A DNA stretch of 64,000 nucleotides from Puniceicoccales bacterium (GCA_031260055.1 JAIRKQ010000006.1:7713-71712), one strand, 5' to 3'. Positions 1 to 64,000 are shown, counted from the first letter of the stretch. Translations and numbers: made by a program. Notes: a model not told the origin generated them from the letters alone.

Positions 1-258
1 AACGTTGGACAATTCGTTCGGACCTTTATCTCTAAAAACAAGGACCGTTTTAACCATTAGGGCCGCTATGCCAGGGGATTCTTCGCATATGGTCAAAGCC
101 TCATTATAACGCTTCTTTTTCAATAGGGTAATTATGCCATCCAAAAATTGTCGAGATTTTACCTTTTTGCTACGGAGGAACAAAAACCTTTCCACGGTAT
201 ACAACACAAGTAATATCGACAAAATAAACAGCACCCATGCTGAAAGATTACACAACAT
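1..258 (-). CDS. MotA/TolQ/ExbB proton channel family protein (N-terminal part; 3' end runs off the window)
   Basis: Manual translation from ATG at 258: MLCNLSAWVLFILSILLVLYTVERFLFLRSKKVKSRQFLDGIITLLKKKRYNEALTICEESPG. A TM helix followed by ER-FL is typical of ExbB/TolQ. Not in the supplied ORF track. Confidence 0.7.
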   Translation of the reverse strand, partial: MLCNLSAWVLFILSILLVLYTVERFLFLRSKKVKSRQFLDGIITLLKKKRYNEALTICEESPGIAALMVKTVLVFRDKGPNELSNV

Positions 259-382
259 ACTCTTCACAGTTGCAATAAAAGTATAACCCTTATAAATTTC
301 AAATGAAATCTAATTTGTAAAATTGTAAATTTATTGCATAGTACGACAACCCACTTGCCATTGAAAAGATATATCGATTGGA

Positions 383-759
383 GGGAGATGATTTTGTAGT
401 AAGCCGGATTCTGTGTCATCGAATGACGATGTGTTCATTTATCTAATTTTGCAAAACTTTGCAAAATTCCTCTTTCGAGGTGCGACGAACCCGGAGTTAT
501 TGGGCTGGCTACCCAACTCCCTATTTCGTCTTGCACCGAATTGGGTTTGCCCTGCGCGACATTATTACTAACTCGCCGGTGAGCTCTTACCTCACCATTT
601 CACCCTTACCAAAGGCGGTATCTTTCTGTTGCACTGTTCCGTCATGGGACATATGGGCTCCATGCCCGCGTTTTCACGCGGAATCCTGCCATGGGGAGTC
701 CGGACTTTCCTCTCATGATATTCCACATGAGCGAACACATTCTTACAAAATCATCTCCC
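383..759 (-). ncRNA. rnpB: RNase P RNA, bacterial type A
   Basis: Minus strand has GAGGAAAGTCCGG, AGTGCAACAGAAA, GGTAAGGGTGAAA...GGTAAGAGC, GGCAAACCC...GCAAG and 3' ACAGAATCCGGCTTA. The ends pair as P1 (GGGAGATGATTTTGTA / TACAAAATCATCTCCC). Confidence 0.97.
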
Positions 760-822
760 AGTTTCTGGCAAAGTACTAAAGATTTTTAATCGGTAAAGAT
801 AAATTTCCAATTTTTATCCCAA

Positions 823-1404
823 TTAACTATCGATCAGAAGTTTCCTGTGGCTTATGGTGTAGGATACGCCCGACGCAACGGTTAAATATGTCGAATAGAG
901 GAACAATAGAATCCCACCATCACGTATCCATGAAATATAGTGAGGTTTTAGCCAACGCCCAAAATCACGGGTCAAGGCAAACCATAATATCATGATCCCA
1001 GTCGATACGATTTGAATGACTGTTTTTACTTTGCCCGACATATTCGCTGCGATTACTACGTTCTTTGTGGCAGCCACCAACCTTAGGGTTGTTATCAAAA
1101 ATTCACGGCCGATTACAAGCAGTATCAGGAATAGGGTCCACAGTGGTAAAATTCTTAGGGCTAAAAGTGCCACCATTATTCCTATCATGAATATTTTATC
1201 CATGAGCGCATCCATAAATGTCCCGAGAGTAGATATTATTTTGTACTTTCTCGCCAAATAGCCGTCCAACCAGTCCGTTATCCCGCAAAAGATGAAAAGA
1301 AGTATGCTCAAACTGGCGCTTCCTGGGAAATCGACATACATCAATAGCACAATTAAGAATAATAGGGGAATCCGTAATAGCGTTACCCAATTGGCCAAGT
1401 TCAT
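823..1404 (-). CDS. pgsA: CDP-diacylglycerol--glycerol-3-phosphate 3-phosphatidyltransferase
   Basis: NLANWVTLLR start and TDWLDGYLARK...GTFMDALMDK CDP-alcohol phosphatidyltransferase motif; hydrophobic. Confidence 0.93.
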   Translation of the reverse strand: MNLANWVTLLRIPLLFLIVLLMYVDFPGSASLSILLFIFCGITDWLDGYLARKYKIISTLGTFMDALMDKIFMIGIMVALLALRILPLWTLFLILLVIGREFLITTLRLVAATKNVVIAANMSGKVKTVIQIVSTGIMILWFALTRDFGRWLKPHYISWIRDGGILLFLYSTYLTVASGVSYTISHRKLLIDS

Positions 1405-1471
1405 TAAGCCAGTGATGAAAACAAAAAAAAAGATTGTTGCAACTCAAAACCTTAATTTTTCTATAATTTCC

Positions 1472-2308
1472 ATGGTCGAAGAGATTGCATTCGTGGTCAT
1501 GGCTGCCGGTATTGGCAGTAGATACAATGGGACAAAGCAATTGGAAACATTTGGAGAAAGCAAACTGACAATTGCCGAGTATAACGTACAACATGCCATC
1601 GATGTGGGTTTTAGGCAGTTTTATTTCGTGATAGACGACAAATTTGCAGAGATTTTTCACGGACGATTGAAAAATTTCTTACCATCAAATTGCAAATTCG
1701 AATTAATATACCAAAAAAAAGAAGAGGCACTGACAAAATTTTGTAACCGTAAAAAGCCATGGGGGACCGCCCATGCTATCATGTGCTGTGGTCGGATAGT
1801 ATGTTGCAATTTCTGCGTAACGAATGCGGATGATCTCTATGGCCATGATGCAATATTTCGCATGGCCGAATTTTTGCGATCCGCCGAAAAAAAATCCAAA
1901 ACCTTTGCTAACATGGCCTATGCTTTGGCAGAAACATTGTCTGGGAACGGTGTTGTTTCCCGCGGTGTGCTTTCCACCGACGGAGATTCCTATTTGACTT
2001 CCATCGACGAAGTGCACGGGTTGGCCATGGATGCCGATAAGGGGACTACTCTTTTGAAAGATTCACTGGTATCAATGAACCTTTGGGGGTTCACGCCCGA
2101 AGTTTTTAAATTACTGGAGGAGGGATGGCGCAAATTTAAACAAAATGTCTCAGATATTGCGAACGATGAGTTTGGAATATCTAATTTCATAAGTTCAGCG
2201 GTTAAAGAAGGCCAGTGCAGTGTTAAAATTATCAATACCAGTTCCAAGTGGCATGGTATTACATATCAAACGGATAGGGCACTGATCGAAAAGATACTAA
2301 GCGAATGA
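1472..2308 (+). CDS. Sugar-phosphate nucleotidyltransferase (NTP_transferase family)
   Basis: VMAAGIGSRY..KQ, KPWGTAHA, NADDLYG and VSMNLWGF motifs. Start moved to ATG 1472 because the longer ORF overlaps pgsA head to head. Confidence 0.85.
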   Translation: MVEEIAFVVMAAGIGSRYNGTKQLETFGESKLTIAEYNVQHAIDVGFRQFYFVIDDKFAEIFHGRLKNFLPSNCKFELIYQKKEEALTKFCNRKKPWGTAHAIMCCGRIVCCNFCVTNADDLYGHDAIFRMAEFLRSAEKKSKTFANMAYALAETLSGNGVVSRGVLSTDGDSYLTSIDEVHGLAMDADKGTTLLKDSLVSMNLWGFTPEVFKLLEEGWRKFKQNVSDIANDEFGISNFISSAVKEGQCSVKIINTSSKWHGITYQTDRALIEKILSE

Positions 2309-2312
2309 TGCC

Positions 2313-2891
2313 ATGGGTACCGTAGAAACAAGGGGTATAGTTATCAGCGTCCAAAAAAATGAACAATCGAAAAAAATTCTCTCCATGGATATTTTTACCA
2401 TCGACTATGGTATCATGCGATGGTTTATTAAATCCCCGTTTGACCACTTCAGGGATTACATGTTCGAAGATGTCGAAGTTATCGGCAATAAAATAACCGA
2501 AACGGCCGGGAAAGTGCATAATTTAACCATAGCGTCGAACAATTCTAATGCCATGAAACAAAATGGAAACTATCAAAAGGCTGAGGTTTTTGTTAAAATT
2601 TTACGAAAAGTTACCTTCGATGGTGTACTCCTGGAAAATTTGTTTGTGATTACAAGACAGACGATTAAAAATTTTGTATCAAATTTCAACGCTGACGTGG
2701 TGTTGCTAAAGGCTCTATACTTGCTCTGTCGGGAAGAAGGCTATGCCGTTGATTCCACTTGGATGCATTCCTTGTCCCCCTGCGATAGAATGCTAGCCAA
2801 AAATATCATCGCTTCCAAGTTTGACGCAAACATTGACCACAGAGCTTCTCACCTCATCGATTCGTTACAAACATGGCTTCTCTCTCTCTAA
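2313..2891 (+). CDS. recO: RecO-like DNA repair protein (divergent)
   Basis: OB-fold-like N-terminus (TRGIVIS...IFTIDYG) and a helical C-terminus with LLKALYLLCREEGY, which resembles Opitutia RecO-like proteins. Confidence 0.55.
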   Translation: MGTVETRGIVISVQKNEQSKKILSMDIFTIDYGIMRWFIKSPFDHFRDYMFEDVEVIGNKITETAGKVHNLTIASNNSNAMKQNGNYQKAEVFVKILRKVTFDGVLLENLFVITRQTIKNFVSNFNADVVLLKALYLLCREEGYAVDSTWMHSLSPCDRMLAKNIIASKFDANIDHRASHLIDSLQTWLLSL

Positions 2892-2975
2892 GGAAGGATC
2901 ATTGTGCCGGTGGGAAATTGACCAAAAAAATATTTAGAAAAAACATGAAAAAGTTATTTGGAACAGGAGAACTTT

Positions 2976-3293
2976 ATGCAAAGTGATTATATAATTGTTT
3001 TAACAACTGTAGGCTCTAGGAAACTTGCTGAAGATCTCGCAAGGGGTATGATTGGTAAGCGATTGGCAGCCTGTGTCCAAATTCAGCGAATAGAAAGTTT
3101 CTATGCCTGGATGGACAACATAGAGTATGGCAGCGAACATCTTCTGTCCATCAAAACCAAGGCCGCATTGTTCGAAGATCTCTCTCGATTCATTTTGCAA
3201 AACCACGACTACCGCATTCCGGAAATAGTACAAATCCCCATTGTAAAAGGGGCCGACCCATACTTAGAGTGGATTAAAGCAGCAACCAAATGA
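2976..3293 (+). CDS. cutA: Divalent-cation tolerance protein CutA
   Basis: LAACVQI, SFYAW..E..E..L.IKT and HDYRIPEIV motifs; AGGAGA RBS before ATG 2976. Confidence 0.95.
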   Translation: MQSDYIIVLTTVGSRKLAEDLARGMIGKRLAACVQIQRIESFYAWMDNIEYGSEHLLSIKTKAALFEDLSRFILQNHDYRIPEIVQIPIVKGADPYLEWIKAATK

Positions 3294-3355
3294 TTACGGA
3301 CAAAAATTGTTTGCGTAAAAAATACGTTAAAGCTTGCAATTTATGAAAAAGTATT

Positions 3356-4390
3356 ATGATTTTAAGTATGGAAGCAATTGTAACCCCGCTAGCACTTGAG
3401 GGTTCACAAAAAGTACGGAATCCACTTGGCGCTGGTGTTTATATTCCAAAGAGAAATACTCATGGAACGATACCCACTGAGAAAAAATGCAAAGATGCCG
3501 ATTTAAATGAGCGACACACAGGGCATGTTCCCAGCCCAGCCCAAAGGGAAAAAATATTCAAACTTACGCAGCAAGTTATCGCTAAGACCTGTAGTTTTGC
3601 GGATGGAGTATCGCTGATTTTAGATGCCAATGGTTTTGAGACTACAAAAAACGTACTTGACGCACTCTCAAATGCTGTGCGATTTGTATTACCAAGGTCT
3701 GGTCATCCAATCGGAAAATATTTTTACAACGTTGAAAAAAAAGAGATCGTATTTAAAAGATTGATCCTGTCCATATCATCAACATGTAAAATAGTTGTTA
3801 AACTTGCGCCCCAATTAATACGTTTACAGGCACTGTCAAAACTGTTTCCGCATATCAGCTTGATCTTAGATCTCGCAGAGTTAGGGCTTAATTATAAGAA
3901 TTTTACCAAAGATGGGCTGACCACAAAAAATGCATTAAAAATAGCTGTTGCTCTATGCTATCATGCCATTTCATGTGCAACATTTGCAATAGCTGGTGCT
4001 AGCGGAACAATATTTGCCTGTGTTTTTGCGGCACGCTTAGCTATATTTTTCAGCTCGCTAGTGGATGAAGGCATGAAAGATACAGCCTTGATCATGCAGC
4101 CAATCGACAAGCTATGGTTTAACAAAAAACTCGCCAAAAATGTTTACTCATTATATGAGTCTGCCTGTCTTGATCCAGGTGGATTTCAACATCAAACAGA
4201 CTGGGGAAGAATGATATGTCTCTCGGTGATTGGCTTAAATTTGTGCAAATCCGCTGCATCTGCAGTTGTAAAACTTATTAGGAACAGCCGAGAAACATCG
4301 GAAACGAACATAACTGAAGTAACACAGCAAGGGAAAGAAGCCATAGAGGATAAAATGAGAATTTATCGATATCTAAAGACCGCGAATTAA
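3356..4390 (+). CDS. Hypothetical protein with a long hydrophobic segment
   Basis: 344-aa ORF fills the gap between cutA and ogt; no recognisable family; ~44-aa hydrophobic stretch. Confidence 0.75.
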   Translation: MILSMEAIVTPLALEGSQKVRNPLGAGVYIPKRNTHGTIPTEKKCKDADLNERHTGHVPSPAQREKIFKLTQQVIAKTCSFADGVSLILDANGFETTKNVLDALSNAVRFVLPRSGHPIGKYFYNVEKKEIVFKRLILSISSTCKIVVKLAPQLIRLQALSKLFPHISLILDLAELGLNYKNFTKDGLTTKNALKIAVALCYHAISCATFAIAGASGTIFACVFAARLAIFFSSLVDEGMKDTALIMQPIDKLWFNKKLAKNVYSLYESACLDPGGFQHQTDWGRMICLSVIGLNLCKSAASAVVKLIRNSRETSETNITEVTQQGKEAIEDKMRIYRYLKTAN

Positions 4391-4449
4391 CGGCGACAAT
4401 AAGACATAATGAACAGCTTTCCATGCCAAAACATAGAACCGCAAACAAA

Positions 4450-4923
4450 TTACAATAAACCATGAGTATGCTTCGCTTCCAATCCTAGGAGACAGGCTTT
4501 AATACTAATACCTCCGCCATAGCCGGTAAGGTTTCCACTTGCCCCGATAATTCTATGGCAAGGAATTACTATGGAAATTGGATTCCGATGGCAAGCCATT
4601 CCCACTGCTCGGTATGCTTTTCTTTTACCTATCATTCTCGCTATGTCTCCATAGGTTGCCGTTTGACCATATGGGATTTTTAGCAAGGCTTTCCAGGTAG
4701 ATTTTTGGAAATCTGTCCCCAAGAACTTCAATGGAAGATTAAAAATTTTTCTTTTCCAAGCGAAGTATTCGGAAAGCTGCCTGAAAGCTTCATTGATGAT
4801 AGGAACATTTACACAATTTGCCGAAGAAGTTACCCCAAAATCAATGCCGATTATGTGGTCATCTTCAGCCGTTATTGTCAATGGGCCAATGTCTGTTTCA
4901 TGGAAAATTGCATTTTGTCTCAT
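4450..4923 (-). CDS. ogt: Methylated-DNA--protein-cysteine methyltransferase
   Basis: GTDFQKSTW.AL..IPYGQT.TY, RAVGMA..NP...IPCHR active-site motif. Confidence 0.96.
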   Translation of the reverse strand: MRQNAIFHETDIGPLTITAEDDHIIGIDFGVTSSANCVNVPIINEAFRQLSEYFAWKRKIFNLPLKFLGTDFQKSTWKALLKIPYGQTATYGDIARMIGKRKAYRAVGMACHRNPISIVIPCHRIIGASGNLTGYGGGISIKACLLGLEAKHTHGLL

Positions 4924-4962
4924 CGCCTAAGGATTTATTTATGGTTGTTCGAAAAATTGTGG

Positions 4963-5514
4963 TCAAGAAACCGAAAAAGTAGACACAAATTTGTTATCTC
5001 GTATGTAAAAACGCCAGGGATAGTTTGTTGCTCGACGAATGCCCACCCTGGTCGTTTGTACAATGTTTTCCGGCAAAATAGGAGTAGCCCGTTCTATCCA
5101 AATGTTCCCTTCCCGACGGGTCAAATCCCGCCCATTACAATGGAGATCGATACCCATTGCGCGGCATAATTTCCCGGGACCATTTGTCCCCGAAAGACCA
5201 TTAAGCCCTTCCAATGCGCGAATCAGAACGGCGCTGCCATAATCCTCCCTGTCGGTAACGATATTCAAGCAATGGTACATGCCATAGATGAAATAAACGT
5301 AGACAACCCCAGGCCGTTGGAACATTACCTTGGTCCGTGGAGTACATCCACGGAAAGCATGGGATGCGGGATCTTCCTGGGTATAGGCTTCGGTTTCGAC
5401 GATGCAACCTTGCAAGATAGTATTTCCAATGGATCGGCAAAGCACTTGACCGAGTAGTTCACGGGCGACAATCAAGGTGTCGCGAGCATAAAAATCCCTT
5501 GGGAGCATGGCCAT
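4963..5514 (-). CDS. mpg: DNA-3-methyladenine glycosylase (MPG/AAG family)
   Basis: VARELLG, IVETEAY, YVYFIYGMYHCLNIV, NGPGKLC, RVGI..A...PWRF. Confidence 0.95.
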   Translation of the reverse strand: MAMLPRDFYARDTLIVARELLGQVLCRSIGNTILQGCIVETEAYTQEDPASHAFRGCTPRTKVMFQRPGVVYVYFIYGMYHCLNIVTDREDYGSAVLIRALEGLNGLSGTNGPGKLCRAMGIDLHCNGRDLTRREGNIWIERATPILPENIVQTTRVGIRRATNYPWRFYIRDNKFVSTFSVS

Positions 5515-5541
5515 CGAACGGTCAAGTTTCGAGAGTTTTAT

Positions 5542-6522
5542 TCAGGCTGCAACAACATTTTTATTCGTACCAAACATCCCTATCCTGCGAAATTTTTGAT
5601 ATCTTGCATCTAGCAGACTTTTTTTGTCAAGTTTTAATAATTTTTGCAAATGTTTGACGATCGCATTTTTAATGGCATTTGCCGTAAAATCGCAATCGTT
5701 ATGGGCACCACCAAGTGGCTCATATATTATTTCATCCGCCACACCAAAATCTACAAGCTTTTTGGAAGACAGCTGCAAGGCTTTTGCTGCATCGGGAGCT
5801 TTTACTTTGTCATTCCAAAGGATAGCAGCACATCCTTCGGGAGAAATAACAGAATAGTAGGCATTTTCGAGAATGAGAACCCTATCCGCCACCGCTATTC
5901 CTAAGGCCCCACCCGAACCTCCTTCGCCGATGAACACAGAAATTATGGGGCTGCCGATCGATGACATCTCCCGCAAATTTACGGCGATTGATTCCGCCAC
6001 ATGTCTTTCTTCGGATTCAATGCCGGGAAATGCTCCGGGTGTATCGACAAACGTCACTATTGGCATGTTGAATTTTTCTGCCAACCTCATCAAGCGCAAC
6101 GCTTTTCGATAACCTTCTGGCTTTTGCATACCAAAGTTTCGCCGTATGTTTTCCTTGATCGATCTTCCCTTCTGCTGAGCGATGACCATGATCGGCATAC
6201 CGTCGCAGGTAGCCACTCCGCAAACCATGGAATTGTCATCGGCATATGACCTATCGCCATGCAACTCTTGGAAGTTCAAAAATATTCTATCTATATAATC
6301 CAGTGAGTATGGTCTCTGAGGATGTCGGGCGATTTGTACTCTTTGCCATGCGTTCAAATCGGCATATACTTTTTTTTTAGTTTCCTCTATTTTTTTTTTC
6401 AGAGATATGATTTCTTCCGAAAAATCGATGTCGGAAACTGCCGCACGTTCGTTTAAGATCTCCAGTTGATTAGCGAGATTGTAAATCGGTTTTTCAAAAT
6501 CCAAAACAAACTTCTGATTCAT
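5542..6522 (-). CDS. accA: Acetyl-CoA carboxylase carboxyltransferase alpha subunit
   Basis: ARHPQRP, HGDR, DTPGAFPG, GEGGSGGAL, YSVISPEGCAAILW. Confidence 0.98.
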   Translation of the reverse strand: MNQKFVLDFEKPIYNLANQLEILNERAAVSDIDFSEEIISLKKKIEETKKKVYADLNAWQRVQIARHPQRPYSLDYIDRIFLNFQELHGDRSYADDNSMVCGVATCDGMPIMVIAQQKGRSIKENIRRNFGMQKPEGYRKALRLMRLAEKFNMPIVTFVDTPGAFPGIESEERHVAESIAVNLREMSSIGSPIISVFIGEGGSGGALGIAVADRVLILENAYYSVISPEGCAAILWNDKVKAPDAAKALQLSSKKLVDFGVADEIIYEPLGGAHNDCDFTANAIKNAIVKHLQKLLKLDKKSLLDARYQKFRRIGMFGTNKNVVAA

Positions 6523-6571
6523 GACCTATAATTTAAGCAAAGGGTAAAAATTGCAATAAATTTAGCACAAC

Positions 6572-9331
6572 CTAATATAAATCCGTCGTGGCGAGAGGAA
6601 CGTCTTTGATGACAAACTGCCGAAAGATTTTTCCTAAAATTTGCCGTTCGATAAGGCCTGTACAAATTGTTTGGGATAATTTTTCCAGCAACTCGGGAAC
6701 CTGTTCCAAGATATAATCAATATCAATGGAAGTGTTTGCGATGCTACTGTCAGGTTTCAGCATTAATATTCCTACGGTTTTGAATCCTAAAGTTTTTAAA
6801 GCAATGCCATAGAGTAAAAGTTGCAGTCCGGAATATCGTTCCATGTGCCATTTGACATTTCGTTCCGTCATTTCGACATTGCTTCCGGTCTTGAAATCTA
6901 TGATCACCGTATCTGTATCAAAATGGTTCGCATCGTGTGGATTTCCGTTGCTAATAACAAAATCTAGCCGCCCTGATAGGCAAAGTCCTTCATCCTTTAT
7001 TTTAACCGTAAGGTCCGACGGAAGGGAATATTCACTGCGGAAAGATTCCCAACTGGGTATGGCAAAAAGTTTATCCACCAGGCGTTTGGCCCAAATGGTT
7101 GCCAAATCTACGGTTCGAGAAAAGTTGGCTGGCACATCTGTATCTGCGGCAGCGCAGGCCCGGGCCATCATACTTTTCATGCGACTGGAGCGTGATCGTA
7201 TGTTTCCATAGAAAATGTCCGGCGAATGTTTCCGAATAAAAATGCTTTTCGCCTCAAAAATTTGTAGAAATTCGTGGGTAAATGAACCGAGTGCAATTTT
7301 TTTATCGAAAGGTTTTGAGTACCAGGGCATCATTGGCAATTTTAAAACGAAATCATAGAAGCCGGTACAGGGTTTTTGCAATATACGTTCAAGTGTACTA
7401 CAGGAAAGTTTTAAGGTCGGATCGATGGCAAAACAGTAGTCGTGTATGTTTTGGGATAGATCATGCCTCGTCGTGTAGGAAGTTGTACATTTTTCCATGC
7501 TTTCAATGTCTTCACTGCTAAGGCTATCATCTGAGAAGCGGGTCAAGGTGTCAGGAATGAATTCGAGCAGTAGGTCCTCCTGATCCTTTGAGTAAAATTC
7601 CTTCTGGACCAAACGGAATATTTCGGTAAAAACTTTTGCCGGTTCTTGCTCGACGCTGTCACTGGAATGATTTTTTATGGCATAGGACAAGGTCAATTTA
7701 CATTTTTTGCACAGGATTTCAAATATGGTTCGCTGCAAATGCTTCTTTTCCTGAGAAGTTAATAAATAATTGTGGGAATGTTTAACGGCGGGATCACCGG
7801 AATTTAAGCGGATTGTTGTACGGTTGTTGATTCTATCAATTATGTTGGTGGGAAGCCAGTAATTTTCTCCGGAAAAATCAAAATCCGCAGCAGTCATCCC
7901 GACAACAAATATATCCGTGAAATCTTGTTTGTAGGCGGAATTTATGTTGATGAGAACGATATTCGCCTGGGGGTTCAATGTGTAATCTTGGTTTTTAGAA
8001 GTAGCCGATGCCACAAAATATTTGACCAAATTTCTCTTGGAAAAAACTCTTTCAGCAATGGGACCATTCGACTGTTCTACCAAAAATTCTACCATTTCCG
8101 GAGGTAAAATATCGCCAAATGCCTTCGCGAATTTTTGGTGAAAATTTTTAAAAGAAAACTTTGCCCCGTGCATATCATAGGGTTCAACGATGTCAAAAGA
8201 GTGTATGTTTTTTACGTTGGCGAATTCCAACACAACGTCGAAATTGTCTGACAAACAACCTCCCTGGAGCGATGGCAAATCGCCAATAATTTTATCAAAT
8301 TGTTCCCGTTCGATTAGGTTATTCGTTGACAATTCTGCACAAAATCTGCAAAAGCTTGGGATATCTCTTCTAATTTGCCAATCACCCCACAGGGACAGGA
8401 TTGTTTCGTGTTTTGCTGATTTTTTAGGATGCCCGATGGTATTGTAATAGGATAGGCCGGCTGCTTCCAGTTTATCCACTAGCATCGGCAGCTGAATAGT
8501 TTGATTATCCTTGAAACACACACCTATTTTCACCGAAGTATCCCGAGATAAAAGTTGTAAAATTTGATTAAATGTTGTTTCGACTTCGTCACATATCGTA
8601 TCATAGGCTTGAAACTTTATGTTTCCCCCGAAATCACGGTCCCCATTGCATAGGTAAAATGTGCTTTCGCCAAAAATTCTTTCCAGGGTATTTGTCCATA
8701 GGTGGACAAACTCTGCATCTCCGAAGTCATAGGTAATTGCATCCGTTTGTGCATAACACTTAGCGGCAGCCTCCATCAACACTTTGGCACTGTCAAAGGG
8801 TAAAAAACCATAGAAAATTACTTGCCCAGCCATGGAGGTTTTACAGTAAGATGCAGATTCTAGCAATAATCTGTCAACATCCTGCTCTAAAATAAAATCG
8901 TTGGAAGCGATTTCCTTCTTCAGGTCCTTAAAGAATGCACACAGGTCTTCGCCCAGTATATTCTCACATTGTAGACCTGACCACAAGGTTTCATGGAATG
9001 CTTGTAGGGTTGCCTTTTTGTCCGCAATAATTGTGCGTTGCGTATAACCACTGGCGCTCATCCCGTCAGACACTTCATCGAAACAAAAGCTAACCATGCC
9101 ATTTGTGCAGATCTTTTTTGGTAGGTCAAACTCTACCGCCAAGTATTTCCTAAATTCATGGGCCGTATAAAATTTTATGGAGCGGGTTTGGACTTTGTTT
9201 TGCGAAAGAATTATTTTCAAAGACCATATGTCATCGTAGGTGGGTATGACAAATATAACCTCCGAGCTATGAAAAATATGGGGTATTTCATTGATAAAAT
9301 TCGAAAAATTTTCGATGACATAGGTTGCCAT
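6572..9331 (-). CDS. AddB/RecB-like protein: degenerate helicase scaffold with a C-terminal PD-(D/E)XK nuclease
   Basis: C-terminal LSCSTLE...PC.GF, ALGSFTHEFL, LSGRLDF...IIDFKTG...QLLLYG (RecB-family nuclease motifs); no intact Walker A. Confidence 0.7.
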   Translation of the reverse strand: MATYVIENFSNFINEIPHIFHSSEVIFVIPTYDDIWSLKIILSQNKVQTRSIKFYTAHEFRKYLAVEFDLPKKICTNGMVSFCFDEVSDGMSASGYTQRTIIADKKATLQAFHETLWSGLQCENILGEDLCAFFKDLKKEIASNDFILEQDVDRLLLESASYCKTSMAGQVIFYGFLPFDSAKVLMEAAAKCYAQTDAITYDFGDAEFVHLWTNTLERIFGESTFYLCNGDRDFGGNIKFQAYDTICDEVETTFNQILQLLSRDTSVKIGVCFKDNQTIQLPMLVDKLEAAGLSYYNTIGHPKKSAKHETILSLWGDWQIRRDIPSFCRFCAELSTNNLIEREQFDKIIGDLPSLQGGCLSDNFDVVLEFANVKNIHSFDIVEPYDMHGAKFSFKNFHQKFAKAFGDILPPEMVEFLVEQSNGPIAERVFSKRNLVKYFVASATSKNQDYTLNPQANIVLININSAYKQDFTDIFVVGMTAADFDFSGENYWLPTNIIDRINNRTTIRLNSGDPAVKHSHNYLLTSQEKKHLQRTIFEILCKKCKLTLSYAIKNHSSDSVEQEPAKVFTEIFRLVQKEFYSKDQEDLLLEFIPDTLTRFSDDSLSSEDIESMEKCTTSYTTRHDLSQNIHDYCFAIDPTLKLSCSTLERILQKPCTGFYDFVLKLPMMPWYSKPFDKKIALGSFTHEFLQIFEAKSIFIRKHSPDIFYGNIRSRSSRMKSMMARACAAADTDVPANFSRTVDLATIWAKRLVDKLFAIPSWESFRSEYSLPSDLTVKIKDEGLCLSGRLDFVISNGNPHDANHFDTDTVIIDFKTGSNVEMTERNVKWHMERYSGLQLLLYGIALKTLGFKTVGILMLKPDSSIANTSIDIDYILEQVPELLEKLSQTICTGLIERQILGKIFRQFVIKDVPLATTDLY

Positions 9332-9338
9332 ATAAAAC

Positions 9339-9659
9339 CTATTCCTTCCATGCCGTTCGCACCGTTGGAATTCCTACCTTCCGAGAATGGGATCGTCTAT
9401 ATTGGTATCTATTAAGGTTTTGCATGGTTATTTGTCTATCACGTTCTCTCAAGGAATTCAAGTCTGTACGAAATTTTGAAACCCTGAACTTTTTAGATAG
9501 TGATCTAAATCCCATACTACTATTCCCTTGGTAGGAGTATATCTGAGGGTTGTCGCTGGAATGGCTAGATTTAAGCCGCCTATGGATCGGAAATGCAGCA
9601 ATATCTACTGTGCAAAACGTACCCACCAAGCAAATAATTAAGCAAACGTTACATTTCAT
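9339..9659 (-). CDS. Small secreted basic hypothetical protein
   Basis: Signal-peptide-like N-terminus followed by an Arg/Ser/Lys-rich region; fits the gap between pfp and the AddB-like gene. Confidence 0.55.
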   Translation of the reverse strand: MKCNVCLIICLVGTFCTVDIAAFPIHRRLKSSHSSDNPQIYSYQGNSSMGFRSLSKKFRVSKFRTDLNSLRERDRQITMQNLNRYQYRRSHSRKVGIPTVRTAWKE

Positions 9660-9671
9660 TCGAAAACATGC

Positions 9672-10868
9672 CTATGTTTGACCTATTTGTTTTAACAAAT
9701 TCACAAATTCAGAATTTTTAGCAACATCAAAGGGTTTCCCTCCTTTTATCCTTTGAAAATCTATGCAACTCATTTGATTATCGTAGCTTTCATCGAGTCC
9801 AATGACACCAGATTCTCCCGCAAGGGCACACTTTACGGCCATTTCAGCACTATCATTGATCAAAGCAATGTCGAAAAGGTTTGAGGGGGCAGAACGGGCA
9901 AAATATCCACTTTTTTGAACCAGGGTTTTTTCAGCCCCAATCCTTGTAGTAAATTGTGACTTAAACCATTCCCCTGCATTAATCGAGTCGAGCTTGACAT
10001 GGCCAAAAGCATCGCGGGCAACCACTTCACCCCGTGATTCCATCTCGATAACAATTTCGTCGACACATGCACCTTCACTCACGAAAATGTTTACGCAGCC
10101 TACGGTTTTCATTACCTGATCCAACCGGTCGGCTTCTTTTTTCAAGTTAATGGTCATTTCGGGAACGTATACTCCATGAATAGAATAGCGTTCCTTTGAC
10201 ATTCCTAACCCAGCAATGAACTCGCGTTCGTGTAACCGTTTTGTGTAGCACAATGCCGATGCAGCCGTCAACCACCCACACTTGCGACCCATGACTTCGT
10301 GAATAATAAACATTTTTGGATTTGCCGTTGTTTCGGCAACGATGTGTTCGAAAAATAGCGCACCTTGTTCGGCTGCTGTATTTGCTCCCAAACTATGGGC
10401 AATTGGAACAATGTCATTGTCCACGGTTTTTGGCAATCCGATAACTTGTAAATTGTAGCCACTTTCTTTTAAATGCTTTGCTAAATCAGCGGCAACGCCG
10501 TTAGTGTCATCACCGCCTATGGTGTGCAAAACATCAATTTTATCTTTCACTAGTTGTTCTGCGGCGACATTGAGCGGAATCTCTCCATCTTTTACGAACC
10601 CGCGTTTCACACAGTCTGCCACATTCGTTAGTTTTACACGGCTATTCCCTATGGGGCTACCACCGAATTGGTATAAAATTTCTACCGATTCCACAACTCC
10701 ATATGTAACGTTAAATGAATCACCCAATAATAACCCTTTATAGCCATCACGGTAGCAAACTATCTCAACGTCTGGAGATACTTTAACATACTCTTTTATC
10801 AATGCTGCAATAGCAGAAGACAGACACGGAGCAATTCCTCCCGCAGTCAATATGGCAATCTTCTTCAT
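9672..10868 (-). CDS. pfp: Pyrophosphate--fructose-6-phosphate 1-phosphotransferase (Propionibacterium-type PPi-PFK)
   Basis: KIAILTAGGIAPCLSS, GGSPIGNSRVKLTN, GGDDT (Asp diagnostic of PPi use), PKTVDND, EVMGR, QKSGYFARSA. Confidence 0.93.
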   Translation of the reverse strand: MKKIAILTAGGIAPCLSSAIAALIKEYVKVSPDVEIVCYRDGYKGLLLGDSFNVTYGVVESVEILYQFGGSPIGNSRVKLTNVADCVKRGFVKDGEIPLNVAAEQLVKDKIDVLHTIGGDDTNGVAADLAKHLKESGYNLQVIGLPKTVDNDIVPIAHSLGANTAAEQGALFFEHIVAETTANPKMFIIHEVMGRKCGWLTAASALCYTKRLHEREFIAGLGMSKERYSIHGVYVPEMTINLKKEADRLDQVMKTVGCVNIFVSEGACVDEIVIEMESRGEVVARDAFGHVKLDSINAGEWFKSQFTTRIGAEKTLVQKSGYFARSAPSNLFDIALINDSAEMAVKCALAGESGVIGLDESYDNQMSCIDFQRIKGGKPFDVAKNSEFVNLLKQIGQT

Positions 10869-11073
10869 GTCTTTACATGTTATCGTCTTTCCATCTTTGC
10901 GCAATTAAAATTTTAAAAAAAATAAAGCGAAGATAAAAATCTTTCGTCAGCCTAGAAAATTAGTCCATAAAGATACCACATGGAAACCTCGACAAATATA
11001 AATGTCTTTTGCCATTGGGAAATTTTTGCATTATTCTTGATATGCCTATTTACTATTGTTATGTTGCGATACG

Positions 11074-12162
11074 ATGAATAGGTACGCTATCGTTTGTGGA
11101 GGAACAGGAGGACACTTGGGCCCTGGCATAGCAATCGCCGAAGAATTGATGGCACGGAATGGAGAATGTTTATTGCTTATCAGCGATAAAGTGATCGACA
11201 GTGTCATGTTGAGAAAATATGATCAATTTGAATATATCACACTGCCGGCTAAGCCATTGGCTAAAAATATTTGGAAAATTTTTGAAACAATAAAATCCCA
11301 ACTCGTTTCCCTCTACCAATGTATAAAATTAGTGAAAAATAGAAAAATTGATTGCGTCATAGGTATGGGAGGGTTTACAAATTTTCCAGCGGTCATGGCT
11401 GCATTTTTAATGCGAAAGAAAATAGTTTTGCATGAATCGAATCGAGTAATTGGGAAAAGTATAAAATTACTGGCATACTTAGCCGACATAATTTTCCTCC
11501 CGTCCCAGGTGAATTTTAAAAGTCGATCTTTAAACAAAAAAGTTTCCCATGTGTCCATACCGCTTAGACGGGAGATGCAAAAAATCGATAAATGTGAAGC
11601 TAGGGAACGTCTAGGGTTAGACCCCCATGGGTCCGTGGTAACGGTTCTAGGTGGAAGTCAGGGAGCAGCCGCTCTAAATGAATGGGCAATTCAAAATTTT
11701 CAACGGTTGAATGGTCAAAATCTGGCCGTTTGCTGTGTGCGTGGCATAAAAAATGATAGTCGGGAGGAAATAATCGGTATGTCGGACGATGGCAATACCA
11801 TTAGGAACCTATTTCTTCCTTTTTGTAATGATATGTCGTCACTCCTCAGTGCTACGGATTTGTTAGTGTGCCGGGCTGGTGCTGGGACAATAGCGGAAGC
11901 CATACTTTTTAGATTACCGATGATATTGGTCCCCTATCCGGATGCTGCTGAAAATCATCAGGAAGTTAACGCTACCCATGTGGCCAATGACGGCAGGGCA
12001 ATTGTCGTACGACAGGGGGATATCGATTTGCTCGCGAACATCGTTATCGAGTGCTTTAAGAAAAATCTCAAAAACTTCCAGACAACTCCACCATCAGACA
12101 ACGAACATTCCGCCGTTGAAATTATTGCAAACCATATTCAAAGGATGATAGAAAATGAGTAA
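11074..12162 (+). CDS. murG: UDP-GlcNAc--lipid I N-acetylglucosamine transferase
   Basis: CGGTGGHLGPG, GMGGF, LHESN, GGSQGA, RAGAGT..E, LVPYP.AAENHQ..NA. Confidence 0.95.
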   Translation: MNRYAIVCGGTGGHLGPGIAIAEELMARNGECLLLISDKVIDSVMLRKYDQFEYITLPAKPLAKNIWKIFETIKSQLVSLYQCIKLVKNRKIDCVIGMGGFTNFPAVMAAFLMRKKIVLHESNRVIGKSIKLLAYLADIIFLPSQVNFKSRSLNKKVSHVSIPLRREMQKIDKCEARERLGLDPHGSVVTVLGGSQGAAALNEWAIQNFQRLNGQNLAVCCVRGIKNDSREEIIGMSDDGNTIRNLFLPFCNDMSSLLSATDLLVCRAGAGTIAEAILFRLPMILVPYPDAAENHQEVNATHVANDGRAIVVRQGDIDLLANIVIECFKKNLKNFQTTPPSDNEHSAVEIIANHIQRMIENE

Positions 12163-14311
12163 AAATATTTGTATGCTTGGAATCTGCGGAGCTGGCATGG
12201 CACCGCTGGCAATTTATTTAGTCCAAAGAGGGGACGTGGTTTATGGATGGGATGATTACGTTAATTTGCCAATTAAGGACCTTTTGGTATCCCATGGTGT
12301 TATCTTTATGCCGAAACAACTTCTTCCACCAAACTGTGACTGTGTGGTTCGGTCGAGTGCCGTCAATGAACAGAGCAATAGCGTTTGCCAACGTGCAGCA
12401 AAAGATGGCATTGAGATCTTCCGAAGGGGAGAATTTTTAGCAAAGATCTGCCGGGACAGGAAATTGCTCGCGATTGTGGGATCCCACGGAAAAACTTCTG
12501 TTTCCGGTACGTGTGTGGAAATTCTTAGGCACAATGGCCTAGCCTTCGACTATGTGGTAGGAGGATTCTTTAAGGGGAAAGAAATTCCACCATCCGCCTA
12601 TAACGAAAAATCCGAATGGATAGTGGCTGAAGTTGACGAAAGCGACGGAACCATAGAAAATTTTTCACCGGAATGTACCATTGCTTTGAACTACGACGAT
12701 GATCACATATATAACTACGGCAATCGAGATAATTTTTTAAAAGCATTTGAAAAGCTGTTTGCACAGACAAAGTCGACCATTTTTGTGCCCGAAGACGATA
12801 TAATTTTCACGAACATGGCATCCAATTTTGAAAAAAAGTATGTCAAAATTCAGGGATTGAATGGCGATGATTTCTCCGAAAAAAACAAATCCATAGCGCT
12901 ATTTTGCGTGCGCAGAATTTTCAACAAAGATATTACTTTACCCGATAAAATAACGGGAATTCAGCGGCGAAATGATGTGATGTTTAAAACCGAAAAATTT
13001 GTTTTTCTGAATGACTATGCCCATCACCCAACGGAAATCAATTCGTTGTTGAGATACGCCCGAACCCACTACAGAGACTACGAATTGAACATAATATTTC
13101 AGCCCCACAGGCTATCTCGGACCAAACAATATTTTGCGGAATTCGCAGCAAATTTGGACATGTTTGACAGACCATTTGTCGTCGAACTATATGCCGCATT
13201 CGAGGAAAAAATCGAAGGTGTTTCCAGCAATCTCGTGTTCAATGAGGTAAAAAATCCGAACAAGAAATTTTTAACCCTTTCCCAATTCGAAACCGACATG
13301 CGCGACATCTATAACAGGCTATCCTCATGCGATAAAAAGCAACTAGTGATGTTTGTCGGAGCAGGCAATATCTTGTACCACGCCAAGGCTTTCATCGGCA
13401 AAATCGCATTTGAAGAGGTGAAGAAAGCTTTTAACCAGGCTCGGATAAAATTTGCACCTTTTGAGGATTTGACCCGTGCATTTTCCATAAAAGTACCAAC
13501 ATCTGCCCGAATACATGTAAACCCCGCAACGCACAACGAATTGATCGCAATTGTAAACATTTGCCACAATTTGGGCATTAAGTATGTAATTATCGGCAAC
13601 GGAACCAAAATATTGCCGCCGGATGGAATGATCAACGCAGTTGTAATAACATTGGATTCAGACTATTGGAAATCTCTGGAATGGATTGAAAATGATACTT
13701 TGCGTTGTAAGGCTGGAATTTCTCTCAGAGACTTTTGTAAATCAGTGAGTGGGAAAGGATTTCTGGGAACCGAAAAGCTATCATATATTCCGAGCCATAT
13801 GGGTGGTGCAATCCTTATGAATGCTGGGGCCCATGGACAAACCATATCCGACCATTTAGTATCCATCGAAACTTTGGATCCCAATGGGGTCGTACATACC
13901 ATGGGAAAGGCCGATTTGAGTTTTGGATACCGGACATCTTCCATCACTCGCGACAATATCATTCTCAGTGCAACCTTTCGGTTTAGCGAACAGGCTCCCC
14001 AAGAATACTTTACTTCCATGGCCGAAGAGTTATTAAACTGGCGAAAAACACACCAACCGAAGGGTATCAACTTTGGATCGGTGTTCAAAAATGGAGATGA
14101 TTTCTGTGCCGGTGAATTGATTGATAGGGCTGGACTAAAAGGTGCGAGCATTGGAGGTGCGGCCATTTCCGAGGAGCATGCTAATTTTATAATCAACCGG
14201 GGGAACGCATCTTTTCGGGACATTGAAAAGCTCATAGATTTAGCGAGGTATACGGTGTACATAAAATTTGGAAAGTTTCTAAAAACGGAAGTAAATATTT
14301 TAAGAGCTTAG
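12155..14311 (+). CDS. murC-murB: Fused UDP-N-acetylmuramate--L-alanine ligase / UDP-N-acetylenolpyruvoylglucosamine reductase (MurC-MurB)
   Basis: N-terminal half: GICGAGM, GSHGKTS, EVDESDG, DYAHHPTE, FQPHR (MurC). C-terminal half: GNGT, GGAILMNAGAHG, YRTS, QP..NFGSVFKN, HANFIIN (MurB). One continuous frame. Confidence 0.93.
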   Translation: MSKNICMLGICGAGMAPLAIYLVQRGDVVYGWDDYVNLPIKDLLVSHGVIFMPKQLLPPNCDCVVRSSAVNEQSNSVCQRAAKDGIEIFRRGEFLAKICRDRKLLAIVGSHGKTSVSGTCVEILRHNGLAFDYVVGGFFKGKEIPPSAYNEKSEWIVAEVDESDGTIENFSPECTIALNYDDDHIYNYGNRDNFLKAFEKLFAQTKSTIFVPEDDIIFTNMASNFEKKYVKIQGLNGDDFSEKNKSIALFCVRRIFNKDITLPDKITGIQRRNDVMFKTEKFVFLNDYAHHPTEINSLLRYARTHYRDYELNIIFQPHRLSRTKQYFAEFAANLDMFDRPFVVELYAAFEEKIEGVSSNLVFNEVKNPNKKFLTLSQFETDMRDIYNRLSSCDKKQLVMFVGAGNILYHAKAFIGKIAFEEVKKAFNQARIKFAPFEDLTRAFSIKVPTSARIHVNPATHNELIAIVNICHNLGIKYVIIGNGTKILPPDGMINAVVITLDSDYWKSLEWIENDTLRCKAGISLRDFCKSVSGKGFLGTEKLSYIPSHMGGAILMNAGAHGQTISDHLVSIETLDPNGVVHTMGKADLSFGYRTSSITRDNIILSATFRFSEQAPQEYFTSMAEELLNWRKTHQPKGINFGSVFKNGDDFCAGELIDRAGLKGASIGGAAISEEHANFIINRGNASFRDIEKLIDLARYTVYIKFGKFLKTEVNILRA

Positions 14312-14357
14312 GGGCTTAAAATTTTAGCGAATTTTTGTTCCATAATTTTCATTAGCC

Positions 14358-15140
14358 ATGTTCGACAAAATTTTGAAGACAACTTTTAAGGTGCCCGTAT
14401 TGTTTAAATCTCAAACGCAGAGCACCAATTCGGATGCCAAGGAAATGGTGAGAAATGGGCAACCGGTCCCGTTTATAGTACTAGCGGAGCAACAATTAGC
14501 TTCCTATGGCCAATATGGGCGGCGTTGGGTCGGAAATATTGTCGGAAATTTATACCTATCCTATGCTTTAAAAATAACTAACCCATTACAAAATCACCTG
14601 ACAATTTTCGCACAGTATGTGGCCGTTAAACTTTGCGAAATGTTATCCAATAGATTTTCCATCGACGTAAAAATTAAGTGGCCCAACGACATCCTCATTC
14701 AGTCGAAGAAGATTGGAGGTTTGCTTTTGGAAGTTATAAGGAGGGACAACAGCATTATTTCAGCGATCCTGGGAATTGGAATTAATATACTGGATACTCC
14801 AAAGATAGATAATGCCCCATACCAAATATCCTGTTTGCAAGAATCTATCAATGTTAAATTAGATTTCGACGATGTGCTGATTGACATAGTCCATGCTCTT
14901 ATTGAAATTGTCGAAGGGTTTGAAACGATTAATCTTGGAAGCTTTTGCGAAAAGTGGAGATCCTTTGATTGCATATATGGCAAAAATATTATCCTAGAAA
15001 GACAAAATTCTCAAACTAGGGGAATTGATAGGGGTATAAATGAGCTGGGGGAATTAATTGTTTTGCTACCCAGTGGCCAGCGAATTACGTTTCCGCAGGG
15101 AAATGCAAAAATATCTCCCGATAGGGCATTTAGTCATTGA
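14358..15140 (+). CDS. birA: Biotin--[acetyl-CoA-carboxylase] ligase (type I, no HTH)
   Basis: STNSDAK, AEQQ...GQYGRRW, IKWPNDILIQSKKIGGLL, LGIGINI. Confidence 0.92.
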   Translation: MFDKILKTTFKVPVLFKSQTQSTNSDAKEMVRNGQPVPFIVLAEQQLASYGQYGRRWVGNIVGNLYLSYALKITNPLQNHLTIFAQYVAVKLCEMLSNRFSIDVKIKWPNDILIQSKKIGGLLLEVIRRDNSIISAILGIGINILDTPKIDNAPYQISCLQESINVKLDFDDVLIDIVHALIEIVEGFETINLGSFCEKWRSFDCIYGKNIILERQNSQTRGIDRGINELGELIVLLPSGQRITFPQGNAKISPDRAFSH

Positions 15141-15178
15141 TGAAACAATGAATCTTTTTTATTTGTTGGTATCTGATT

Positions 15179-15263
15179 GCTCAGGTGGTGAAATTGGTAG
15201 ACACGCTGTCTTCAGGCGGCAGTACCGCAAGGTATAGGGGTTCGAATCCCCTCCTGAGCACCA
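15179..15263 (+). tRNA. tRNA-Leu(CAG)
   Basis: Acceptor stem GCTCAGG/CCTGAGC, anticodon arm CTGTC-TTCAGGC-GGCAG, long variable arm, T-loop TTCGAAT, encoded CCA. Confidence 0.96.
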
Positions 15264-15392
15264 ACATAGCGGGAGGGTTAATACGCTTTTTCAAAGGATC
15301 AAAAGGATTCCCAGTGTTCTGTAAGTTAGCTGTAACCTGGAATGGTAGCAGATAAAAACAAATGATCCAAGAAAAAATCTTCCATCCTGTCC

Positions 15393-16655
15393 CTATAATT
15401 TTAACACAACTATATTTTCTATGTGTCTTGTTTGGGGAAACATGTCGATTGGCTGAATTTCTTCAATGGAGTATTTCTGCCTGAGGAATTTCAAATCACG
15501 TGCCTGTGTGTCTGGAGCACAGGAAACGTAAACAATTTTTGCGGGACCAAATGCCATCAATTGGGATAGAAAAGTTTCGGTACATCCAGCCCTCGGAGGA
15601 TCGATTATTACGCTGGTTTCATGGCCTGCGAATTCAACATTTTCAAAAATTCGTTCCGCCGTTCCAGCGATAAAACGAATATGGTCAACTTTGTTGTCCC
15701 GGGCATTTTGTTTAGCGAAATTGATGGCAACCTCATTGATTTCTATGCCAAGAACCTTTTCAAAGTTTTTCGCTGCCATTATGCCAAAAACTCCAACGCC
15801 ACAGTAGGCATCGATCAAATATTTTGGACCCATTGCCGCTCGGACCACAAAATTAGTCAACTGTAGCAATGCGTAGGGGTTGTTCTGGAAAAATTCACCG
15901 GCCTGGTAGGAAAAATTAAAATTTTCAATTTTCTGGGACACAAATGCCCTAGGACTTGTTTCGACTCGTTGGCCCAGATCTCGCAAAAGAATGGTCCCTC
16001 CCCGTTTCAACGAACTTTTATTTCGTAAAATATCTTCTCGTACGGCACCCAATCTGTCATTTATCCTTTCGGTGGCAATTGGACACTGTTCCACATCAAC
16101 GATTGCTCTCGTGCCTTCCCTTAAAAACCCTATGGGTGGCACGGACCTTTGGAAATGGGGAGTTATTTTCGAACGGTAGTTATAGGAGCGGTCTCCCTGC
16201 AAACATTCATTGACTGGGAATGCAATGCCGGCCAACTTTTTCATCACGTCGGACACCTGATGACGTTTGAGGTTCAACTGCTTTTCATATTTTATGTATT
16301 GGTATTGGCAACCCCCACAGATACCAAACAATGGACATTTCGGCTCGATACGGTCGGGGGATGGTTTGACAACCCTTATCAGGTCACCGATGGAATAATT
16401 TTTCAAATTTTTATGGATGCTAGCAATTACAACCTCGCCGATAAAAACATGGGGGACCATTACGACCCAATTGTTCATGCGGCCAAGGCCCATGCCAAGA
16501 TTTGTTACGTCATCTATGGCAAGTTCAATCTGTTCATGATACTTGAACGGCGTGGCTATAAAATTTTTCGGTTGCTTAAACTCCACATCCCTAGCGAATA
16601 AAAAATATTCAGCATTTTCAAAGAAAATTGTCAGATTACAAAGCCCTTTGGTCAA
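15393..16655 (-). CDS. rlmD: RlmD/TrmA-family RNA m5U methyltransferase
   Basis: TRAM domain, CPLFGICGGCQYQ Fe-S motif, FFQNN, DAYCGVG, IIDPPRAG, YVSCAP, DMFPQTRHIE. True start may be GTG 16586. Confidence 0.9.
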   Translation of the reverse strand: MTKGLCNLTIFFENAEYFLFARDVEFKQPKNFIATPFKYHEQIELAIDDVTNLGMGLGRMNNWVVMVPHVFIGEVVIASIHKNLKNYSIGDLIRVVKPSPDRIEPKCPLFGICGGCQYQYIKYEKQLNLKRHQVSDVMKKLAGIAFPVNECLQGDRSYNYRSKITPHFQRSVPPIGFLREGTRAIVDVEQCPIATERINDRLGAVREDILRNKSSLKRGGTILLRDLGQRVETSPRAFVSQKIENFNFSYQAGEFFQNNPYALLQLTNFVVRAAMGPKYLIDAYCGVGVFGIMAAKNFEKVLGIEINEVAINFAKQNARDNKVDHIRFIAGTAERIFENVEFAGHETSVIIDPPRAGCTETFLSQLMAFGPAKIVYVSCAPDTQARDLKFLRQKYSIEEIQPIDMFPQTRHIENIVVLKL

Positions 16656-17515
16656 TGGGCCGATATTTCTATGGCAAACGTATCCGTTTCATTGGGGGCT
16701 ATCATTGCATAGTTTTGAATATCGGCGTTTGTCATATTTCCACTGCCTTCGGATGGCATATCTGCCACAAAAGCCACATCTACTTTATTAGCTATCGGAG
16801 TTTTACGTATCATTAGGACCGACTTTTGGGTTTTATTTCCAAAGATGAAAGAAAGCCCTTCTTCTTCATTGGGTGTTCCTATCCAAATCTTACTATCTTG
16901 CAACTGGGTAAATCCTATGATGTCATTATTTAACAGCTCGAGAGATGTTCTTTCGTTGGATTTAACAGAATTTATAACACGCATGTCATCGGATATGCGT
17001 AGCCGCTTCTTTGCAAGATTTTTCACGATATATTTTTCCAGCGGTGTTCCGTTGATCCAAGGCAAACTTATAAAAAAATGTATGGCCGGACACCAGTATA
17101 TGGGCATTGTTCCGTGGTTGGTTACGGAAATTTCGAGGCGGAAATATAATTCTGACAGCCTGTATGTTATTTTTGGCAAAAATGACAGCTCAGTATCATT
17201 TTCCGGAGTGAAAGCCATTTCATACTTGGTATCGCTGGTTTTTACAAATTTCAAATTTTCAATGCCCAAAGAATCAAATCCCGCAAGCGGCATCGACTTC
17301 GCATTAAAAAATATTTTCGAACCAATATTGCCGATGGAATCTTCCCCATCCATTTCAGAAAATAATATGTCTCGAATGCTATTGTCAGCCATAACAATTT
17401 GCCAGCTTATTATCCTGGCAATGTCTTGGGGACAAAAGAGATAGCGCGAAGGCGAAACGTCCGCTGACAATAATTTCAAACCGTGAAAATCTAATTCACT
17501 AACATTCATAGGCAT
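16652..17515 (-). CDS. Aldose 1-epimerase / galactose mutarotase-like protein (divergent)
   Basis: All-beta pattern with YRL....L.ISVTNHG..PIYWCPAIHFF and a C-terminal IAPNET.TF.IEI typical of the family. Confidence 0.65.
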   Translation of the reverse strand: MPMNVSELDFHGLKLLSADVSPSRYLFCPQDIARIISWQIVMADNSIRDILFSEMDGEDSIGNIGSKIFFNAKSMPLAGFDSLGIENLKFVKTSDTKYEMAFTPENDTELSFLPKITYRLSELYFRLEISVTNHGTMPIYWCPAIHFFISLPWINGTPLEKYIVKNLAKKRLRISDDMRVINSVKSNERTSLELLNNDIIGFTQLQDSKIWIGTPNEEEGLSFIFGNKTQKSVLMIRKTPIANKVDVAFVADMPSEGSGNMTNADIQNYAMIAPNETDTFAIEISAH

Positions 17516-17700
17516 GAGTTTTTTAACTTTTTAGACTTCTTCTGACAAAATGATAAAAGAAAATTTTTTGTAAAGCCATTAAGGTTCCAAGCTGGAATTG
17601 GCTATGGAAAAGTTAGAATGAAAAATAAAAACAGTGATACCATTCATGGTGCACGGCAAAAAGTGCTTGTCGCCATTGGGTTCAAGATTAATTTTCTCCA

Positions 17701-19467
17701 ATGCTTGATTCCACAATTAAAGTTTTACCAGAAGATGTCGCCAATAAAATTGCCGCCGGAGAAATTGTTGAACGGCCGGCTGCCATCGTTAAAGAATTAG
17801 TTGAAAACAGCCTAGATGCAAAGGCAAAGCTTATCAATATTAGATTTTCTCGGGGAGGAAAATTTTCCATAGCCGTCGAAGACGATGGTTTCGGCATGCA
17901 CAAAGAGGAAGTACTGCTATCCATAAAACGACACGCCACCAACAAGTTACACTGTATTCAGGATCTAGACTCGCTGGCCACGTTTGGTTTTCGCGGTGAA
18001 GCCCTCCCATCCATAGCGAGCGTTTCTAAATTTAGGTTGATGACCTGTTCCATTAATGATGCCCACGGGACGGAAATTGTCATAGATGGTGGAAAAGTTG
18101 TAGCCGTCAAAGACTGTGCGAAATTCAACGGAACGAAAGTAATCGTTGAAAACTTGTTTTACAATGTTCCAGCCAGGAGAAAATTCCTGAAGTCCGATGA
18201 AACAGAAAGCATGAATATAGTATCTCTGATAAAAAATTTAGCATTGGCTGAATCGGACGTAAAATTTTCTCTTTTTCAAAATGGGAATATGGTATTTCTA
18301 TCGCCGAATTCCAAAAATCTTGGAGATAGAATAAATGAAGTTTTTAAGCATGATGAAAAATTTATCGATTTTTCATATGCCGAAGGAGATTACAGGATGG
18401 ATGGAGCGATTTGCGATCCGACCTTTGGTAATATCTGTAAAAAGAACATGGTCGTCTTCGTGAATAACCGCCTGGTCAGAAGTAATATCATCAATTATGC
18501 CATAGGCGATGCGCTGGAACCGATCTTTCCAAACCATAGGGGAATTTTGGCCTATATTTTTTTGAAAATTAATCCAGCAATGGTTGATGTAAATGTGCAC
18601 CCGATGAAAAAAGAAGTTCGTTTTAAAAATGAAATGGCGGTCAGGGGATTTATTCAAAAGGCCCTACTGGACATATTTGGCAAACACTATGGCGGGGCAG
18701 TTGAAAAATTTGTCCAAGGGGAACCACAACCAACGTTTCAAAATTTCCAACAGCCACAATGGCAAAGCTTGCGAAAGGGACCGTCCCTTCAAGATTGCCC
18801 AACAACTTCATCGGGCAGCAAAATTCCCCGAAAGGAAATACCGTTCGTTGAACAAAAAAAGCTAGATATATTTCCTTCTGCAGAATCCAGTGATCACGAT
18901 TGGAAGTTTGTGGGAATAGCCTTTGGAGAGATTGCAATTTTTGAACAGAGAACTGGCATTATTATTTTTAACATTCGATTGGCTCTCAGCCGAATAACCT
19001 ACGAAAAGGTAATGGCTCAGCGTGATGTTGCCAGCTCACAGCAATTACTACTGCCCATAGAATTTTCATTGTCCCAGGACGAATCAGACCGGTTTCAAAG
19101 ATTTTTGCCAATTTTTTTGAAAAATGGATTTTCAATTTATTCCTTTGGGCAATACGACTATAAGATCGATGCGATTCCGGAATGGTTATCCTACCAAGAC
19201 GCGGCCAGCTTAACCCATCGATTAATTGCGGAGGACAATACTTCAACCAAGAATGCACAGGCATTAAACATGGAAGAAACCTTTGCACGATGTATTTCAC
19301 AGGTTTCTACCTTAGAAAATTATAGAACGCAGGATGACATTAAAAAGTTGCAAAACGCACTGCTATTGTGCAAAAATCCACTGCTATGTCCCCTAGGGAA
19401 TGTTATATATTTTGAACTTTCGCTGGCAGACATGAACCGTCGTTTCGGTGTGAAAGTAACACACTAA
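17701..19467 (+). CDS. mutL: DNA mismatch repair protein MutL
   Basis: IAAGEIVERPA.IVKELVENSLDA, EDDGFGM, RHATNK, TFGFRGEALPSI, DVNVHPMKKEVRF; C-terminal CPLG. Confidence 0.97.
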   Translation: MLDSTIKVLPEDVANKIAAGEIVERPAAIVKELVENSLDAKAKLINIRFSRGGKFSIAVEDDGFGMHKEEVLLSIKRHATNKLHCIQDLDSLATFGFRGEALPSIASVSKFRLMTCSINDAHGTEIVIDGGKVVAVKDCAKFNGTKVIVENLFYNVPARRKFLKSDETESMNIVSLIKNLALAESDVKFSLFQNGNMVFLSPNSKNLGDRINEVFKHDEKFIDFSYAEGDYRMDGAICDPTFGNICKKNMVVFVNNRLVRSNIINYAIGDALEPIFPNHRGILAYIFLKINPAMVDVNVHPMKKEVRFKNEMAVRGFIQKALLDIFGKHYGGAVEKFVQGEPQPTFQNFQQPQWQSLRKGPSLQDCPTTSSGSKIPRKEIPFVEQKKLDIFPSAESSDHDWKFVGIAFGEIAIFEQRTGIIIFNIRLALSRITYEKVMAQRDVASSQQLLLPIEFSLSQDESDRFQRFLPIFLKNGFSIYSFGQYDYKIDAIPEWLSYQDAASLTHRLIAEDNTSTKNAQALNMEETFARCISQVSTLENYRTQDDIKKLQNALLLCKNPLLCPLGNVIYFELSLADMNRRFGVKVTH

Positions 19468-19554
19468 CCCACCGTTGTTATGAAAAAAACTAATTAAAAA
19501 ATTCGTTTTTGCTTGCAAAAAAATAGTATATCATTCTAATATGTAGGCACATAC

Positions 19555-20169
19555 ATGGAATCATCGCAGAAAGCCGAAAATAATGCTTGTCGGATAGGGC
19601 TAACGGAGGACCGGGAAGCTACCTATGGCAATTCCCAGCCGAAGTGTACATCATGCAGTGTCTTTCATGAGAAGGTTATATCTGTACACTCTGGCTCAAA
19701 GGGTTCCTATTGTCTTGAATCTAGGTTTTTTCCCAATCCTCTCAGGATGAGAAAAGTATGTGTAGAGTCTCCGGCACGGCCAAATACTTTCGCTGATACG
19801 AATAGGACAATTAATGTGTTTGATTTATATGCGCAACAAGGGGACAAAATTTTTAAATTGAAAAACAGTATCCTAAAGAACCTAAAGCCTCTGGAGAGTG
19901 TTGAGGTCGTCAAGCTAAAAAGCCTAGTTGATTCCAAGTTTAACTCTGCCTTTCAGGAAAGAAACCTAGGTGTGCCCGACCAGGAAAAATTACAGACCCA
20001 AACTAACGCTTTTTTTGATTCAATAATTTCGTCGATAGTTAAGCCAGAATCTGTGTTACTTGTACGTCAATCGTGGACGTCAACGAGTAAAAGCTGGGGA
20101 GTATACGAGATTTATGCCATTTGCCAATATATTTTAGGTGATATTTTAGGGGGCGCTGAAAACCAGTAG
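19555..20169 (+). CDS. Hypothetical protein
   Basis: 204-aa ORF between mutL and tRNA-Ser; no recognisable motif. Confidence 0.6.
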   Translation: MESSQKAENNACRIGLTEDREATYGNSQPKCTSCSVFHEKVISVHSGSKGSYCLESRFFPNPLRMRKVCVESPARPNTFADTNRTINVFDLYAQQGDKIFKLKNSILKNLKPLESVEVVKLKSLVDSKFNSAFQERNLGVPDQEKLQTQTNAFFDSIISSIVKPESVLLVRQSWTSTSKSWGVYEIYAICQYILGDILGGAENQ

Positions 20170-20420
20170 CCGGAAAGCCGTAGTGCGAGGGTGAAATAGT
20201 GCCAGGAAAGCTTATAACCGAGGGTTGGTTTTCGCAAATTCAGGAAAGAAATAAAATAGATAATCAACTCATAGCATAATTTCCACAAACCGAAATGCAG
20301 ACGATATTCAAACAGATCCCGGGACGTATCCGCAATATGGGAAGGAAATTGGTTACCATTCAAAGAAAAATTAAATTGCGACTTGCGTTTATCGGTTGTT
20401 CAATTTGAACTAGATGCTTC

Positions 20421-20509
20421 GGAGAGATGACAGAGTGGACGATTGTGTTTGACTCGAAATCAAATGTACCGTAGAGGTACCGGGGGTTCGAATCCCTCTC
20501 TCTCCGCCA
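20421..20509 (+). tRNA. tRNA-Ser(CGA)
   Basis: Acceptor stem GGAGAGA/TCTCTCC, anticodon arm TTTGA-CTCGAAA-TCAAA, long variable arm, T-loop TTCGAAT, encoded GCCA. Confidence 0.96.
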
Positions 20510-20820
20510 AAAAATTCAGTGACCGTTCCCGGGAAAGAAATGCTGTGAAATAGGAACTTCGGAGAAAAGAGGCACAAATTGTTCATGAAAATGGGAAAAG
20601 GAAGGGCCCCATGGTGTGGAAAATCCTACAATTGATACTTCTGAAGATTATTACTTCATATTAATGCAAAAACACAAAAATAAACAAGAAAAATTTTGGT
20701 TCCTTTACTATCCTTTTAAACGTTCTTGGGTTCTATTTACATATCCATAAAATTTGCAAATTATTATTGACAAAGGATAACATCAGCTGCTATTACCCTC
20801 CACCAGAAGGAATTAGCATA

Positions 20821-21933
20821 ATGAATACAAAAAAAAAGACATTTGCTATCTTAATAGCGATTATTGGATGTTTAATTTCTAGTTTTAATTCGAAGCTCGC
20901 TACTGCTGCGATAAATATAAGAGACACGGACGACGAAGCTGAGATTTCTAGACTCATCTCAATTTTTATTGATGGAGCAATATTCCCAACGATGAGTGCT
21001 AATAATTTGCTGACCAGTGCTCTCTTTAGCCATATGACAAATACCAAAGGCTGCCTCTCCAATCCATTTGTCCATGCCATCTATGGTCATAGTCAGAATG
21101 AAGTCATCGCAGAGTATGGTTTCAAAAACGACATATATGGTTATATCCTAGGAGTTGACAATGTTTGGATTTCGGTCGACGAAAAGTATTTCCGCCTGGG
21201 CACTGCCCTAGGGTATGCTCACGGTAAAGTTGCTTCTGTTGGAACAATAATCACGGGCAGTTTCCTCGAGTTAAATTTTGGAGAAGGCGACACGGATTAT
21301 AGCCATGACGTTCACACGGTGAAACTATTTGCTGCCTATGAATCGTTTAATGATAAACGTTTGAAGACTAACATTGGGATTATTTTTGGATATAACTACG
21401 ACATAAATAATTCGCTTGGGAAGAACTCCCTCGAATTTACATCCCACAGCTTCTCCCTAGGAATGAAATTTATAAAAAATCTATATGCCTACAACGGATA
21501 TCAGTTTGGATTATGGCTTCAAACAAACTATAATTTCATTTTCCGAAATACAGACGGAAATAAATTAAGTAGATTTCAAGATGTTGACTTTATCCTCAAA
21601 TCGGGCTATAATTCTCTCGTCACCGTCATCGGCCTTAATGTGGAAAAAGAAGCCTTCAAACATGCCGACAGAAAATTGATACTGTCTTTGAAAACTGGAT
21701 GGGAATGCCCAGTAATGCAACGTACCGACGCCGTTTTGTTTTTGACTGTTACTGCTAACGAACACTATGGGGTTTTTAAATTTAGACGCCCAGTCAAGGA
21801 TGTCGTCATTGTATCATTTAATGCCTCACAAAAGTTGAATAATCACTGGAGCATTGTCGGGTCGTATTCTGCAAGGTTTAACAAAGACTTTTCAGCCCAT
21901 AACCTTTCCGGTGGAGTTGAATATGCTTTTTAG
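20821..21933 (+). CDS. Autotransporter beta-barrel protein AT1 with essentially no passenger
   Basis: Signal peptide MNTKKKTFAILIAIIGCL..., short helical linker, alternating aromatic beta strands, C-terminal GGVEYAF (BamA beta-signal). Confidence 0.85.
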   Translation: MNTKKKTFAILIAIIGCLISSFNSKLATAAINIRDTDDEAEISRLISIFIDGAIFPTMSANNLLTSALFSHMTNTKGCLSNPFVHAIYGHSQNEVIAEYGFKNDIYGYILGVDNVWISVDEKYFRLGTALGYAHGKVASVGTIITGSFLELNFGEGDTDYSHDVHTVKLFAAYESFNDKRLKTNIGIIFGYNYDINNSLGKNSLEFTSHSFSLGMKFIKNLYAYNGYQFGLWLQTNYNFIFRNTDGNKLSRFQDVDFILKSGYNSLVTVIGLNVEKEAFKHADRKLILSLKTGWECPVMQRTDAVLFLTVTANEHYGVFKFRRPVKDVVIVSFNASQKLNNHWSIVGSYSARFNKDFSAHNLSGGVEYAF

Positions 21934-21995
21934 AGTAAGTTTTCGTTGACACGGGTATAGCATTAATTTTTACTGCCCCGCTAGAAGGAACCAAC

Positions 21996-23104
21996 ATGAT
22001 GAATATAAAGGAGAAGAAGATATTTGTTATCTTGATGGTGATTGTTGGGAGTTTAATTTTTAATTTTAATTCGGAGCTTGCTGCTCTTTCAATTCAAAGA
22101 ATGGGCATGCCGCTAAAATCCGATATTTCTGAAATCGTCTCAATTTTTACTGATGGAACAATGTTCCCAATAGTGAGTACTAATAATTTACTGACCGATG
22201 TGCTCTCTGGCCGTATGACAAATATCAAAGGCTGCCTCGCCAATTCATTTGTTCATGCCATCTATGGTCATAGTCAGAATAAAGTCGTAGCAAAGTATGG
22301 TTTCAAAAACAATATATATGGTTTCATCCTAGGAATTGACGATGTTTGGGTATTTGCCAACGAAAAGTATCTTCGTCTGGGTGCTGCCCTAGGGTACACT
22401 CACGGGGAAGCTATTTCTGTCAACACAGTAAGTGTGGGCAAATCCCTCCGCATCAAATTCGAAGAAGGCGACATGAATTATAACCATGACGCCTACACAG
22501 TAAAACTATTTTGTGCCCATGAATCGTTTAATGATAAACGTTTGAAGACTAACATTGGGATTATTTTTGGATATAACTACAACAGAAGTAATTTGGTTGA
22601 GCGGATGTTGCCCTTCGAATATACATCCCATGGCCTTTCCCTGGGAGTGGAATTTATAAAAATCTATACGCCTACAACGGATATCAGTTCGGATTATGGC
22701 TCCAAACGAACTGTAGTTTCATCTTCCGAAATGCAAATGGAAAAGGATTGCAAAAGTTTGACCTTACCCTCAAATCGGGCCATAGTTTTTTCACTACTGT
22801 CGTCGGCTTTAATGTGGAAAAAGAAACCTTCAAACATGCCGACAGAAAATTGATACTATCTTTGAAAACTGGATGGGAATACCAAGTAACGCCACCTACT
22901 ATCACCGCTTCGGCTCTGGACCTTATCGTTGACAAAGTCTACGGGGCTTTTAAGTTTAAACACCCCGCCCAGGATGCTGCCATCGTCTCACTCAATGCCC
23001 TACAAAGGCTGGACCACTGGAGCATTGTCGGGTCGTATTCCGTAAGATTCAACAAAAACTTATCGGCCCATGGTCTCACCGGCGGTGTTGAATATGCTTT
23101 TTAG
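21996..23104 (+). pseudogene. Autotransporter beta-barrel paralog AT2, frameshifted by a 1-nt deletion in an A-run
   Basis: The split ORFs 21996..22853 and 22748..23104 together reconstruct a full AT1 paralog. The A-run at 22658-22662 is A5, versus A6 in AT1 (21474-21479) and AT4 (27919-27924). Confidence 0.85.
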
Positions 23105-23121
23105 GAAATAGAAGGTGCAAG

Positions 23122-23143
23122 GTTCTTCCAAAGTTGGAAGAAC
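23122..23143. repeat. Perfect inverted repeat downstream of AT2 (possible terminator or RNA-stabilising hairpin)
   Basis: GTTCTTCCAA-AG-TTGGAAGAAC; no U-tract follows. Confidence 0.5.
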
Positions 23144-23263
23144 GAACACCTGCCGTTAAAAAACGGGAAAGATAAACATAAAAGGTTGAGCATTTGATGC
23201 TGAAGAATTTTTTGCCCCCGTTTCCCCATTTGCGAAAAATTTACATATTATTTACGAATTTTA

Positions 23264-23291
23264 TTGACGGGCGAAGGAAGAAAAATACACT
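23264..23291 (+). promoter_or_regulatory. Putative sigma70 promoter of AT3
   Basis: TTGACG-16 nt-TACACT, about 20 nt upstream of ATG 23311. Confidence 0.45.
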
Positions 23292-23310
23292 TTAGGCAAA
23301 AGGGTTGAGT

Positions 23311-26300
23311 ATGGGTAAAAAAATTCTTGTTGCCGCAGCGATTATGGTTTGTTTAATTTTTTGCCGTGGTTCAGCATCCGTTGACCCCCTAAACAGAGTC
23401 ATAGGTGAACTGAAGGACTCCACCGAATTCTGGTCAATGGAGGCTCCCGACAGGACGAACGCAGTCACATTTGAAAATAATGGCTCCATATCGGTTGCCT
23501 CCATTGCGGGAGATATCGACAGTGGAATCGCAGCCAATGTTGAGTTTTCTAGCTCTGAGTTCCCTGAAAATGATAAGAAAAACTCCCTGCTCACCGTAAC
23601 ATTTAATAACAATCCCAGCGTTGAAACGGGAGTGATTAATTTCAGGAATCCTAACTATAATATCATGGCCCATATCTATGCGTACAACACAACCACCGGC
23701 CAGTCTGCCGTGGACATTAACCTCGCTGAAGGCGTAAACCTGTCCATTGCTGAAGACGGCACCCATCATCCTGTGCTGGTGGCATATTCTAATGTTACTG
23801 GTACTGAGGATGATGGCAATTCTGTCGCAACCGCCATTCAGGCTGCGAATACAAATTCTGTTACTATCGAAAACCTGGCATCCTTAACCGCTGTTTCTCT
23901 TTTTAATTCTAATTTTAATTCTGATTCTTTTTCCGCAAGTGCTGGGATTGGGGCAGCGGCGGCGAATGACAGTAGCAACAGCAGTGTGGAGGGCCTAAAT
24001 GTAACATTTGGGGATGGCAATATCCTAACCTCTTCTTCTAGTTCTATTAATGTTGCACCTGTTTTTACTTCTTCTGGTAATTCCGCAAGTGCTGGGATTG
24101 GGGCAGCGGCGGTAAATGACGACACTGGCAACAGCGAGGTGAAGGGCCTAAATGTAACATTTGGGGATGGCAATATCCTAACCTCTTCTTCTATTGGTTT
24201 TCCTGCCGGTGTAAGTGCTGGGATTGGGGCAGCAAAGGCGAATGGTAACAGCACGGCGAATAATCTAGACATACGATTTGAGGACAACAACGGCCTAGCC
24301 GCTTCTTCTTATGGTACTCATTCCGCAAGTACTGGGGTGGGGGCAGCCTCGACGAGTGATAGCGCAGCAACAGCAGTAACGGGACTATACGTGCAATTTC
24401 AGAATGACAACGGCCTAACCGCTTCTTCTTATTCTTATGATACTTATTCCGCAAGTACTGGGGTGGGGGCAGCCTTAGCAAGTAATAGCACGGCCAGCAC
24501 GGCCAGCTCCGTTAGGGTAAACATGAACGGTAATCAAAGCATTAGCGCATTGGCCTGTGTTCAAAGTAATCCTTCCAATGCTAAAGTCAACGCCTTCGGT
24601 GCCGACAACACGGATGCGGGCGATGATTTTGGCTGGCGCGTGGGCATATTCGCCGCCGGGGAAGACATTGTTGTAGAGGAAGATGATGAGACTACCATCG
24701 CCAGAGCCATAAATGTGAATTCCACGGTAAATATTTTGGCCGCAAAACTAGGAAAAGAGTGGGAGATTACGGACGGCGTTGCCACTGCAACCCTGGGAGG
24801 TAATCAAGGGACCAGCAGTGCCGATTACGCCCGCGCATTCGCATTGGGCAATGATTTCCAAATTTACATCGGTGGAATGGCCGACCCGGATACCCATGGA
24901 TTTACGCCTGTCTCGGCGCTTGCAGGAACCATCAACGTCGTCAACATAATCGGTGCCATCAGCAGGGGCCGAGATTCTGCTGCAACTACCGGTTCCAGCC
25001 TCACCATCGACAATGCTTGGACGGTGAATACCTACGGCCCCGTTCAAGATCTCGCAAACATTGAAATAAAAGGTGGCGGCGAGTGGAATGTCTATGGGCC
25101 CGCTGAAGGCCTTTCCGACATCCATGTTATGTCGGGTGTTCTCCACATTGCAAAGGATACAAATTATACAAATTTTAACGGTGTCATTGGACAAATTCAG
25201 GATAAAATAACATACGTGGATCCCATAACGAGGGTATCATGCAGAGGTGGTGACGGGGAGATTGGAATAAATGCCGATAATTACCCGTGGAATGGTTCTT
25301 CCGGTGGAAGTTTGGCCTTAGGTGCAGGCCATAGACTTGTCCTCTACGTCGATAGCTCCCAAATGGAAAGCATACAAACACCTTTCTTGGAGAAATTTAG
25401 ACTGGTAACTGGATACGTATCCATCGATGCTGGGATGGAAAATGCGTTAGTCTTTAACGGTGGTAAAATTGCCCTTGCCAACGATTCCAACGGGGATTCC
25501 GCAACAGTCAACTATTGGTTGATCCGGTCCGGGGCAAATGAAAGTGTTGAAGCCGTTGCTGAGATGTTGGGGATGAAAGATTCTTTTGATCCCAACAATT
25601 TTGTGCAGGAAAATGTCAACCTGTTCAGATTATCCGATACTTATGCGGCTTCCCTTTTTGAAGAAAGTTTTTCGGAATATGAATGGTTAGACGGAGAATC
25701 GGCCGTATATCTGTTTAACGATCAAGAGCACGGAATCAGTGGATTATACATAGGAACTGAGCTGGAACAATCCGATGATTTCCTGGGAGAAGTCTATGCC
25801 AATGTGGAACTGGCAGCCCTGACAGTGACGGCCCATAATTTACTTACCAATGCCATCTCCGACCGTCTGACACGGGTAAAAGGTTGTCTTGCTGACCCAT
25901 TTATCTATGCTATCTATGGCCATGCCCATCAAGACGAGCTTACCAGGAGGGGATACCGTAGTAACATGGGCGGTTTTGTCCTGGGTGCTGACAATGTGTG
26001 GGATTTTCCCAATGAAAGATACATCCGTATCGGTGCTGCCTTTGGATATGTCCATGGGAAGACAAAGTTTTCCGATTCCATCGTCGACGCTAAAGAATCC
26101 ACAAAGCATGATATTTATGTGGTAGAACTTTTCGGGGCCTACGAGTTCTTCAACGACAAGCAATTGAAGACCAACGTTGGGGTTACCTTTGGCTATGGCC
26201 GTGGTAATGATACGCTGGATTTAGGTGCCAATGTTAGTGGTACTGGATCTAGAGACACTAAAATTAAATCTGATAATTTTTTCGCGGGCATAGAATTTCT

Positions 26301-26769
26301 CAAGAACCTGTATGCGTACAAGGGATGTCATTTCGGGTTGTGGCTCCGGGCAAATTACAACCACGTTGCCCAGAAAGAACATGAGGAAATGGTAACAGCC
26401 CTAATGGGAATGCAACATGTTTCCTCCGTTAACCACAATTTCCTCACCACCGTTCTTGGTCTCAACCTTGAAAAGGAAATCCTCGATGCGGAATATGCCG
26501 ATAAGAGATGGTTATTATCCCTAAGGACGGGTTGGGAATGCCAAGCGCTGCGGAAACATTCCGACGCCACCATCACATTTGATAATGACTTTGGCGGAGG
26601 TAAAATCAAGCCTGTCTATGGTCAACCCGGCAAAAATGCTGCCATTGTGATCCTTGGAATTTCCAAAAAGTTGAACACTAACTTGAGCATGGTCGGTTCC
26701 TACACAGGAAGATTTAACAGAGAAATCTCCAACCATAGCCTTTCCTGTGGCGCTGAGTATTCCTTCTAG
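23311..26769 (+). CDS. Autotransporter AT3 with an ~800-aa repeat-containing (probably beta-helical) passenger
   Basis: Signal peptide, Asn/Ser/Gly/Ala-rich passenger with repeats, the same linker and barrel as its paralogs (LLTNAISDRLTRVKGCLADPF), C-terminal GAEYSF. Confidence 0.9.
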   Translation: MGKKILVAAAIMVCLIFCRGSASVDPLNRVIGELKDSTEFWSMEAPDRTNAVTFENNGSISVASIAGDIDSGIAANVEFSSSEFPENDKKNSLLTVTFNNNPSVETGVINFRNPNYNIMAHIYAYNTTTGQSAVDINLAEGVNLSIAEDGTHHPVLVAYSNVTGTEDDGNSVATAIQAANTNSVTIENLASLTAVSLFNSNFNSDSFSASAGIGAAAANDSSNSSVEGLNVTFGDGNILTSSSSSINVAPVFTSSGNSASAGIGAAAVNDDTGNSEVKGLNVTFGDGNILTSSSIGFPAGVSAGIGAAKANGNSTANNLDIRFEDNNGLAASSYGTHSASTGVGAASTSDSAATAVTGLYVQFQNDNGLTASSYSYDTYSASTGVGAALASNSTASTASSVRVNMNGNQSISALACVQSNPSNAKVNAFGADNTDAGDDFGWRVGIFAAGEDIVVEEDDETTIARAINVNSTVNILAAKLGKEWEITDGVATATLGGNQGTSSADYARAFALGNDFQIYIGGMADPDTHGFTPVSALAGTINVVNIIGAISRGRDSAATTGSSLTIDNAWTVNTYGPVQDLANIEIKGGGEWNVYGPAEGLSDIHVMSGVLHIAKDTNYTNFNGVIGQIQDKITYVDPITRVSCRGGDGEIGINADNYPWNGSSGGSLALGAGHRLVLYVDSSQMESIQTPFLEKFRLVTGYVSIDAGMENALVFNGGKIALANDSNGDSATVNYWLIRSGANESVEAVAEMLGMKDSFDPNNFVQENVNLFRLSDTYAASLFEESFSEYEWLDGESAVYLFNDQEHGISGLYIGTELEQSDDFLGEVYANVELAALTVTAHNLLTNAISDRLTRVKGCLADPFIYAIYGHAHQDELTRRGYRSNMGGFVLGADNVWDFPNERYIRIGAAFGYVHGKTKFSDSIVDAKESTKHDIYVVELFGAYEFFNDKQLKTNVGVTFGYGRGNDTLDLGANVSGTGSRDTKIKSDNFFAGIEFLKNLYAYKGCHFGLWLRANYNHVAQKEHEEMVTALMGMQHVSSVNHNFLTTVLGLNLEKEILDAEYADKRWLLSLRTGWECQALRKHSDATITFDNDFGGGKIKPVYGQPGKNAAIVILGISKKLNTNLSMVGSYTGRFNREISNHSLSCGAEYSF
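23932..24510 (+). repeat. Five imperfect in-frame passenger repeats of 114-150 bp
   Basis: SASAGIGAA / SASTGVGAA motif starts near 23932, 24082, 24208, 24322 and 24448. Units 1 and 2 share a ~50-bp identical block (gggcctaaatgtaacatttggggatggcaatatcctaacctcttcttcta). Confidence 0.9.
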
Positions 26770-26868
26770 AAAATAGAAAGGCCAGGGGTCTTTTTTAGAA
26801 CGTGTTTAGCCCGTTTTCCATAAATTTACGAAATTTTCGCAAAATCCGTAAATTTTCGTAAATTTTCA

Positions 26869-26896
26869 TTGACAAGTGGAAAGTATTAACTATTCT
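26869..26896 (+). promoter_or_regulatory. Putative sigma70 promoter of AT4, preceded by an inverted repeat
   Basis: TTGACA-16 nt-TATTCT; GGAGG RBS at 26909-26913; 15/16 inverted repeat at 26822-26837 and 26850-26865. Confidence 0.5.
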
Positions 26897-26920
26897 CATC
26901 GCCTCATAGGAGGGTAGAAT

Positions 26921-28372
26921 GTGGACATTTGGGGCAAAGGACATTTGGGGCAAAGGACATTTGGGGCAAAGGACATTTGGGGCAAAGGACATTTGGGGCA
27001 AAGGACATTTGGGGCAAGAATTTCTGTCCTTTTGGTGGCAATCATTGGGTGCCTATTTTTTTATCCCAACTTGAATACTTATGGTGAACCCGGAACTTCT
27101 GTTGAGCCCGGAACTTCTGGTGAGCCCGAAACTTCTGGTGAGCCCGGAACTTCTGGTGAGCCCGGAAGTGTTGGGTCCCAAGGATCAGGTGATAACAATG
27201 GGGACAAGGACGAGAACTCTGATAGCGATAGCCTTATAGACAAATTAAAGGAATTAATAGGACCGAAAATAAAAGAATCAGCGAAAGAAGCCATCCTTCC
27301 TGGCGCCATTGCCATCATTTCTCCATTTCTTGGGAATGAGCTGGCATCCTTGACAGTGATTACCAATAACTTACTGATCAATGCAATCTCCAGCCGTATG
27401 ACAAATGTCAAAGGCTGCCTCGCCGATCCATTTGTTCATGCCATCTATGGCCACATGCATCGGAATATCATCTCAGAATGCGGCTACAAGAACGATATGT
27501 ATGGTTTTGTTCTAGGGATTGATAATGTTTGGTCGCTTAGCCACAAAAAGTATTTTCGCCTGGGCACTGCCCTAGGGTATATTCACAGAAAAATAATACC
27601 TTACGGTACTCTTTCCAGAGTAGGATATACTCCCGATACCACCTTCAGTTTAGATCCTGAACAATTCATTGCAGGTAACGACAATAATGTCTATGCAATA
27701 AACCTGTTTAGTGCCTATGAATCGTTCGATGATGAATGTTTAAAGACTAACATCGGGGTTATTTTTGGATATAACTACAGCAGAGATAAATTCAATATGG
27801 GGAATTTCTACATACCCGAGCTGGGGTTGCCTTCGGATATATTGACGGTATTGAAGATGGTTAGGCTATCCTACATCGAATTTGAATCCAATAGCATTTT
27901 CCTGAGAATAGGACTGATAAAAAATCTACATGCCTACGAGGGATATCAATTTGGCCTATGGCTTCAGGCAAACTATAATTACATCTGCCAGCGTAATAAA
28001 CTGTTACATTTGCTAGGTCATGATATTATAACTGACTATAATTTTCTTACCACCGTCATCGGCCTTAACATTGAAAAAGAAGCCTTCAAACGTGCCGACA
28101 AAAAATTGACATTTTCTTTGAAAGTTGGATGGGAATTCCAAGTAATTCAAAATTTCGATGTTCTCTATACTGTCGCCACTTTTGCTTCTGCTGCTTTCTT
28201 TAACGACGCTAACAAGTTCTTGAGGTATCCCGTCAGAAACACTGCCGTCATATCATTCAATGCTTCTCAAAAGCTGGATGATCACTGGAACATCAGTGGG
28301 TCCTATTACGCAAGATTCAATAAAGACCTTTCGTCCAATAATTTCTCCATTGGCGTTGAATATGCCTTCTAG
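26921..28372 (+). CDS. Autotransporter AT4 with a short passenger and a VNTR in its signal-peptide coding region
   Basis: In frame from GTG 26921; the overlapping ATG 26919 is out of frame and stops at 27072-27074. Signal h-region ISVLLVAIIGCLFF, GEPGTS repeats, shared barrel, C-terminal GVEYAF. Confidence 0.85.
   Translation: MDIWGKGHLGQRTFGAKDIWGKGHLGQRTFGARISVLLVAIIGCLFFYPNLNTYGEPGTSVEPGTSGEPETSGEPGTSGEPGSVGSQGSGDNNGDKDENSDSDSLIDKLKELIGPKIKESAKEAILPGAIAIISPFLGNELASLTVITNNLLINAISSRMTNVKGCLADPFVHAIYGHMHRNIISECGYKNDMYGFVLGIDNVWSLSHKKYFRLGTALGYIHRKIIPYGTLSRVGYTPDTTFSLDPEQFIAGNDNNVYAINLFSAYESFDDECLKTNIGVIFGYNYSRDKFNMGNFYIPELGLPSDILTVLKMVRLSYIEFESNSIFLRIGLIKNLHAYEGYQFGLWLQANYNYICQRNKLLHLLGHDIITDYNFLTTVIGLNIEKEAFKRADKKLTFSLKVGWEFQVIQNFDVLYTVATFASAAFFNDANKFLRYPVRNTAVISFNASQKLDDHWNISGSYYARFNKDLSSNNFSIGVEYAF
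26923..27017 (+). repeat. 16-bp tandem repeat GGACATTTGGGGCAAA, five perfect copies plus one 15-bp copy
   Basis: Units start at 26923, 26939, 26955, 26971, 26987 and 27003; no spacers. Confidence 0.97.
27083..27172 (+). repeat. 18-bp in-frame tandem repeat encoding (G/V)EP(G/E)TS, about five copies
   Basis: Consensus GGTGAGCCCGGAACTTCT; units at 27083, 27101, 27119, 27137 and 27155 (last one degenerate). Confidence 0.95.
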
Positions 28373-28430
28373 GACACTATAGGACAGAATCTGAAATTTA
28401 CTCCTAGATCCAGATCTCATAAAAGCTAAT

Positions 28431-28476
28431 GGGTAAAGATGAAAAGATAAAAGAAAATCTTTTCATCTTTTTACCC
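28431..28476. terminator. Long hairpin after the autotransporter array (probable intrinsic terminator)
   Basis: GGGTAAAGATGAAAAGAT-8 nt loop-ATCTTTTCATCTTTTTACCC. Confidence 0.6.
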
Positions 28477-28575
28477 GTCCTTCCCTTAGCTAGTGTATTT
28501 CTAAAAAACTGATTGGACGATTGGCAATGAAATTTAACCGTTGTATTCCCATGTGAATTTTATATTGGTTCTTTC

Positions 28576-30099
28576 GTGCTAAAAATTGATAGTGTCGCCA
28601 GTGATAAAAACGTGGATCGGATGGAGAAGATAGTTTCATTGATGAAACGGAGAGGTTTCATTTTTAGATCATCTGATATTTATGGCGGATTGAACGGTTT
28701 TTTCGACTACGGACCGCTCGGGGTGGAACTAAAGCGTAATATAAAGGAAGCTTGGTGGTCGGATGTGGTGAAAAGGCGTGATGATGTCGTCGGCCTAGAC
28801 TGTTCGATAATTTCGCCAAAAAAAATTTGGGAAGCTTCGGGTCACGTGGCTGGATTTTCTGATCCGATGGTGGATTGCAAAGAATCAAAAATGCGCTTTC
28901 GGGCGGATCAACTATTTTTCGCAAACGTAGTTATCGGCGGCGAATCCATAGGTTATATTTGTGTCCAAGAATGTGACAATATGACAGAGGCAGCCGAAAT
29001 GGCAGCCGAAACGTTGAAGAAAAAATTAAAAAAGGTAGGAGCGTTGCAAAAATTGGTAGTCAAACCAGTTACGGAAGCTTCTCATGAAGAAATGGCTTTG
29101 ATTCCTTCTCCCGTGACGGGAACGATTGGGGCATTAACCCTGCCGCGGGAATTTAACCTGATGTTCCAAACCCATGTCGGAGCTGTTTTCGATGATACCT
29201 CCGTGGCCTATTTGCGTCCGGAAACTGCCCAGGGCACATTCGTTAATTTTCTGAATGTTATCGATACGACGCGGGTGAAAATTCCATTTGGAATTGCACA
29301 GATGGGAAAGTCATTTAGGAATGAAATCACTCCTAGAAATTTCATTTTCCGTTCCCGGGAATTCGAACAAATGGAATTGGAATTTTTCATCGATGATTCG
29401 GAAGAAGAATGGCAAAATTGGCATGAATATTGGATAAACGAACGGCTGAAATGGCATAAAAGCATAGGGATTTGCGAAGATTTATTGGGGCTTGATGTAC
29501 ATAAAAAAGAAAAACTGGCACATTACTCAAAGGCGTGTACGGATATCACATTTAAGTATCCCTTTGGCGTACAGGAACTCGAAGGAGTTGCTGCCCGGGG
29601 AAATTTTGACCTTGCGCAACATCAGAATTATAGTGAACAATCGATGGAGTATTTTGATGAAAACACAAAGAGAAAATATATTCCCCATGTTATAGAACCC
29701 GCTGCAGGCATAGATCGCACATTGCTTGCCATCGTCTGTTCCGCCTATCATGAGGAAAAGGTTGGCGATGAAGTGCGCACGGTTTTGAAGTTTGTTCCCC
29801 GCATTGCCCCTGTTAAAGCGGCGATATTTCCACTGGTAAAAAACAATCCCGAAATCGTCGCTAGATCCCAGGAAATATATAAAACGCTTCAGCAACGGTG
29901 GAATGTTTTCTATGATATTAGTGGGGCCATTGGAAGAAGGTATAGAAGAATGGATGAAATTGGTACTCCCTATTGCATAACCGTTGATTTTGACAGCCTA
30001 AAGGATGGTACATTTACGCTGAGGGACAGAGATTCGATGCAGCAGGAAAGAATATCTTTGGAAAAATTAATTTTGTTGATGAATGACAAAATTTTCTAA
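28576..30099 (+). CDS. glyS: Glycine--tRNA ligase, homodimeric alpha2 type
   Basis: KRRGFIF.SSDIYGG..GFFDYGPLG, YLRPETAQG, GKSFRNEITP.NFIFRSREFEQME, IEPAAG.DR, anticodon-binding domain GAIGRRYRRMDEIGTP. Start may be ATG 28621. Confidence 0.96.
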   Translation: MLKIDSVASDKNVDRMEKIVSLMKRRGFIFRSSDIYGGLNGFFDYGPLGVELKRNIKEAWWSDVVKRRDDVVGLDCSIISPKKIWEASGHVAGFSDPMVDCKESKMRFRADQLFFANVVIGGESIGYICVQECDNMTEAAEMAAETLKKKLKKVGALQKLVVKPVTEASHEEMALIPSPVTGTIGALTLPREFNLMFQTHVGAVFDDTSVAYLRPETAQGTFVNFLNVIDTTRVKIPFGIAQMGKSFRNEITPRNFIFRSREFEQMELEFFIDDSEEEWQNWHEYWINERLKWHKSIGICEDLLGLDVHKKEKLAHYSKACTDITFKYPFGVQELEGVAARGNFDLAQHQNYSEQSMEYFDENTKRKYIPHVIEPAAGIDRTLLAIVCSAYHEEKVGDEVRTVLKFVPRIAPVKAAIFPLVKNNPEIVARSQEIYKTLQQRWNVFYDISGAIGRRYRRMDEIGTPYCITVDFDSLKDGTFTLRDRDSMQQERISLEKLILLMNDKIF

Positions 30100-30160
30100 G
30101 AGTACCATCATTTAACTTGTTGTTTGTAAATTCTTATGTACAATGAGAGGCCTTTACTTT

Positions 30161-30610
30161 ATGGAGTATACGGAAGCAGTAGATATAGTTTCTGAGCTTT
30201 TTAGAATAAGCCAATGGGCTAGTAATGAGTATGGCGAAAAGTATGCCATCCTAGACAATGATATTGAGATTCGGATATTTCAGTCGGCCAGGGATAAAAT
30301 GGTAATACAGGGAATGTTCGGGGAACCCATCCAAAACCTATCGGCAGCGAATGCAAGCGAAGTAAAGTTTCGTTATCTTCTTCAGGCCAATTTTATTAGA
30401 ATTATCCAATACGATGATGTTTTATCCATAGATAAACGCACAAATCGATTAACTACGACACGACATATTTCTTTATTTGGAACTTCCATGGAAAAAGTCC
30501 TCGATGTGGTCGAATCTTTTATCAAAAATGTAGACTTTTGGGATATGGCCTTGAAAAGGAAGCAATCGTTTGCTACAGTATCTCCTCTATTGAAATTTTC
30601 TCTAAAATAA
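30161..30610 (+). CDS. Type III secretion chaperone, CesT/YscB-like
   Basis: ~150 aa, acidic, with the LLQANF...LSID motif and a C-terminal amphipathic helix (VESFIKNVDFW). Its stop overlaps the sctC start (TAATG). Confidence 0.7.
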   Translation: MEYTEAVDIVSELFRISQWASNEYGEKYAILDNDIEIRIFQSARDKMVIQGMFGEPIQNLSAANASEVKFRYLLQANFIRIIQYDDVLSIDKRTNRLTTTRHISLFGTSMEKVLDVVESFIKNVDFWDMALKRKQSFATVSPLLKFSLK

Positions 30611-32496
30611 TGGGAATAGTAAAAAAGTTTTTTCAGTTTGCATTGATTTTCGTCTATTGTGCACTCTACGCAGAAGAAAGAGATCCCATTGGCGTCTCGC
30701 CATATGGGGCACTTCCCTTTTCAAAGTCGAGTTATTACCACTTTGCCAAGGACCAAAATTTATCTGCCCTCATTCAAGACTTTTTTTCCATGCAGGGTAT
30801 AACCGTTGTGATCAGTGATAGAATAAATTATACCGTAAATGGCAGGTTCAGTAAAATGGATCCGGCAGAATTTTGGAGTTACATAACCAAGGCCTATGGG
30901 TTGGTTTGGTTCTTCGACGGTAAAATAATGTTTGTCTATACAAATTCCGAGCTGCAAACACAGATTTTCAGGATGGATCCGGATGGAATTGGCACATTGT
31001 CTGTGATTCTATTACGCCTAGGATTTATTGCTTCCGATTTTTCGTTTCGAGCTGTCGGCGAAGCAAATGTTCTAATAGTAACTGCACCTCCTCAGTATAT
31101 TGACGTGATAAACGACATAGCAACCAAGTTTGTCCCAAGTAAGATTTCTGACACCACCATTGTGAAAATCATACCGTTAAAATATGCCTGGGCCTACGAT
31201 ATGACTTTTAACTATGCCAATGGTTCGATTTCCGTCCCCGGTGTCTCAAGTTTATTACAAAGTATTATTACGGGCCAGCAATTATCAGCGGCGTTCTCTC
31301 CTTTCAATGTTAATGTAGGAGCAAATCAGAAGCAAGTAGAATATCAGCAGATGGTAGGGGTGCTCGACGATACCCCTCCATACGCAAAAGACATAAATAA
31401 CAATATCAAGAATATGCAAAAGGATGGGAAAAATTCCGACAAGGGCAAAAATGACAAATCTTCGGGAGACAAATCGTCCAGCGATGGTAACAGCATAGAT
31501 ATTTCAGGAACTTCTTTGCCTGGATTTATAACCTGTGATCAGCGGTTAAATGCGATAATAATTCGCGATAGACGGGAAAATATGCCATTTTACGAAGAAA
31601 TTATATCGAAACTCGATGTACCATGTGAAGTTATAAAAATTGACGTTGCTATCGTAGACGTAAATAAAACCTCTTCCCTTGTTTTTGGGCTTAGTGGCAT
31701 TAGCGCTACCCTTTCCAATGGGAAGCCGATTGGTATTTCGATGTCAAAAACCGACCTCAATGCGACAGCCGTTGCTAACTTGGCCTCAACTGGCTCAATT
31801 GCTGGGAAATTGGGTATAGCAAAAAATGCCGAGATAAGTTATGCTATTGATGCTTTGGAAAAAAGCAGTAATGGGCAGGCAGTTTCTCGACCATCCGTTC
31901 TAACACTCGATAACGTCGCAGCAATTTTAGAGACCGATAAAGTACACTACGCTACAGTATCAGGAACAAATAATTCGAACGCATATACCCAATCTGCAAC
32001 TACCAAGTTACAGGTTGTTCCACATATCATTCCGGGAGATGTTGATGAAAATGGTAAGCGTAAAATGAAGCTATTCGTTGACATATCCGACGGAAGTTTT
32101 GAGGTCAATGAAGAGGGTGACGAAACCTCTACTGTAACCCAACACTCCCTGAATACGCAATCCGTACTGTACGAAGGGCAGAGCTTAGTCATAGGAGGCT
32201 ATGACTCGGAAATAAACCAAAAAAAGGATAATGGAATCCCTGTATTGCAGCATTTTCCACTAATAGGAACTTTGTTCAAGCATACGACTAATAGCAAAGA
32301 AGTCAAAGAACGCATTTACATAATTTCTCCATCCGTCATAGAAATTCGCAGCGATGACCATAAGCACGATAGATTCGTCCAAAATGGGCAGCTCACAGCC
32401 GAAGGAACCCTTGAAGCTGACAATTATCCGTTAACCATCCCATGGCCAAAAGAAAAACGTCCTAAGCCTAAACTATTTAGAACAAGAATCGATTGA
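30610..32496 (+). CDS. sctC: Type III secretion outer-membrane secretin SctC (YscC/HrcC family)
   Basis: Signal peptide; N0 domain YHFAKDQNLSALIQDF...VNGRF...AYGLVWFFDG.IMFVY.NSE; LKYAWAYD; DQRLNAIIIRD; secretin core SRPSVLTLDN..A; IPVLQHFPLIGTLFK. Confidence 0.92.
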   Translation: MGIVKKFFQFALIFVYCALYAEERDPIGVSPYGALPFSKSSYYHFAKDQNLSALIQDFFSMQGITVVISDRINYTVNGRFSKMDPAEFWSYITKAYGLVWFFDGKIMFVYTNSELQTQIFRMDPDGIGTLSVILLRLGFIASDFSFRAVGEANVLIVTAPPQYIDVINDIATKFVPSKISDTTIVKIIPLKYAWAYDMTFNYANGSISVPGVSSLLQSIITGQQLSAAFSPFNVNVGANQKQVEYQQMVGVLDDTPPYAKDINNNIKNMQKDGKNSDKGKNDKSSGDKSSSDGNSIDISGTSLPGFITCDQRLNAIIIRDRRENMPFYEEIISKLDVPCEVIKIDVAIVDVNKTSSLVFGLSGISATLSNGKPIGISMSKTDLNATAVANLASTGSIAGKLGIAKNAEISYAIDALEKSSNGQAVSRPSVLTLDNVAAILETDKVHYATVSGTNNSNAYTQSATTKLQVVPHIIPGDVDENGKRKMKLFVDISDGSFEVNEEGDETSTVTQHSLNTQSVLYEGQSLVIGGYDSEINQKKDNGIPVLQHFPLIGTLFKHTTNSKEVKERIYIISPSVIEIRSDDHKHDRFVQNGQLTAEGTLEADNYPLTIPWPKEKRPKPKLFRTRID

Positions 32497-32551
32497 CGTT
32501 GACGCTGTTTAATTGCTTTTTCTCCATTCCTGCACCTGCATGAACAGACTT

Positions 32552-34720
32552 CTAGGCTGATAGGTATAATCCCGTCAATCGTTTCATCCTTTCCTTATTT
32601 TGGGCCGCAATGGAGTATGCTCTGGGATCTCCAACGATGAACACTTTATTTTTCCCACGCGTGATGGCGGTGTACAGAAGGTTGCGCTGTAACATAATGT
32701 AATGCTGTTTCAGCAATGCAATTATTACGATGGGGAACTCGCTACCCTGGGATTTGTGTATACTTATGGCATAGGCCAAATGGATATCCGACAAATTCCC
32801 TTTGCTTAGGCATACAACCTCATCTCCAAATTTGGCCATTGCCGTATGATCATCGTCGTTCAAATAGGTTATATTGCCAAGATCTCCGTTGAAAATATTC
32901 TTCTCGTAATTATTTCTTATTTGAATAATTTTATCCGCAATTCTAAATTGTGTCCAAGGAACACCATATTCCTTTGAAATAAAGATATTTTGAAAGGTGG
33001 TATTTAAATTTTCCGTTCCCACTATTCCCTGGTGTACGGGGACTAAAACTTGTACATCGTTGATGGGGTCGATATTGTACCACATCGGAAGATATTTTTG
33101 GCACAGGAGAGTTATCTTTTCCAGACAAATTTCAGGGGTTTCAGCCTCTATGAAGTGAAAATCGCGGGATGGATTGATGTCACCAAAGGAATGCATTATT
33201 TCTGGACAATCTTCCACCGCATGGATGATATTGTGAGCAACGGAAACGATTTCGCTGCAAGCTTCCTGACGAAAAATTCTATCCAACCGTGTAACATAAA
33301 ACTTTTTAGATTTTATGATATCCCCCAACACATTTCCTGGTCCCACGGAAGGCAATTGGTCGATGTCGCCGACAAGCAACACGTGGGCGGTAGTCGGAAG
33401 TGCTCTAAACAATGAAGCAGCCAGGAAAACATCAACCATACTTGTTTCATCTACCACAATAAAATCCAACTTAAGCGGCGTAGATTCATTGTGCAAAAAT
33501 GTGCGTTCACCGGGCTTATACTGCAGTAACCTGTGAATGGTTTGGGCAGGCTTCCCCGTGGTTTCGGAAATTTTTTGGGCAGCACGCCCCGTGGGAGCAC
33601 ACAGGACAATGTTTACTTTTTTGGCGGAAAGAATTGTCACGAGCGAACGAAGGATGGTCGTTTTCCCAGTCCCAGGACCACCGGTCAAGATAGATACTTT
33701 GTGGGTCAATGCAGCTTCAATGGCTGCAATTTGCCCCGGCGCAAATGCTAAACTTTCACGCTTTTGTACCCAATCAATCGCTTTTTCTACCCAAATATCA
33801 GGCAGCGTTGAACTTTTATCGAAGAGAATATTTTGCAAACATTTGCCTATGGTATCTTCCATATTTTTTAGCGATGACTTTTGTACGATTTCATCGGAAA
33901 TCATGCATAACCTGCCGAAGGTGACCAACTTTTCAACGCGTTCGTTTATTCTGTCGGGAGATAATTCCAACAGGATCTGTGCTGATTTTAGTAGCTGTTG
34001 GCGGTAGATGCACGTATGGCCATCATCCTCGACCAGCGATAAAATGTGCATAATTCCAGCATCGATACGGGATGAATGCGTGGAAGGGATGCCAAGATTT
34101 TTCGCAATTCTATCAGCCGTTTTGAATCCCACCCCTTGCACCTCCTGGGCAACGCGATAGGGATCGGTTTCCAAAATTGTCCGTGCTCTAACACCATATT
34201 TTTCATATAATTTAATGCATAGCGCGTTGGTCACATCGTAGGTCTGCAAAAAAATCATGATGTCCCGTATGGCAAACTGAGAATCCCAGGCATCTTTTAT
34301 CTTTACTGCACGCTGTTTCCCAATCCCATCAACTTCTAACAGCCGAGCAGATTCGGTCGACAGAATATTAAACGTATCTGCTCCAAAATAATCTACTATT
34401 TTCCTTGCATAGATTTTCCCAATTCCTTCGACCAATCCGCTGCCCAGATAGCGCCGAATACCCCTAATATCGGAGGGCAATTTGGACTCAAACTGTTCCA
34501 CATTAAACTGCTTCCCATGCATTTCGTGGACCGTCCAATTCCCTGTCATTTCCAAGGTTTCCCCAGGTTGAACACCCGGTAAAATTCCACACGCCGTTAC
34601 CTTGGTCCCCGATTGCGATTCCTTAACCTCTATGATACTATAGAAGTTAGCATCGTTTCGAAAAATAATCCTTTCGAGTACGCCTACTATGGTCGGTTTC
34701 GACTCTTCTGCCTCGGTCAC
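32552..34720 (-). CDS. recD2: ATP-dependent RecD2 (RecD/TraA family) helicase
   Basis: N-terminal OB and HhH domains (GIGKIYA, GIGKQRA), GGPGTGKTT, APTGRAA, DETSM, GDIDQLPSVGPG, YAISIHKSQGSE. Confidence 0.95.
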   Translation of the reverse strand: MTEAEESKPTIVGVLERIIFRNDANFYSIIEVKESQSGTKVTACGILPGVQPGETLEMTGNWTVHEMHGKQFNVEQFESKLPSDIRGIRRYLGSGLVEGIGKIYARKIVDYFGADTFNILSTESARLLEVDGIGKQRAVKIKDAWDSQFAIRDIMIFLQTYDVTNALCIKLYEKYGVRARTILETDPYRVAQEVQGVGFKTADRIAKNLGIPSTHSSRIDAGIMHILSLVEDDGHTCIYRQQLLKSAQILLELSPDRINERVEKLVTFGRLCMISDEIVQKSSLKNMEDTIGKCLQNILFDKSSTLPDIWVEKAIDWVQKRESLAFAPGQIAAIEAALTHKVSILTGGPGTGKTTILRSLVTILSAKKVNIVLCAPTGRAAQKISETTGKPAQTIHRLLQYKPGERTFLHNESTPLKLDFIVVDETSMVDVFLAASLFRALPTTAHVLLVGDIDQLPSVGPGNVLGDIIKSKKFYVTRLDRIFRQEACSEIVSVAHNIIHAVEDCPEIMHSFGDINPSRDFHFIEAETPEICLEKITLLCQKYLPMWYNIDPINDVQVLVPVHQGIVGTENLNTTFQNIFISKEYGVPWTQFRIADKIIQIRNNYEKNIFNGDLGNITYLNDDDHTAMAKFGDEVVCLSKGNLSDIHLAYAISIHKSQGSEFPIVIIALLKQHYIMLQRNLLYTAITRGKNKVFIVGDPRAYSIAAQNKERMKRLTGLYLSA

Positions 34721-34918
34721 CTATTCCCCCACGCTAATGGTTAGTGTAACATTTTCTGCCAAAAACATTGTTTCTGCCCATGTGACTACGAACGATGCAT
34801 GCCTAATCTCGATGATGTTTTGCATGGCTGACAAAAAACTCAGTAATCCAATAATTGCAAGTGTTTAAGCAATTGCTATGGGTTTGGACATAAATTGCGG
34901 GAAAGGCACTATGAGAGG

Positions 34919-35932
34919 CTAATAGTTTAAAATTTTCATACCCTGCATGATATAATTTTGTACGTAATCTTCTACGGCAGCTTTTAGAGGTGTGATTGGC
35001 TGATCATATCCCAGGCTGCGCAATTTTGAAATATCCGCACAGGTGTGGTATTGATATTTATCCTTCAACTCACTTGGCATATCGATAAACTCTATGCAAG
35101 CTTCTCTGTCCATGGCCTCAAAAATGGCAAGTGCTAATTCTTTCCACGTGGACGCTATTCCAGAACCAAGATTATAGATACCGTAGGTGGGTTTCCCATT
35201 GACCACTTCTGGAATTTCTGCCAAAAACATTGTCATGGCAACGGCATCTTTTACGTACAAAAAATCCCGCCTCTGTTCCCCATCCTTAATTTCCTGTCTA
35301 CCACTTTTGAACAGGTACACTTTGCCATTTGCAAGAATTGATTCGTAGGCTTTTAATACCATGCTACGCATGTTACCCTTGTGATATTCGTTAGGGCCGA
35401 AAATATTGAAATATTTCATGCCATGGACGCGTAAATTGTTTTTAGTAGCGTACAAGTCAAAGAGATGTTTCGAATATCCGTACATGTTCAATGGACGCAG
35501 ATCGGTGTTGGAGGAATCTTCATCGGACATTCCCCGGGAACCATCCCCATAGGTGGCTGCCGATGATGCGTAGACAAAACGGATATGCCCGCTGTGGGCA
35601 AAATTTGCCAGTGTCTTTGTGTATTCGTAATTGTTTTTAATCAAATAGGCCGCATTTTTTTCCATAGTTGATGCACACGCTCCCAGGTGAAAAATGTGAG
35701 TAATTGTATTCAATTTGGGATCTTTTTTTTCTACCATATCAAGCATGGTATCCGCTTCAACATAATCGTTAAACCGCAGGGGAACAATGTTGAGAAATTT
35801 ATTGTCACTGCCTAAAAAGTCTGAAACGATGATATTTTCAAACCCTCTATTGTTCAATTCACTAATCAAAGCACTCCCAATAAATCCAGCACCACCTGTG
35901 ACTAAAATAGTTCCCGCCTCTGAAAGTCTCAT
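34919..35932 (-). CDS. hldD: ADP-L-glycero-D-manno-heptose 6-epimerase
   Basis: ILVTGGAGFIGS, FHLGACAST, YASSAATYG, PLNMYGYSK, YFNIFGPNEYHKG.M.S, RDFLYVKD. Confidence 0.95.
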   Translation of the reverse strand: MRLSEAGTILVTGGAGFIGSALISELNNRGFENIIVSDFLGSDNKFLNIVPLRFNDYVEADTMLDMVEKKDPKLNTITHIFHLGACASTMEKNAAYLIKNNYEYTKTLANFAHSGHIRFVYASSAATYGDGSRGMSDEDSSNTDLRPLNMYGYSKHLFDLYATKNNLRVHGMKYFNIFGPNEYHKGNMRSMVLKAYESILANGKVYLFKSGRQEIKDGEQRRDFLYVKDAVAMTMFLAEIPEVVNGKPTYGIYNLGSGIASTWKELALAIFEAMDREACIEFIDMPSELKDKYQYHTCADISKLRSLGYDQPITPLKAAVEDYVQNYIMQGMKILNY

Positions 35933-36099
35933 AGGTTTGGATGATTAAAATTTTTTGCCCATTGGCAATAGTCAACATAAAATCCACAAACCATTTAGGC
36001 TGTTATCTTTCTAAACGCGGTCTAAACACGTTCCCGGAAAGAATCTGAAAGGTGTGTGAGATTTTAACGTTGATTAAAGATTTGGGATGAGTATCTTGC

Positions 36100-36567
36100 T
36101 TGCCAATGAAATGCCCGAAGTGCGGACATTTATATTCAAAAGTTACCGATACGCGTGTTACCGCGGATGTAACTTCCATCCGTCGTCGTCGTGTATGTCT
36201 AAAGTGCGACCATAGGTTTTTTACGAATGAAGTCCTGTGCGTCGAATACCCAATCGTTATTAAACGAGACGGTCGGAAGGAAGAGTTTGATGGGGAAAAA
36301 ATTAAAGCCGGGCTAATGAAAGCGTTTAAAAAACAAAGTGGAATCAAAGAAAAAGTTAATAATATAGTCAATAGAGTTTTGGCAGAAATTATTTCGAAAT
36401 ACCCCGAAAAAGTCCTATCGGAAAAAATTGGAAGCATAATAATGGAGCGACTAAGAACCAGCGAACCGGTCGCATATCTGCGTTTCGCCAGCGTATATAA
36501 AAATTTCGAAACGGCTAAAGACTTCGCACTAGAATTTGAGCAACTATTGCTAGACCTTCCCAAGTAG
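36100..36567 (+). CDS. nrdR: Transcriptional repressor NrdR
   Basis: MKCPKC...VTDTR...IRRRRVCLKC..RF.T.E zinc ribbon, ATP cone, VAYLRFASVY. Confidence 0.96.
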   Translation: MPMKCPKCGHLYSKVTDTRVTADVTSIRRRRVCLKCDHRFFTNEVLCVEYPIVIKRDGRKEEFDGEKIKAGLMKAFKKQSGIKEKVNNIVNRVLAEIISKYPEKVLSEKIGSIIMERLRTSEPVAYLRFASVYKNFETAKDFALEFEQLLLDLPK

Positions 36568-36708
36568 GAAGTCAAATAAAGAATCAAAATCTTCGGATCA
36601 TATTTCTGCTACGAAATTTTTGAACTTTTGACATAAATGATTGACATTTTCGAACAAAAAAACACACCGCATACTTGTGGCTTGGGAAGAGGATACGTGG
36701 GTAAAAAT

Positions 36709-38034
36709 ATGAATAGTGAGATAAGCCATGAGATAATAAAACGCTTTGGAGTGTTGATAGAGAAAAAAGTCTGTGGGGAAGAATTGACAGATAGTGAAAT
36801 ACGAGAGATAACGAATGCCATAATTATCAAAAAAATTCCCGACTTCCAGTTGTCGGCTTTTTTGATGGCAGTGTACTTCCAAAGTATGAGTATCCAAGAG
36901 GCTTCAACGTGGACGGAAGAGTTAATGCTGTCCGGAGATATCATCGATATTGGGATGATTTCTGGCCCCAAAGTTGATAGGTGTTCCACAGGAGGAGTGG
37001 GAGATAAATCGGCTTTTGTATTGATGGCAATAGCTGCCTGCTGTGGAATAGCAGTCCCGACTTTGGTCGATAGCTACGACGGGTTGGTCATTTCCGATTT
37101 GGACAAAATGTCATCTGTTCCTGGTTTTGACTATAAATTTGACACTAAAAGGTTTCAAAAACAACTCAAAAAAATAGGATGTTGTTACTATCAGCAGCCA
37201 GAAAATATTGCACCCGTAGATGTGACCCTTGATAAAGTTAGGCGTTTAATTGGCACAATTTCCAGTGTACCGCTTGTAACGGGAAGTATTTTGGGGAGCA
37301 AGCTATCTTCCGGGGTGGATGGTGTTGTTGTCGATGTTAAGTGGGGCAATGGTTCTTTCGTAAAGGATATGGAGCAAGCCAAACAGCTTGGTAGAATGAT
37401 AACTCGTGTTGCTCGAGCTTTGAATAAAAAGTGCATTGCGATTGTAACGGATGCCAATCAACCCCTTGGAAAAACAGTGGGGACTTGGTTGGAAATCAAA
37501 GAAACCATCGAATTACTTCAGGGGCAAGGCGATGTGGAAATGCAAGATCTAATCCTGCGAATTGGCATGGAATTCATCAGATTGGCAGGAGTTGCAGGAT
37601 CAACATTATCAGCCAAGCAATTGATCATTAAAAAACTTTCCGATGGATCAGCTCTAAATAAATTCAAAGAATTGATAGCAGAACAGGGGGGAGATACATC
37701 ATATATCGATAATCCGGAAAAATATCCACAGGCCAAATATTCACGGAAACTAGCGGCACAAAAACGGGGCTACATACATACGGTGAATGCTGGCATGATT
37801 GCACGAGGAGTAAGTATTTTATCCAAAAAACCCGACGGGACAATAGATCACATGGTTGGAGTATCCGACATAATGAAAGTCGGCATGCAAATTAAGCAAG
37901 GGGAGCCACTCATAATGATTCACTATAATGATGAAACAAATCTTGAATCTGCTCTAGAATACTTTAGGGATGCGTATAGGCTTGCTCCAAAAAGACCGGC
38001 ATTGAACGAGTTAATTGTGGAACGCATTGCATAG
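36709..38034 (+). CDS. deoA: Thymidine / pyrimidine-nucleoside phosphorylase family protein with divergent active-site residues
   Basis: STGGVGDK, VVDVKWGNGSF, QPLG..VG..LE..E and C-terminal PYNP domain; the canonical KHSTGG reads RCSTGG. Confidence 0.85.
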   Translation: MNSEISHEIIKRFGVLIEKKVCGEELTDSEIREITNAIIIKKIPDFQLSAFLMAVYFQSMSIQEASTWTEELMLSGDIIDIGMISGPKVDRCSTGGVGDKSAFVLMAIAACCGIAVPTLVDSYDGLVISDLDKMSSVPGFDYKFDTKRFQKQLKKIGCCYYQQPENIAPVDVTLDKVRRLIGTISSVPLVTGSILGSKLSSGVDGVVVDVKWGNGSFVKDMEQAKQLGRMITRVARALNKKCIAIVTDANQPLGKTVGTWLEIKETIELLQGQGDVEMQDLILRIGMEFIRLAGVAGSTLSAKQLIIKKLSDGSALNKFKELIAEQGGDTSYIDNPEKYPQAKYSRKLAAQKRGYIHTVNAGMIARGVSILSKKPDGTIDHMVGVSDIMKVGMQIKQGEPLIMIHYNDETNLESALEYFRDAYRLAPKRPALNELIVERIA

Positions 38035-38050
38035 TATGTAAAGATTTTCT

Positions 38051-39658
38051 ATGAAAAATACATGGCTATTTCTTATAATTTCTCTATGTATACTCGCCGG
38101 ATGTAAAAAAAAGGAAGTAGATACTGTCCAACAAAATTTAAGGATATCTTCTCCAAATGAACTACTAAATGCGGATCCACAACAGGTATACAGTAGCAGT
38201 GACCGTAAGATTATGCAGGCCGTTTTTGAAGGTTTGGTTGTTCCAGATCCTGAAACAATGAAACCGCTGCCCGGTGTAGCAGAACGGTGGAGTGTATCGC
38301 CTGATAAAAAAGTATACGAGTTCTTCCTAAGGGACAATGCCATATGGTCCGATGGAACTCCTGTTACGGCGGGAGATTTTGTCTATGCTGTCAAACGAGC
38401 ACTATCATCTAAATTCGCCTGTGCGTCGGTAGACGTATTTTTCCCTGTTCTCAATGCGAAAGCATTTTTCAATAGGAAAATGCGCAACTTTTCCATGGTT
38501 GGGATACGTGCAATAAATTCTCGAACGTTGATAATTGAATTGGAGAAAAGCGATCCGTACTTTCTAATAACCCTGATGCACCAATGCTGGTTTCCGTTAA
38601 ACGATAAGGTTGTTGCATCGCTAGAAGAATATACTCGTCCCTTGGACGACTTTTCCAATGCTTTTAAATTAAAAATCATTTCCAATGGCCCATTCACTTT
38701 TGCGGAAAGAAGGCCAGGGGTAAGTTTGTTTTTGAAAAAAAATCCTAAATATTGGGATGTCGACAACGTATTGCTGTCATCGGTAACATTTCTCGCAAAA
38801 AACAATCAAACCGTGGCCGTAAAAGATTTTTTAGAGAGGCAGATAGATATCGTTGAACTTCAATGGGACGATGAAAATACAATTGGAGATTGTTCGCGAG
38901 ACAAAGAATTGATGCTATCTCCAGCATTCGAGTGTTTTGGCCTCGCATTTAATGTTACAAACCCTGTTTTTCAAAATAAAAATATTAGGCTTGCCATGGC
39001 TCTGTCTATTGATCGAGAAAAGTTGTTAGCCAAAATGGGAAAAAATAAAATGTTTGCAGCCTATAGTTTTATCCCAACCTATGATACAAAGTACGATAGT
39101 ACACCTCTGTTCAGGCAAGATATTCAGTTAGCACGTAAACTATTTGAAGAAGCAGGCTATAATTCTACGACAAAATTTCCTCCCGTAAGAATATTGTGCA
39201 ACACCTTGGATGCCGGAACATATGCCATAGCTCTAGAACAGATTAGAGAAGATTGGAAAAATGTTCTAGGGATAGATACTTTCATAGATAATAGAGGTTT
39301 TGACTCTTTTTTTGCCCACAGAAAGAAAACAAGTTTTGATATGATCAAAATTTCATTTGGAGGTTTGCATTGCAACCCTGCATTTATGATGCGCATTTTT
39401 GCGTCCCAAGATCCTAATAACCATGGCAAGTGGGAAGACCCAACCTACGATGAAATGTTCAAACGAATCGAAAAAACCACTAACAAGAAAAAACTGAGAA
39501 GGTTAACAAGGGAGGCGGAATTGTACCTAATCGGTGAAATGCCAGCCATACCGTTGTTTTTTAATTCCCATTCATTTTTGGTAAGAAAACGCATGAGAGG
39601 GTGGTTCCCCAATCCAATGAATATGCATCCACTTAAGTTTGTTTACTTTGCCTATTGA
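38051..39658 (+). CDS. oppA: Peptide ABC transporter substrate-binding lipoprotein (OppA-like)
   Basis: Lipobox LAGC, FEGLV...PGVAERW.VS.D...Y.F.LR.A.WSDGTPVTAGDF, SNGPF, KNPKYWD. Confidence 0.9.
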   Translation: MKNTWLFLIISLCILAGCKKKEVDTVQQNLRISSPNELLNADPQQVYSSSDRKIMQAVFEGLVVPDPETMKPLPGVAERWSVSPDKKVYEFFLRDNAIWSDGTPVTAGDFVYAVKRALSSKFACASVDVFFPVLNAKAFFNRKMRNFSMVGIRAINSRTLIIELEKSDPYFLITLMHQCWFPLNDKVVASLEEYTRPLDDFSNAFKLKIISNGPFTFAERRPGVSLFLKKNPKYWDVDNVLLSSVTFLAKNNQTVAVKDFLERQIDIVELQWDDENTIGDCSRDKELMLSPAFECFGLAFNVTNPVFQNKNIRLAMALSIDREKLLAKMGKNKMFAAYSFIPTYDTKYDSTPLFRQDIQLARKLFEEAGYNSTTKFPPVRILCNTLDAGTYAIALEQIREDWKNVLGIDTFIDNRGFDSFFAHRKKTSFDMIKISFGGLHCNPAFMMRIFASQDPNNHGKWEDPTYDEMFKRIEKTTNKKKLRRLTREAELYLIGEMPAIPLFFNSHSFLVRKRMRGWFPNPMNMHPLKFVYFAY

Positions 39659-40150
39659 AATGTTTTCAGCCGATCTATTAGCTTCTGTCTTATACTTTGC
39701 TATTTTCCCCATAAAATAATTGCATCCGCATTGGCTATCCTGTATGTTCAGTGAAAGTCCCGTAAAAGTATTCGTAATCGAGCAATTTGAAGAAGACATA
39801 AAACAAATGTTATTATGCGGCTGTGCTTTTCTTGCAATTCGTTCCACCAAAGAATCATCTTCGTACATTATCGTAAACAAACAGTTGCCGTTAATGGCAG
39901 CATCCATGCGTTTCAAAGAGTCTAGCATTGCATCAATGGCAAAATCCAGGTCGGTAAAATTTGGTAAATACCACTCATAGACTTTGGCAAAGGAAAAATT
40001 TCCCTCGCAGGATGCTTTTTCATCCACTAATAAAAGTATGGCATCAAATTTTCCCATAAAATATATTTCATGGATAGTAAGGGCGGTACTTTGATCAATG
40101 GATCCATCGACATTCGGTAGTAAAATAGGCGAAACGACTAGAATATTCAT
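39572..40150 (-). CDS. Hypothetical protein, weakly ETF N-terminal-domain-like; overlaps the 3' end of oppA
   Basis: ORF fills a ~590-bp gap; MNILVV start with an alternating beta/alpha pattern; convergent 87-bp overlap with oppA. Confidence 0.45.
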   Translation of the reverse strand: MNILVVSPILLPNVDGSIDQSTALTIHEIYFMGKFDAILLLVDEKASCEGNFSFAKVYEWYLPNFTDLDFAIDAMLDSLKRMDAAINGNCLFTIMYEDDSLVERIARKAQPHNNICFMSSSNCSITNTFTGLSLNIQDSQCGCNYFMGKIAKYKTEANRSAENISIGKVNKLKWMHIHWIGEPPSHAFSYQK

Positions 40151-40249
40151 AGCGGGGATACCTACGTTAAACAAGTAATCAGACAAGAATTTTTTGTAAA
40201 CAACAATTTGTTTTGCATATACAGAAACTTTTTGTACACTTTGACAAGA

Positions 40250-42253
40250 ATGAGATCGAAGAGGGTTAGGTTTTATACATTGGTTTTGGCAGCTACTTTG
40301 TCGTTATCTGCCGAACCATCCTTGAATAACATCGAAGAATTACAACGAAAAATATTCATCCAATCTACCAAATTTGATTCTAGTAATCCAATATCAGAAA
40401 TAACAACAGAAATAAATTCAACGGACAACGAAACACCTCCCGTAGTCAAATCAAGGAGAAAAAAAACCAATACCACATTTTTTAGCAGCAAAAATTCCCT
40501 TCACCAAGCCACTTGCCAAACCACTCGCCAAACCACCCGGAAAGAATTATTAGAAGAGGTTGATTTAAATTGGCAAACGTCTGCCCCAAAAGATTCGATT
40601 TTAGACAACCATTCAGCCTCTGACTTACATGAAAATACGCTTTTCGAGAGGGCAAATAGAATTATCATTCCCCGAGTAAGATTTATAAATACCCCTCTGT
40701 CACGGGTAATTGAATCGTTGGCCAACATGGCGGAGGTCAATGATCCCTCTGCCGATAATAATGGAAATGGAACAAACATTGTATTGCTTGGAATGGAAAG
40801 TGTAGAAAAAGAACCGGTGGTAAATTTAAATTTGAAAAACATTTCTTTCGGCCGTTTGATTGAATTGATTGCCCGATCGGTTTCCTGTCAATTTGATATC
40901 ACCCAAGATACGATCATTATTTATAAACATGACATAACCGAAGGCGTATTAGATATGCAATTTTTCCCCATATCTCGAGCAACTCTGGTTCGGTTAACAG
41001 GAATTCAAGGCATAAATCATCACATATACAATTCTCCAGGCTCCCCAGAAAATGTTGCCGATGAAGAACGTGCCATAAAAGAATTTTTTCAACGGGCAGG
41101 AATAGATTTCAAAGACATTACCGGTAGCAATTTAGCATTCGATGGTTCTCAGATAATAGTTACCAATACGGGAAGAAATTTAAGAAAAATTAGCAACATA
41201 CTTCGAAAATACTCCGAAGTTAAACAGGTCGAAATTGAGACGAAGTTTCTGGAAGTTCAGCAAGGAGTGCTCGATGAGTTAGGCTTTCGTTGGCAATTTG
41301 GAAGTAGAAACGCTGACAATAAAATATTTTTTCAAACCGGAAAAACCGTTGATAATTCACAGCGTGACAATCTGCGTACGCTAGTAGAAACATTTGCATC
41401 TACAAATTTTTCAAGGGGGGATGGTAAAATAGTTGAATCCAATCCAGACATCAGCCCCATTACTTTACCAAATCAACCGCCCGGGCTTCCGGGGCAAATA
41501 AACTTGGGAGCATCAGCCATACCTCTGACGAATTTTACCGGCGTATTAAATAGTCTACAGTGCAATGTTATGATTCAAGCATTGGAACAACACGCCGGGT
41601 CAGATCTTATGAGTGCTCCAAAGCTAACAGTGCTTTCTGGAAAAACGGCAGAAATTGTCATAGCCATGGAATTACGCTATCCCCAAAGCTATGGGGATAC
41701 ACATTCCGAAGTTGGCACAGGGTATTCCGGCTTGGGCACGTCGAGCTCCGCTGGAGTGACGATAACGGCTGGTACACCACAAAATTTTACCACGCGCAAC
41801 GTTGGTGTAGAAATGAGTGTAACTCCCATCGTCGAAGTGGATGGCAGCATCAGTTTGCAACTTGAACCAAAGGTTACCGAATTCGAAGGGTTTGTCGAAT
41901 ATGGTGGAGTAAATGTCGCCGTAACGTCGGGCAGTACGGTTACCATTCCTTCCGGATTTTACCAGCCGATATTTTCAACGCGAGAAATCCACACAGAAGT
42001 TAATGTTTTCGACGGAGCAACCGTTGTCATGGGCGGTCTAACCCGCGAAGAAGTAAAAGAGGTGAATGACAAAGTTCCCATATTGGGTAACATTCCTCTG
42101 CTCGGCAAGTTGTTTAGATCGAAAAGTGAAACCATCCAGAAACGAAACCTGTTGATTTTTGTCACTGCCCACACCATCTCCCCTTTGGGAATCAAAAAAT
42201 TATTGCCTAATGTGGAACAATCCCCGATAGTTCCGACCCAAAGCTCAAAGTGA
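40250..42253 (+). CDS. Type II secretion / type IV pilus-like secretin (GspD/PilQ family)
   Basis: Signal peptide, STN/N3 domains, QVEIETKFLEV, LMSAPKLTVLSG..A, VGVEMSVTP, GATVVMGGL, KVPILGNIPLLGKLFRS. Confidence 0.88.
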   Translation: MRSKRVRFYTLVLAATLSLSAEPSLNNIEELQRKIFIQSTKFDSSNPISEITTEINSTDNETPPVVKSRRKKTNTTFFSSKNSLHQATCQTTRQTTRKELLEEVDLNWQTSAPKDSILDNHSASDLHENTLFERANRIIIPRVRFINTPLSRVIESLANMAEVNDPSADNNGNGTNIVLLGMESVEKEPVVNLNLKNISFGRLIELIARSVSCQFDITQDTIIIYKHDITEGVLDMQFFPISRATLVRLTGIQGINHHIYNSPGSPENVADEERAIKEFFQRAGIDFKDITGSNLAFDGSQIIVTNTGRNLRKISNILRKYSEVKQVEIETKFLEVQQGVLDELGFRWQFGSRNADNKIFFQTGKTVDNSQRDNLRTLVETFASTNFSRGDGKIVESNPDISPITLPNQPPGLPGQINLGASAIPLTNFTGVLNSLQCNVMIQALEQHAGSDLMSAPKLTVLSGKTAEIVIAMELRYPQSYGDTHSEVGTGYSGLGTSSSAGVTITAGTPQNFTTRNVGVEMSVTPIVEVDGSISLQLEPKVTEFEGFVEYGGVNVAVTSGSTVTIPSGFYQPIFSTREIHTEVNVFDGATVVMGGLTREEVKEVNDKVPILGNIPLLGKLFRSKSETIQKRNLLIFVTAHTISPLGIKKLLPNVEQSPIVPTQSSK

Positions 42254-42415
42254 CATTTTGACGAACGATGCTATCAAAGGAGTCCATCATTCCATCGATT
42301 TTTAGAATAGTGATGGGAGCAAAAAATCTCCAAACGATATGTTGCTTTTGAAAGTTTTGCCGCAATGAAATAATATGCTTGACTTGAGGTGGCAATTATG
42401 GAATTTGATACACCC

Positions 42416-43936
42416 ATGCTATCCACGGTTCAGTCCTGTGCATTGCGAGGTATTGACGCCGTTAATATCGCCGTTGAAGTCAATTCCGGTGAGCGAGGAG
42501 ATTTAAAATTTATAATCGTTGGGTTGCCTGACACAGCCATAAAGGAATCCTGTGACAGGATATTTTCTGCTCTTGTAAACAGTGGCTATGCCATTCCTTA
42601 CACCAGAACAACCGTAAACTTAGCACCTTCCTATATCAAGAAAGAAGGATCTTTCTACGACTTGCCTATTGCCCTCGGTGTAATTCAGAGCACGGGGCAA
42701 TCCTACCTCCATAATTTAAGTGAGTTCATAGTTGCCGGAGAACTGGGGCTATCTGGGAAAATTCGAGAAATAAAGGGCGGCCTTACCTTTGCCATAAAGG
42801 CCAAAAAGGAAAGAAAAAAGCTGCTGCTACCTGTGGAGGCTGCCCAGGAGGCATCATTTGTCGACGGTGTGGAAATTTTCGCGGTGAGTAATCTAAACGA
42901 AGCGGTTAAATTTTTAACCGGTCAGATAAAATTAGATCCCCTGAAACACAGGAATTTTCTTAGCCTACTAAAAAATGAAGACCGCCTAGACTTTTCCGAA
43001 GTAAAAGGCCAAGAAAGTTTACGCAGGGCCGTAGAAATAGCCGTTGCCGGAGCCCATAATATTCTAATGATCGGACCTCCCGGCGCTGGAAAATCGATGA
43101 TTGCCAAACGTATCCCGAGCATAATGCCCATGCCAATCTTCGATGAATTCTTAGAAACGATGAGTATTTATTCGGCGGCAGGATTACTCATGGCAGAAAA
43201 AAATGCCCACTTCGAACGTCCATTCCGGTCTCCCCATCATACGATTAGCAACGCAGGTTTACTTGGAGGAGGCAGCGTTCCATGCCCGGGAGAGATTTCA
43301 TTGGCCCACAACGGGGTATTGTTTTTGGACGAGCTATCGGAATTTCGCCGCACAACCCTAGAGTCTTTGCGCCAACCATTGGAAGATGGCAATGTGACGA
43401 TTTCCAGGAGTTCTGGAAAGGTAAAATTTCCTTGCCGGACGATGATTGTCGGGGCAATGAATCCATGCCCATGTGGATATTTGGGGGATAAAACGCGCAA
43501 ATGCAAATGTAGCCACTTGGATATTCAACGGTATAGGTCTCGTATCAGTGGACCGATGATGGATAGGTTCGACATACAGATAAACGTCCCTGCCGTTTCA
43601 ATTGAAGATATTCAGTCAAAAAATTTTTCCGAATCATCCACGGACATACGGGTTCGCATAGAAAAAGCATCAAAAATTCAAATGGAACGATTCAAATCTT
43701 CGAAGAATGGACGCAATGCTCACATGTCCCACGGCGAAGTGGTGGAATTTTGCAGGGTCGATGAGGAATCATCCGATCTGTTGGCGACGGCTATGAAACA
43801 ACTGGGCCTCTCCGCCAGAGCCTATGATAAAATTTTAAAAGTTAGTCGCACAATTGCAGATTTGGAATGTGAAGAAAAAATTTTACCACATCACATTTTA
43901 GAATCCATTCAGTACCGTTCCCTAGAGAGATCATAG
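42416..43936 (+). CDS. comM: YifB/ComM Mg-chelatase-like AAA+ ATPase
   Basis: [94 protein letters not shown]. Confidence 0.95.
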
Positions 43937-44096
43937 GCTAACGATTGCAAGAAGCTTCGCATATCCCTCCCCAAAAAAGGATATAATTAGCAAGGTACGG
44001 AAAACGGAAGAGATAAATACTTTTTTATTTTACATAAAAGTAAAATTTTCTGAAAACACTTGACTTTTTAGGTAAATATTACACACTATTGACATA

Positions 44097-44954
44097 ATGC
44101 GCAAAAAAAATAATATTTTGGTAGTATTCCTTCTGGCTGCACTATGTGCAGTTTCAATTTCTTTTCATTTAAACCATAAAAAGTTGAAAAAGGAAGCTTC
44201 CGGCTTAGTCAGAGAAATTACTACAAAAAATTGTCCAAGGACGATTATAAATTGCCCACGATCAATTGCAAGAAAGCCAGTGTTTGTTTCCTACGCACAA
44301 GTTTTTGAAGATATAATTTTGTACAATGTTTTGAGTGACGTTAGAGATGGTTTCTACATTGATGTCGGGGCTGGGCACCCTATCGTGGATTCTGTGACAA
44401 AGTTTTTTTACGAGGAAGGATATCATGGGATAAATATCGAACCTCTTTTGCACGAATATAATATGCTTAAAGAAAATAGACCCCGGGACATTAATCTATG
44501 TGTTTGTGCTGGGGCAGAAAGCGGGGAACTGGAACTTTACGAAAGAGGTGGGTTTTCCACACTAGATGTAAATATTGCTAACAAATGGGATAAGGTTCCT
44601 TTGCCAAGAAAAGTTAAGGTTGTTCCTCTATCACGGGTTTGTAGAGAATATTGCCCAAAGGGCCAGGAAATCCAGTTTTGTAAAATAAATGTGGAAGGGT
44701 ATGAAAGAGAAGTTCTTCTGGGGTTCGATTTTAAGAACTTTAGACCAAAAATATTTCTCATAGAGGCTACGGAGCCATGTACAATGATTCCAACCGAACA
44801 AAAATGGGAGGAAATTTTACTGAATAATGGATATGAATTTGCGTATCAATACGGCGTAAATCGATACTACGTCGACAGTAAGTTTCCTAACCTAAAGGAA
44901 AAATTTGTCGGAATGGGGAAAATAATAGATAAATATATCATCGTGAAATGGTAA
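44097..44954 (+). CDS. FkbM-family SAM-dependent methyltransferase with an N-terminal membrane anchor
   Basis: SYAQ..ED, GFYIDVGA.HP..DSVT..FY..G..GINIEP, KINVEGYEREVL, FRPKI..IE; hydrophobic N-terminus. Confidence 0.88.
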   Translation: MRKKNNILVVFLLAALCAVSISFHLNHKKLKKEASGLVREITTKNCPRTIINCPRSIARKPVFVSYAQVFEDIILYNVLSDVRDGFYIDVGAGHPIVDSVTKFFYEEGYHGINIEPLLHEYNMLKENRPRDINLCVCAGAESGELELYERGGFSTLDVNIANKWDKVPLPRKVKVVPLSRVCREYCPKGQEIQFCKINVEGYEREVLLGFDFKNFRPKIFLIEATEPCTMIPTEQKWEEILLNNGYEFAYQYGVNRYYVDSKFPNLKEKFVGMGKIIDKYIIVKW

Positions 44955-45160
44955 TTTTTTGAGTTCGGAGCTGTATGTAGCTGTATTTTTACATATCCTA
45001 TCTTTGCAATTGCATAAATTAACATTGGATGCCGTCGTTAAATTTTGATAAAATATAGCTTTGGCAGTCGGAAAACCGTATGTGAACAAAATACCTTTTC
45101 ATTCTATGCAAAAACGAAAGATACTTGACGTTTTAAAAACAGATATTACGCAACATTAGC

Positions 45161-46048
45161 ATGATGTGTAAAAAGCATATTATTTTGATAATATTCCTTC
45201 TGGCTATACTATGTACAGTTTTAATTTCTTTTCATTTAAACCATAAAAGGTTGAAAAAAGCAGTTACGAGGCTAAAGCAAAGTAGCATGCAAAGTAGCTG
45301 TTTCTTTGGAAAACGTGCGCTAACCATAATGAAATATTTCGCCCCGAAAAATATTGTTGGTAAAAATCTCATCCGACTTGGCCGTGACTATGATGGAGGG
45401 TATATTATGGTAGATGACTTCGGCAAGTGTGATGCCGCTTATAGCTTCGGAATTGCCGATGATGTTTCATGGGACCTCGATATCGCGAAAAGAGGAATCG
45501 ACGTATTTATGTATGACCATACAATAAAAAATTTGCCACTTAAAAATGAACATTTTCATTTTTTCAAAACTGGAATTTGTGGCACATCCGGGGAAGATGC
45601 GAATTTAAAAACACTTGAAGAAATTTTAACCGAAAATGGTCATATGACCAACAAGAACCTTATCCTAAAAATTGATGTCGAAGGAGCAGAGTGGGAAGCT
45701 TTTAGCAAAACATCAAGTGAAATTATAGAAAATTTTTCACAAATAGCAGTTGAATTTCATGGGGTAGATGACGTTTACGATGAAAATAAATTTAACACCA
45801 TTCTAAACGTACTTGAAAAATTAAACGCAACACATCAAGTTGTGCATGTTCACGCTGTCAATTATAGCACTTTTAACATAATTGGAGGGGTTCCATTGCC
45901 TAACGTGTTCGAGGTCACCTATTTGCGCAAAAGAGACAATCAATTTGTTCCTAGCTATAAATGTTATCCAGTGCAGGACTTGGACATGCCATGCAAGCCC
46001 GATACAGCAGATCTTTTTCTGGGTTTCTATGGGATGTTTGCGGATTAA
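45161..46048 (+). CDS. FkbM-related methyltransferase (different subfamily) with an N-terminal membrane anchor
   Basis: LIRLGRDYDGGY, AYSFGI..DVSWD, VFMYDHTI, ILKIDVEGAEW, QIAVEFH, VHVHAVN, EVTYLR. Confidence 0.85.
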   Translation: MMCKKHIILIIFLLAILCTVLISFHLNHKRLKKAVTRLKQSSMQSSCFFGKRALTIMKYFAPKNIVGKNLIRLGRDYDGGYIMVDDFGKCDAAYSFGIADDVSWDLDIAKRGIDVFMYDHTIKNLPLKNEHFHFFKTGICGTSGEDANLKTLEEILTENGHMTNKNLILKIDVEGAEWEAFSKTSSEIIENFSQIAVEFHGVDDVYDENKFNTILNVLEKLNATHQVVHVHAVNYSTFNIIGGVPLPNVFEVTYLRKRDNQFVPSYKCYPVQDLDMPCKPDTADLFLGFYGMFAD

Positions 46049-46133
46049 ATAAATTAACATGGTAGTGGAATTGTCGGAATTGGAATATATCGTAATTGAC
46101 TATTAAGTCTTTTCAATTACGGTTTCCAAAAAT

Positions 46134-47303
46134 ATGATCATTAAACCTAAAACACGCGGTTTCATATCCCTAACAGCTCATCCCAAGGGATGTGAAGAGA
46201 ATGTAAGGCAACAAATTACATTTGCAGAAAAACACAATATTTCCAATGCTCCTAAAAATGTCCTGGTCATTGGGGCTTCTACGGGTTATGGGTTGGCAAG
46301 CAGAATCACACTAGCCTTCGGTGGAAGAGCAAATACCATAGGGGTGTTCTTTGAACGTCCATCCGAAAAGGACAAACCTGCCTCTGCCGGCTGGTATAAT
46401 TCGATCGCCTTCAAAAAATTCGCAGAACAGAATGGTCTATTGGCAGAAAATATAAACGGTGATGCTTTTTCATCCGATGTAAAGGAGCGAGTAATAGATT
46501 TGATAAAGCAAAAATTTGGACAGATAGACTGCGTGGTGTACAGTTTAGCTTCCCCAAAAAGAACAGATCCTTTTACCGGTGAGGTTTTTAAATCAGTCCT
46601 TAAGCCCATAGGGGAACCCTTCACGGGGAAAACCGTCAACGTTGACAAAAACGAAGTCTACGAGGTAACCATCGAACCGGCTACGGCAGAGGAAGTACGG
46701 GCAACGGAAAAAGTAATGGGGGGTGAAGATTGGGAATTGTGGATACAGGCCCTACACAATGAAAAGCTACTGGCAAGTGATGTCAAAACCATCGCCTATT
46801 CGTATATTGGTCCTGAAATCACCTGGCCAATCTATACAAATGGAACCATAGGAGCAGCCAAGGATGATTTAATGCGGGCAATGGAAGCAATAAGGTTTTT
46901 GTTGGATGATATCGGGGGACAAGCAATCATTTCCGTCAACAAAGCTGTTGTAACCCAGGCTAGTGCTGCCATACCGGTGGTCCCCCTGTATATTTCAATC
47001 CTTTTCAAAATTATGCAAGAAAAGGGGATCCACGAAGGGTGCATAGAGCAAATGGTCAGATTATTTAGCGAAAGATTATATGGATCCCATGCCGGTAAAT
47101 CCTTGGATGAACATGGTCGCATTCGACTGGATGATTTCGAACTAAACCGGGATGTTCAAGATGCTGTCGCCAAAATTTGGCCGAAAATTTCTACGGAAAA
47201 CTTGAAAGAGCTTTCAGATATAGATGGATATAAGCAAGAATTTTTAAAACTTTTTGGTTTCGAGTTGGCTTCCATAGACTACGACGAAGATGTCGAAATT
47301 TAA
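46134..47303 (+). CDS. fabV: Trans-2-enoyl-CoA / enoyl-ACP reductase FabV
   Basis: MIIKPKTRGFI..TAHP.GC, IGASTGYGLASR, YSLASPKR, MGGEDW, YSYIGP, GTIGAAK, HEGCIEQ. Confidence 0.96.
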   Translation: MIIKPKTRGFISLTAHPKGCEENVRQQITFAEKHNISNAPKNVLVIGASTGYGLASRITLAFGGRANTIGVFFERPSEKDKPASAGWYNSIAFKKFAEQNGLLAENINGDAFSSDVKERVIDLIKQKFGQIDCVVYSLASPKRTDPFTGEVFKSVLKPIGEPFTGKTVNVDKNEVYEVTIEPATAEEVRATEKVMGGEDWELWIQALHNEKLLASDVKTIAYSYIGPEITWPIYTNGTIGAAKDDLMRAMEAIRFLLDDIGGQAIISVNKAVVTQASAAIPVVPLYISILFKIMQEKGIHEGCIEQMVRLFSERLYGSHAGKSLDEHGRIRLDDFELNRDVQDAVAKIWPKISTENLKELSDIDGYKQEFLKLFGFELASIDYDEDVEI

Positions 47304-47324
47304 TTAAACCTTTTCAGAAAAATA

Positions 47325-47353
47325 TTGACAATGGTTCGTCAAATATTTAGCAT
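47325..47353 (+). promoter_or_regulatory. Putative sigma70 promoter of sctF
   Basis: TTGACA-17 nt-TAGCAT, then an AAGGAG RBS at 47369-47374. Confidence 0.6.
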
Positions 47354-47380
47354 TTTCAAAATCAAACAAAGGAGTCAATA

Positions 47381-47662
47381 ATGGCAGGAAATTCAAACAA
47401 ATCAATTATCAGTCCTGAGCCGGATAGTATAACGGTAACCCTCGGTAGAATCTATGCCCTTTTAGCTAGCTGCGTTGCAGTAAGCGAAGCAGGGTTAAAT
47501 TGTGCCATTCAGAAGTTAGAAAATGACGATAACATCGGCCAAGAGCAAATGCTTGCACTGCAGGCTAAAATCCAATCATGGGGAAATTTAAGTACTACGT
47601 GCACTGGTCTGTTGCGTGGCGTTGGAGATGCTCTGAAGGGAACAGCGCAAAATGTTCGTTAA
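47381..47662 (+). CDS. sctF: Type III secretion needle subunit (SctF/YscF/CdsF-like)
   Basis: 93-aa helical hairpin; C-terminal QMLALQAKIQSWGNLSTTCTGLLRGVGDALKGTAQNVR follows the needle pattern (PrgI-type ending QNFR); strong RBS. Confidence 0.78.
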   Translation: MAGNSNKSIISPEPDSITVTLGRIYALLASCVAVSEAGLNCAIQKLENDDNIGQEQMLALQAKIQSWGNLSTTCTGLLRGVGDALKGTAQNVR

Positions 47663-47674
47663 TTGGTTTTGTAG

Positions 47675-48094
47675 ATGGATAATGTACCAAGTGACACATC
47701 GAAAAGCGATTTGCCTGTTTCTACGGAGATGGTTCGCTGCTTGATGGAAGTTGGCTATGTTGCCACGGGTCGTGGATTGCAGTCACAGGCTACAAACATT
47801 TTCAATGGGATAGTTGCCGCACGACCAAGTAGTGAATTCCCGTTGATAGGTCTTGCTGTTTGTAAACTCAATTTTGGATACGTCGTCGAGGCAGCTAAAA
47901 TTCTCGCTGAACAGGCATTGAAGTTAAATCCTAGCAGTGGAACAGCCAAGTGTTTCCTAGCAGTTGCTATCAAAGCATTAGGAAAAGAAGCAGAAGCACG
48001 TGATCTAATGCGCCAGGTATGCAACAATACTACTGAGCCAGCTGCTAAGGCTATGGCAGAATCATTTCTTAGCGGCAAAGATGTTTCACCATAA
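47675..48094 (+). CDS. TPR needle chaperone (CdsG/YscG-like)
   Basis: Directly follows sctF; TPR-like helices LMEVGYVA...A..IF, LIGLA, P.S..AKCFLA resemble the chlamydial CdsG pattern. Confidence 0.7.
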   Translation: MDNVPSDTSKSDLPVSTEMVRCLMEVGYVATGRGLQSQATNIFNGIVAARPSSEFPLIGLAVCKLNFGYVVEAAKILAEQALKLNPSSGTAKCFLAVAIKALGKEAEARDLMRQVCNNTTEPAAKAMAESFLSGKDVSP

Positions 48095-48330
48095 TCTATG
48101 AAGGATTCATAAAGAGATTGATGGGGGATCAGAGAAAAAGAGAAAAGACGGCAGAGTAACTCTGATTCGAGGAATGGTAGATAAAAAAGTTGACAAAGGA
48201 ATTTTCCCCAAAAACTCGCAAGGATAAGAATAAGATCGCGTCGTTTTAGGTTTGAACGAAAAAATAGCTTTTGGTAGAAATTTCAAAAAAGGCTTGCGAG
48301 GTTTTAAAAATTTTTATAATTTGCGTGCAA

Positions 48331-58128: not shown

Positions 58129-60504
58129 CTAAAACGATGTCCCGAAGAAATAGTTAAACCGTATGCCATGTTTATTATCCCCTTCCCCATGAATGGGAAA
58201 TCCAAAATCAAGCCTAAGAGGGGCCCCCATGATAAATATTTTCAACCCAAATCCAATGTCCGTATTATAATTTTTTACAGAGAAGTTCCATTCCCTTTGG
58301 TTAACGAAGCCAACTTCCGCAAATAAATAGAATCTAACAGAGTCTATAATCTTGAAACAATATTCGAGAGATCCATAGGTAAACGTGTTACCACCAATCC
58401 CCGTACCATTTTCCCTAGGACCAACGTCATGACACTTAAATCCCTTCATAAAGTTTTGACCACCCAAATAAAATCGATCAAAAAATGGCGTTGTGTCCCC
58501 GCCATAAGGTGCTATCGTGCCTGCTTGTCCAATTACAGAGAATACCTGTTGGGCGGTATCGAAAACCAACCAATGTTTCATCCCATAGGTATAAACTTTT
58601 ATATATTTTACCTGCCCAAAAAATGGGCCTCCGGCAAATTCCGTGGTAATACCAATCCTTGAGCCCACGGTAGGGTATACAAAATTGTCACGGGTGTCAC
58701 GCTCCAAAGAAAACGTTGCTTTAGAAATAGTGGTATGTCCTTCCCTATCAAAAAAAGCTTTCGGGGCTCCCCTGGAAATGTTGTAAATTTTAACAGATTC
58801 CAAATTATAGGACAACTTCCCCGTCCAGAGGTCAAAAATACGTTTTCGTAAATACACTTCGCCTCCTACACGACCTTGGCTATAATCCGCACCCGAATAA
58901 TCTTGCAATTTTCGATCATAAGAAGTTTTGTGGCAAAATAAATCTATCCCTATGGCAAGTTCGCGATCATACCACCACGGCTCTTCAAAATTAATATCCG
59001 CTGCCAGTGTGTGTTTCCCAATTTGCAAGCGTGAACGAAACTTTTGACCACCACCTTGAAATTGTTTATTTTGACTATTGATGTCAAAATTTCTCTGGCT
59101 AAATTCCACAAAACCAACTACTTCTCCCCCCGTACTAATTCCACCTCCCAGGCCAACTTTACCGGTATTGTCTTCCTTTACATCTATGCGAATATTTTTC
59201 CTCTCAGGCACTTCAGTATTAATCGGAGAAATATCAACGGAAGAAAAGTACCCCGTATTCATCAACCTCGATCTGCTACTTTTCATCCTTAGGACATCAA
59301 ATGGATCGCCGGGGGCCAATGCTAATTCGCGCAAAATTACCTTATTTTTAGTTTTAGAATTTCCATGAATTTCGATTTCATTCACAAAGCATTTTGCAGA
59401 TTCACTAATTGCAAACTCAACATCTATTCTATTGGACACCAAATCCGCTTTTTTGTCCACATGAATATTCGTATTAATATACCCTGACTGGCCATAAAAA
59501 TCGATAACTCTATTGCAGGCAGCATCTATCTCGGCAGGAGAAAACACATTGGCGGTTCGTATGGCAAGAATATCTTCTATTTCTTTGGTTTCGTATAGGT
59601 TATTCCCACTTATCGTTACACTCCCAACATGGTACAGCTGTCCTGTATGGACAGGGATGGTTATTATTAAACTGTTTTTTCTGTTTTTGTAGGTAATGCT
59701 ACCCTCATCGATCTCAATATCTAGATAGCCACGGTTGCGAAAAATTGATTTAATCGTTTCAAGGTCATTACTAAAGTCGCTGGGATGATATAATCCCGTC
59801 TTCTTAAAAATGGAAAGCAGCGTCCACCTTTTGGTATGCATTGCTTTTAAAAGTTCAGACTCTTTCACCACGTCATTACCAATGAATTTAATTCTTCCGA
59901 TGCGGAACTTTTGACCTTCAACGATATTGAACACAACTTTGACCTGAGTGGCATCGTTTGTATTGATAATATCATAGGATACGTCAGCGTAGGGGTAACC
60001 ATAATCATTGTAAAGCTTTATCAGTGCTTCCACATCCGATTTCAAGACTCCTTTCGATAGCCCTGCTCTGGGTTTGGTTGATATTTTTTTTAGCAAAACC
60101 TTCGACTTAAACTTTTTGCTCCCCAGAAACTCTATCGACGCTACTTGCATCTTGGGAACCAACGAAAAGACCACCCTATAGTCGTTAGTCCCTTTAATTT
60201 CATCAACTTTGATGGATACATGTTCGAAATTTCCACTTGCATATAGCGATTTCAAAGAAGCATCTGCCAGGAAAGGAGAAAATTCCTTTCCTTCTTTCAA
60301 AAGCACGTGTGATTCAATGATGTCCTGGCTGATATTTAACTCAGGGCCACAGCATCTATACTCTATGCTCCTAACAATATTGGGTCCATTCAATATATTT
60401 TCGGGGAAAGCTCTTTGGCATGGACCCAATGCTACCAAATAAAGTGGTATGAACAACAATGCTTTTTTTACCATGGGAACACTTTTATTCACAAATATTT
60501 TCAT
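58129..60504 (-). CDS. bamA: Outer membrane protein assembly factor BamA
   Basis: POTRA repeats (GN..TKNKVILRE), NFDI...GGGQK, RFYLGG...KGF, PLRLDFG.P, C-terminal FGTSF. Confidence 0.95.
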   Translation of the reverse strand: MKIFVNKSVPMVKKALLFIPLYLVALGPCQRAFPENILNGPNIVRSIEYRCCGPELNISQDIIESHVLLKEGKEFSPFLADASLKSLYASGNFEHVSIKVDEIKGTNDYRVVFSLVPKMQVASIEFLGSKKFKSKVLLKKISTKPRAGLSKGVLKSDVEALIKLYNDYGYPYADVSYDIINTNDATQVKVVFNIVEGQKFRIGRIKFIGNDVVKESELLKAMHTKRWTLLSIFKKTGLYHPSDFSNDLETIKSIFRNRGYLDIEIDEGSITYKNRKNSLIITIPVHTGQLYHVGSVTISGNNLYETKEIEDILAIRTANVFSPAEIDAACNRVIDFYGQSGYINTNIHVDKKADLVSNRIDVEFAISESAKCFVNEIEIHGNSKTKNKVILRELALAPGDPFDVLRMKSSRSRLMNTGYFSSVDISPINTEVPERKNIRIDVKEDNTGKVGLGGGISTGGEVVGFVEFSQRNFDINSQNKQFQGGGQKFRSRLQIGKHTLAADINFEEPWWYDRELAIGIDLFCHKTSYDRKLQDYSGADYSQGRVGGEVYLRKRIFDLWTGKLSYNLESVKIYNISRGAPKAFFDREGHTTISKATFSLERDTRDNFVYPTVGSRIGITTEFAGGPFFGQVKYIKVYTYGMKHWLVFDTAQQVFSVIGQAGTIAPYGGDTTPFFDRFYLGGQNFMKGFKCHDVGPRENGTGIGGNTFTYGSLEYCFKIIDSVRFYLFAEVGFVNQREWNFSVKNYNTDIGFGLKIFIMGAPLRLDFGFPIHGEGDNKHGIRFNYFFGTSF

Positions 60505-61912
60505 CTACGTAGCTTTCAAATCTGGTTAAGTTTCGCATGAACATCAACGGCACAACACCAATAGGACCATTTCTGTGTTTTGCAATCACTAAGTCACGGA
60601 TAACGGTATCTCCCTCAAAATTATCACCATCTTCCTTATCGGAAGGATTAATCTGTTTGGTCAATATTATCACCATATCCGCATCCTGTTCAATTGCTCC
60701 CGATTCTCGCAGATCTGACAGCTTGGGTTGGCGCTTCTCCCTTTCTGAATCTCGATTTAGCTGGCTTAGAACTATTACGGGAATTTTTAATTCCTTTGCC
60801 ATGGCCTTTATGCCACGCGAAATTTCGGAAATCTGTTGTTCCCGCGGTATCCTACTATCGCCATTAATAAGCTGCAAATAATCGATCACAATTAAATCAA
60901 TATGCTCTTTGCTGTGCATCCTACGTGCCTTGGCCCGCATTTCTAAAATGGTCAAATTGGTTGACTCATCTATCCATAGGGGAGCTGCTTGCAGTTCTTT
61001 CGCCACGCCCAACAAAGACTCGGTTGTGCTCTTGGGAATAAATCCATCATGCAATTTGGTCATATTTATTCCCGCTCGACCACATAATATGCGCAAAGCT
61101 AGTTGTTCGGAACTCATTTCCAGGCTAAAAAACAAAACTCCTTTGGGGGTATGTCCCTTTTTTGGCACAACAATGTTTTCAGCGATATTCATTGCCAGGC
61201 TAGTCTTTCCCATCGAAGGTCGAGCAGCTATCACGATCATTTCGCTGGGCCTAAATCCAAACGTCATCCTGTCCAAATCCGTAAACCCAGATGGTAAACC
61301 CGTCAGTTCCCCCCGGTGATGTAGCAATAGCTGGATCGTGTTGACTGCTGAATCAATGGATTTTTTTATCGGAACGGCACAGTCGGAAATGCGGTCCGAA
61401 CTTATGGCAAATATTTCATTTTCCGCTTTTTCTATGAAGTCATCGAGCTCATCCGCTTCACCATACGCACGCTCAATGTTTACCATTGATGCCGTGATTA
61501 CACGTCTGGTAAGTTCCAGGTCCCGTACGCGTTTTACATAATACACGATATGGGCTGGAGTATCTATTCGGTCGCAGATTCTGTTGATAAAATCTATGCC
61601 ACCGATGGAGTCCAACTTTCCCGTAGATTTCAAGCGGTCTGCTAGGAAAATTTCATTGACGGGGGTTCCTTCTTCATAGATATCAACTATGGCTTCCCAC
61701 AATATCTTGTGGGCGGGCAGATAGAATGAATCAACGGAAATTCTATTTTGAATACCAAAAGTTATGCTATCCTGTCCTCCTTCTATTATGCAACAAGCTA
61801 GCAGTGCTTGCTCAAAGTCAACGCTATGCGGTTGTACACGACCGGTAAAATTCTCGCACATAACGGAATCGTCGGGCTTCTTAGCTTTTCTATGGGAACT
61901 TGTAGCCATCAA
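60485..61912 (-). CDS. dnaB: Replicative DNA helicase
   Basis: PHSVDFEQALL, AARPSMGKTS, FSLEMS, IDYLQL, LSQLNR, LSDLRESGAIEQDAD, AKHRNGP. Confidence 0.97.
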   Translation of the reverse strand: MMATSSHRKAKKPDDSVMCENFTGRVQPHSVDFEQALLACCIIEGGQDSITFGIQNRISVDSFYLPAHKILWEAIVDIYEEGTPVNEIFLADRLKSTGKLDSIGGIDFINRICDRIDTPAHIVYYVKRVRDLELTRRVITASMVNIERAYGEADELDDFIEKAENEIFAISSDRISDCAVPIKKSIDSAVNTIQLLLHHRGELTGLPSGFTDLDRMTFGFRPSEMIVIAARPSMGKTSLAMNIAENIVVPKKGHTPKGVLFFSLEMSSEQLALRILCGRAGINMTKLHDGFIPKSTTESLLGVAKELQAAPLWIDESTNLTILEMRAKARRMHSKEHIDLIVIDYLQLINGDSRIPREQQISEISRGIKAMAKELKIPVIVLSQLNRDSEREKRQPKLSDLRESGAIEQDADMVIILTKQINPSDKEDGDNFEGDTVIRDLVIAKHRNGPIGVVPLMFMRNLTRFESYVDENICE

Positions 61913-61960
61913 TCATTTCCGAATACGGGGGCTCTACGCTCGAAAACATATGTCAATCCA

Positions 61961-62425
61961 TTAGTTTATAGGATTTTCAGATACAATATCAAAGTACAAA
62001 TCGAACGAAATCGTGTCATGTAATTTAATCAATGCCTTGCGACGACCAACTCCTTTTATTGGAGAATCGAGGTGTATTTTTTTTCTATCTATCTGCAACC
62101 CCTTTTGCTCTAGAGCGCTAGCAATTTCTTTGGCGGTCACAGCCCCAAACATTTTACCATTTTCACTGGTTTTAACCACAATGGCCAACGATACACTGGA
62201 AAGTTTTTCCAATAATGCTTGAGCTTGCTCAAGATCCTGTTTTTCACGCATTGCTCGAGCTTTTTGCAAGGCTTCTATTTGCTTCTTATTAGTCCACGTC
62301 ATTGGCACCGCAATTTCCTTTGGAAAAAGGAAATTACGGGCATAGCCAGCCCTAACCCTAATTTGATCTCCCTCCGCTCCAAGGGATTTAACGTGCTTTA
62401 ACAATAGTATTTCGGTCGTTGCCAT
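61961..62425 (-). CDS. rplI: 50S ribosomal protein L9
   Basis: V..LG.EGD...VRAGYARNFLFP, GKMFGAVT. Confidence 0.97.
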   Translation of the reverse strand: MATTEILLLKHVKSLGAEGDQIRVRAGYARNFLFPKEIAVPMTWTNKKQIEALQKARAMREKQDLEQAQALLEKLSSVSLAIVVKTSENGKMFGAVTAKEIASALEQKGLQIDRKKIHLDSPIKGVGRRKALIKLHDTISFDLYFDIVSENPIN

Positions 62426-62438
62426 AAAATTTTACTCC

Positions 62439-62924
62439 TCAAAAGGGGATGTCTTCATCCAACTGTACATCGTAGACCGGCTTACTTTTTACTCCTTTAT
62501 TTTGGGATAGGTCTTCCACCAATCGCTCGACTGGCTCTTGGTGAGATTCAGCAACATTTTGCGATGGCACAACTCCACCTTCTTCGGCATCGGCACGTGA
62601 CCCGACGAACTGAAAATTCTCTAGCACCACGCCGAGCTTACTACGTTTTTCACCGGATTGACTTTCCCACTGGTCCAATCTTAGTCGACCTTCGAGCAGA
62701 ATAGGACGTCCTTTAATAAAATATTTTCCAATGACTTCAGCTTGTTTACCAAATGCATCGATATCGACGAATGCTGTCTCTTCCTTCATTGTCCCATCTG
62801 CCAGTTTTGTTTGACGGCTGACAGCCACTGCGAACTTACAAATGGACACACCCTGCTGTGTTACCCTTAGTTCGGGATCGCGGGTAAGATTACCCATTAG
62901 AATTACTTTGTTAAAAGAGGCCAT
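62439..62924 (-). CDS. ssb: Single-stranded DNA-binding protein
   Basis: NKVILMGNLTRDPELR, EGRLR..QW, acidic C-terminal DEDIPF. Confidence 0.98.
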   Translation of the reverse strand: MASFNKVILMGNLTRDPELRVTQQGVSICKFAVAVSRQTKLADGTMKEETAFVDIDAFGKQAEVIGKYFIKGRPILLEGRLRLDQWESQSGEKRSKLGVVLENFQFVGSRADAEEGGVVPSQNVAESHQEPVERLVEDLSQNKGVKSKPVYDVQLDEDIPF

Positions 62925-62927
62925 AAT

Positions 62928-63224
62928 TTATCCTGTGGACTCTACTAAAATCCTATTGATGGTTTTGTCCAGCCTAAGTCTTGATTTTATTCCTTCGACG
63001 ATGGTAGGAACTCCTTCGAACAAAAATTGTACATATATCCCACTTGGGAAATTTTTGTTAACCACCCGTTCGAAATTCTTTTGTCCCAAATTTTCAACCG
63101 CTGCAATTTTCCCTCCGAAATCAGTTATAATCCCTGATAACCGTCCCACCACCGTGTCAACGGTATCCGTACATCCACGCATATCCAATATGAAACTTGC
63201 AGTATATTTTCTTATATCGCTCAT
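62928..63224 (-). CDS. rpsF: 30S ribosomal protein S6
   Basis: KY...FIL, position between pth and ssb, S6 length and fold pattern. Confidence 0.88.
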   Translation of the reverse strand: MSDIRKYTASFILDMRGCTDTVDTVVGRLSGIITDFGGKIAAVENLGQKNFERVVNKNFPSGIYVQFLFEGVPTIVEGIKSRLRLDKTINRILVESTG

Positions 63225-63802
63225 ATAAATTTTTTTCGATTTGCTAGATTCATGGCATGTTCGAGCCCTTTGTCAAGCAGTAGCTGCAAATACTCCAATA
63301 TTTTTGGCATTGCATCTTTTAAAATTTGCAATTCGTCGGCAGAGAATTTGCTCAAAACATGGTCTTTGAGGTCCATTTGCGGATGAAGTTTTTCTCCAAC
63401 TCCCACCCTATATCGTATAAACCCTCCTCCGATTTTTGACAAAATATCACCGACCCCATTATGTCCACCCGTTCCTTCTCTACCATGGATTCTAAAATCT
63501 CCGACTGGAAACGCTATGTCGTCGTAGGCAACTATGACATTTGTAGCATGGATTTTGTAGTAGCTACATAATTTTAGAACGGCGGTCCCGCTGTCATTCA
63601 TGTACGTCGTTGGTTTTGCCAAAATTACCGATCCGCCTTCCATGGGACATTTAGCCGTATGAGCCCTATGTTTTTTACTCAAGGTCCAGCGCAACCCCTT
63701 TTCTTTTGCAAACGCATCAACAACTAGAAATCCCACATTATGCCGAGCTAAATCATACTCAGCTCCGGGGTTTCCCAGCCCAATTATTAGGCTGTTAGCC
63801 AT
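63221..63802 (-). CDS. pth: Peptidyl-tRNA hydrolase
   Basis: GLGNPG..Y...RHNVGF, KPTTYMN.SG, YDD, GGHNG. Confidence 0.97.
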   Translation of the reverse strand: MANSLIIGLGNPGAEYDLARHNVGFLVVDAFAKEKGLRWTLSKKHRAHTAKCPMEGGSVILAKPTTYMNDSGTAVLKLCSYYKIHATNVIVAYDDIAFPVGDFRIHGREGTGGHNGVGDILSKIGGGFIRYRVGVGEKLHPQMDLKDHVLSKFSADELQILKDAMPKILEYLQLLLDKGLEHAMNLANRKKFI

Positions 63803-63811
63803 AATTTTTCC

Positions 63812-64000
63812 CTATTCCGTTTTTGGGGCAACCTCTTCGGTAGCCGGTGTTTCCGCTGTAGCAGCTTCCTTAGTCTCCTCTTCGGCAACAATAGCATTGC
63901 ATGAAACAACAGGTGAAGCTTGGTCTCCTATCAATTCAACACCACTTGGAACAACGAGATCGCTTAAATGTACAATGGTTCCAATTTCCAAAGTGCTTAT
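63812..64000 (-). CDS. rplY: 50S ribosomal protein L25/Ctc (C-terminal part; 5' end outside the window)
   Basis: Manual translation ISTLEIGTIVHLSDLVVPSGVELIGD...PVVS...EE...E-stop, upstream of pth. Confidence 0.9.
   Translation of the reverse strand: MSTLEIGTIVHLSDLVVPSGVELIGDQASPVVSCNAIVAEEETKEAATAETPATEEVAPKTE

Follow-up and report, generated by a model that had tools for sequence, protein, structure and literature searches.

Results

Organization of the array

Four autotransporter paralogs (AT1–AT4) lie in tandem on one strand of the window, that is, the whole 64,000-nt stretch that was analysed (Table 1). The initial annotation had proposed such an array from the sequence, and its coordinates, the widely differing passenger sizes, the common junction (NLL..(M/L)T..KGCL..(P/S)F..AIYGH) and the EY(A/S)F ends were all borne out. 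The order mutL, hyp204, tRNA-Ser and AT gene found at the left border is also kept in the relatives L001 and L004. T3SS genes adjoin the array. A second tandem array of four genes occurs in L026, where one member (the first gene) is likewise frameshifted.

Each gene was also said to have a TTGAC(A/G) element of its own, and all four were located (Table 1); in upstream alignments with homologs from other genomes the element does not vary. Generic promoter scanning of the array region returned no excess over chance. At the AT3 element, the L021 AT3-like gene has TTGACGGGCGAAGGAAG conserved in its upstream region, and motifs similar to the A/T-rich repeat ahead of AT4 (TTTCGTAAA/TTTGCAAAA) are found upstream of homologs.

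Table 1. Features of the autotransporter array and its left border (window coordinates)
Feature	Position	Strand	Description
tRNA-Ser(CGA)	20421..20509	+	Left border of the array
TTGACA	20767..20772	+	-35-like element upstream of AT1
AT1	20821..21933	+	370 aa; signal peptide, linker helix, 12-strand barrel, EYAF end; essentially without passenger
A9 homopolymer	20829..20837	+	Codons 3–6 of AT1 (Lys-rich n-region)
TTGACA	21946..21951	+	Upstream of AT2
AT2	21996..23104	+	Nearest paralog of AT1; interrupted by a -1 frameshift
A5 run	22658..22662	+	AT2 frameshift site (KNL codons); A6 in AT1
TTGACG	23264..23269	+	Upstream of AT3
AT3	23311..26769	+	1152 aa; signal peptide, ~790–800-aa passenger, helix, 12-strand barrel
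Imperfect repeats	23912..24494	+	Five repeats of 114–153 nt, in frame, AT3 passenger
A/T-rich repeat	26821..26867	+	TAAATTTTCG in 4.9 copies, ~10-bp period; lies shortly before the AT4 -35 element
TTGACA	26869..26874	+	Upstream of AT4
Shine-Dalgarno and starts	26908..26923	+	AGGAGGG, then overlapping ATG/GTG
AT4	26921..28372	+	483 aa counted from GTG; extended signal peptide, ~90-aa acidic spacer, linker and barrel, EYAF end
16-nt tandem repeat	26923..27017	+	Perfect; unit GACATTTGGGGCAAAG, 5 full copies + 14 nt (5.9 copies)
18-nt repeat	27077..27167	+	In frame, 5.1 copies (E-P-G-T-S-G), short acidic passenger of AT4

Predicted fold and family identity

Both structure prediction and sequence uphold the proposal that the barrels are autotransporter-type. 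The AF2 model of AT1 (pLDDT 84, pTM 0.82) contains a helix at residues 37–72 (nt 20929–21036) and 12 C-terminal strands that make up a barrel at residues 83–368 (nt 21067–21924), and the model of AT3 (pLDDT 84) has a helix at residues 823–854 and a 12-strand barrel at residues 864–1150; in both, the long helix stands immediately before strand 1. The best Foldseek matches of AT1 were the translocators of AIDA-I, EspP, EstA, BrkA, NalP and Hbp (E-values 5e-13 to 1e-8), and the AT3 model returned the same barrel matches. Target-normalised TM-scores of the two models against autotransporter translocators reached 0.78, and the models align with the helix-containing, pre-cleavage transport units of EspP and AIDA-I. 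At the sequence level, TIGR01414 matched AT1, AT2 and AT4 with 22.4–22.7 bits (cutoff 16), while a Pfam search placed PF03797 below its gathering score of 26 in AT2 and AT4 (23.4 and 22.7 bits) and gave no PF03797 match for AT1 or AT3. The same domain is matched by 40 of the 48 aligned family members at E<=1e-3 (best E-value 1.5e-25). By inspection, the N-terminus of AT1 consists of a basic n-region, a hydrophobic h-region (AIIGCL...) and an A-x-A site, with an AF2 helix at residues 3–21 in this signal-peptide region, and all four array proteins (AT2 after frame restoration) terminate in EY(A/S)F, a C-terminal aromatic beta-signal. On modelled fold and profile matches, the AT1–AT4 family is one of classical (type Va) autotransporter barrels. 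Each protein would be exported through a Sec signal peptide and would insert its C-terminal 12-strand barrel in the outer membrane, with the long linker helix directly before the barrel.

What would be displayed outside the cell differs among the four. In AT1 and AT2 about 50 residues, mostly one helix, separate the signal peptide from the first strand, and mature AT1 has ~7 residues ahead of the linker helix; neither protein has a passenger domain, and both would expose little beyond the barrel loops. AT3 would display a beta-rich passenger of ~800 aa, modelled as ~790 all-beta residues rich in A, S, G and N, with the repeat motif S-A-S-A/T-G-I/V-G-A-A ... L-x-V-x-F-x-D/N-x-N. The AT3 passenger has no match in Pfam, including the Pmp repeat PF02415, and its homologs are confined to Puniceicoccales. 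AT4, whose linker and barrel begin at nt 27353, would display its ~90-aa acidic spacer. A displayed passenger is thus found in AT3, is marginal in AT4 (~90 low-complexity residues) and is missing from AT1 and AT2, and because of this AT1 and AT2 are barrel-plus-linker members of the family and functionally not full autotransporters.

A candidate expression switch in AT4

The top-scoring tandem repeat of the whole window, passed over in the initial annotation, is the 16-nt array at the 5' end of the AT4 coding region. Its units are 100% identical, it begins 2–4 nt past the start codons and codes for the signal-peptide n-region, and the unit length is not divisible by 3. Of the two overlapping starts, the ATG at 26919–26921 opens a frame that closes after 51 codons at the current repeat number, and the GTG at 26921–26923 is in frame with AT4; among homologs, P0009 has the ATG frame and P0012 the GTG frame. 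In silico, the ATG is in frame with 3, 6 or 9 full units and is otherwise closed after 34–67 codons, the current 5 full units are open from the overlapping GTG only, and a TTG comes into frame every third unit of the array.

The 16-nt unit varies in number among relatives, with the proviso that assemblers may have collapsed unit numbers in MAG contigs: L022 has one diverged copy, L023 has 1.9 copies with the frame from its only ATG closed, L024 has at least 4.9 (a lower bound, as the contig begins within the array), and the positional ortholog in L021 carries a proto-repeat of ~1.4 diverged copies. In L021, a 13-nt tandem duplication disrupts the AT4-type gene. Another paralog, in L012, has an independent array of a 7-nt unit (TGTCCTT), repeated at least 15 times within its signal-peptide region, and its homolog L027 lacks this array. 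Exact-pattern scans of two public contig collections returned no further copies.

From this arrangement, expression of AT4 is probably switched on and off by the 16-nt repeat. Slipped-strand mispairing would add or remove one unit, the frame would shift relative to the overlapping starts (ATGTG), and at least AT4 would be switched stochastically; with the present 5 units the ATG frame would be OFF and the weaker GTG alone in frame. Alternatively, with the GTG currently in frame and an in-frame TTG in every third unit, the effect of the repeat might be confined to a longer signal-peptide n-region, expression being left unswitched.

The AT1–AT2 pair and the shared junction

The frameshift in AT2, likewise absent from the initial annotation, is a 1-nt deletion (A6 to A5) that splits the gene into ORFs 21996–22853 and 22748–23104, and one restored A yields a 369-aa protein with an EYAF end. 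It could be a homopolymer sequencing error. The A9 run of AT1 measures A5–A7 in orthologs and is possibly prone to slippage.

Across linker and barrel AT1 and AT2 share 64% amino acid identity, and their dS of 0.35 is lower than that of mutL to the syntenic relatives L001/L004 (0.47–0.50). The two are sisters with 100% bootstrap relative to positional orthologs, to which the dS of the AT1 core is 0.85, above that of the adjacent mutL. A recent tandem duplication would give rise to such a pair, with the AT2 frameshift as an instance of frequent inactivation. The sisterhood could also be produced by concerted evolution, and the high dS of the AT1 core is compatible with paralog replacement; both observations could be counted in favour of the idea, put forward in the initial annotation, that a junction near-identical in DNA allows passenger swapping or gene conversion. 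On this model the junction is a recombination substrate, and the process that it mediates is the main source of diversity.

That idea fared poorly. Junction DNA identity among AT1, AT2 and AT4 is 73–90%, no higher than in other membrane or periplasmic conserved blocks, which reach 98% (AT1–AT2) and 88–89% (AT1–AT4). Synonymous codons are shared at 82% between AT1 and AT2, at 68–69% between either and AT4, and at 39–46% with AT3, whose synonymous sites are saturated in every comparison, in the junction too. A MaxChi-type test on AT1, AT2 and AT4 gave p = 0.08–0.97, with no recombination signal and no local excess of alternative site patterns; the pattern AT1+AT2 versus AT4 dominates nearly the entire barrel, and runs of identical codons are not longer than overall identity predicts. 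Across the family, passenger class and barrel clade agree. Structurally, the junction comprises strand 1 and the last part of the linker helix, and its conservation is therefore explained by purifying selection.

The sole discordance concerns AT4 and maps upstream of the junction. The 5' module of AT4, made up of promoter, repeat and signal peptide (CLFFYP type, with an identical 16-nt unit), matches P0005/P0008, whereas by linker and barrel AT4 falls with P0002/3/7 (99.5% bootstrap) and in no case with P0005/8/9. This hints at one or more exchanges of a 5' module among paralogs, which could have run in either direction, since P0003 and P0007 lack their 5' ends. With one such exchange in its favour, the junction remains an unlikely main engine of diversity.

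Family distribution and loop variation

The family is narrow, with 187 of 1.84e9 representatives matching at E<=1e-3, and termite-gut Puniceicoccales MAGs are the source of all 21 genomic loci and of every named protein, several copies being present in a MAG. Expressed passenger-less barrels with variable loops had been regarded as unusual; within the family, copies without a passenger are the commonest form and no peculiarity of this array: the short-passenger clade accounts for 27 of the 49 full-length barrels. Most of its members with an assembled 5' end keep an intact N-terminal signal peptide, and those examined keep the -35 element and Shine-Dalgarno sequence.

With sides assigned by laying the canonical autotransporter topology on the predicted model, the extracellular side has a mean entropy of 2.19 bits, against 0.72 for the periplasmic side together with the helix and 0.90 at mid-strand (Mann-Whitney p = 1.5e-30). 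High entropy is concentrated in the predicted extracellular loops L2–L5, and every indel falls there. Between AT1 and AT2, dN/dS is 0.85 on the extracellular side versus 0.42–0.44 elsewhere. These patterns support the earlier suggestion of a diversifying surface-protein family.

The same data bear on whether AT1, AT2 and AT4 are decaying remnants of longer autotransporters, their repeats and frameshifts neutral and nothing regulated. Broken genes do recur (AT2, the AT4-type gene of L021, the first gene of L026, the closed ATG frame in L023), and reduced endosymbionts are found among the clade's relatives (PMC8204192). Against this, dN/dS is 0.2–0.45 in helix, strands and turns, variation is restricted to the loops and not evenly spread, and 5–15 perfectly identical repeat units favour recent, ongoing expansion and contraction over old debris. 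Short-passenger forms are the majority of the family and conserved, and for that reason are not debris; with expression signals retained as well, we regard wholesale decay as very improbable.

A further possibility is that the short barrels are autotransporter-derived housekeeping outer-membrane proteins (channels or structural), with loops that vary under phage or predator pressure and not through host interaction, and with a 16-nt repeat that only extends the signal peptide. Family members are abundant in all related MAGs, mature AT1 is helix plus barrel only, and the GTG, in frame with the current number of repeats, has an equivalent in use in P0012. On the other hand, each single-unit step shifts the frame, a change that a repeat with a purely structural role in the peptide would not accommodate, and in L023 the only ATG is out of frame. 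Channel function is unlikely if the modelled linker helix fills the pore as in other autotransporters, and the T3SS genes beside the array point to a host-associated lifestyle. We consider a housekeeping role doubtful.

Discussion

The array is likely to represent a narrow, lineage-specific birth-and-death family of type Va surface proteins with slipped-strand on/off switching, in a bacterium with relatives among the termite-gut Puniceicoccales (Verrucomicrobiota). Such a family would evolve through duplication, quick loop divergence with indels and frequent inactivation. The array proteins are presumably exposed on the cell surface and may serve host contact or host evasion, the host being a protist or the termite; source organism, host association and function are all read from relatives.

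A close described parallel for the switch is the AutA/AutB pair of Neisseria autotransporters, which have AAGC repeats in the DNA of the signal sequence (PMC5118866). In Neisseria meningitidis the repeat copy number varies by strain, and in many alleles the frame is lost or the gene otherwise disrupted (PMC5118866). The unit is 4 nt there, versus 16 nt in AT4 and 7 nt in the paralog of a relative, and AT4, unlike AutA/AutB, has two overlapping start codons in different frames before its array. AT4 further differs in its Verrucomicrobiota host lineage and in having almost no passenger, and its switching is a prediction from sequence.

Alternative start codons in different frames also precede the CAAT repeat of Haemophilus influenzae lic1, where they lead to more than two expression states. 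The arrangement is comparable to the ATGTG ahead of the AT4 array, but lic1 is an LPS phosphorylcholine gene with a 4-nt unit, and for AT4 we infer the use of both ATG and GTG.

Chlamydial Pmp and rickettsial Sca proteins are lineage-specific autotransporter expansions of host-associated bacteria that combine a conserved C-terminal barrel with very different passengers; frameshifted or split members are frequent, and some pmp genes undergo homopolymer-based switching. The likeness to Pmp noted at the outset holds as an analogy only, as the Pmp repeat found no Pfam match here and there is no sequence relationship to Pmp or Sca beyond a generic beta-domain. The AT3 repeat is SAGIGAA...FxDxN, as opposed to GGA(I/L/V)/FxxN in Pmp, and a passenger is absent from most members of the AT family, in contrast to the generally large proteins of the Pmp and Sca families.

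For AT1, AT2 and AT4 the best functional analogy is Opa of Neisseria, a set of multicopy outer-membrane barrels with variable extracellular loops and a frame-shifting CTCTT repeat in the signal-peptide coding region. Opa barrels are sequence-unrelated and 8-stranded, while the AT barrels have 12 strands after a long linker helix, and recombination among copies is prominent in opa but was not detected among AT1, AT2 and AT4. The strategy is a familiar one in an unfamiliar lineage, the termite-gut Puniceicoccales (Verrucomicrobiota).

Array structure and protein family

The four paralogs AT1-AT4 lie in tandem on the same strand, bounded on the side away from tRNA-Ser by a class II aminoacyl-tRNA synthetase gene. 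They can be aligned across the whole C-terminal ~314 residues, where identity to AT1 is 64% for AT2, 42% for AT3 and 53% for AT4, and all share the junction between linker and barrel (NLL..MT..KGCL..PF..AIYGH) and a terminal EY(A/S)F. The initial annotation described this array largely correctly, while overstating the junction identity and missing both the repeat in AT4 and the fact that AT2 is not intact. In AT2 a run of five A, where AT1 has six, shifts the reading frame and leaves two separate ORFs; with one A put back, a 369-aa protein results. The 204-aa ORF to the left of the array keeps its position in two related loci (L001 and L004) and is fast-evolving, with an amino acid identity of 66-70% vs 87% for mutL and a dN/dS of 0.31 vs 0.13.

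Features of the array, its surroundings and a related locus (window positions except where L021 is named)
Feature	Position	Length	Remark
204-aa ORF	19555-20169	204 aa	Between mutL and tRNA-Ser; no Pfam or NCBIfam match
tRNA-Ser(CGA)	20421-20509		Left neighbour of the array
AT1	20821-21933	370 aa	From ORF listing and translation
I-I-G-C of AT1	20866-20871		Lipobox-like
AT2	21996-23104		Frameshifted, two ORFs
A5 run in AT2	22658-22662		A6 in AT1
AT3	23311-26769	1152 aa	
A/T-rich motifs	26821-26867		~10-bp period
16-nt repeat of AT4	26923-27017		Perfect, GACATTTGGGGCAAAG, 5 full units + 14 nt
AT4	26921-28372	483 aa	Counted from GTG
I-I-G-C of AT4	27043-27048		Lipobox-like
CesT-like chaperone ORF and T3SS-type secretin	30143-32496		Chaperone match weak (E = 3e-4), its ORF directly upstream of the secretin, which has an SPI-1 N0 domain
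Second secretin gene	40208-42253		8 kb beyond the first
10-nt repeat	L021 1-104, minus strand		Perfect, GCTGCTGTTC, 8.8 copies
13-nt tandem duplication	L021 4002-4027		ATGACAAATGTCA, 2 copies; deleting one restores a 375-codon ORF

Judged by sequence profiles and predicted structures, AT1-AT4 are autotransporters, as first proposed. AT1, AT2 and AT4 pass the TIGR01414 cutoff; in Pfam, PF03797 falls slightly under the gathering score for AT2 and AT4 and does not match AT1 and AT3, and it matches 40 of the 48 aligned family members. The AlphaFold2 model of AT1, based on the 48-sequence alignment, is confident (pLDDT 84, pTM 0.82) and consists of a signal-peptide helix, a single long helix (residues 37-72) and 12 strands, with the AIDA-I, EspP, EstA, BrkA, NalP and Hbp translocators as its top Foldseek ranks. 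A profile search of PDB sequences found no match to the family, so that it is tied to solved translocators by fold comparison only. In this model, mature AT1 comprises little beyond linker helix and barrel. In the AT3 model (pLDDT 84), a passenger of ~790 residues, all-beta and rich in A/S/G/N, contains five repeats of 38-51 aa and is followed by a helix (823-854) and an AT1-type barrel; Foldseek matches of the model were mostly to the barrel and gave the passenger fold no class.

Loop variation and the history of the array

Along the barrel, DNA similarity is patchy: conserved blocks (identity up to 98% for AT1-AT2 and 88-89% for AT1-AT4) alternate with blocks of 37-60%. When canonical autotransporter topology is applied to the model, the variable blocks would correspond to extracellular loops L2-L5. 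Among 27 members of the short-passenger clade (short clade), entropy averages 2.19 bits for extracellular positions, compared to 0.72 for the periplasmic side and helix together and 0.90 for mid-strand positions, and all indels occur in L2-L5 (p = 1.5e-30). Between AT1 and AT2, dN/dS reaches 0.85 for the extracellular side, compared to 0.42-0.44 for the rest. Together these measures support the earlier suggestion of a diversifying surface-protein family, with surface exposure predicted from the topology.

The accompanying proposal, that near-identical junction DNA mediates passenger swapping or gene conversion, was not supported. Structurally the junction spans the last part of the linker helix, a short coil and strand 1; its DNA identity of 73-90% is matched or exceeded by other conserved blocks. 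A MaxChi-type permutation test on the informative sites of AT1, AT2 and AT4 was not significant (p = 0.08-0.97), and an (AT1,AT2)/AT4 site pattern prevails in 16 of 18 sixty-nt bins, the first and fourth being the exceptions. Synonymous sites of AT3 are saturated against all others (pS 0.72-0.80), and passenger classes agree with barrel clades. Synonymous divergence between AT1 and AT2 (dS 0.35) is below that of mutL against the nearest relatives (0.47-0.50), indicating that their duplication, or last homogenisation, is younger than the split from those relatives. One discordance stands out: the 5' module of AT4 (promoter, 16-nt unit and CLFFYP signal peptide) is of the type found in the homologs P0005 and P0008, whereas its linker and barrel cluster with P0002, P0003 and P0007 (99.5% bootstrap) and never with P0005, P0008 or P0009. 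This discordance implies at least one exchange of the 5' module among paralogs, with a breakpoint upstream of the junction.

Repeats and signals at the 5' ends

AT4 starts with AGGAGGG-N5-ATGTG, followed by the 16-nt repeat, the top-scoring tandem repeat of the window. The frame of the ATG (26919) currently closes after 51 codons and in silico is open with 3, 6 or 9 units; the overlapping GTG (26921) is now in frame. Read from their sequences, homologs use both start frames: P0009 is in the ATG frame (ATG-TGG-ACA, MWT...) and P0012 in the GTG frame, because its ATG frame closes after four codons. Copy number of the unit varies among relatives, with a single diverged copy in L022, 1.9 copies and a closed ATG frame in L023, and at least 4.9 copies in L024, whose contig begins within the array. 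These orthologous arrays were reached only via contigs encoding homologs, and an exact-pattern search for two adjacent units found no match in metagenome or genome contigs. The positional ortholog of AT4 in L021 has a proto-repeat and is instead broken by the 13-nt duplication in its MTNVKGCL junction, which may show how such repeats are seeded. In L012, a paralog of another class has a 7-nt unit repeated perfectly at least 15 times within its signal-peptide region; this array, missing from the homolog L027, is independent of the 16-nt repeat. The 10-nt repeat of L021, running from ~15 nt past the ATG of a minus-strand gene to the contig end, adds a further candidate for frame shifting from a related genome. 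Among 204 family proteins no peptide repeats pointed to further non-triplet DNA repeats, a scan limited by gene callers usually placing starts downstream of such arrays.

A generic sigma-70 scan was not above chance (21 sites vs 19.1 expected) and a terminator scan found fewer terminators than expected; conservation of TTGAC across species is thus the sole support for the promoters. Immediately upstream of this element lie A/T-rich motifs of ~10-bp period (TTTCGTAAA / TTTGCAAAA), observed at 26821-26867, upstream of AT1-AT3 and at homologs in L003, L004, L005, L022 and L023, which could be a UP-element, curved DNA or the site of a shared regulator.

A lipobox-like IIGC or VIGC is present in the signal peptides of most short-clade members, and lipidation of some members, as in NalP, is a candidate reading. 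AT2 (IVGS) and P0016 (IGY) have another residue in place of the Cys, and in P0005, P0008, P0009 and P0033 the Cys is retained after Trp (IWC). Lipidation is kept as a candidate only, since the Cys sits within the hydrophobic core and is followed by a conserved A-x-A site, and the motif is missing in AT2, P0016 and the IWC-type homologs.

Distribution

Each of the 21 genomic loci and every named protein of the family derive from termite-gut Puniceicoccales MAGs (38-56% identity), with several copies per MAG, and an exhaustive profile search of 1.84 billion representatives matched only 187. The 'Nucleococcus cluster' of endosymbionts of termite-gut protists falls in this part of the Verrucomicrobiota (PMC8204192). 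Synteny with the window (mutL, the 204-aa ORF, tRNA-Ser and an AT gene) extends to L001 and L004, where MutL is 87% identical but the AT1 ortholog just 52-57%; both contigs end at the array. In relatives, AT3-type and AT1-type genes occupy separate loci, and thus the four-gene array is a lineage-specific assemblage. A second four-gene tandem array (L026) consists of short forms, one of them frameshifted. Short-passenger forms account for 27 of 49 full-length barrels in a well-populated clade. Most of those with an assembled 5' end retain signal peptides, and those examined share a Shine-Dalgarno sequence and an invariant TTGAC, which makes short forms the norm rather than remnants.

Genes for tRNAs often adjoin family loci (L001, L004, L009, L021, L022): the window, L001 and L004 have tRNA-Ser(CGA), L009 and L021 have tRNA-His upstream of their AT3-like genes, and a tRNA-Leu lies downstream of P0009. 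Many family genes lose their 5' ends at contig ends (L002, L006, L012, L019, L020, L024, L025), in two cases within a perfect repeat. Genome assemblies of these bacteria break systematically at this family, as the arrays and repeats explain.

Discussion

Most likely, this lineage-specific autotransporter family evolves by birth and death, with hypervariation in the extracellular loops and on/off switching by slipped-strand mispairing; the switching, start-codon use, surface exposure and role are what we infer from these patterns. Downstream of the array, the CesT-like chaperone gene and the pair of secretin genes suggest type III secretion, which in a Puniceicoccales-like genome suggests a host-cell-associated lifestyle. 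A more speculative reading, which we consider rather unlikely, is that Verrucomicrobiota associated with protists or termites recruited passenger-less barrels to serve as variable surface antigens in the manner of Opa. The loops of the 12-strand barrel would then be its functional, diversifying part, and repeats of 7-16 nt within the signal-peptide region, behind overlapping starts, would switch individual copies, possibly among three expression states.

Should switching occur as proposed, contingency-locus biology, the stochastic on/off switching of surface proteins, would reach beyond well-studied animal pathogens to uncultured verrucomicrobial termite-gut symbionts that also possess type III secretion genes. 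An autotransporter translocator would likewise be able to persist, expand and diversify without a passenger, which bears on how such barrels fold and act alone. The fast-evolving genes could also serve as strain markers. Neither this family nor natural passenger-less autotransporter families were found described in the literature, the coverage of which was limited and is no proof of absence.

The resemblance to chlamydial Pmp proteins raised initially was dropped, as the family has neither the Pmp motif nor a Pfam match. The mechanism itself is already known from pathogens; what stands out here is the Verrucomicrobiota lineage, the unusually long repeat units (7-16 nt), the overlapping start codons and the predominance of passenger-less barrels. 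The opa genes carry CTCTT repeats, a parallel to the AT4-type arrangement. A further parallel is provided by the Neisseria autotransporters AutA and AutB, which have AAGC repeats in the DNA encoding their signal sequences (PMC5118866).

What the first reader, a model, noticed from the sequence alone, without database searches (positions are those of the whole stretch)
26909..27074. 16-bp VNTR behind overlapping ATG/GTG starts: candidate three-state phase-variation switch on autotransporter AT4
Seen: a GGAGG RBS (26909-26913) is followed by ATGTG, giving ATG at 26919 and GTG at 26921 (5 and 7 nt from the RBS). Six copies of GGACATTTGGGGCAAA follow (last one 15 bp), then the signal-peptide h-region. 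With 6 copies the ATG frame stops at 27072-27074 (51 aa) and only the GTG frame reaches the barrel. Because 16 mod 3 = 1, copy number N sets the frame: N=1,4,7 uses the ATG, N=3,6 uses the GTG, and N=2,5,8 uses neither. With N=1 the ATG gives MWTFGARISVLLVAIIGCLFF..., matching the paralog signal peptides (…LIAIIGCLI…), so one copy is probably ancestral. Established: slipped-strand phase variation of surface proteins typically uses short 1-9-bp units. Inference: a 16-mer combined with a dual overlapping start could give ON / weaker ON / OFF control of a surface protein.
Basis: partly seen in the sequence, partly recalled or inferred. Interest (0 to 1): 0.85.

Follow-up and report, generated by a model that had tools for sequence, protein, structure and literature searches.

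The report
16-bp repeat frame switch in autotransporter
A perfect six-copy 16-base repeat sits just after the start codons of an outer-membrane autotransporter gene in a Puniceicoccales (Verrucomicrobiota) genome, and it is very probably a slippage-driven expression switch of the familiar "phase variation" kind with an unusually long repeat unit, though switching within a population has not been shown.

Summary
GGAGG (26909-13), ATG 26919, GTG 26921 and 5.94 perfect copies of GGACATTTGGGGCAAA (26923-27017) are all there. The ATG frame stops at 27072-74. The GTG frame runs 483 codons into an intact autotransporter-like barrel gene.

One correction: a TTG at 26929, inside copy 1, opens the third frame. 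Every copy number therefore links some start codon to the gene: ATG for N=1,4,7, GTG for N=0,3,6,9, and TTG for N=2,5,8. A true OFF state is not certain.

The new evidence comes from related loci in Puniceicoccales MAGs. They carry the same element with other copy numbers:
- one degenerate copy, ATG in frame;
- a 1.5-copy proto-repeat in a syntenic orthologue;
- two copies, with only the TTG frame open;
- at least five copies, with the contig breaking inside the array.

The unit is identical in all arrays, although the flanks are only about 70% identical.

This fits slipped-strand translational phase variation in DNA encoding the signal peptide, as in AutA/AutB, Opa and licA. The 16-bp unit is the unusual part.

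Within-population switching and use of GTG or TTG are untested. The family also shows plain decay: frameshifts, and a deletion in the nearest relative. My confidence is about 0.55. I rate it a new variant of a known kind.

The parts
26869..26896 (+). Sigma-70-type promoter of AT4: -35 TTGACA (26869-74), 16-nt spacer, -10 TATTCT (26891-96). The transcription start is inferred at about 26903, giving a 5' UTR of about 16 nt.
   Evidence: Promoter scan, 10 of 12 matches. The scan as a whole is not enriched over shuffles. However, TTGAC(A/G) followed by 16 nt and TAyyCT is conserved at the same place in homologous and paralogous loci.
26909..26913 (+). GGAGG Shine-Dalgarno-like motif
   Evidence: CATAGGAGG is invariant in the window, L002 and L003. 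Caveat: only 6 of 32 window genes have an SD core.
26919..26921 (+). ATG start, 5 nt after GGAGG. In frame with the gene when N = 1, 4, 7, 10. At the present N=6 it opens a 51-codon dead-end ORF (26919-27074).
   Evidence: The same ATG is the gene start in the one-copy homologue L002.
26921..26923 (+). GTG start overlapping the ATG, 7 nt after GGAGG. In frame when N = 0, 3, 6, 9. It is the only start near the RBS that reaches the gene in the assembled N=6 state.
   Evidence: The equivalent GTG is the only possible start of the homologue in L011.
26929..26931 (+). TTG inside repeat copy 1, 15 nt after GGAGG. In frame with the gene when N = 2, 5, 8. A possible weak third start.
   Evidence: The two-copy allele L003 reaches its 413-codon ORF only from this TTG.
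26923..27017 (+). Tandem array: 5 full copies of GGACATTTGGGGCAAA plus one 15-nt copy, all identical. It is open in all three forward frames, each of which reads the same cyclic 16-aa peptide TFGAKDIWGKGHLGQR.
27017..27076 (+). Rest of the signal peptide: R + ISVLLVAIIGCLFF (h-region) + YPNLN. It is homologous to the N-termini of the paralogues.
   Evidence: No signal-peptide predictor was available.
27077..27167 (+). Second, in-frame tandem repeat (18 bp x 5.1, 91% matches) encoding (E/S)PGTSG units of a short passenger or linker.
26921..28372 (+). AT4 reading frame as assembled, 483 codons. Layout: repeat-encoded N-terminal extension, signal peptide, low-complexity linker, long helix (about residues 116-160), 12 predicted beta-strands (residues 171-482), C-terminal ...VEYAF.

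Best explanation
The 16-bp array is a hypermutable tract (a contingency locus) in the DNA that encodes the n-region of the signal peptide of a small autotransporter-type outer-membrane protein.

Proposed mechanism:
1. Replication slippage or unequal exchange between the identical copies adds or removes 16 bp, which shifts the frame by one.
2. This changes which of three closely spaced start codons is in frame with the gene: ATG 26919, GTG 26921 or TTG 26929.
3. Cells with N=1,4,7 would make the protein from the strong ATG.
4. Cells with N=0,3,6,9 must use the GTG that overlaps and competes with the ATG. The assembled state, N=6, is in this class.
5. Cells with N=2,5,8 depend on a poorly placed TTG and are low or OFF.
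6. The repeat-encoded peptide lies upstream of the hydrophobic core, carries a net positive charge, and is removed with the signal peptide. The mature surface protein is therefore the same in every state and only its amount changes.

Shown: the anatomy, the frame arithmetic, the copy-number differences among related loci and the intactness of the gene.

Inferred: slippage at a useful rate, the relative start-codon strengths, cleavage of the signal peptide and any selective benefit, for example varying a surface protein seen by a host or a phage.
For: (1) The array is a perfect 5.94-copy repeat with a unit not divisible by 3, placed 2 nt after the start codons. It is the strongest tandem repeat in the window.

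(2) Frame simulation shows that each residue class of N couples a different start codon to the full-length ORF.

(3) The gene behind it is intact. It keeps all 30 invariant columns of a 30-member family alignment. It also has its own conserved promoter.

(4) Related loci differ in copy number and in frame state.
- L002 has one degenerate copy and is ON from ATG.
- L013, a syntenic orthologue, has only a proto-repeat: ATTTGG twice, 16 bp apart.
- L003 has two copies. Its ATG frame stops after 16 codons and only the TTG frame is open.
- L004 has at least 4.8 copies and its contig ends inside the array.
- The window has six copies.

(5) All copies in all three arrays (95, 31 and 76 nt) are identical. 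The 90-nt flanks are only 68-73% identical, and the single-copy allele differs at 3 of 15 positions. This pattern is expected if arrays keep turning over or are kept perfect.

(6) The ATGTGGA dual start is retained in three lineages, which use ATG (L002), GTG (L011) or GTG (window).

(7) No RNA structure (z = +1.05) and no Rfam family offers another role.

(8) There is precedent for the design:
- AAGC repeats in the signal-sequence DNA of the autotransporters AutA and AutB (PMC5118866).
- CTCTT repeats in the Opa signal peptide and two starts in mod (PMC3899988).
- Three licA start codons upstream of the CAAT repeats (PMC2992063).
Against: - There are no read-level or population data. The alleles compared are 12% (L002/3/4 to each other) to about 33% (to the window) diverged, so the copy-number differences could have accumulated slowly.
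- No other carrier was found. Exact-pattern scans of the genome and metagenome collections and a repeat-peptide protein search found nothing, and the window's own contig is not retrievable.
- Sixteen bases is outside the 1-9 bp range for which slipped-strand phase variation is documented (PMC5953494). The slippage rate of six 16-mers is unknown.
- The same gene family shows ordinary decay:
  - AT2 in the window has a 1-bp frameshift.
  - The orthologue in L013 is broken by a 13-bp duplication.
  - The nearest relative (L031, GlyRS 92% identical) has lost the gene, leaving only a 3' relic.
- SD usage in this genome is low, so the relative use of ATG, GTG and TTG is guesswork.
Confidence: 0.55

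Rival explanations
1. Non-adaptive minisatellite in a dispensable, decaying gene family. Short tandem duplications and indels arise by ordinary mutation in a host-associated genome. The 16-bp array is one such accident that happened to expand. Copy-number differences among lineages are slow drift, and the present N=6 state is simply a half-disabled gene.
For: - AT2 next door is frameshifted by 1 bp in an A-run.
- The syntenic orthologue in L013 carries a frame-breaking perfect 13-bp tandem duplication.
- The closest relative lacks the gene altogether.
- Only alleles diverged by 12% or more could be compared.
Against: - The 462-codon body of AT4 is intact and keeps every family-invariant residue.
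- Arrays with the identical unit persist in three loci whose flanks are about 30% diverged, with not one substitution in 202 nt of array. This is hard to get from drift alone.
- The array sits exactly where frame changes are reversible and harmless to the mature protein.
Confidence: 0.25
2. Assembly error in copy number. The repeat is real but N is mis-estimated. For example, the true N could be 4 or 7, in which case the gene is plainly ON from the ATG and nothing unusual is happening in this genome.
For: - Short-read de Bruijn assemblies handle tandem arrays poorly.
- L004 breaks inside the array.
- Related MAG contigs carry k119-style names, and arrays longer than about 7 copies would exceed such a k-mer (inference).
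Against: - A 95-bp array is shorter than a 119-mer or a 150-nt read, so it can be spanned directly (inference; the window's assembler is unknown).
- The same array occurs independently in two other assemblies with other N.
- An error in N would change the current state, not the nature of the element.
Confidence: 0.1
3. Stable N-terminal extension. The GTG-initiated protein with a 32-residue repeat-encoded, positively charged n-region is the normal product, comparable to the extended signal peptides of some autotransporters, and copy number is effectively fixed.
For: - The GTG frame is open and the extension has net positive charge.
- GTG is the start in homologue L011.
Against: - A 16-bp unit cannot be gained or lost without a frameshift.
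- Relatives have 1, 2 or at least 5 copies, including an out-of-frame two-copy allele.
- No protein in a 5.8-billion-sequence database carries the repeat peptide, so it is not a conserved domain.
Confidence: 0.07

Closest known systems
Neisseria meningitidis autotransporters AutA/AutB (AAGC repeats), with Haemophilus Lav (GCAA repeats)
   Same: Tandem repeats not divisible by 3 lie inside the DNA that encodes the signal sequence of an autotransporter. Repeat number sets the reading frame, and strains differ in repeat number (PMC5118866; PMC9022572 abstract).
   Different: Their unit is 4 bp, with 2-32 copies, and variation within clonal complexes has been measured. Here the unit is 16 bp with 1-6 or more copies. 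The host is a Verrucomicrobiota gut-associated MAG, and variation is seen only between diverged loci.
Neisseria Opa proteins (CTCTT pentamer) and Helicobacter pylori OipA (CT dinucleotide)
   Same: A coding repeat lies in the signal-peptide region of an outer-membrane protein family with several paralogues, each with its own tract (PMC3899988; PMC10564699 abstract).
   Different: Their units are short. In Opa the repeat encodes the hydrophobic core itself. Here it encodes the charged n-region upstream of the core.
[quoted passage not shown]
   Same: Several start codons in different frames lie immediately upstream of the repeat tract, so different repeat numbers engage different starts and can give graded expression (PMC2992063; PMC3899988). 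The graded-expression point for lic1 rests on my own knowledge of Weiser et al. 1989.
   Different: licA uses a 4-bp unit and separate ATGs. Here the ATG and GTG overlap (ATGTG) and the third start is a TTG inside the first repeat unit.
Streptococcus pneumoniae cap3A reversible tandem duplications
   Same: Frame-breaking tandem duplications much longer than a microsatellite unit arise inside an ORF and are precisely removed again, giving ON/OFF variation (Waite et al. 2001 as cited in PMC11163986). The 13-bp duplication in L013 looks like this kind of event.
   Different: Those are two-copy duplications at varying positions, not a standing multi-copy array at the start codon.
Mycobacterium tuberculosis promoter tandem-repeat copy-number variation
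   Same: Long-unit tandem repeats whose copy number varies within isogenic populations and between lineages were overlooked by short-read data (PMC12817950).
   Different: Those repeats act on promoter strength. Here the array is downstream of the promoter, RBS and start codons and acts on reading frame.

Membership tests
Repeat-mediated translational phase variation (contingency locus) | Tandem repeat tract, with a unit not a multiple of 3, inside the 5' part of the reading frame | tested here: met
   16-bp unit x 5.94 copies at 26923-27017, starting 2 nt after the GTG.
Repeat-mediated translational phase variation (contingency locus) | Repeat number determines whether the gene is in frame with its start codon | tested here: met
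   In-silico series N=0-10. The real alleles L002 (in frame from ATG) and L003 (ATG frame stops after 16 codons) show both outcomes.
Repeat-mediated translational phase variation (contingency locus) | Copy number polymorphic among related strains or loci | tested here: met
   1, about 1.5, 2, at least 5 and 6 copies in L002, L013, L003, L004 and the window. These loci are 12-33% diverged, so they are not strains of one clone.
Repeat-mediated translational phase variation (contingency locus) | High-frequency, reversible change within a clonal population | not testable with these tools
   No reads are available. The window's contig and its proteins are not retrievable from the collections. A contig break inside the array in L004 is only suggestive.
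Repeat-mediated translational phase variation (contingency locus) | Simple-sequence unit of 1-9 bp, as used in phasome surveys | tested here: not met
   The unit is 16 bp. PhasomeIt thresholds and reported Neisseria units stop at 9 bp (PMC5953494). It is therefore not an SSR in the strict sense, but a minisatellite-size variant that would work the same way.
Multiple-start translational switch (licA type) | Two or more start codons in different frames immediately upstream of, or at the edge of, the repeat tract | tested here: met
   ATG 26919, GTG 26921 and TTG 26929, one per frame.
Multiple-start translational switch (licA type) | Different starts give different expression levels | not testable with these tools
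   There is only indirect support that GTG can be used: L011. SD usage in the genome is low.
Classical (type Va) autotransporter | C-terminal autotransporter beta-barrel domain (PF03797 / TIGR01414) | tested here: inconclusive
   - PF03797 scores 22.7 bits, below the gathering score of 26.
- TIGR01414 scores 22.4 bits, above its cut-off of 16, E = 5.5e-5.
- Many homologues have precomputed PF03797 hits and NCBI autotransporter names.
- The AF2 model is weak (pLDDT 56) but shows a long helix followed by 12 strands.
- The Foldseek top hits are the BrkA, NalP and EspP beta-domains, but with TM of 0.35 or less.
- A PDB profile search finds nothing.
Classical (type Va) autotransporter | N-terminal Sec signal peptide and C-terminal aromatic residue | tested here: met
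   A charged n-region, the hydrophobic ISVLLVAIIGCLFF and the C-terminal ...VEYAF are read from the sequence and shared by the family. No dedicated predictor was run.
Classical (type Va) autotransporter | Substantial secreted passenger domain | tested here: not met
   Only about 100 residues of low-complexity or repeat linker lie between the signal peptide and the helix. The paralogue AT3 (1154 aa) does have a long N-terminal part.

The most novel reading that the evidence does not exclude
The locus is not an ON/OFF switch. It is a three-level translational 'volume control' with no null state. A minisatellite-sized (16-bp) array rotates one unchanged mature surface protein between ATG, GTG and TTG initiation, one start per reading frame. 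The array is kept perfectly homogeneous by selection for mutability across lineages whose flanking DNA has diverged by about 30%. This would be the first contingency locus described in Verrucomicrobiota, in a likely host-associated symbiont.
Probability: 0.2. Interest if true: 0.7.

Novelty: new variant of a known kind. Interest (0 to 1): 0.5.

Why it matters
Phase variation by coding repeats is documented almost entirely in a few pathogens, and surveys look only for units of 1-9 bp.

A working 16-bp frame switch would show that genome scans miss a class of contingency loci. It would extend the phenomenon to Verrucomicrobiota living in animal guts. It would also give a natural example in which all three reading frames are served by start codons of different strength.

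On the practical side, it warns that gene callers and short-read assemblies mis-annotate such genes. Homologues were called from internal ATGs, and contigs break in the array.

If it is only a decaying gene, it is still a clean example of how a minisatellite is born from a 6-bp direct repeat spaced 16 bp apart.

Tried and rejected
- Exact look-ups of the window's AT4 (V- or M-initiated), GlyRS and AT1 proteins in the assembly index returned nothing. No alternative assemblies of the same locus could be compared.
- Exact DNA scans for start+repeat, repeat+junction and two-copy patterns gave only one chance hit, in Paenisporosarcina. The scans covered genome contigs and metagenome contigs.
- A protein search with the cyclic repeat peptide gave no hit at E <= 10.
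- The closest homologues by protein identity (P0001, P0003) sit on contigs that end before the N-terminus, so they are uninformative.
- The idea that the array forms a regulatory RNA structure or belongs to a known RNA family was rejected. The fold is no better than shuffles (z = +1.05) and there is no Rfam hit.
- The idea that the array changes promoter spacing was rejected. The conserved -35/-10, the GGAGG and the start codons all lie upstream of it.
- A lipoprotein reading of ...IIGC... was considered and left open. The Cys and Gly are replaced in paralogues (IIWC, VGS, IGY).
- Structure prediction gave only a low-confidence model. It is used only for strand count, not as proof of fold.

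Full report
**1. What is in the sequence**

The stretch reads ...TTGACA-16 nt-TATTCT...CATAGGAGGGTAGAATGTG, followed by five full copies of GGACATTTGGGGCAAA and a sixth copy of 15 nt, then GAATTTCTGTCC....
- TRF reports period 16, 5.9 copies, 100% matches and score 190 at 26923-27017. This is the best tandem repeat in the window. The repeat finder gives the same register.
- The 16-mer is not found elsewhere in the window.
- The ATG at 26919 opens a 51-codon ORF that ends at 27072-74.
- The GTG at 26921 opens a 483-codon ORF that ends at 28372.
- The third frame opens with a TTG at 26929 and stops at 27087.

It omitted only the TTG.

**2. The gene**

The 483-aa product has these parts:
- the repeat-encoded stretch;
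- a hydrophobic segment, ISVLLVAIIGCLFF;
- an in-frame 18-bp repeat linker (EPGTSG units, 27077-27167);
- a C-terminal domain ending in VEYAF.

The evidence for the autotransporter assignment is as follows.
- TIGR01414 (autotransporter barrel) is hit above its cut-off, and PF03797 just below its gathering score.
- 31 database homologues are almost all named autotransporter beta-barrel proteins of 'Puniceicoccales bacterium' MAGs.
- A weak AlphaFold model (pLDDT 56) shows a long helix followed by 12 strands.
- Its best Foldseek matches are the BrkA, NalP and EspP beta-domains, but with low TM-scores.

I call it an autotransporter-type outer-membrane protein with a very short passenger. Membership is likely but not proven.

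The window holds three paralogues upstream:
- AT1 at 20822-21933;
- AT2 at 21997-23103, broken by a 1-bp deletion in an A-run at about 22657;
- AT3 at 23311-26769.

Each has its own TTGAC(A/G)-16-TAnnnT promoter-like site. Nearby genes include a T3SS secretin (SctC), BamA, MutL and a MurC-MurB fusion, together with glycyl-tRNA synthetase (GlyRS). GlyRS is 92% identical to that of a Puniceicoccales MAG. These place the window in a host-associated-looking Verrucomicrobiota genome.

**3. Frame arithmetic**

I rebuilt the locus in silico with N = 0-10.
- Full-length product arises from ATG for N = 1, 4, 7, 10.
- It arises from GTG for N = 0, 3, 6, 9.
- It arises from the TTG in copy 1 for N = 2, 5, 8.

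Three units make 48 nt, so all three frames read the same cyclic 16-aa peptide, which has no stop codon and a net positive charge. Any N therefore gives only a longer n-region ahead of the same hydrophobic core.

**4. Relatives: the key evidence**

Encoding contigs were fetched for the homologues whose N-termini looked odd.
- L002 (P0008, in MAG Nc350_bin44) has GGAGGATAAGATGTGGACACTTAGGACAAGAATTTCT. That is one degenerate copy, and the ATG is in frame (MWTLRTRISALRG...).
- L003 (P0007) has GGAGGAGATATGGACATTTGGGGCAAAGGACATTTGGGGCAAGAATTTCT, two perfect copies. Its ATG frame stops after 16 codons. The 413-codon frame is reachable only from the TTG in copy 1. The gene caller had fallen back on an internal ATG.
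- L004 (P0009) begins inside the array with 4.8 perfect copies, so N is at least 5, and the assembly broke there.
- These three genes are about 88% identical to each other in DNA and about 67% identical to AT4 in the barrel.
- L013 (MAG Gx481_bin23) is a syntenic orthologue, with an AT3-like gene upstream and a conserved intergenic region. It has no array. It has only TATTTGGGGCAAAAGACATTTGG, in which ATTTGG occurs twice, 16 bp apart, read as MRYLGQKTFG. This is a plausible seed for the first slippage. The same gene is broken further on by a perfect 13-bp tandem duplication.
- L011 (P0005) has the same GGAGG...ATGTGGA start but no array. Its ATG frame stops after four codons and the 373-codon gene starts at the GTG. 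The GTG of this motif is therefore a credible initiator.
- In the closest genome available, L031 (Cd354_bin103), flanking DNA is 86% identical, but the autotransporter cluster is absent. Only a relic of about 130 nt of a barrel 3' end lies in front of glyS.

**5. An observation I cannot fully explain**

The 90-nt flanks on either side of the arrays are only 68-73% identical among the window, L003 and L004. Yet all 202 nt of array in the three loci are copies of one identical 16-mer. The single-copy allele differs at 3 of 15 positions.

Continuous turnover homogenises the copies within an array. Identity between arrays, however, suggests either constraint (coding, or selection against interrupted arrays) or exchange limited to the array.

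**6. Interpretation**

The anatomy is that of a translational phase-variation tract in signal-peptide DNA. Three features point this way:
- the promoter, RBS and start codons all lie upstream of the array;
- the frame-shifting unit sits in a part of the protein that is discarded;
- the gene behind it is intact, keeping all family-invariant residues.

No RNA structure or known RNA family competes as an explanation.

The design has direct precedents:
- AAGC repeats in the signal-sequence DNA of the meningococcal autotransporters AutA and AutB (PMC5118866);
- CTCTT repeats in Opa and two starts in mod (PMC3899988);
- CT repeats in oipA;
- GCAA repeats in Lav;
- the three start codons ahead of the CAAT repeats in licA (PMC2992063).

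What differs is the unit length. Surveys and known cases stop at 9 bp (PMC5953494; PMC2651432). Longer reversible frame-breaking duplications are known only as two-copy events (cap3A) or in promoters (M. tuberculosis).

From general knowledge, loops of this size escape mismatch repair, and short tandem arrays rearrange by RecA-independent slippage. This is an inference and was not tested here.

**7. Caveats**

- Nothing here measures switching. The alleles compared are old relatives.
- The family also shows plain decay: the AT2 frameshift, the L013 duplication and the loss in L031. A non-adaptive minisatellite in a dispensable gene therefore remains a serious rival.
- Only 6 of 32 window genes have an SD core upstream, against about 8% of random 15-mers. 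Arguments from SD spacing are therefore weak. If the first AUG dominates, the assembled N=6 state may be close to OFF.
- The true N in the source population is unknown.

**8. Verdict**

- The best explanation is slipped-strand translational phase variation or modulation, with confidence about 0.55.
- It is a new variant of a known kind: 16-bp unit, three starts in three frames, Verrucomicrobiota.
- Interest is moderate (0.5) until read-level data exist.

Noticed in passing
window 21997-23103 (indel at about 22657): Paralogue AT2 is 79% identical in DNA to AT1 but has a single-base deletion in an A-run (A5 versus A6 in AT1). This shifts the frame at AT1 residue 219, and the barrel continues in another frame to 23103. 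It is either a pseudogene or a homopolymer-slippage state.
   Followed up: yes
window 20829-20837: AT1 has an A9 run in codons 3-6 of its signal peptide (MNTKKKTF). Many family members encode K/R-rich n-regions with A-runs at this spot. However, A8-A10 runs are common in this genome: 17 in the window.
   Followed up: partly
window 26815-26867: An A/T-rich element just upstream of the AT4 -35 box. It has a 10-bp periodic TAAATTTTCG (4.9 copies) and an inverted repeat, AAATTTACGAAATTTT / AAATTTTCGTAAATTT, that is 94% complementary. Similar TTTACGAAA/TTTGCAAAA motifs precede the -35 in L002, L003, L013 and other paralogues. It may be an operator or an UP element.
   Followed up: partly
L013 1687-1713 (JAISBO010000032.1, MAG Gx481_bin23): The syntenic orthologue of AT4 is split by a perfect 13-bp tandem duplication (ATGACAAATGTCA x2) in the conserved SRMTNVKGC region. 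The gene caller restarted at the second ATG (P0014). This is a second frame-breaking short tandem duplication in the same gene lineage.
   Followed up: yes
L031 3611-3767 (JAIRMM010000020.1, MAG Cd354_bin103) versus window 26660-28500: The nearest relative has 92% identical GlyRS and 86% identical DNA over glyS-sctC. It lacks AT4 and the cluster at this site. Only a relic of about 130 nt of an autotransporter 3' end precedes glyS, with YidC and YebC-like genes upstream.
   Followed up: partly
window, L003 and L004 arrays versus their flanks: The 16-nt unit is identical in every copy of three arrays, although the flanks are about 70% identical and the single-copy allele L002 has 3 of 15 changes. 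This is unexplained (see notebook).
   Followed up: partly
window 30538-32496, 12155-14311 and genome-wide start contexts: A type III secretion secretin (SctC, TIGR02516, 337 bits) and a fused MurC-MurB ORF occur in a Puniceicoccales-like genome. Only 6 of 32 genes have an SD core of 4 nt or more upstream, whereas the autotransporter paralogues all do.
   Followed up: no
window 28431-28476: An imperfect long hairpin (GGGTAAAGATGAAAAGA ... TCTTTTCATCTTTTTACCC) lies between the AT4 stop and glyS, and L031 has a hairpin at the corresponding position. It may be a terminator, but it has no T-run and the scan did not call it.
   Followed up: no
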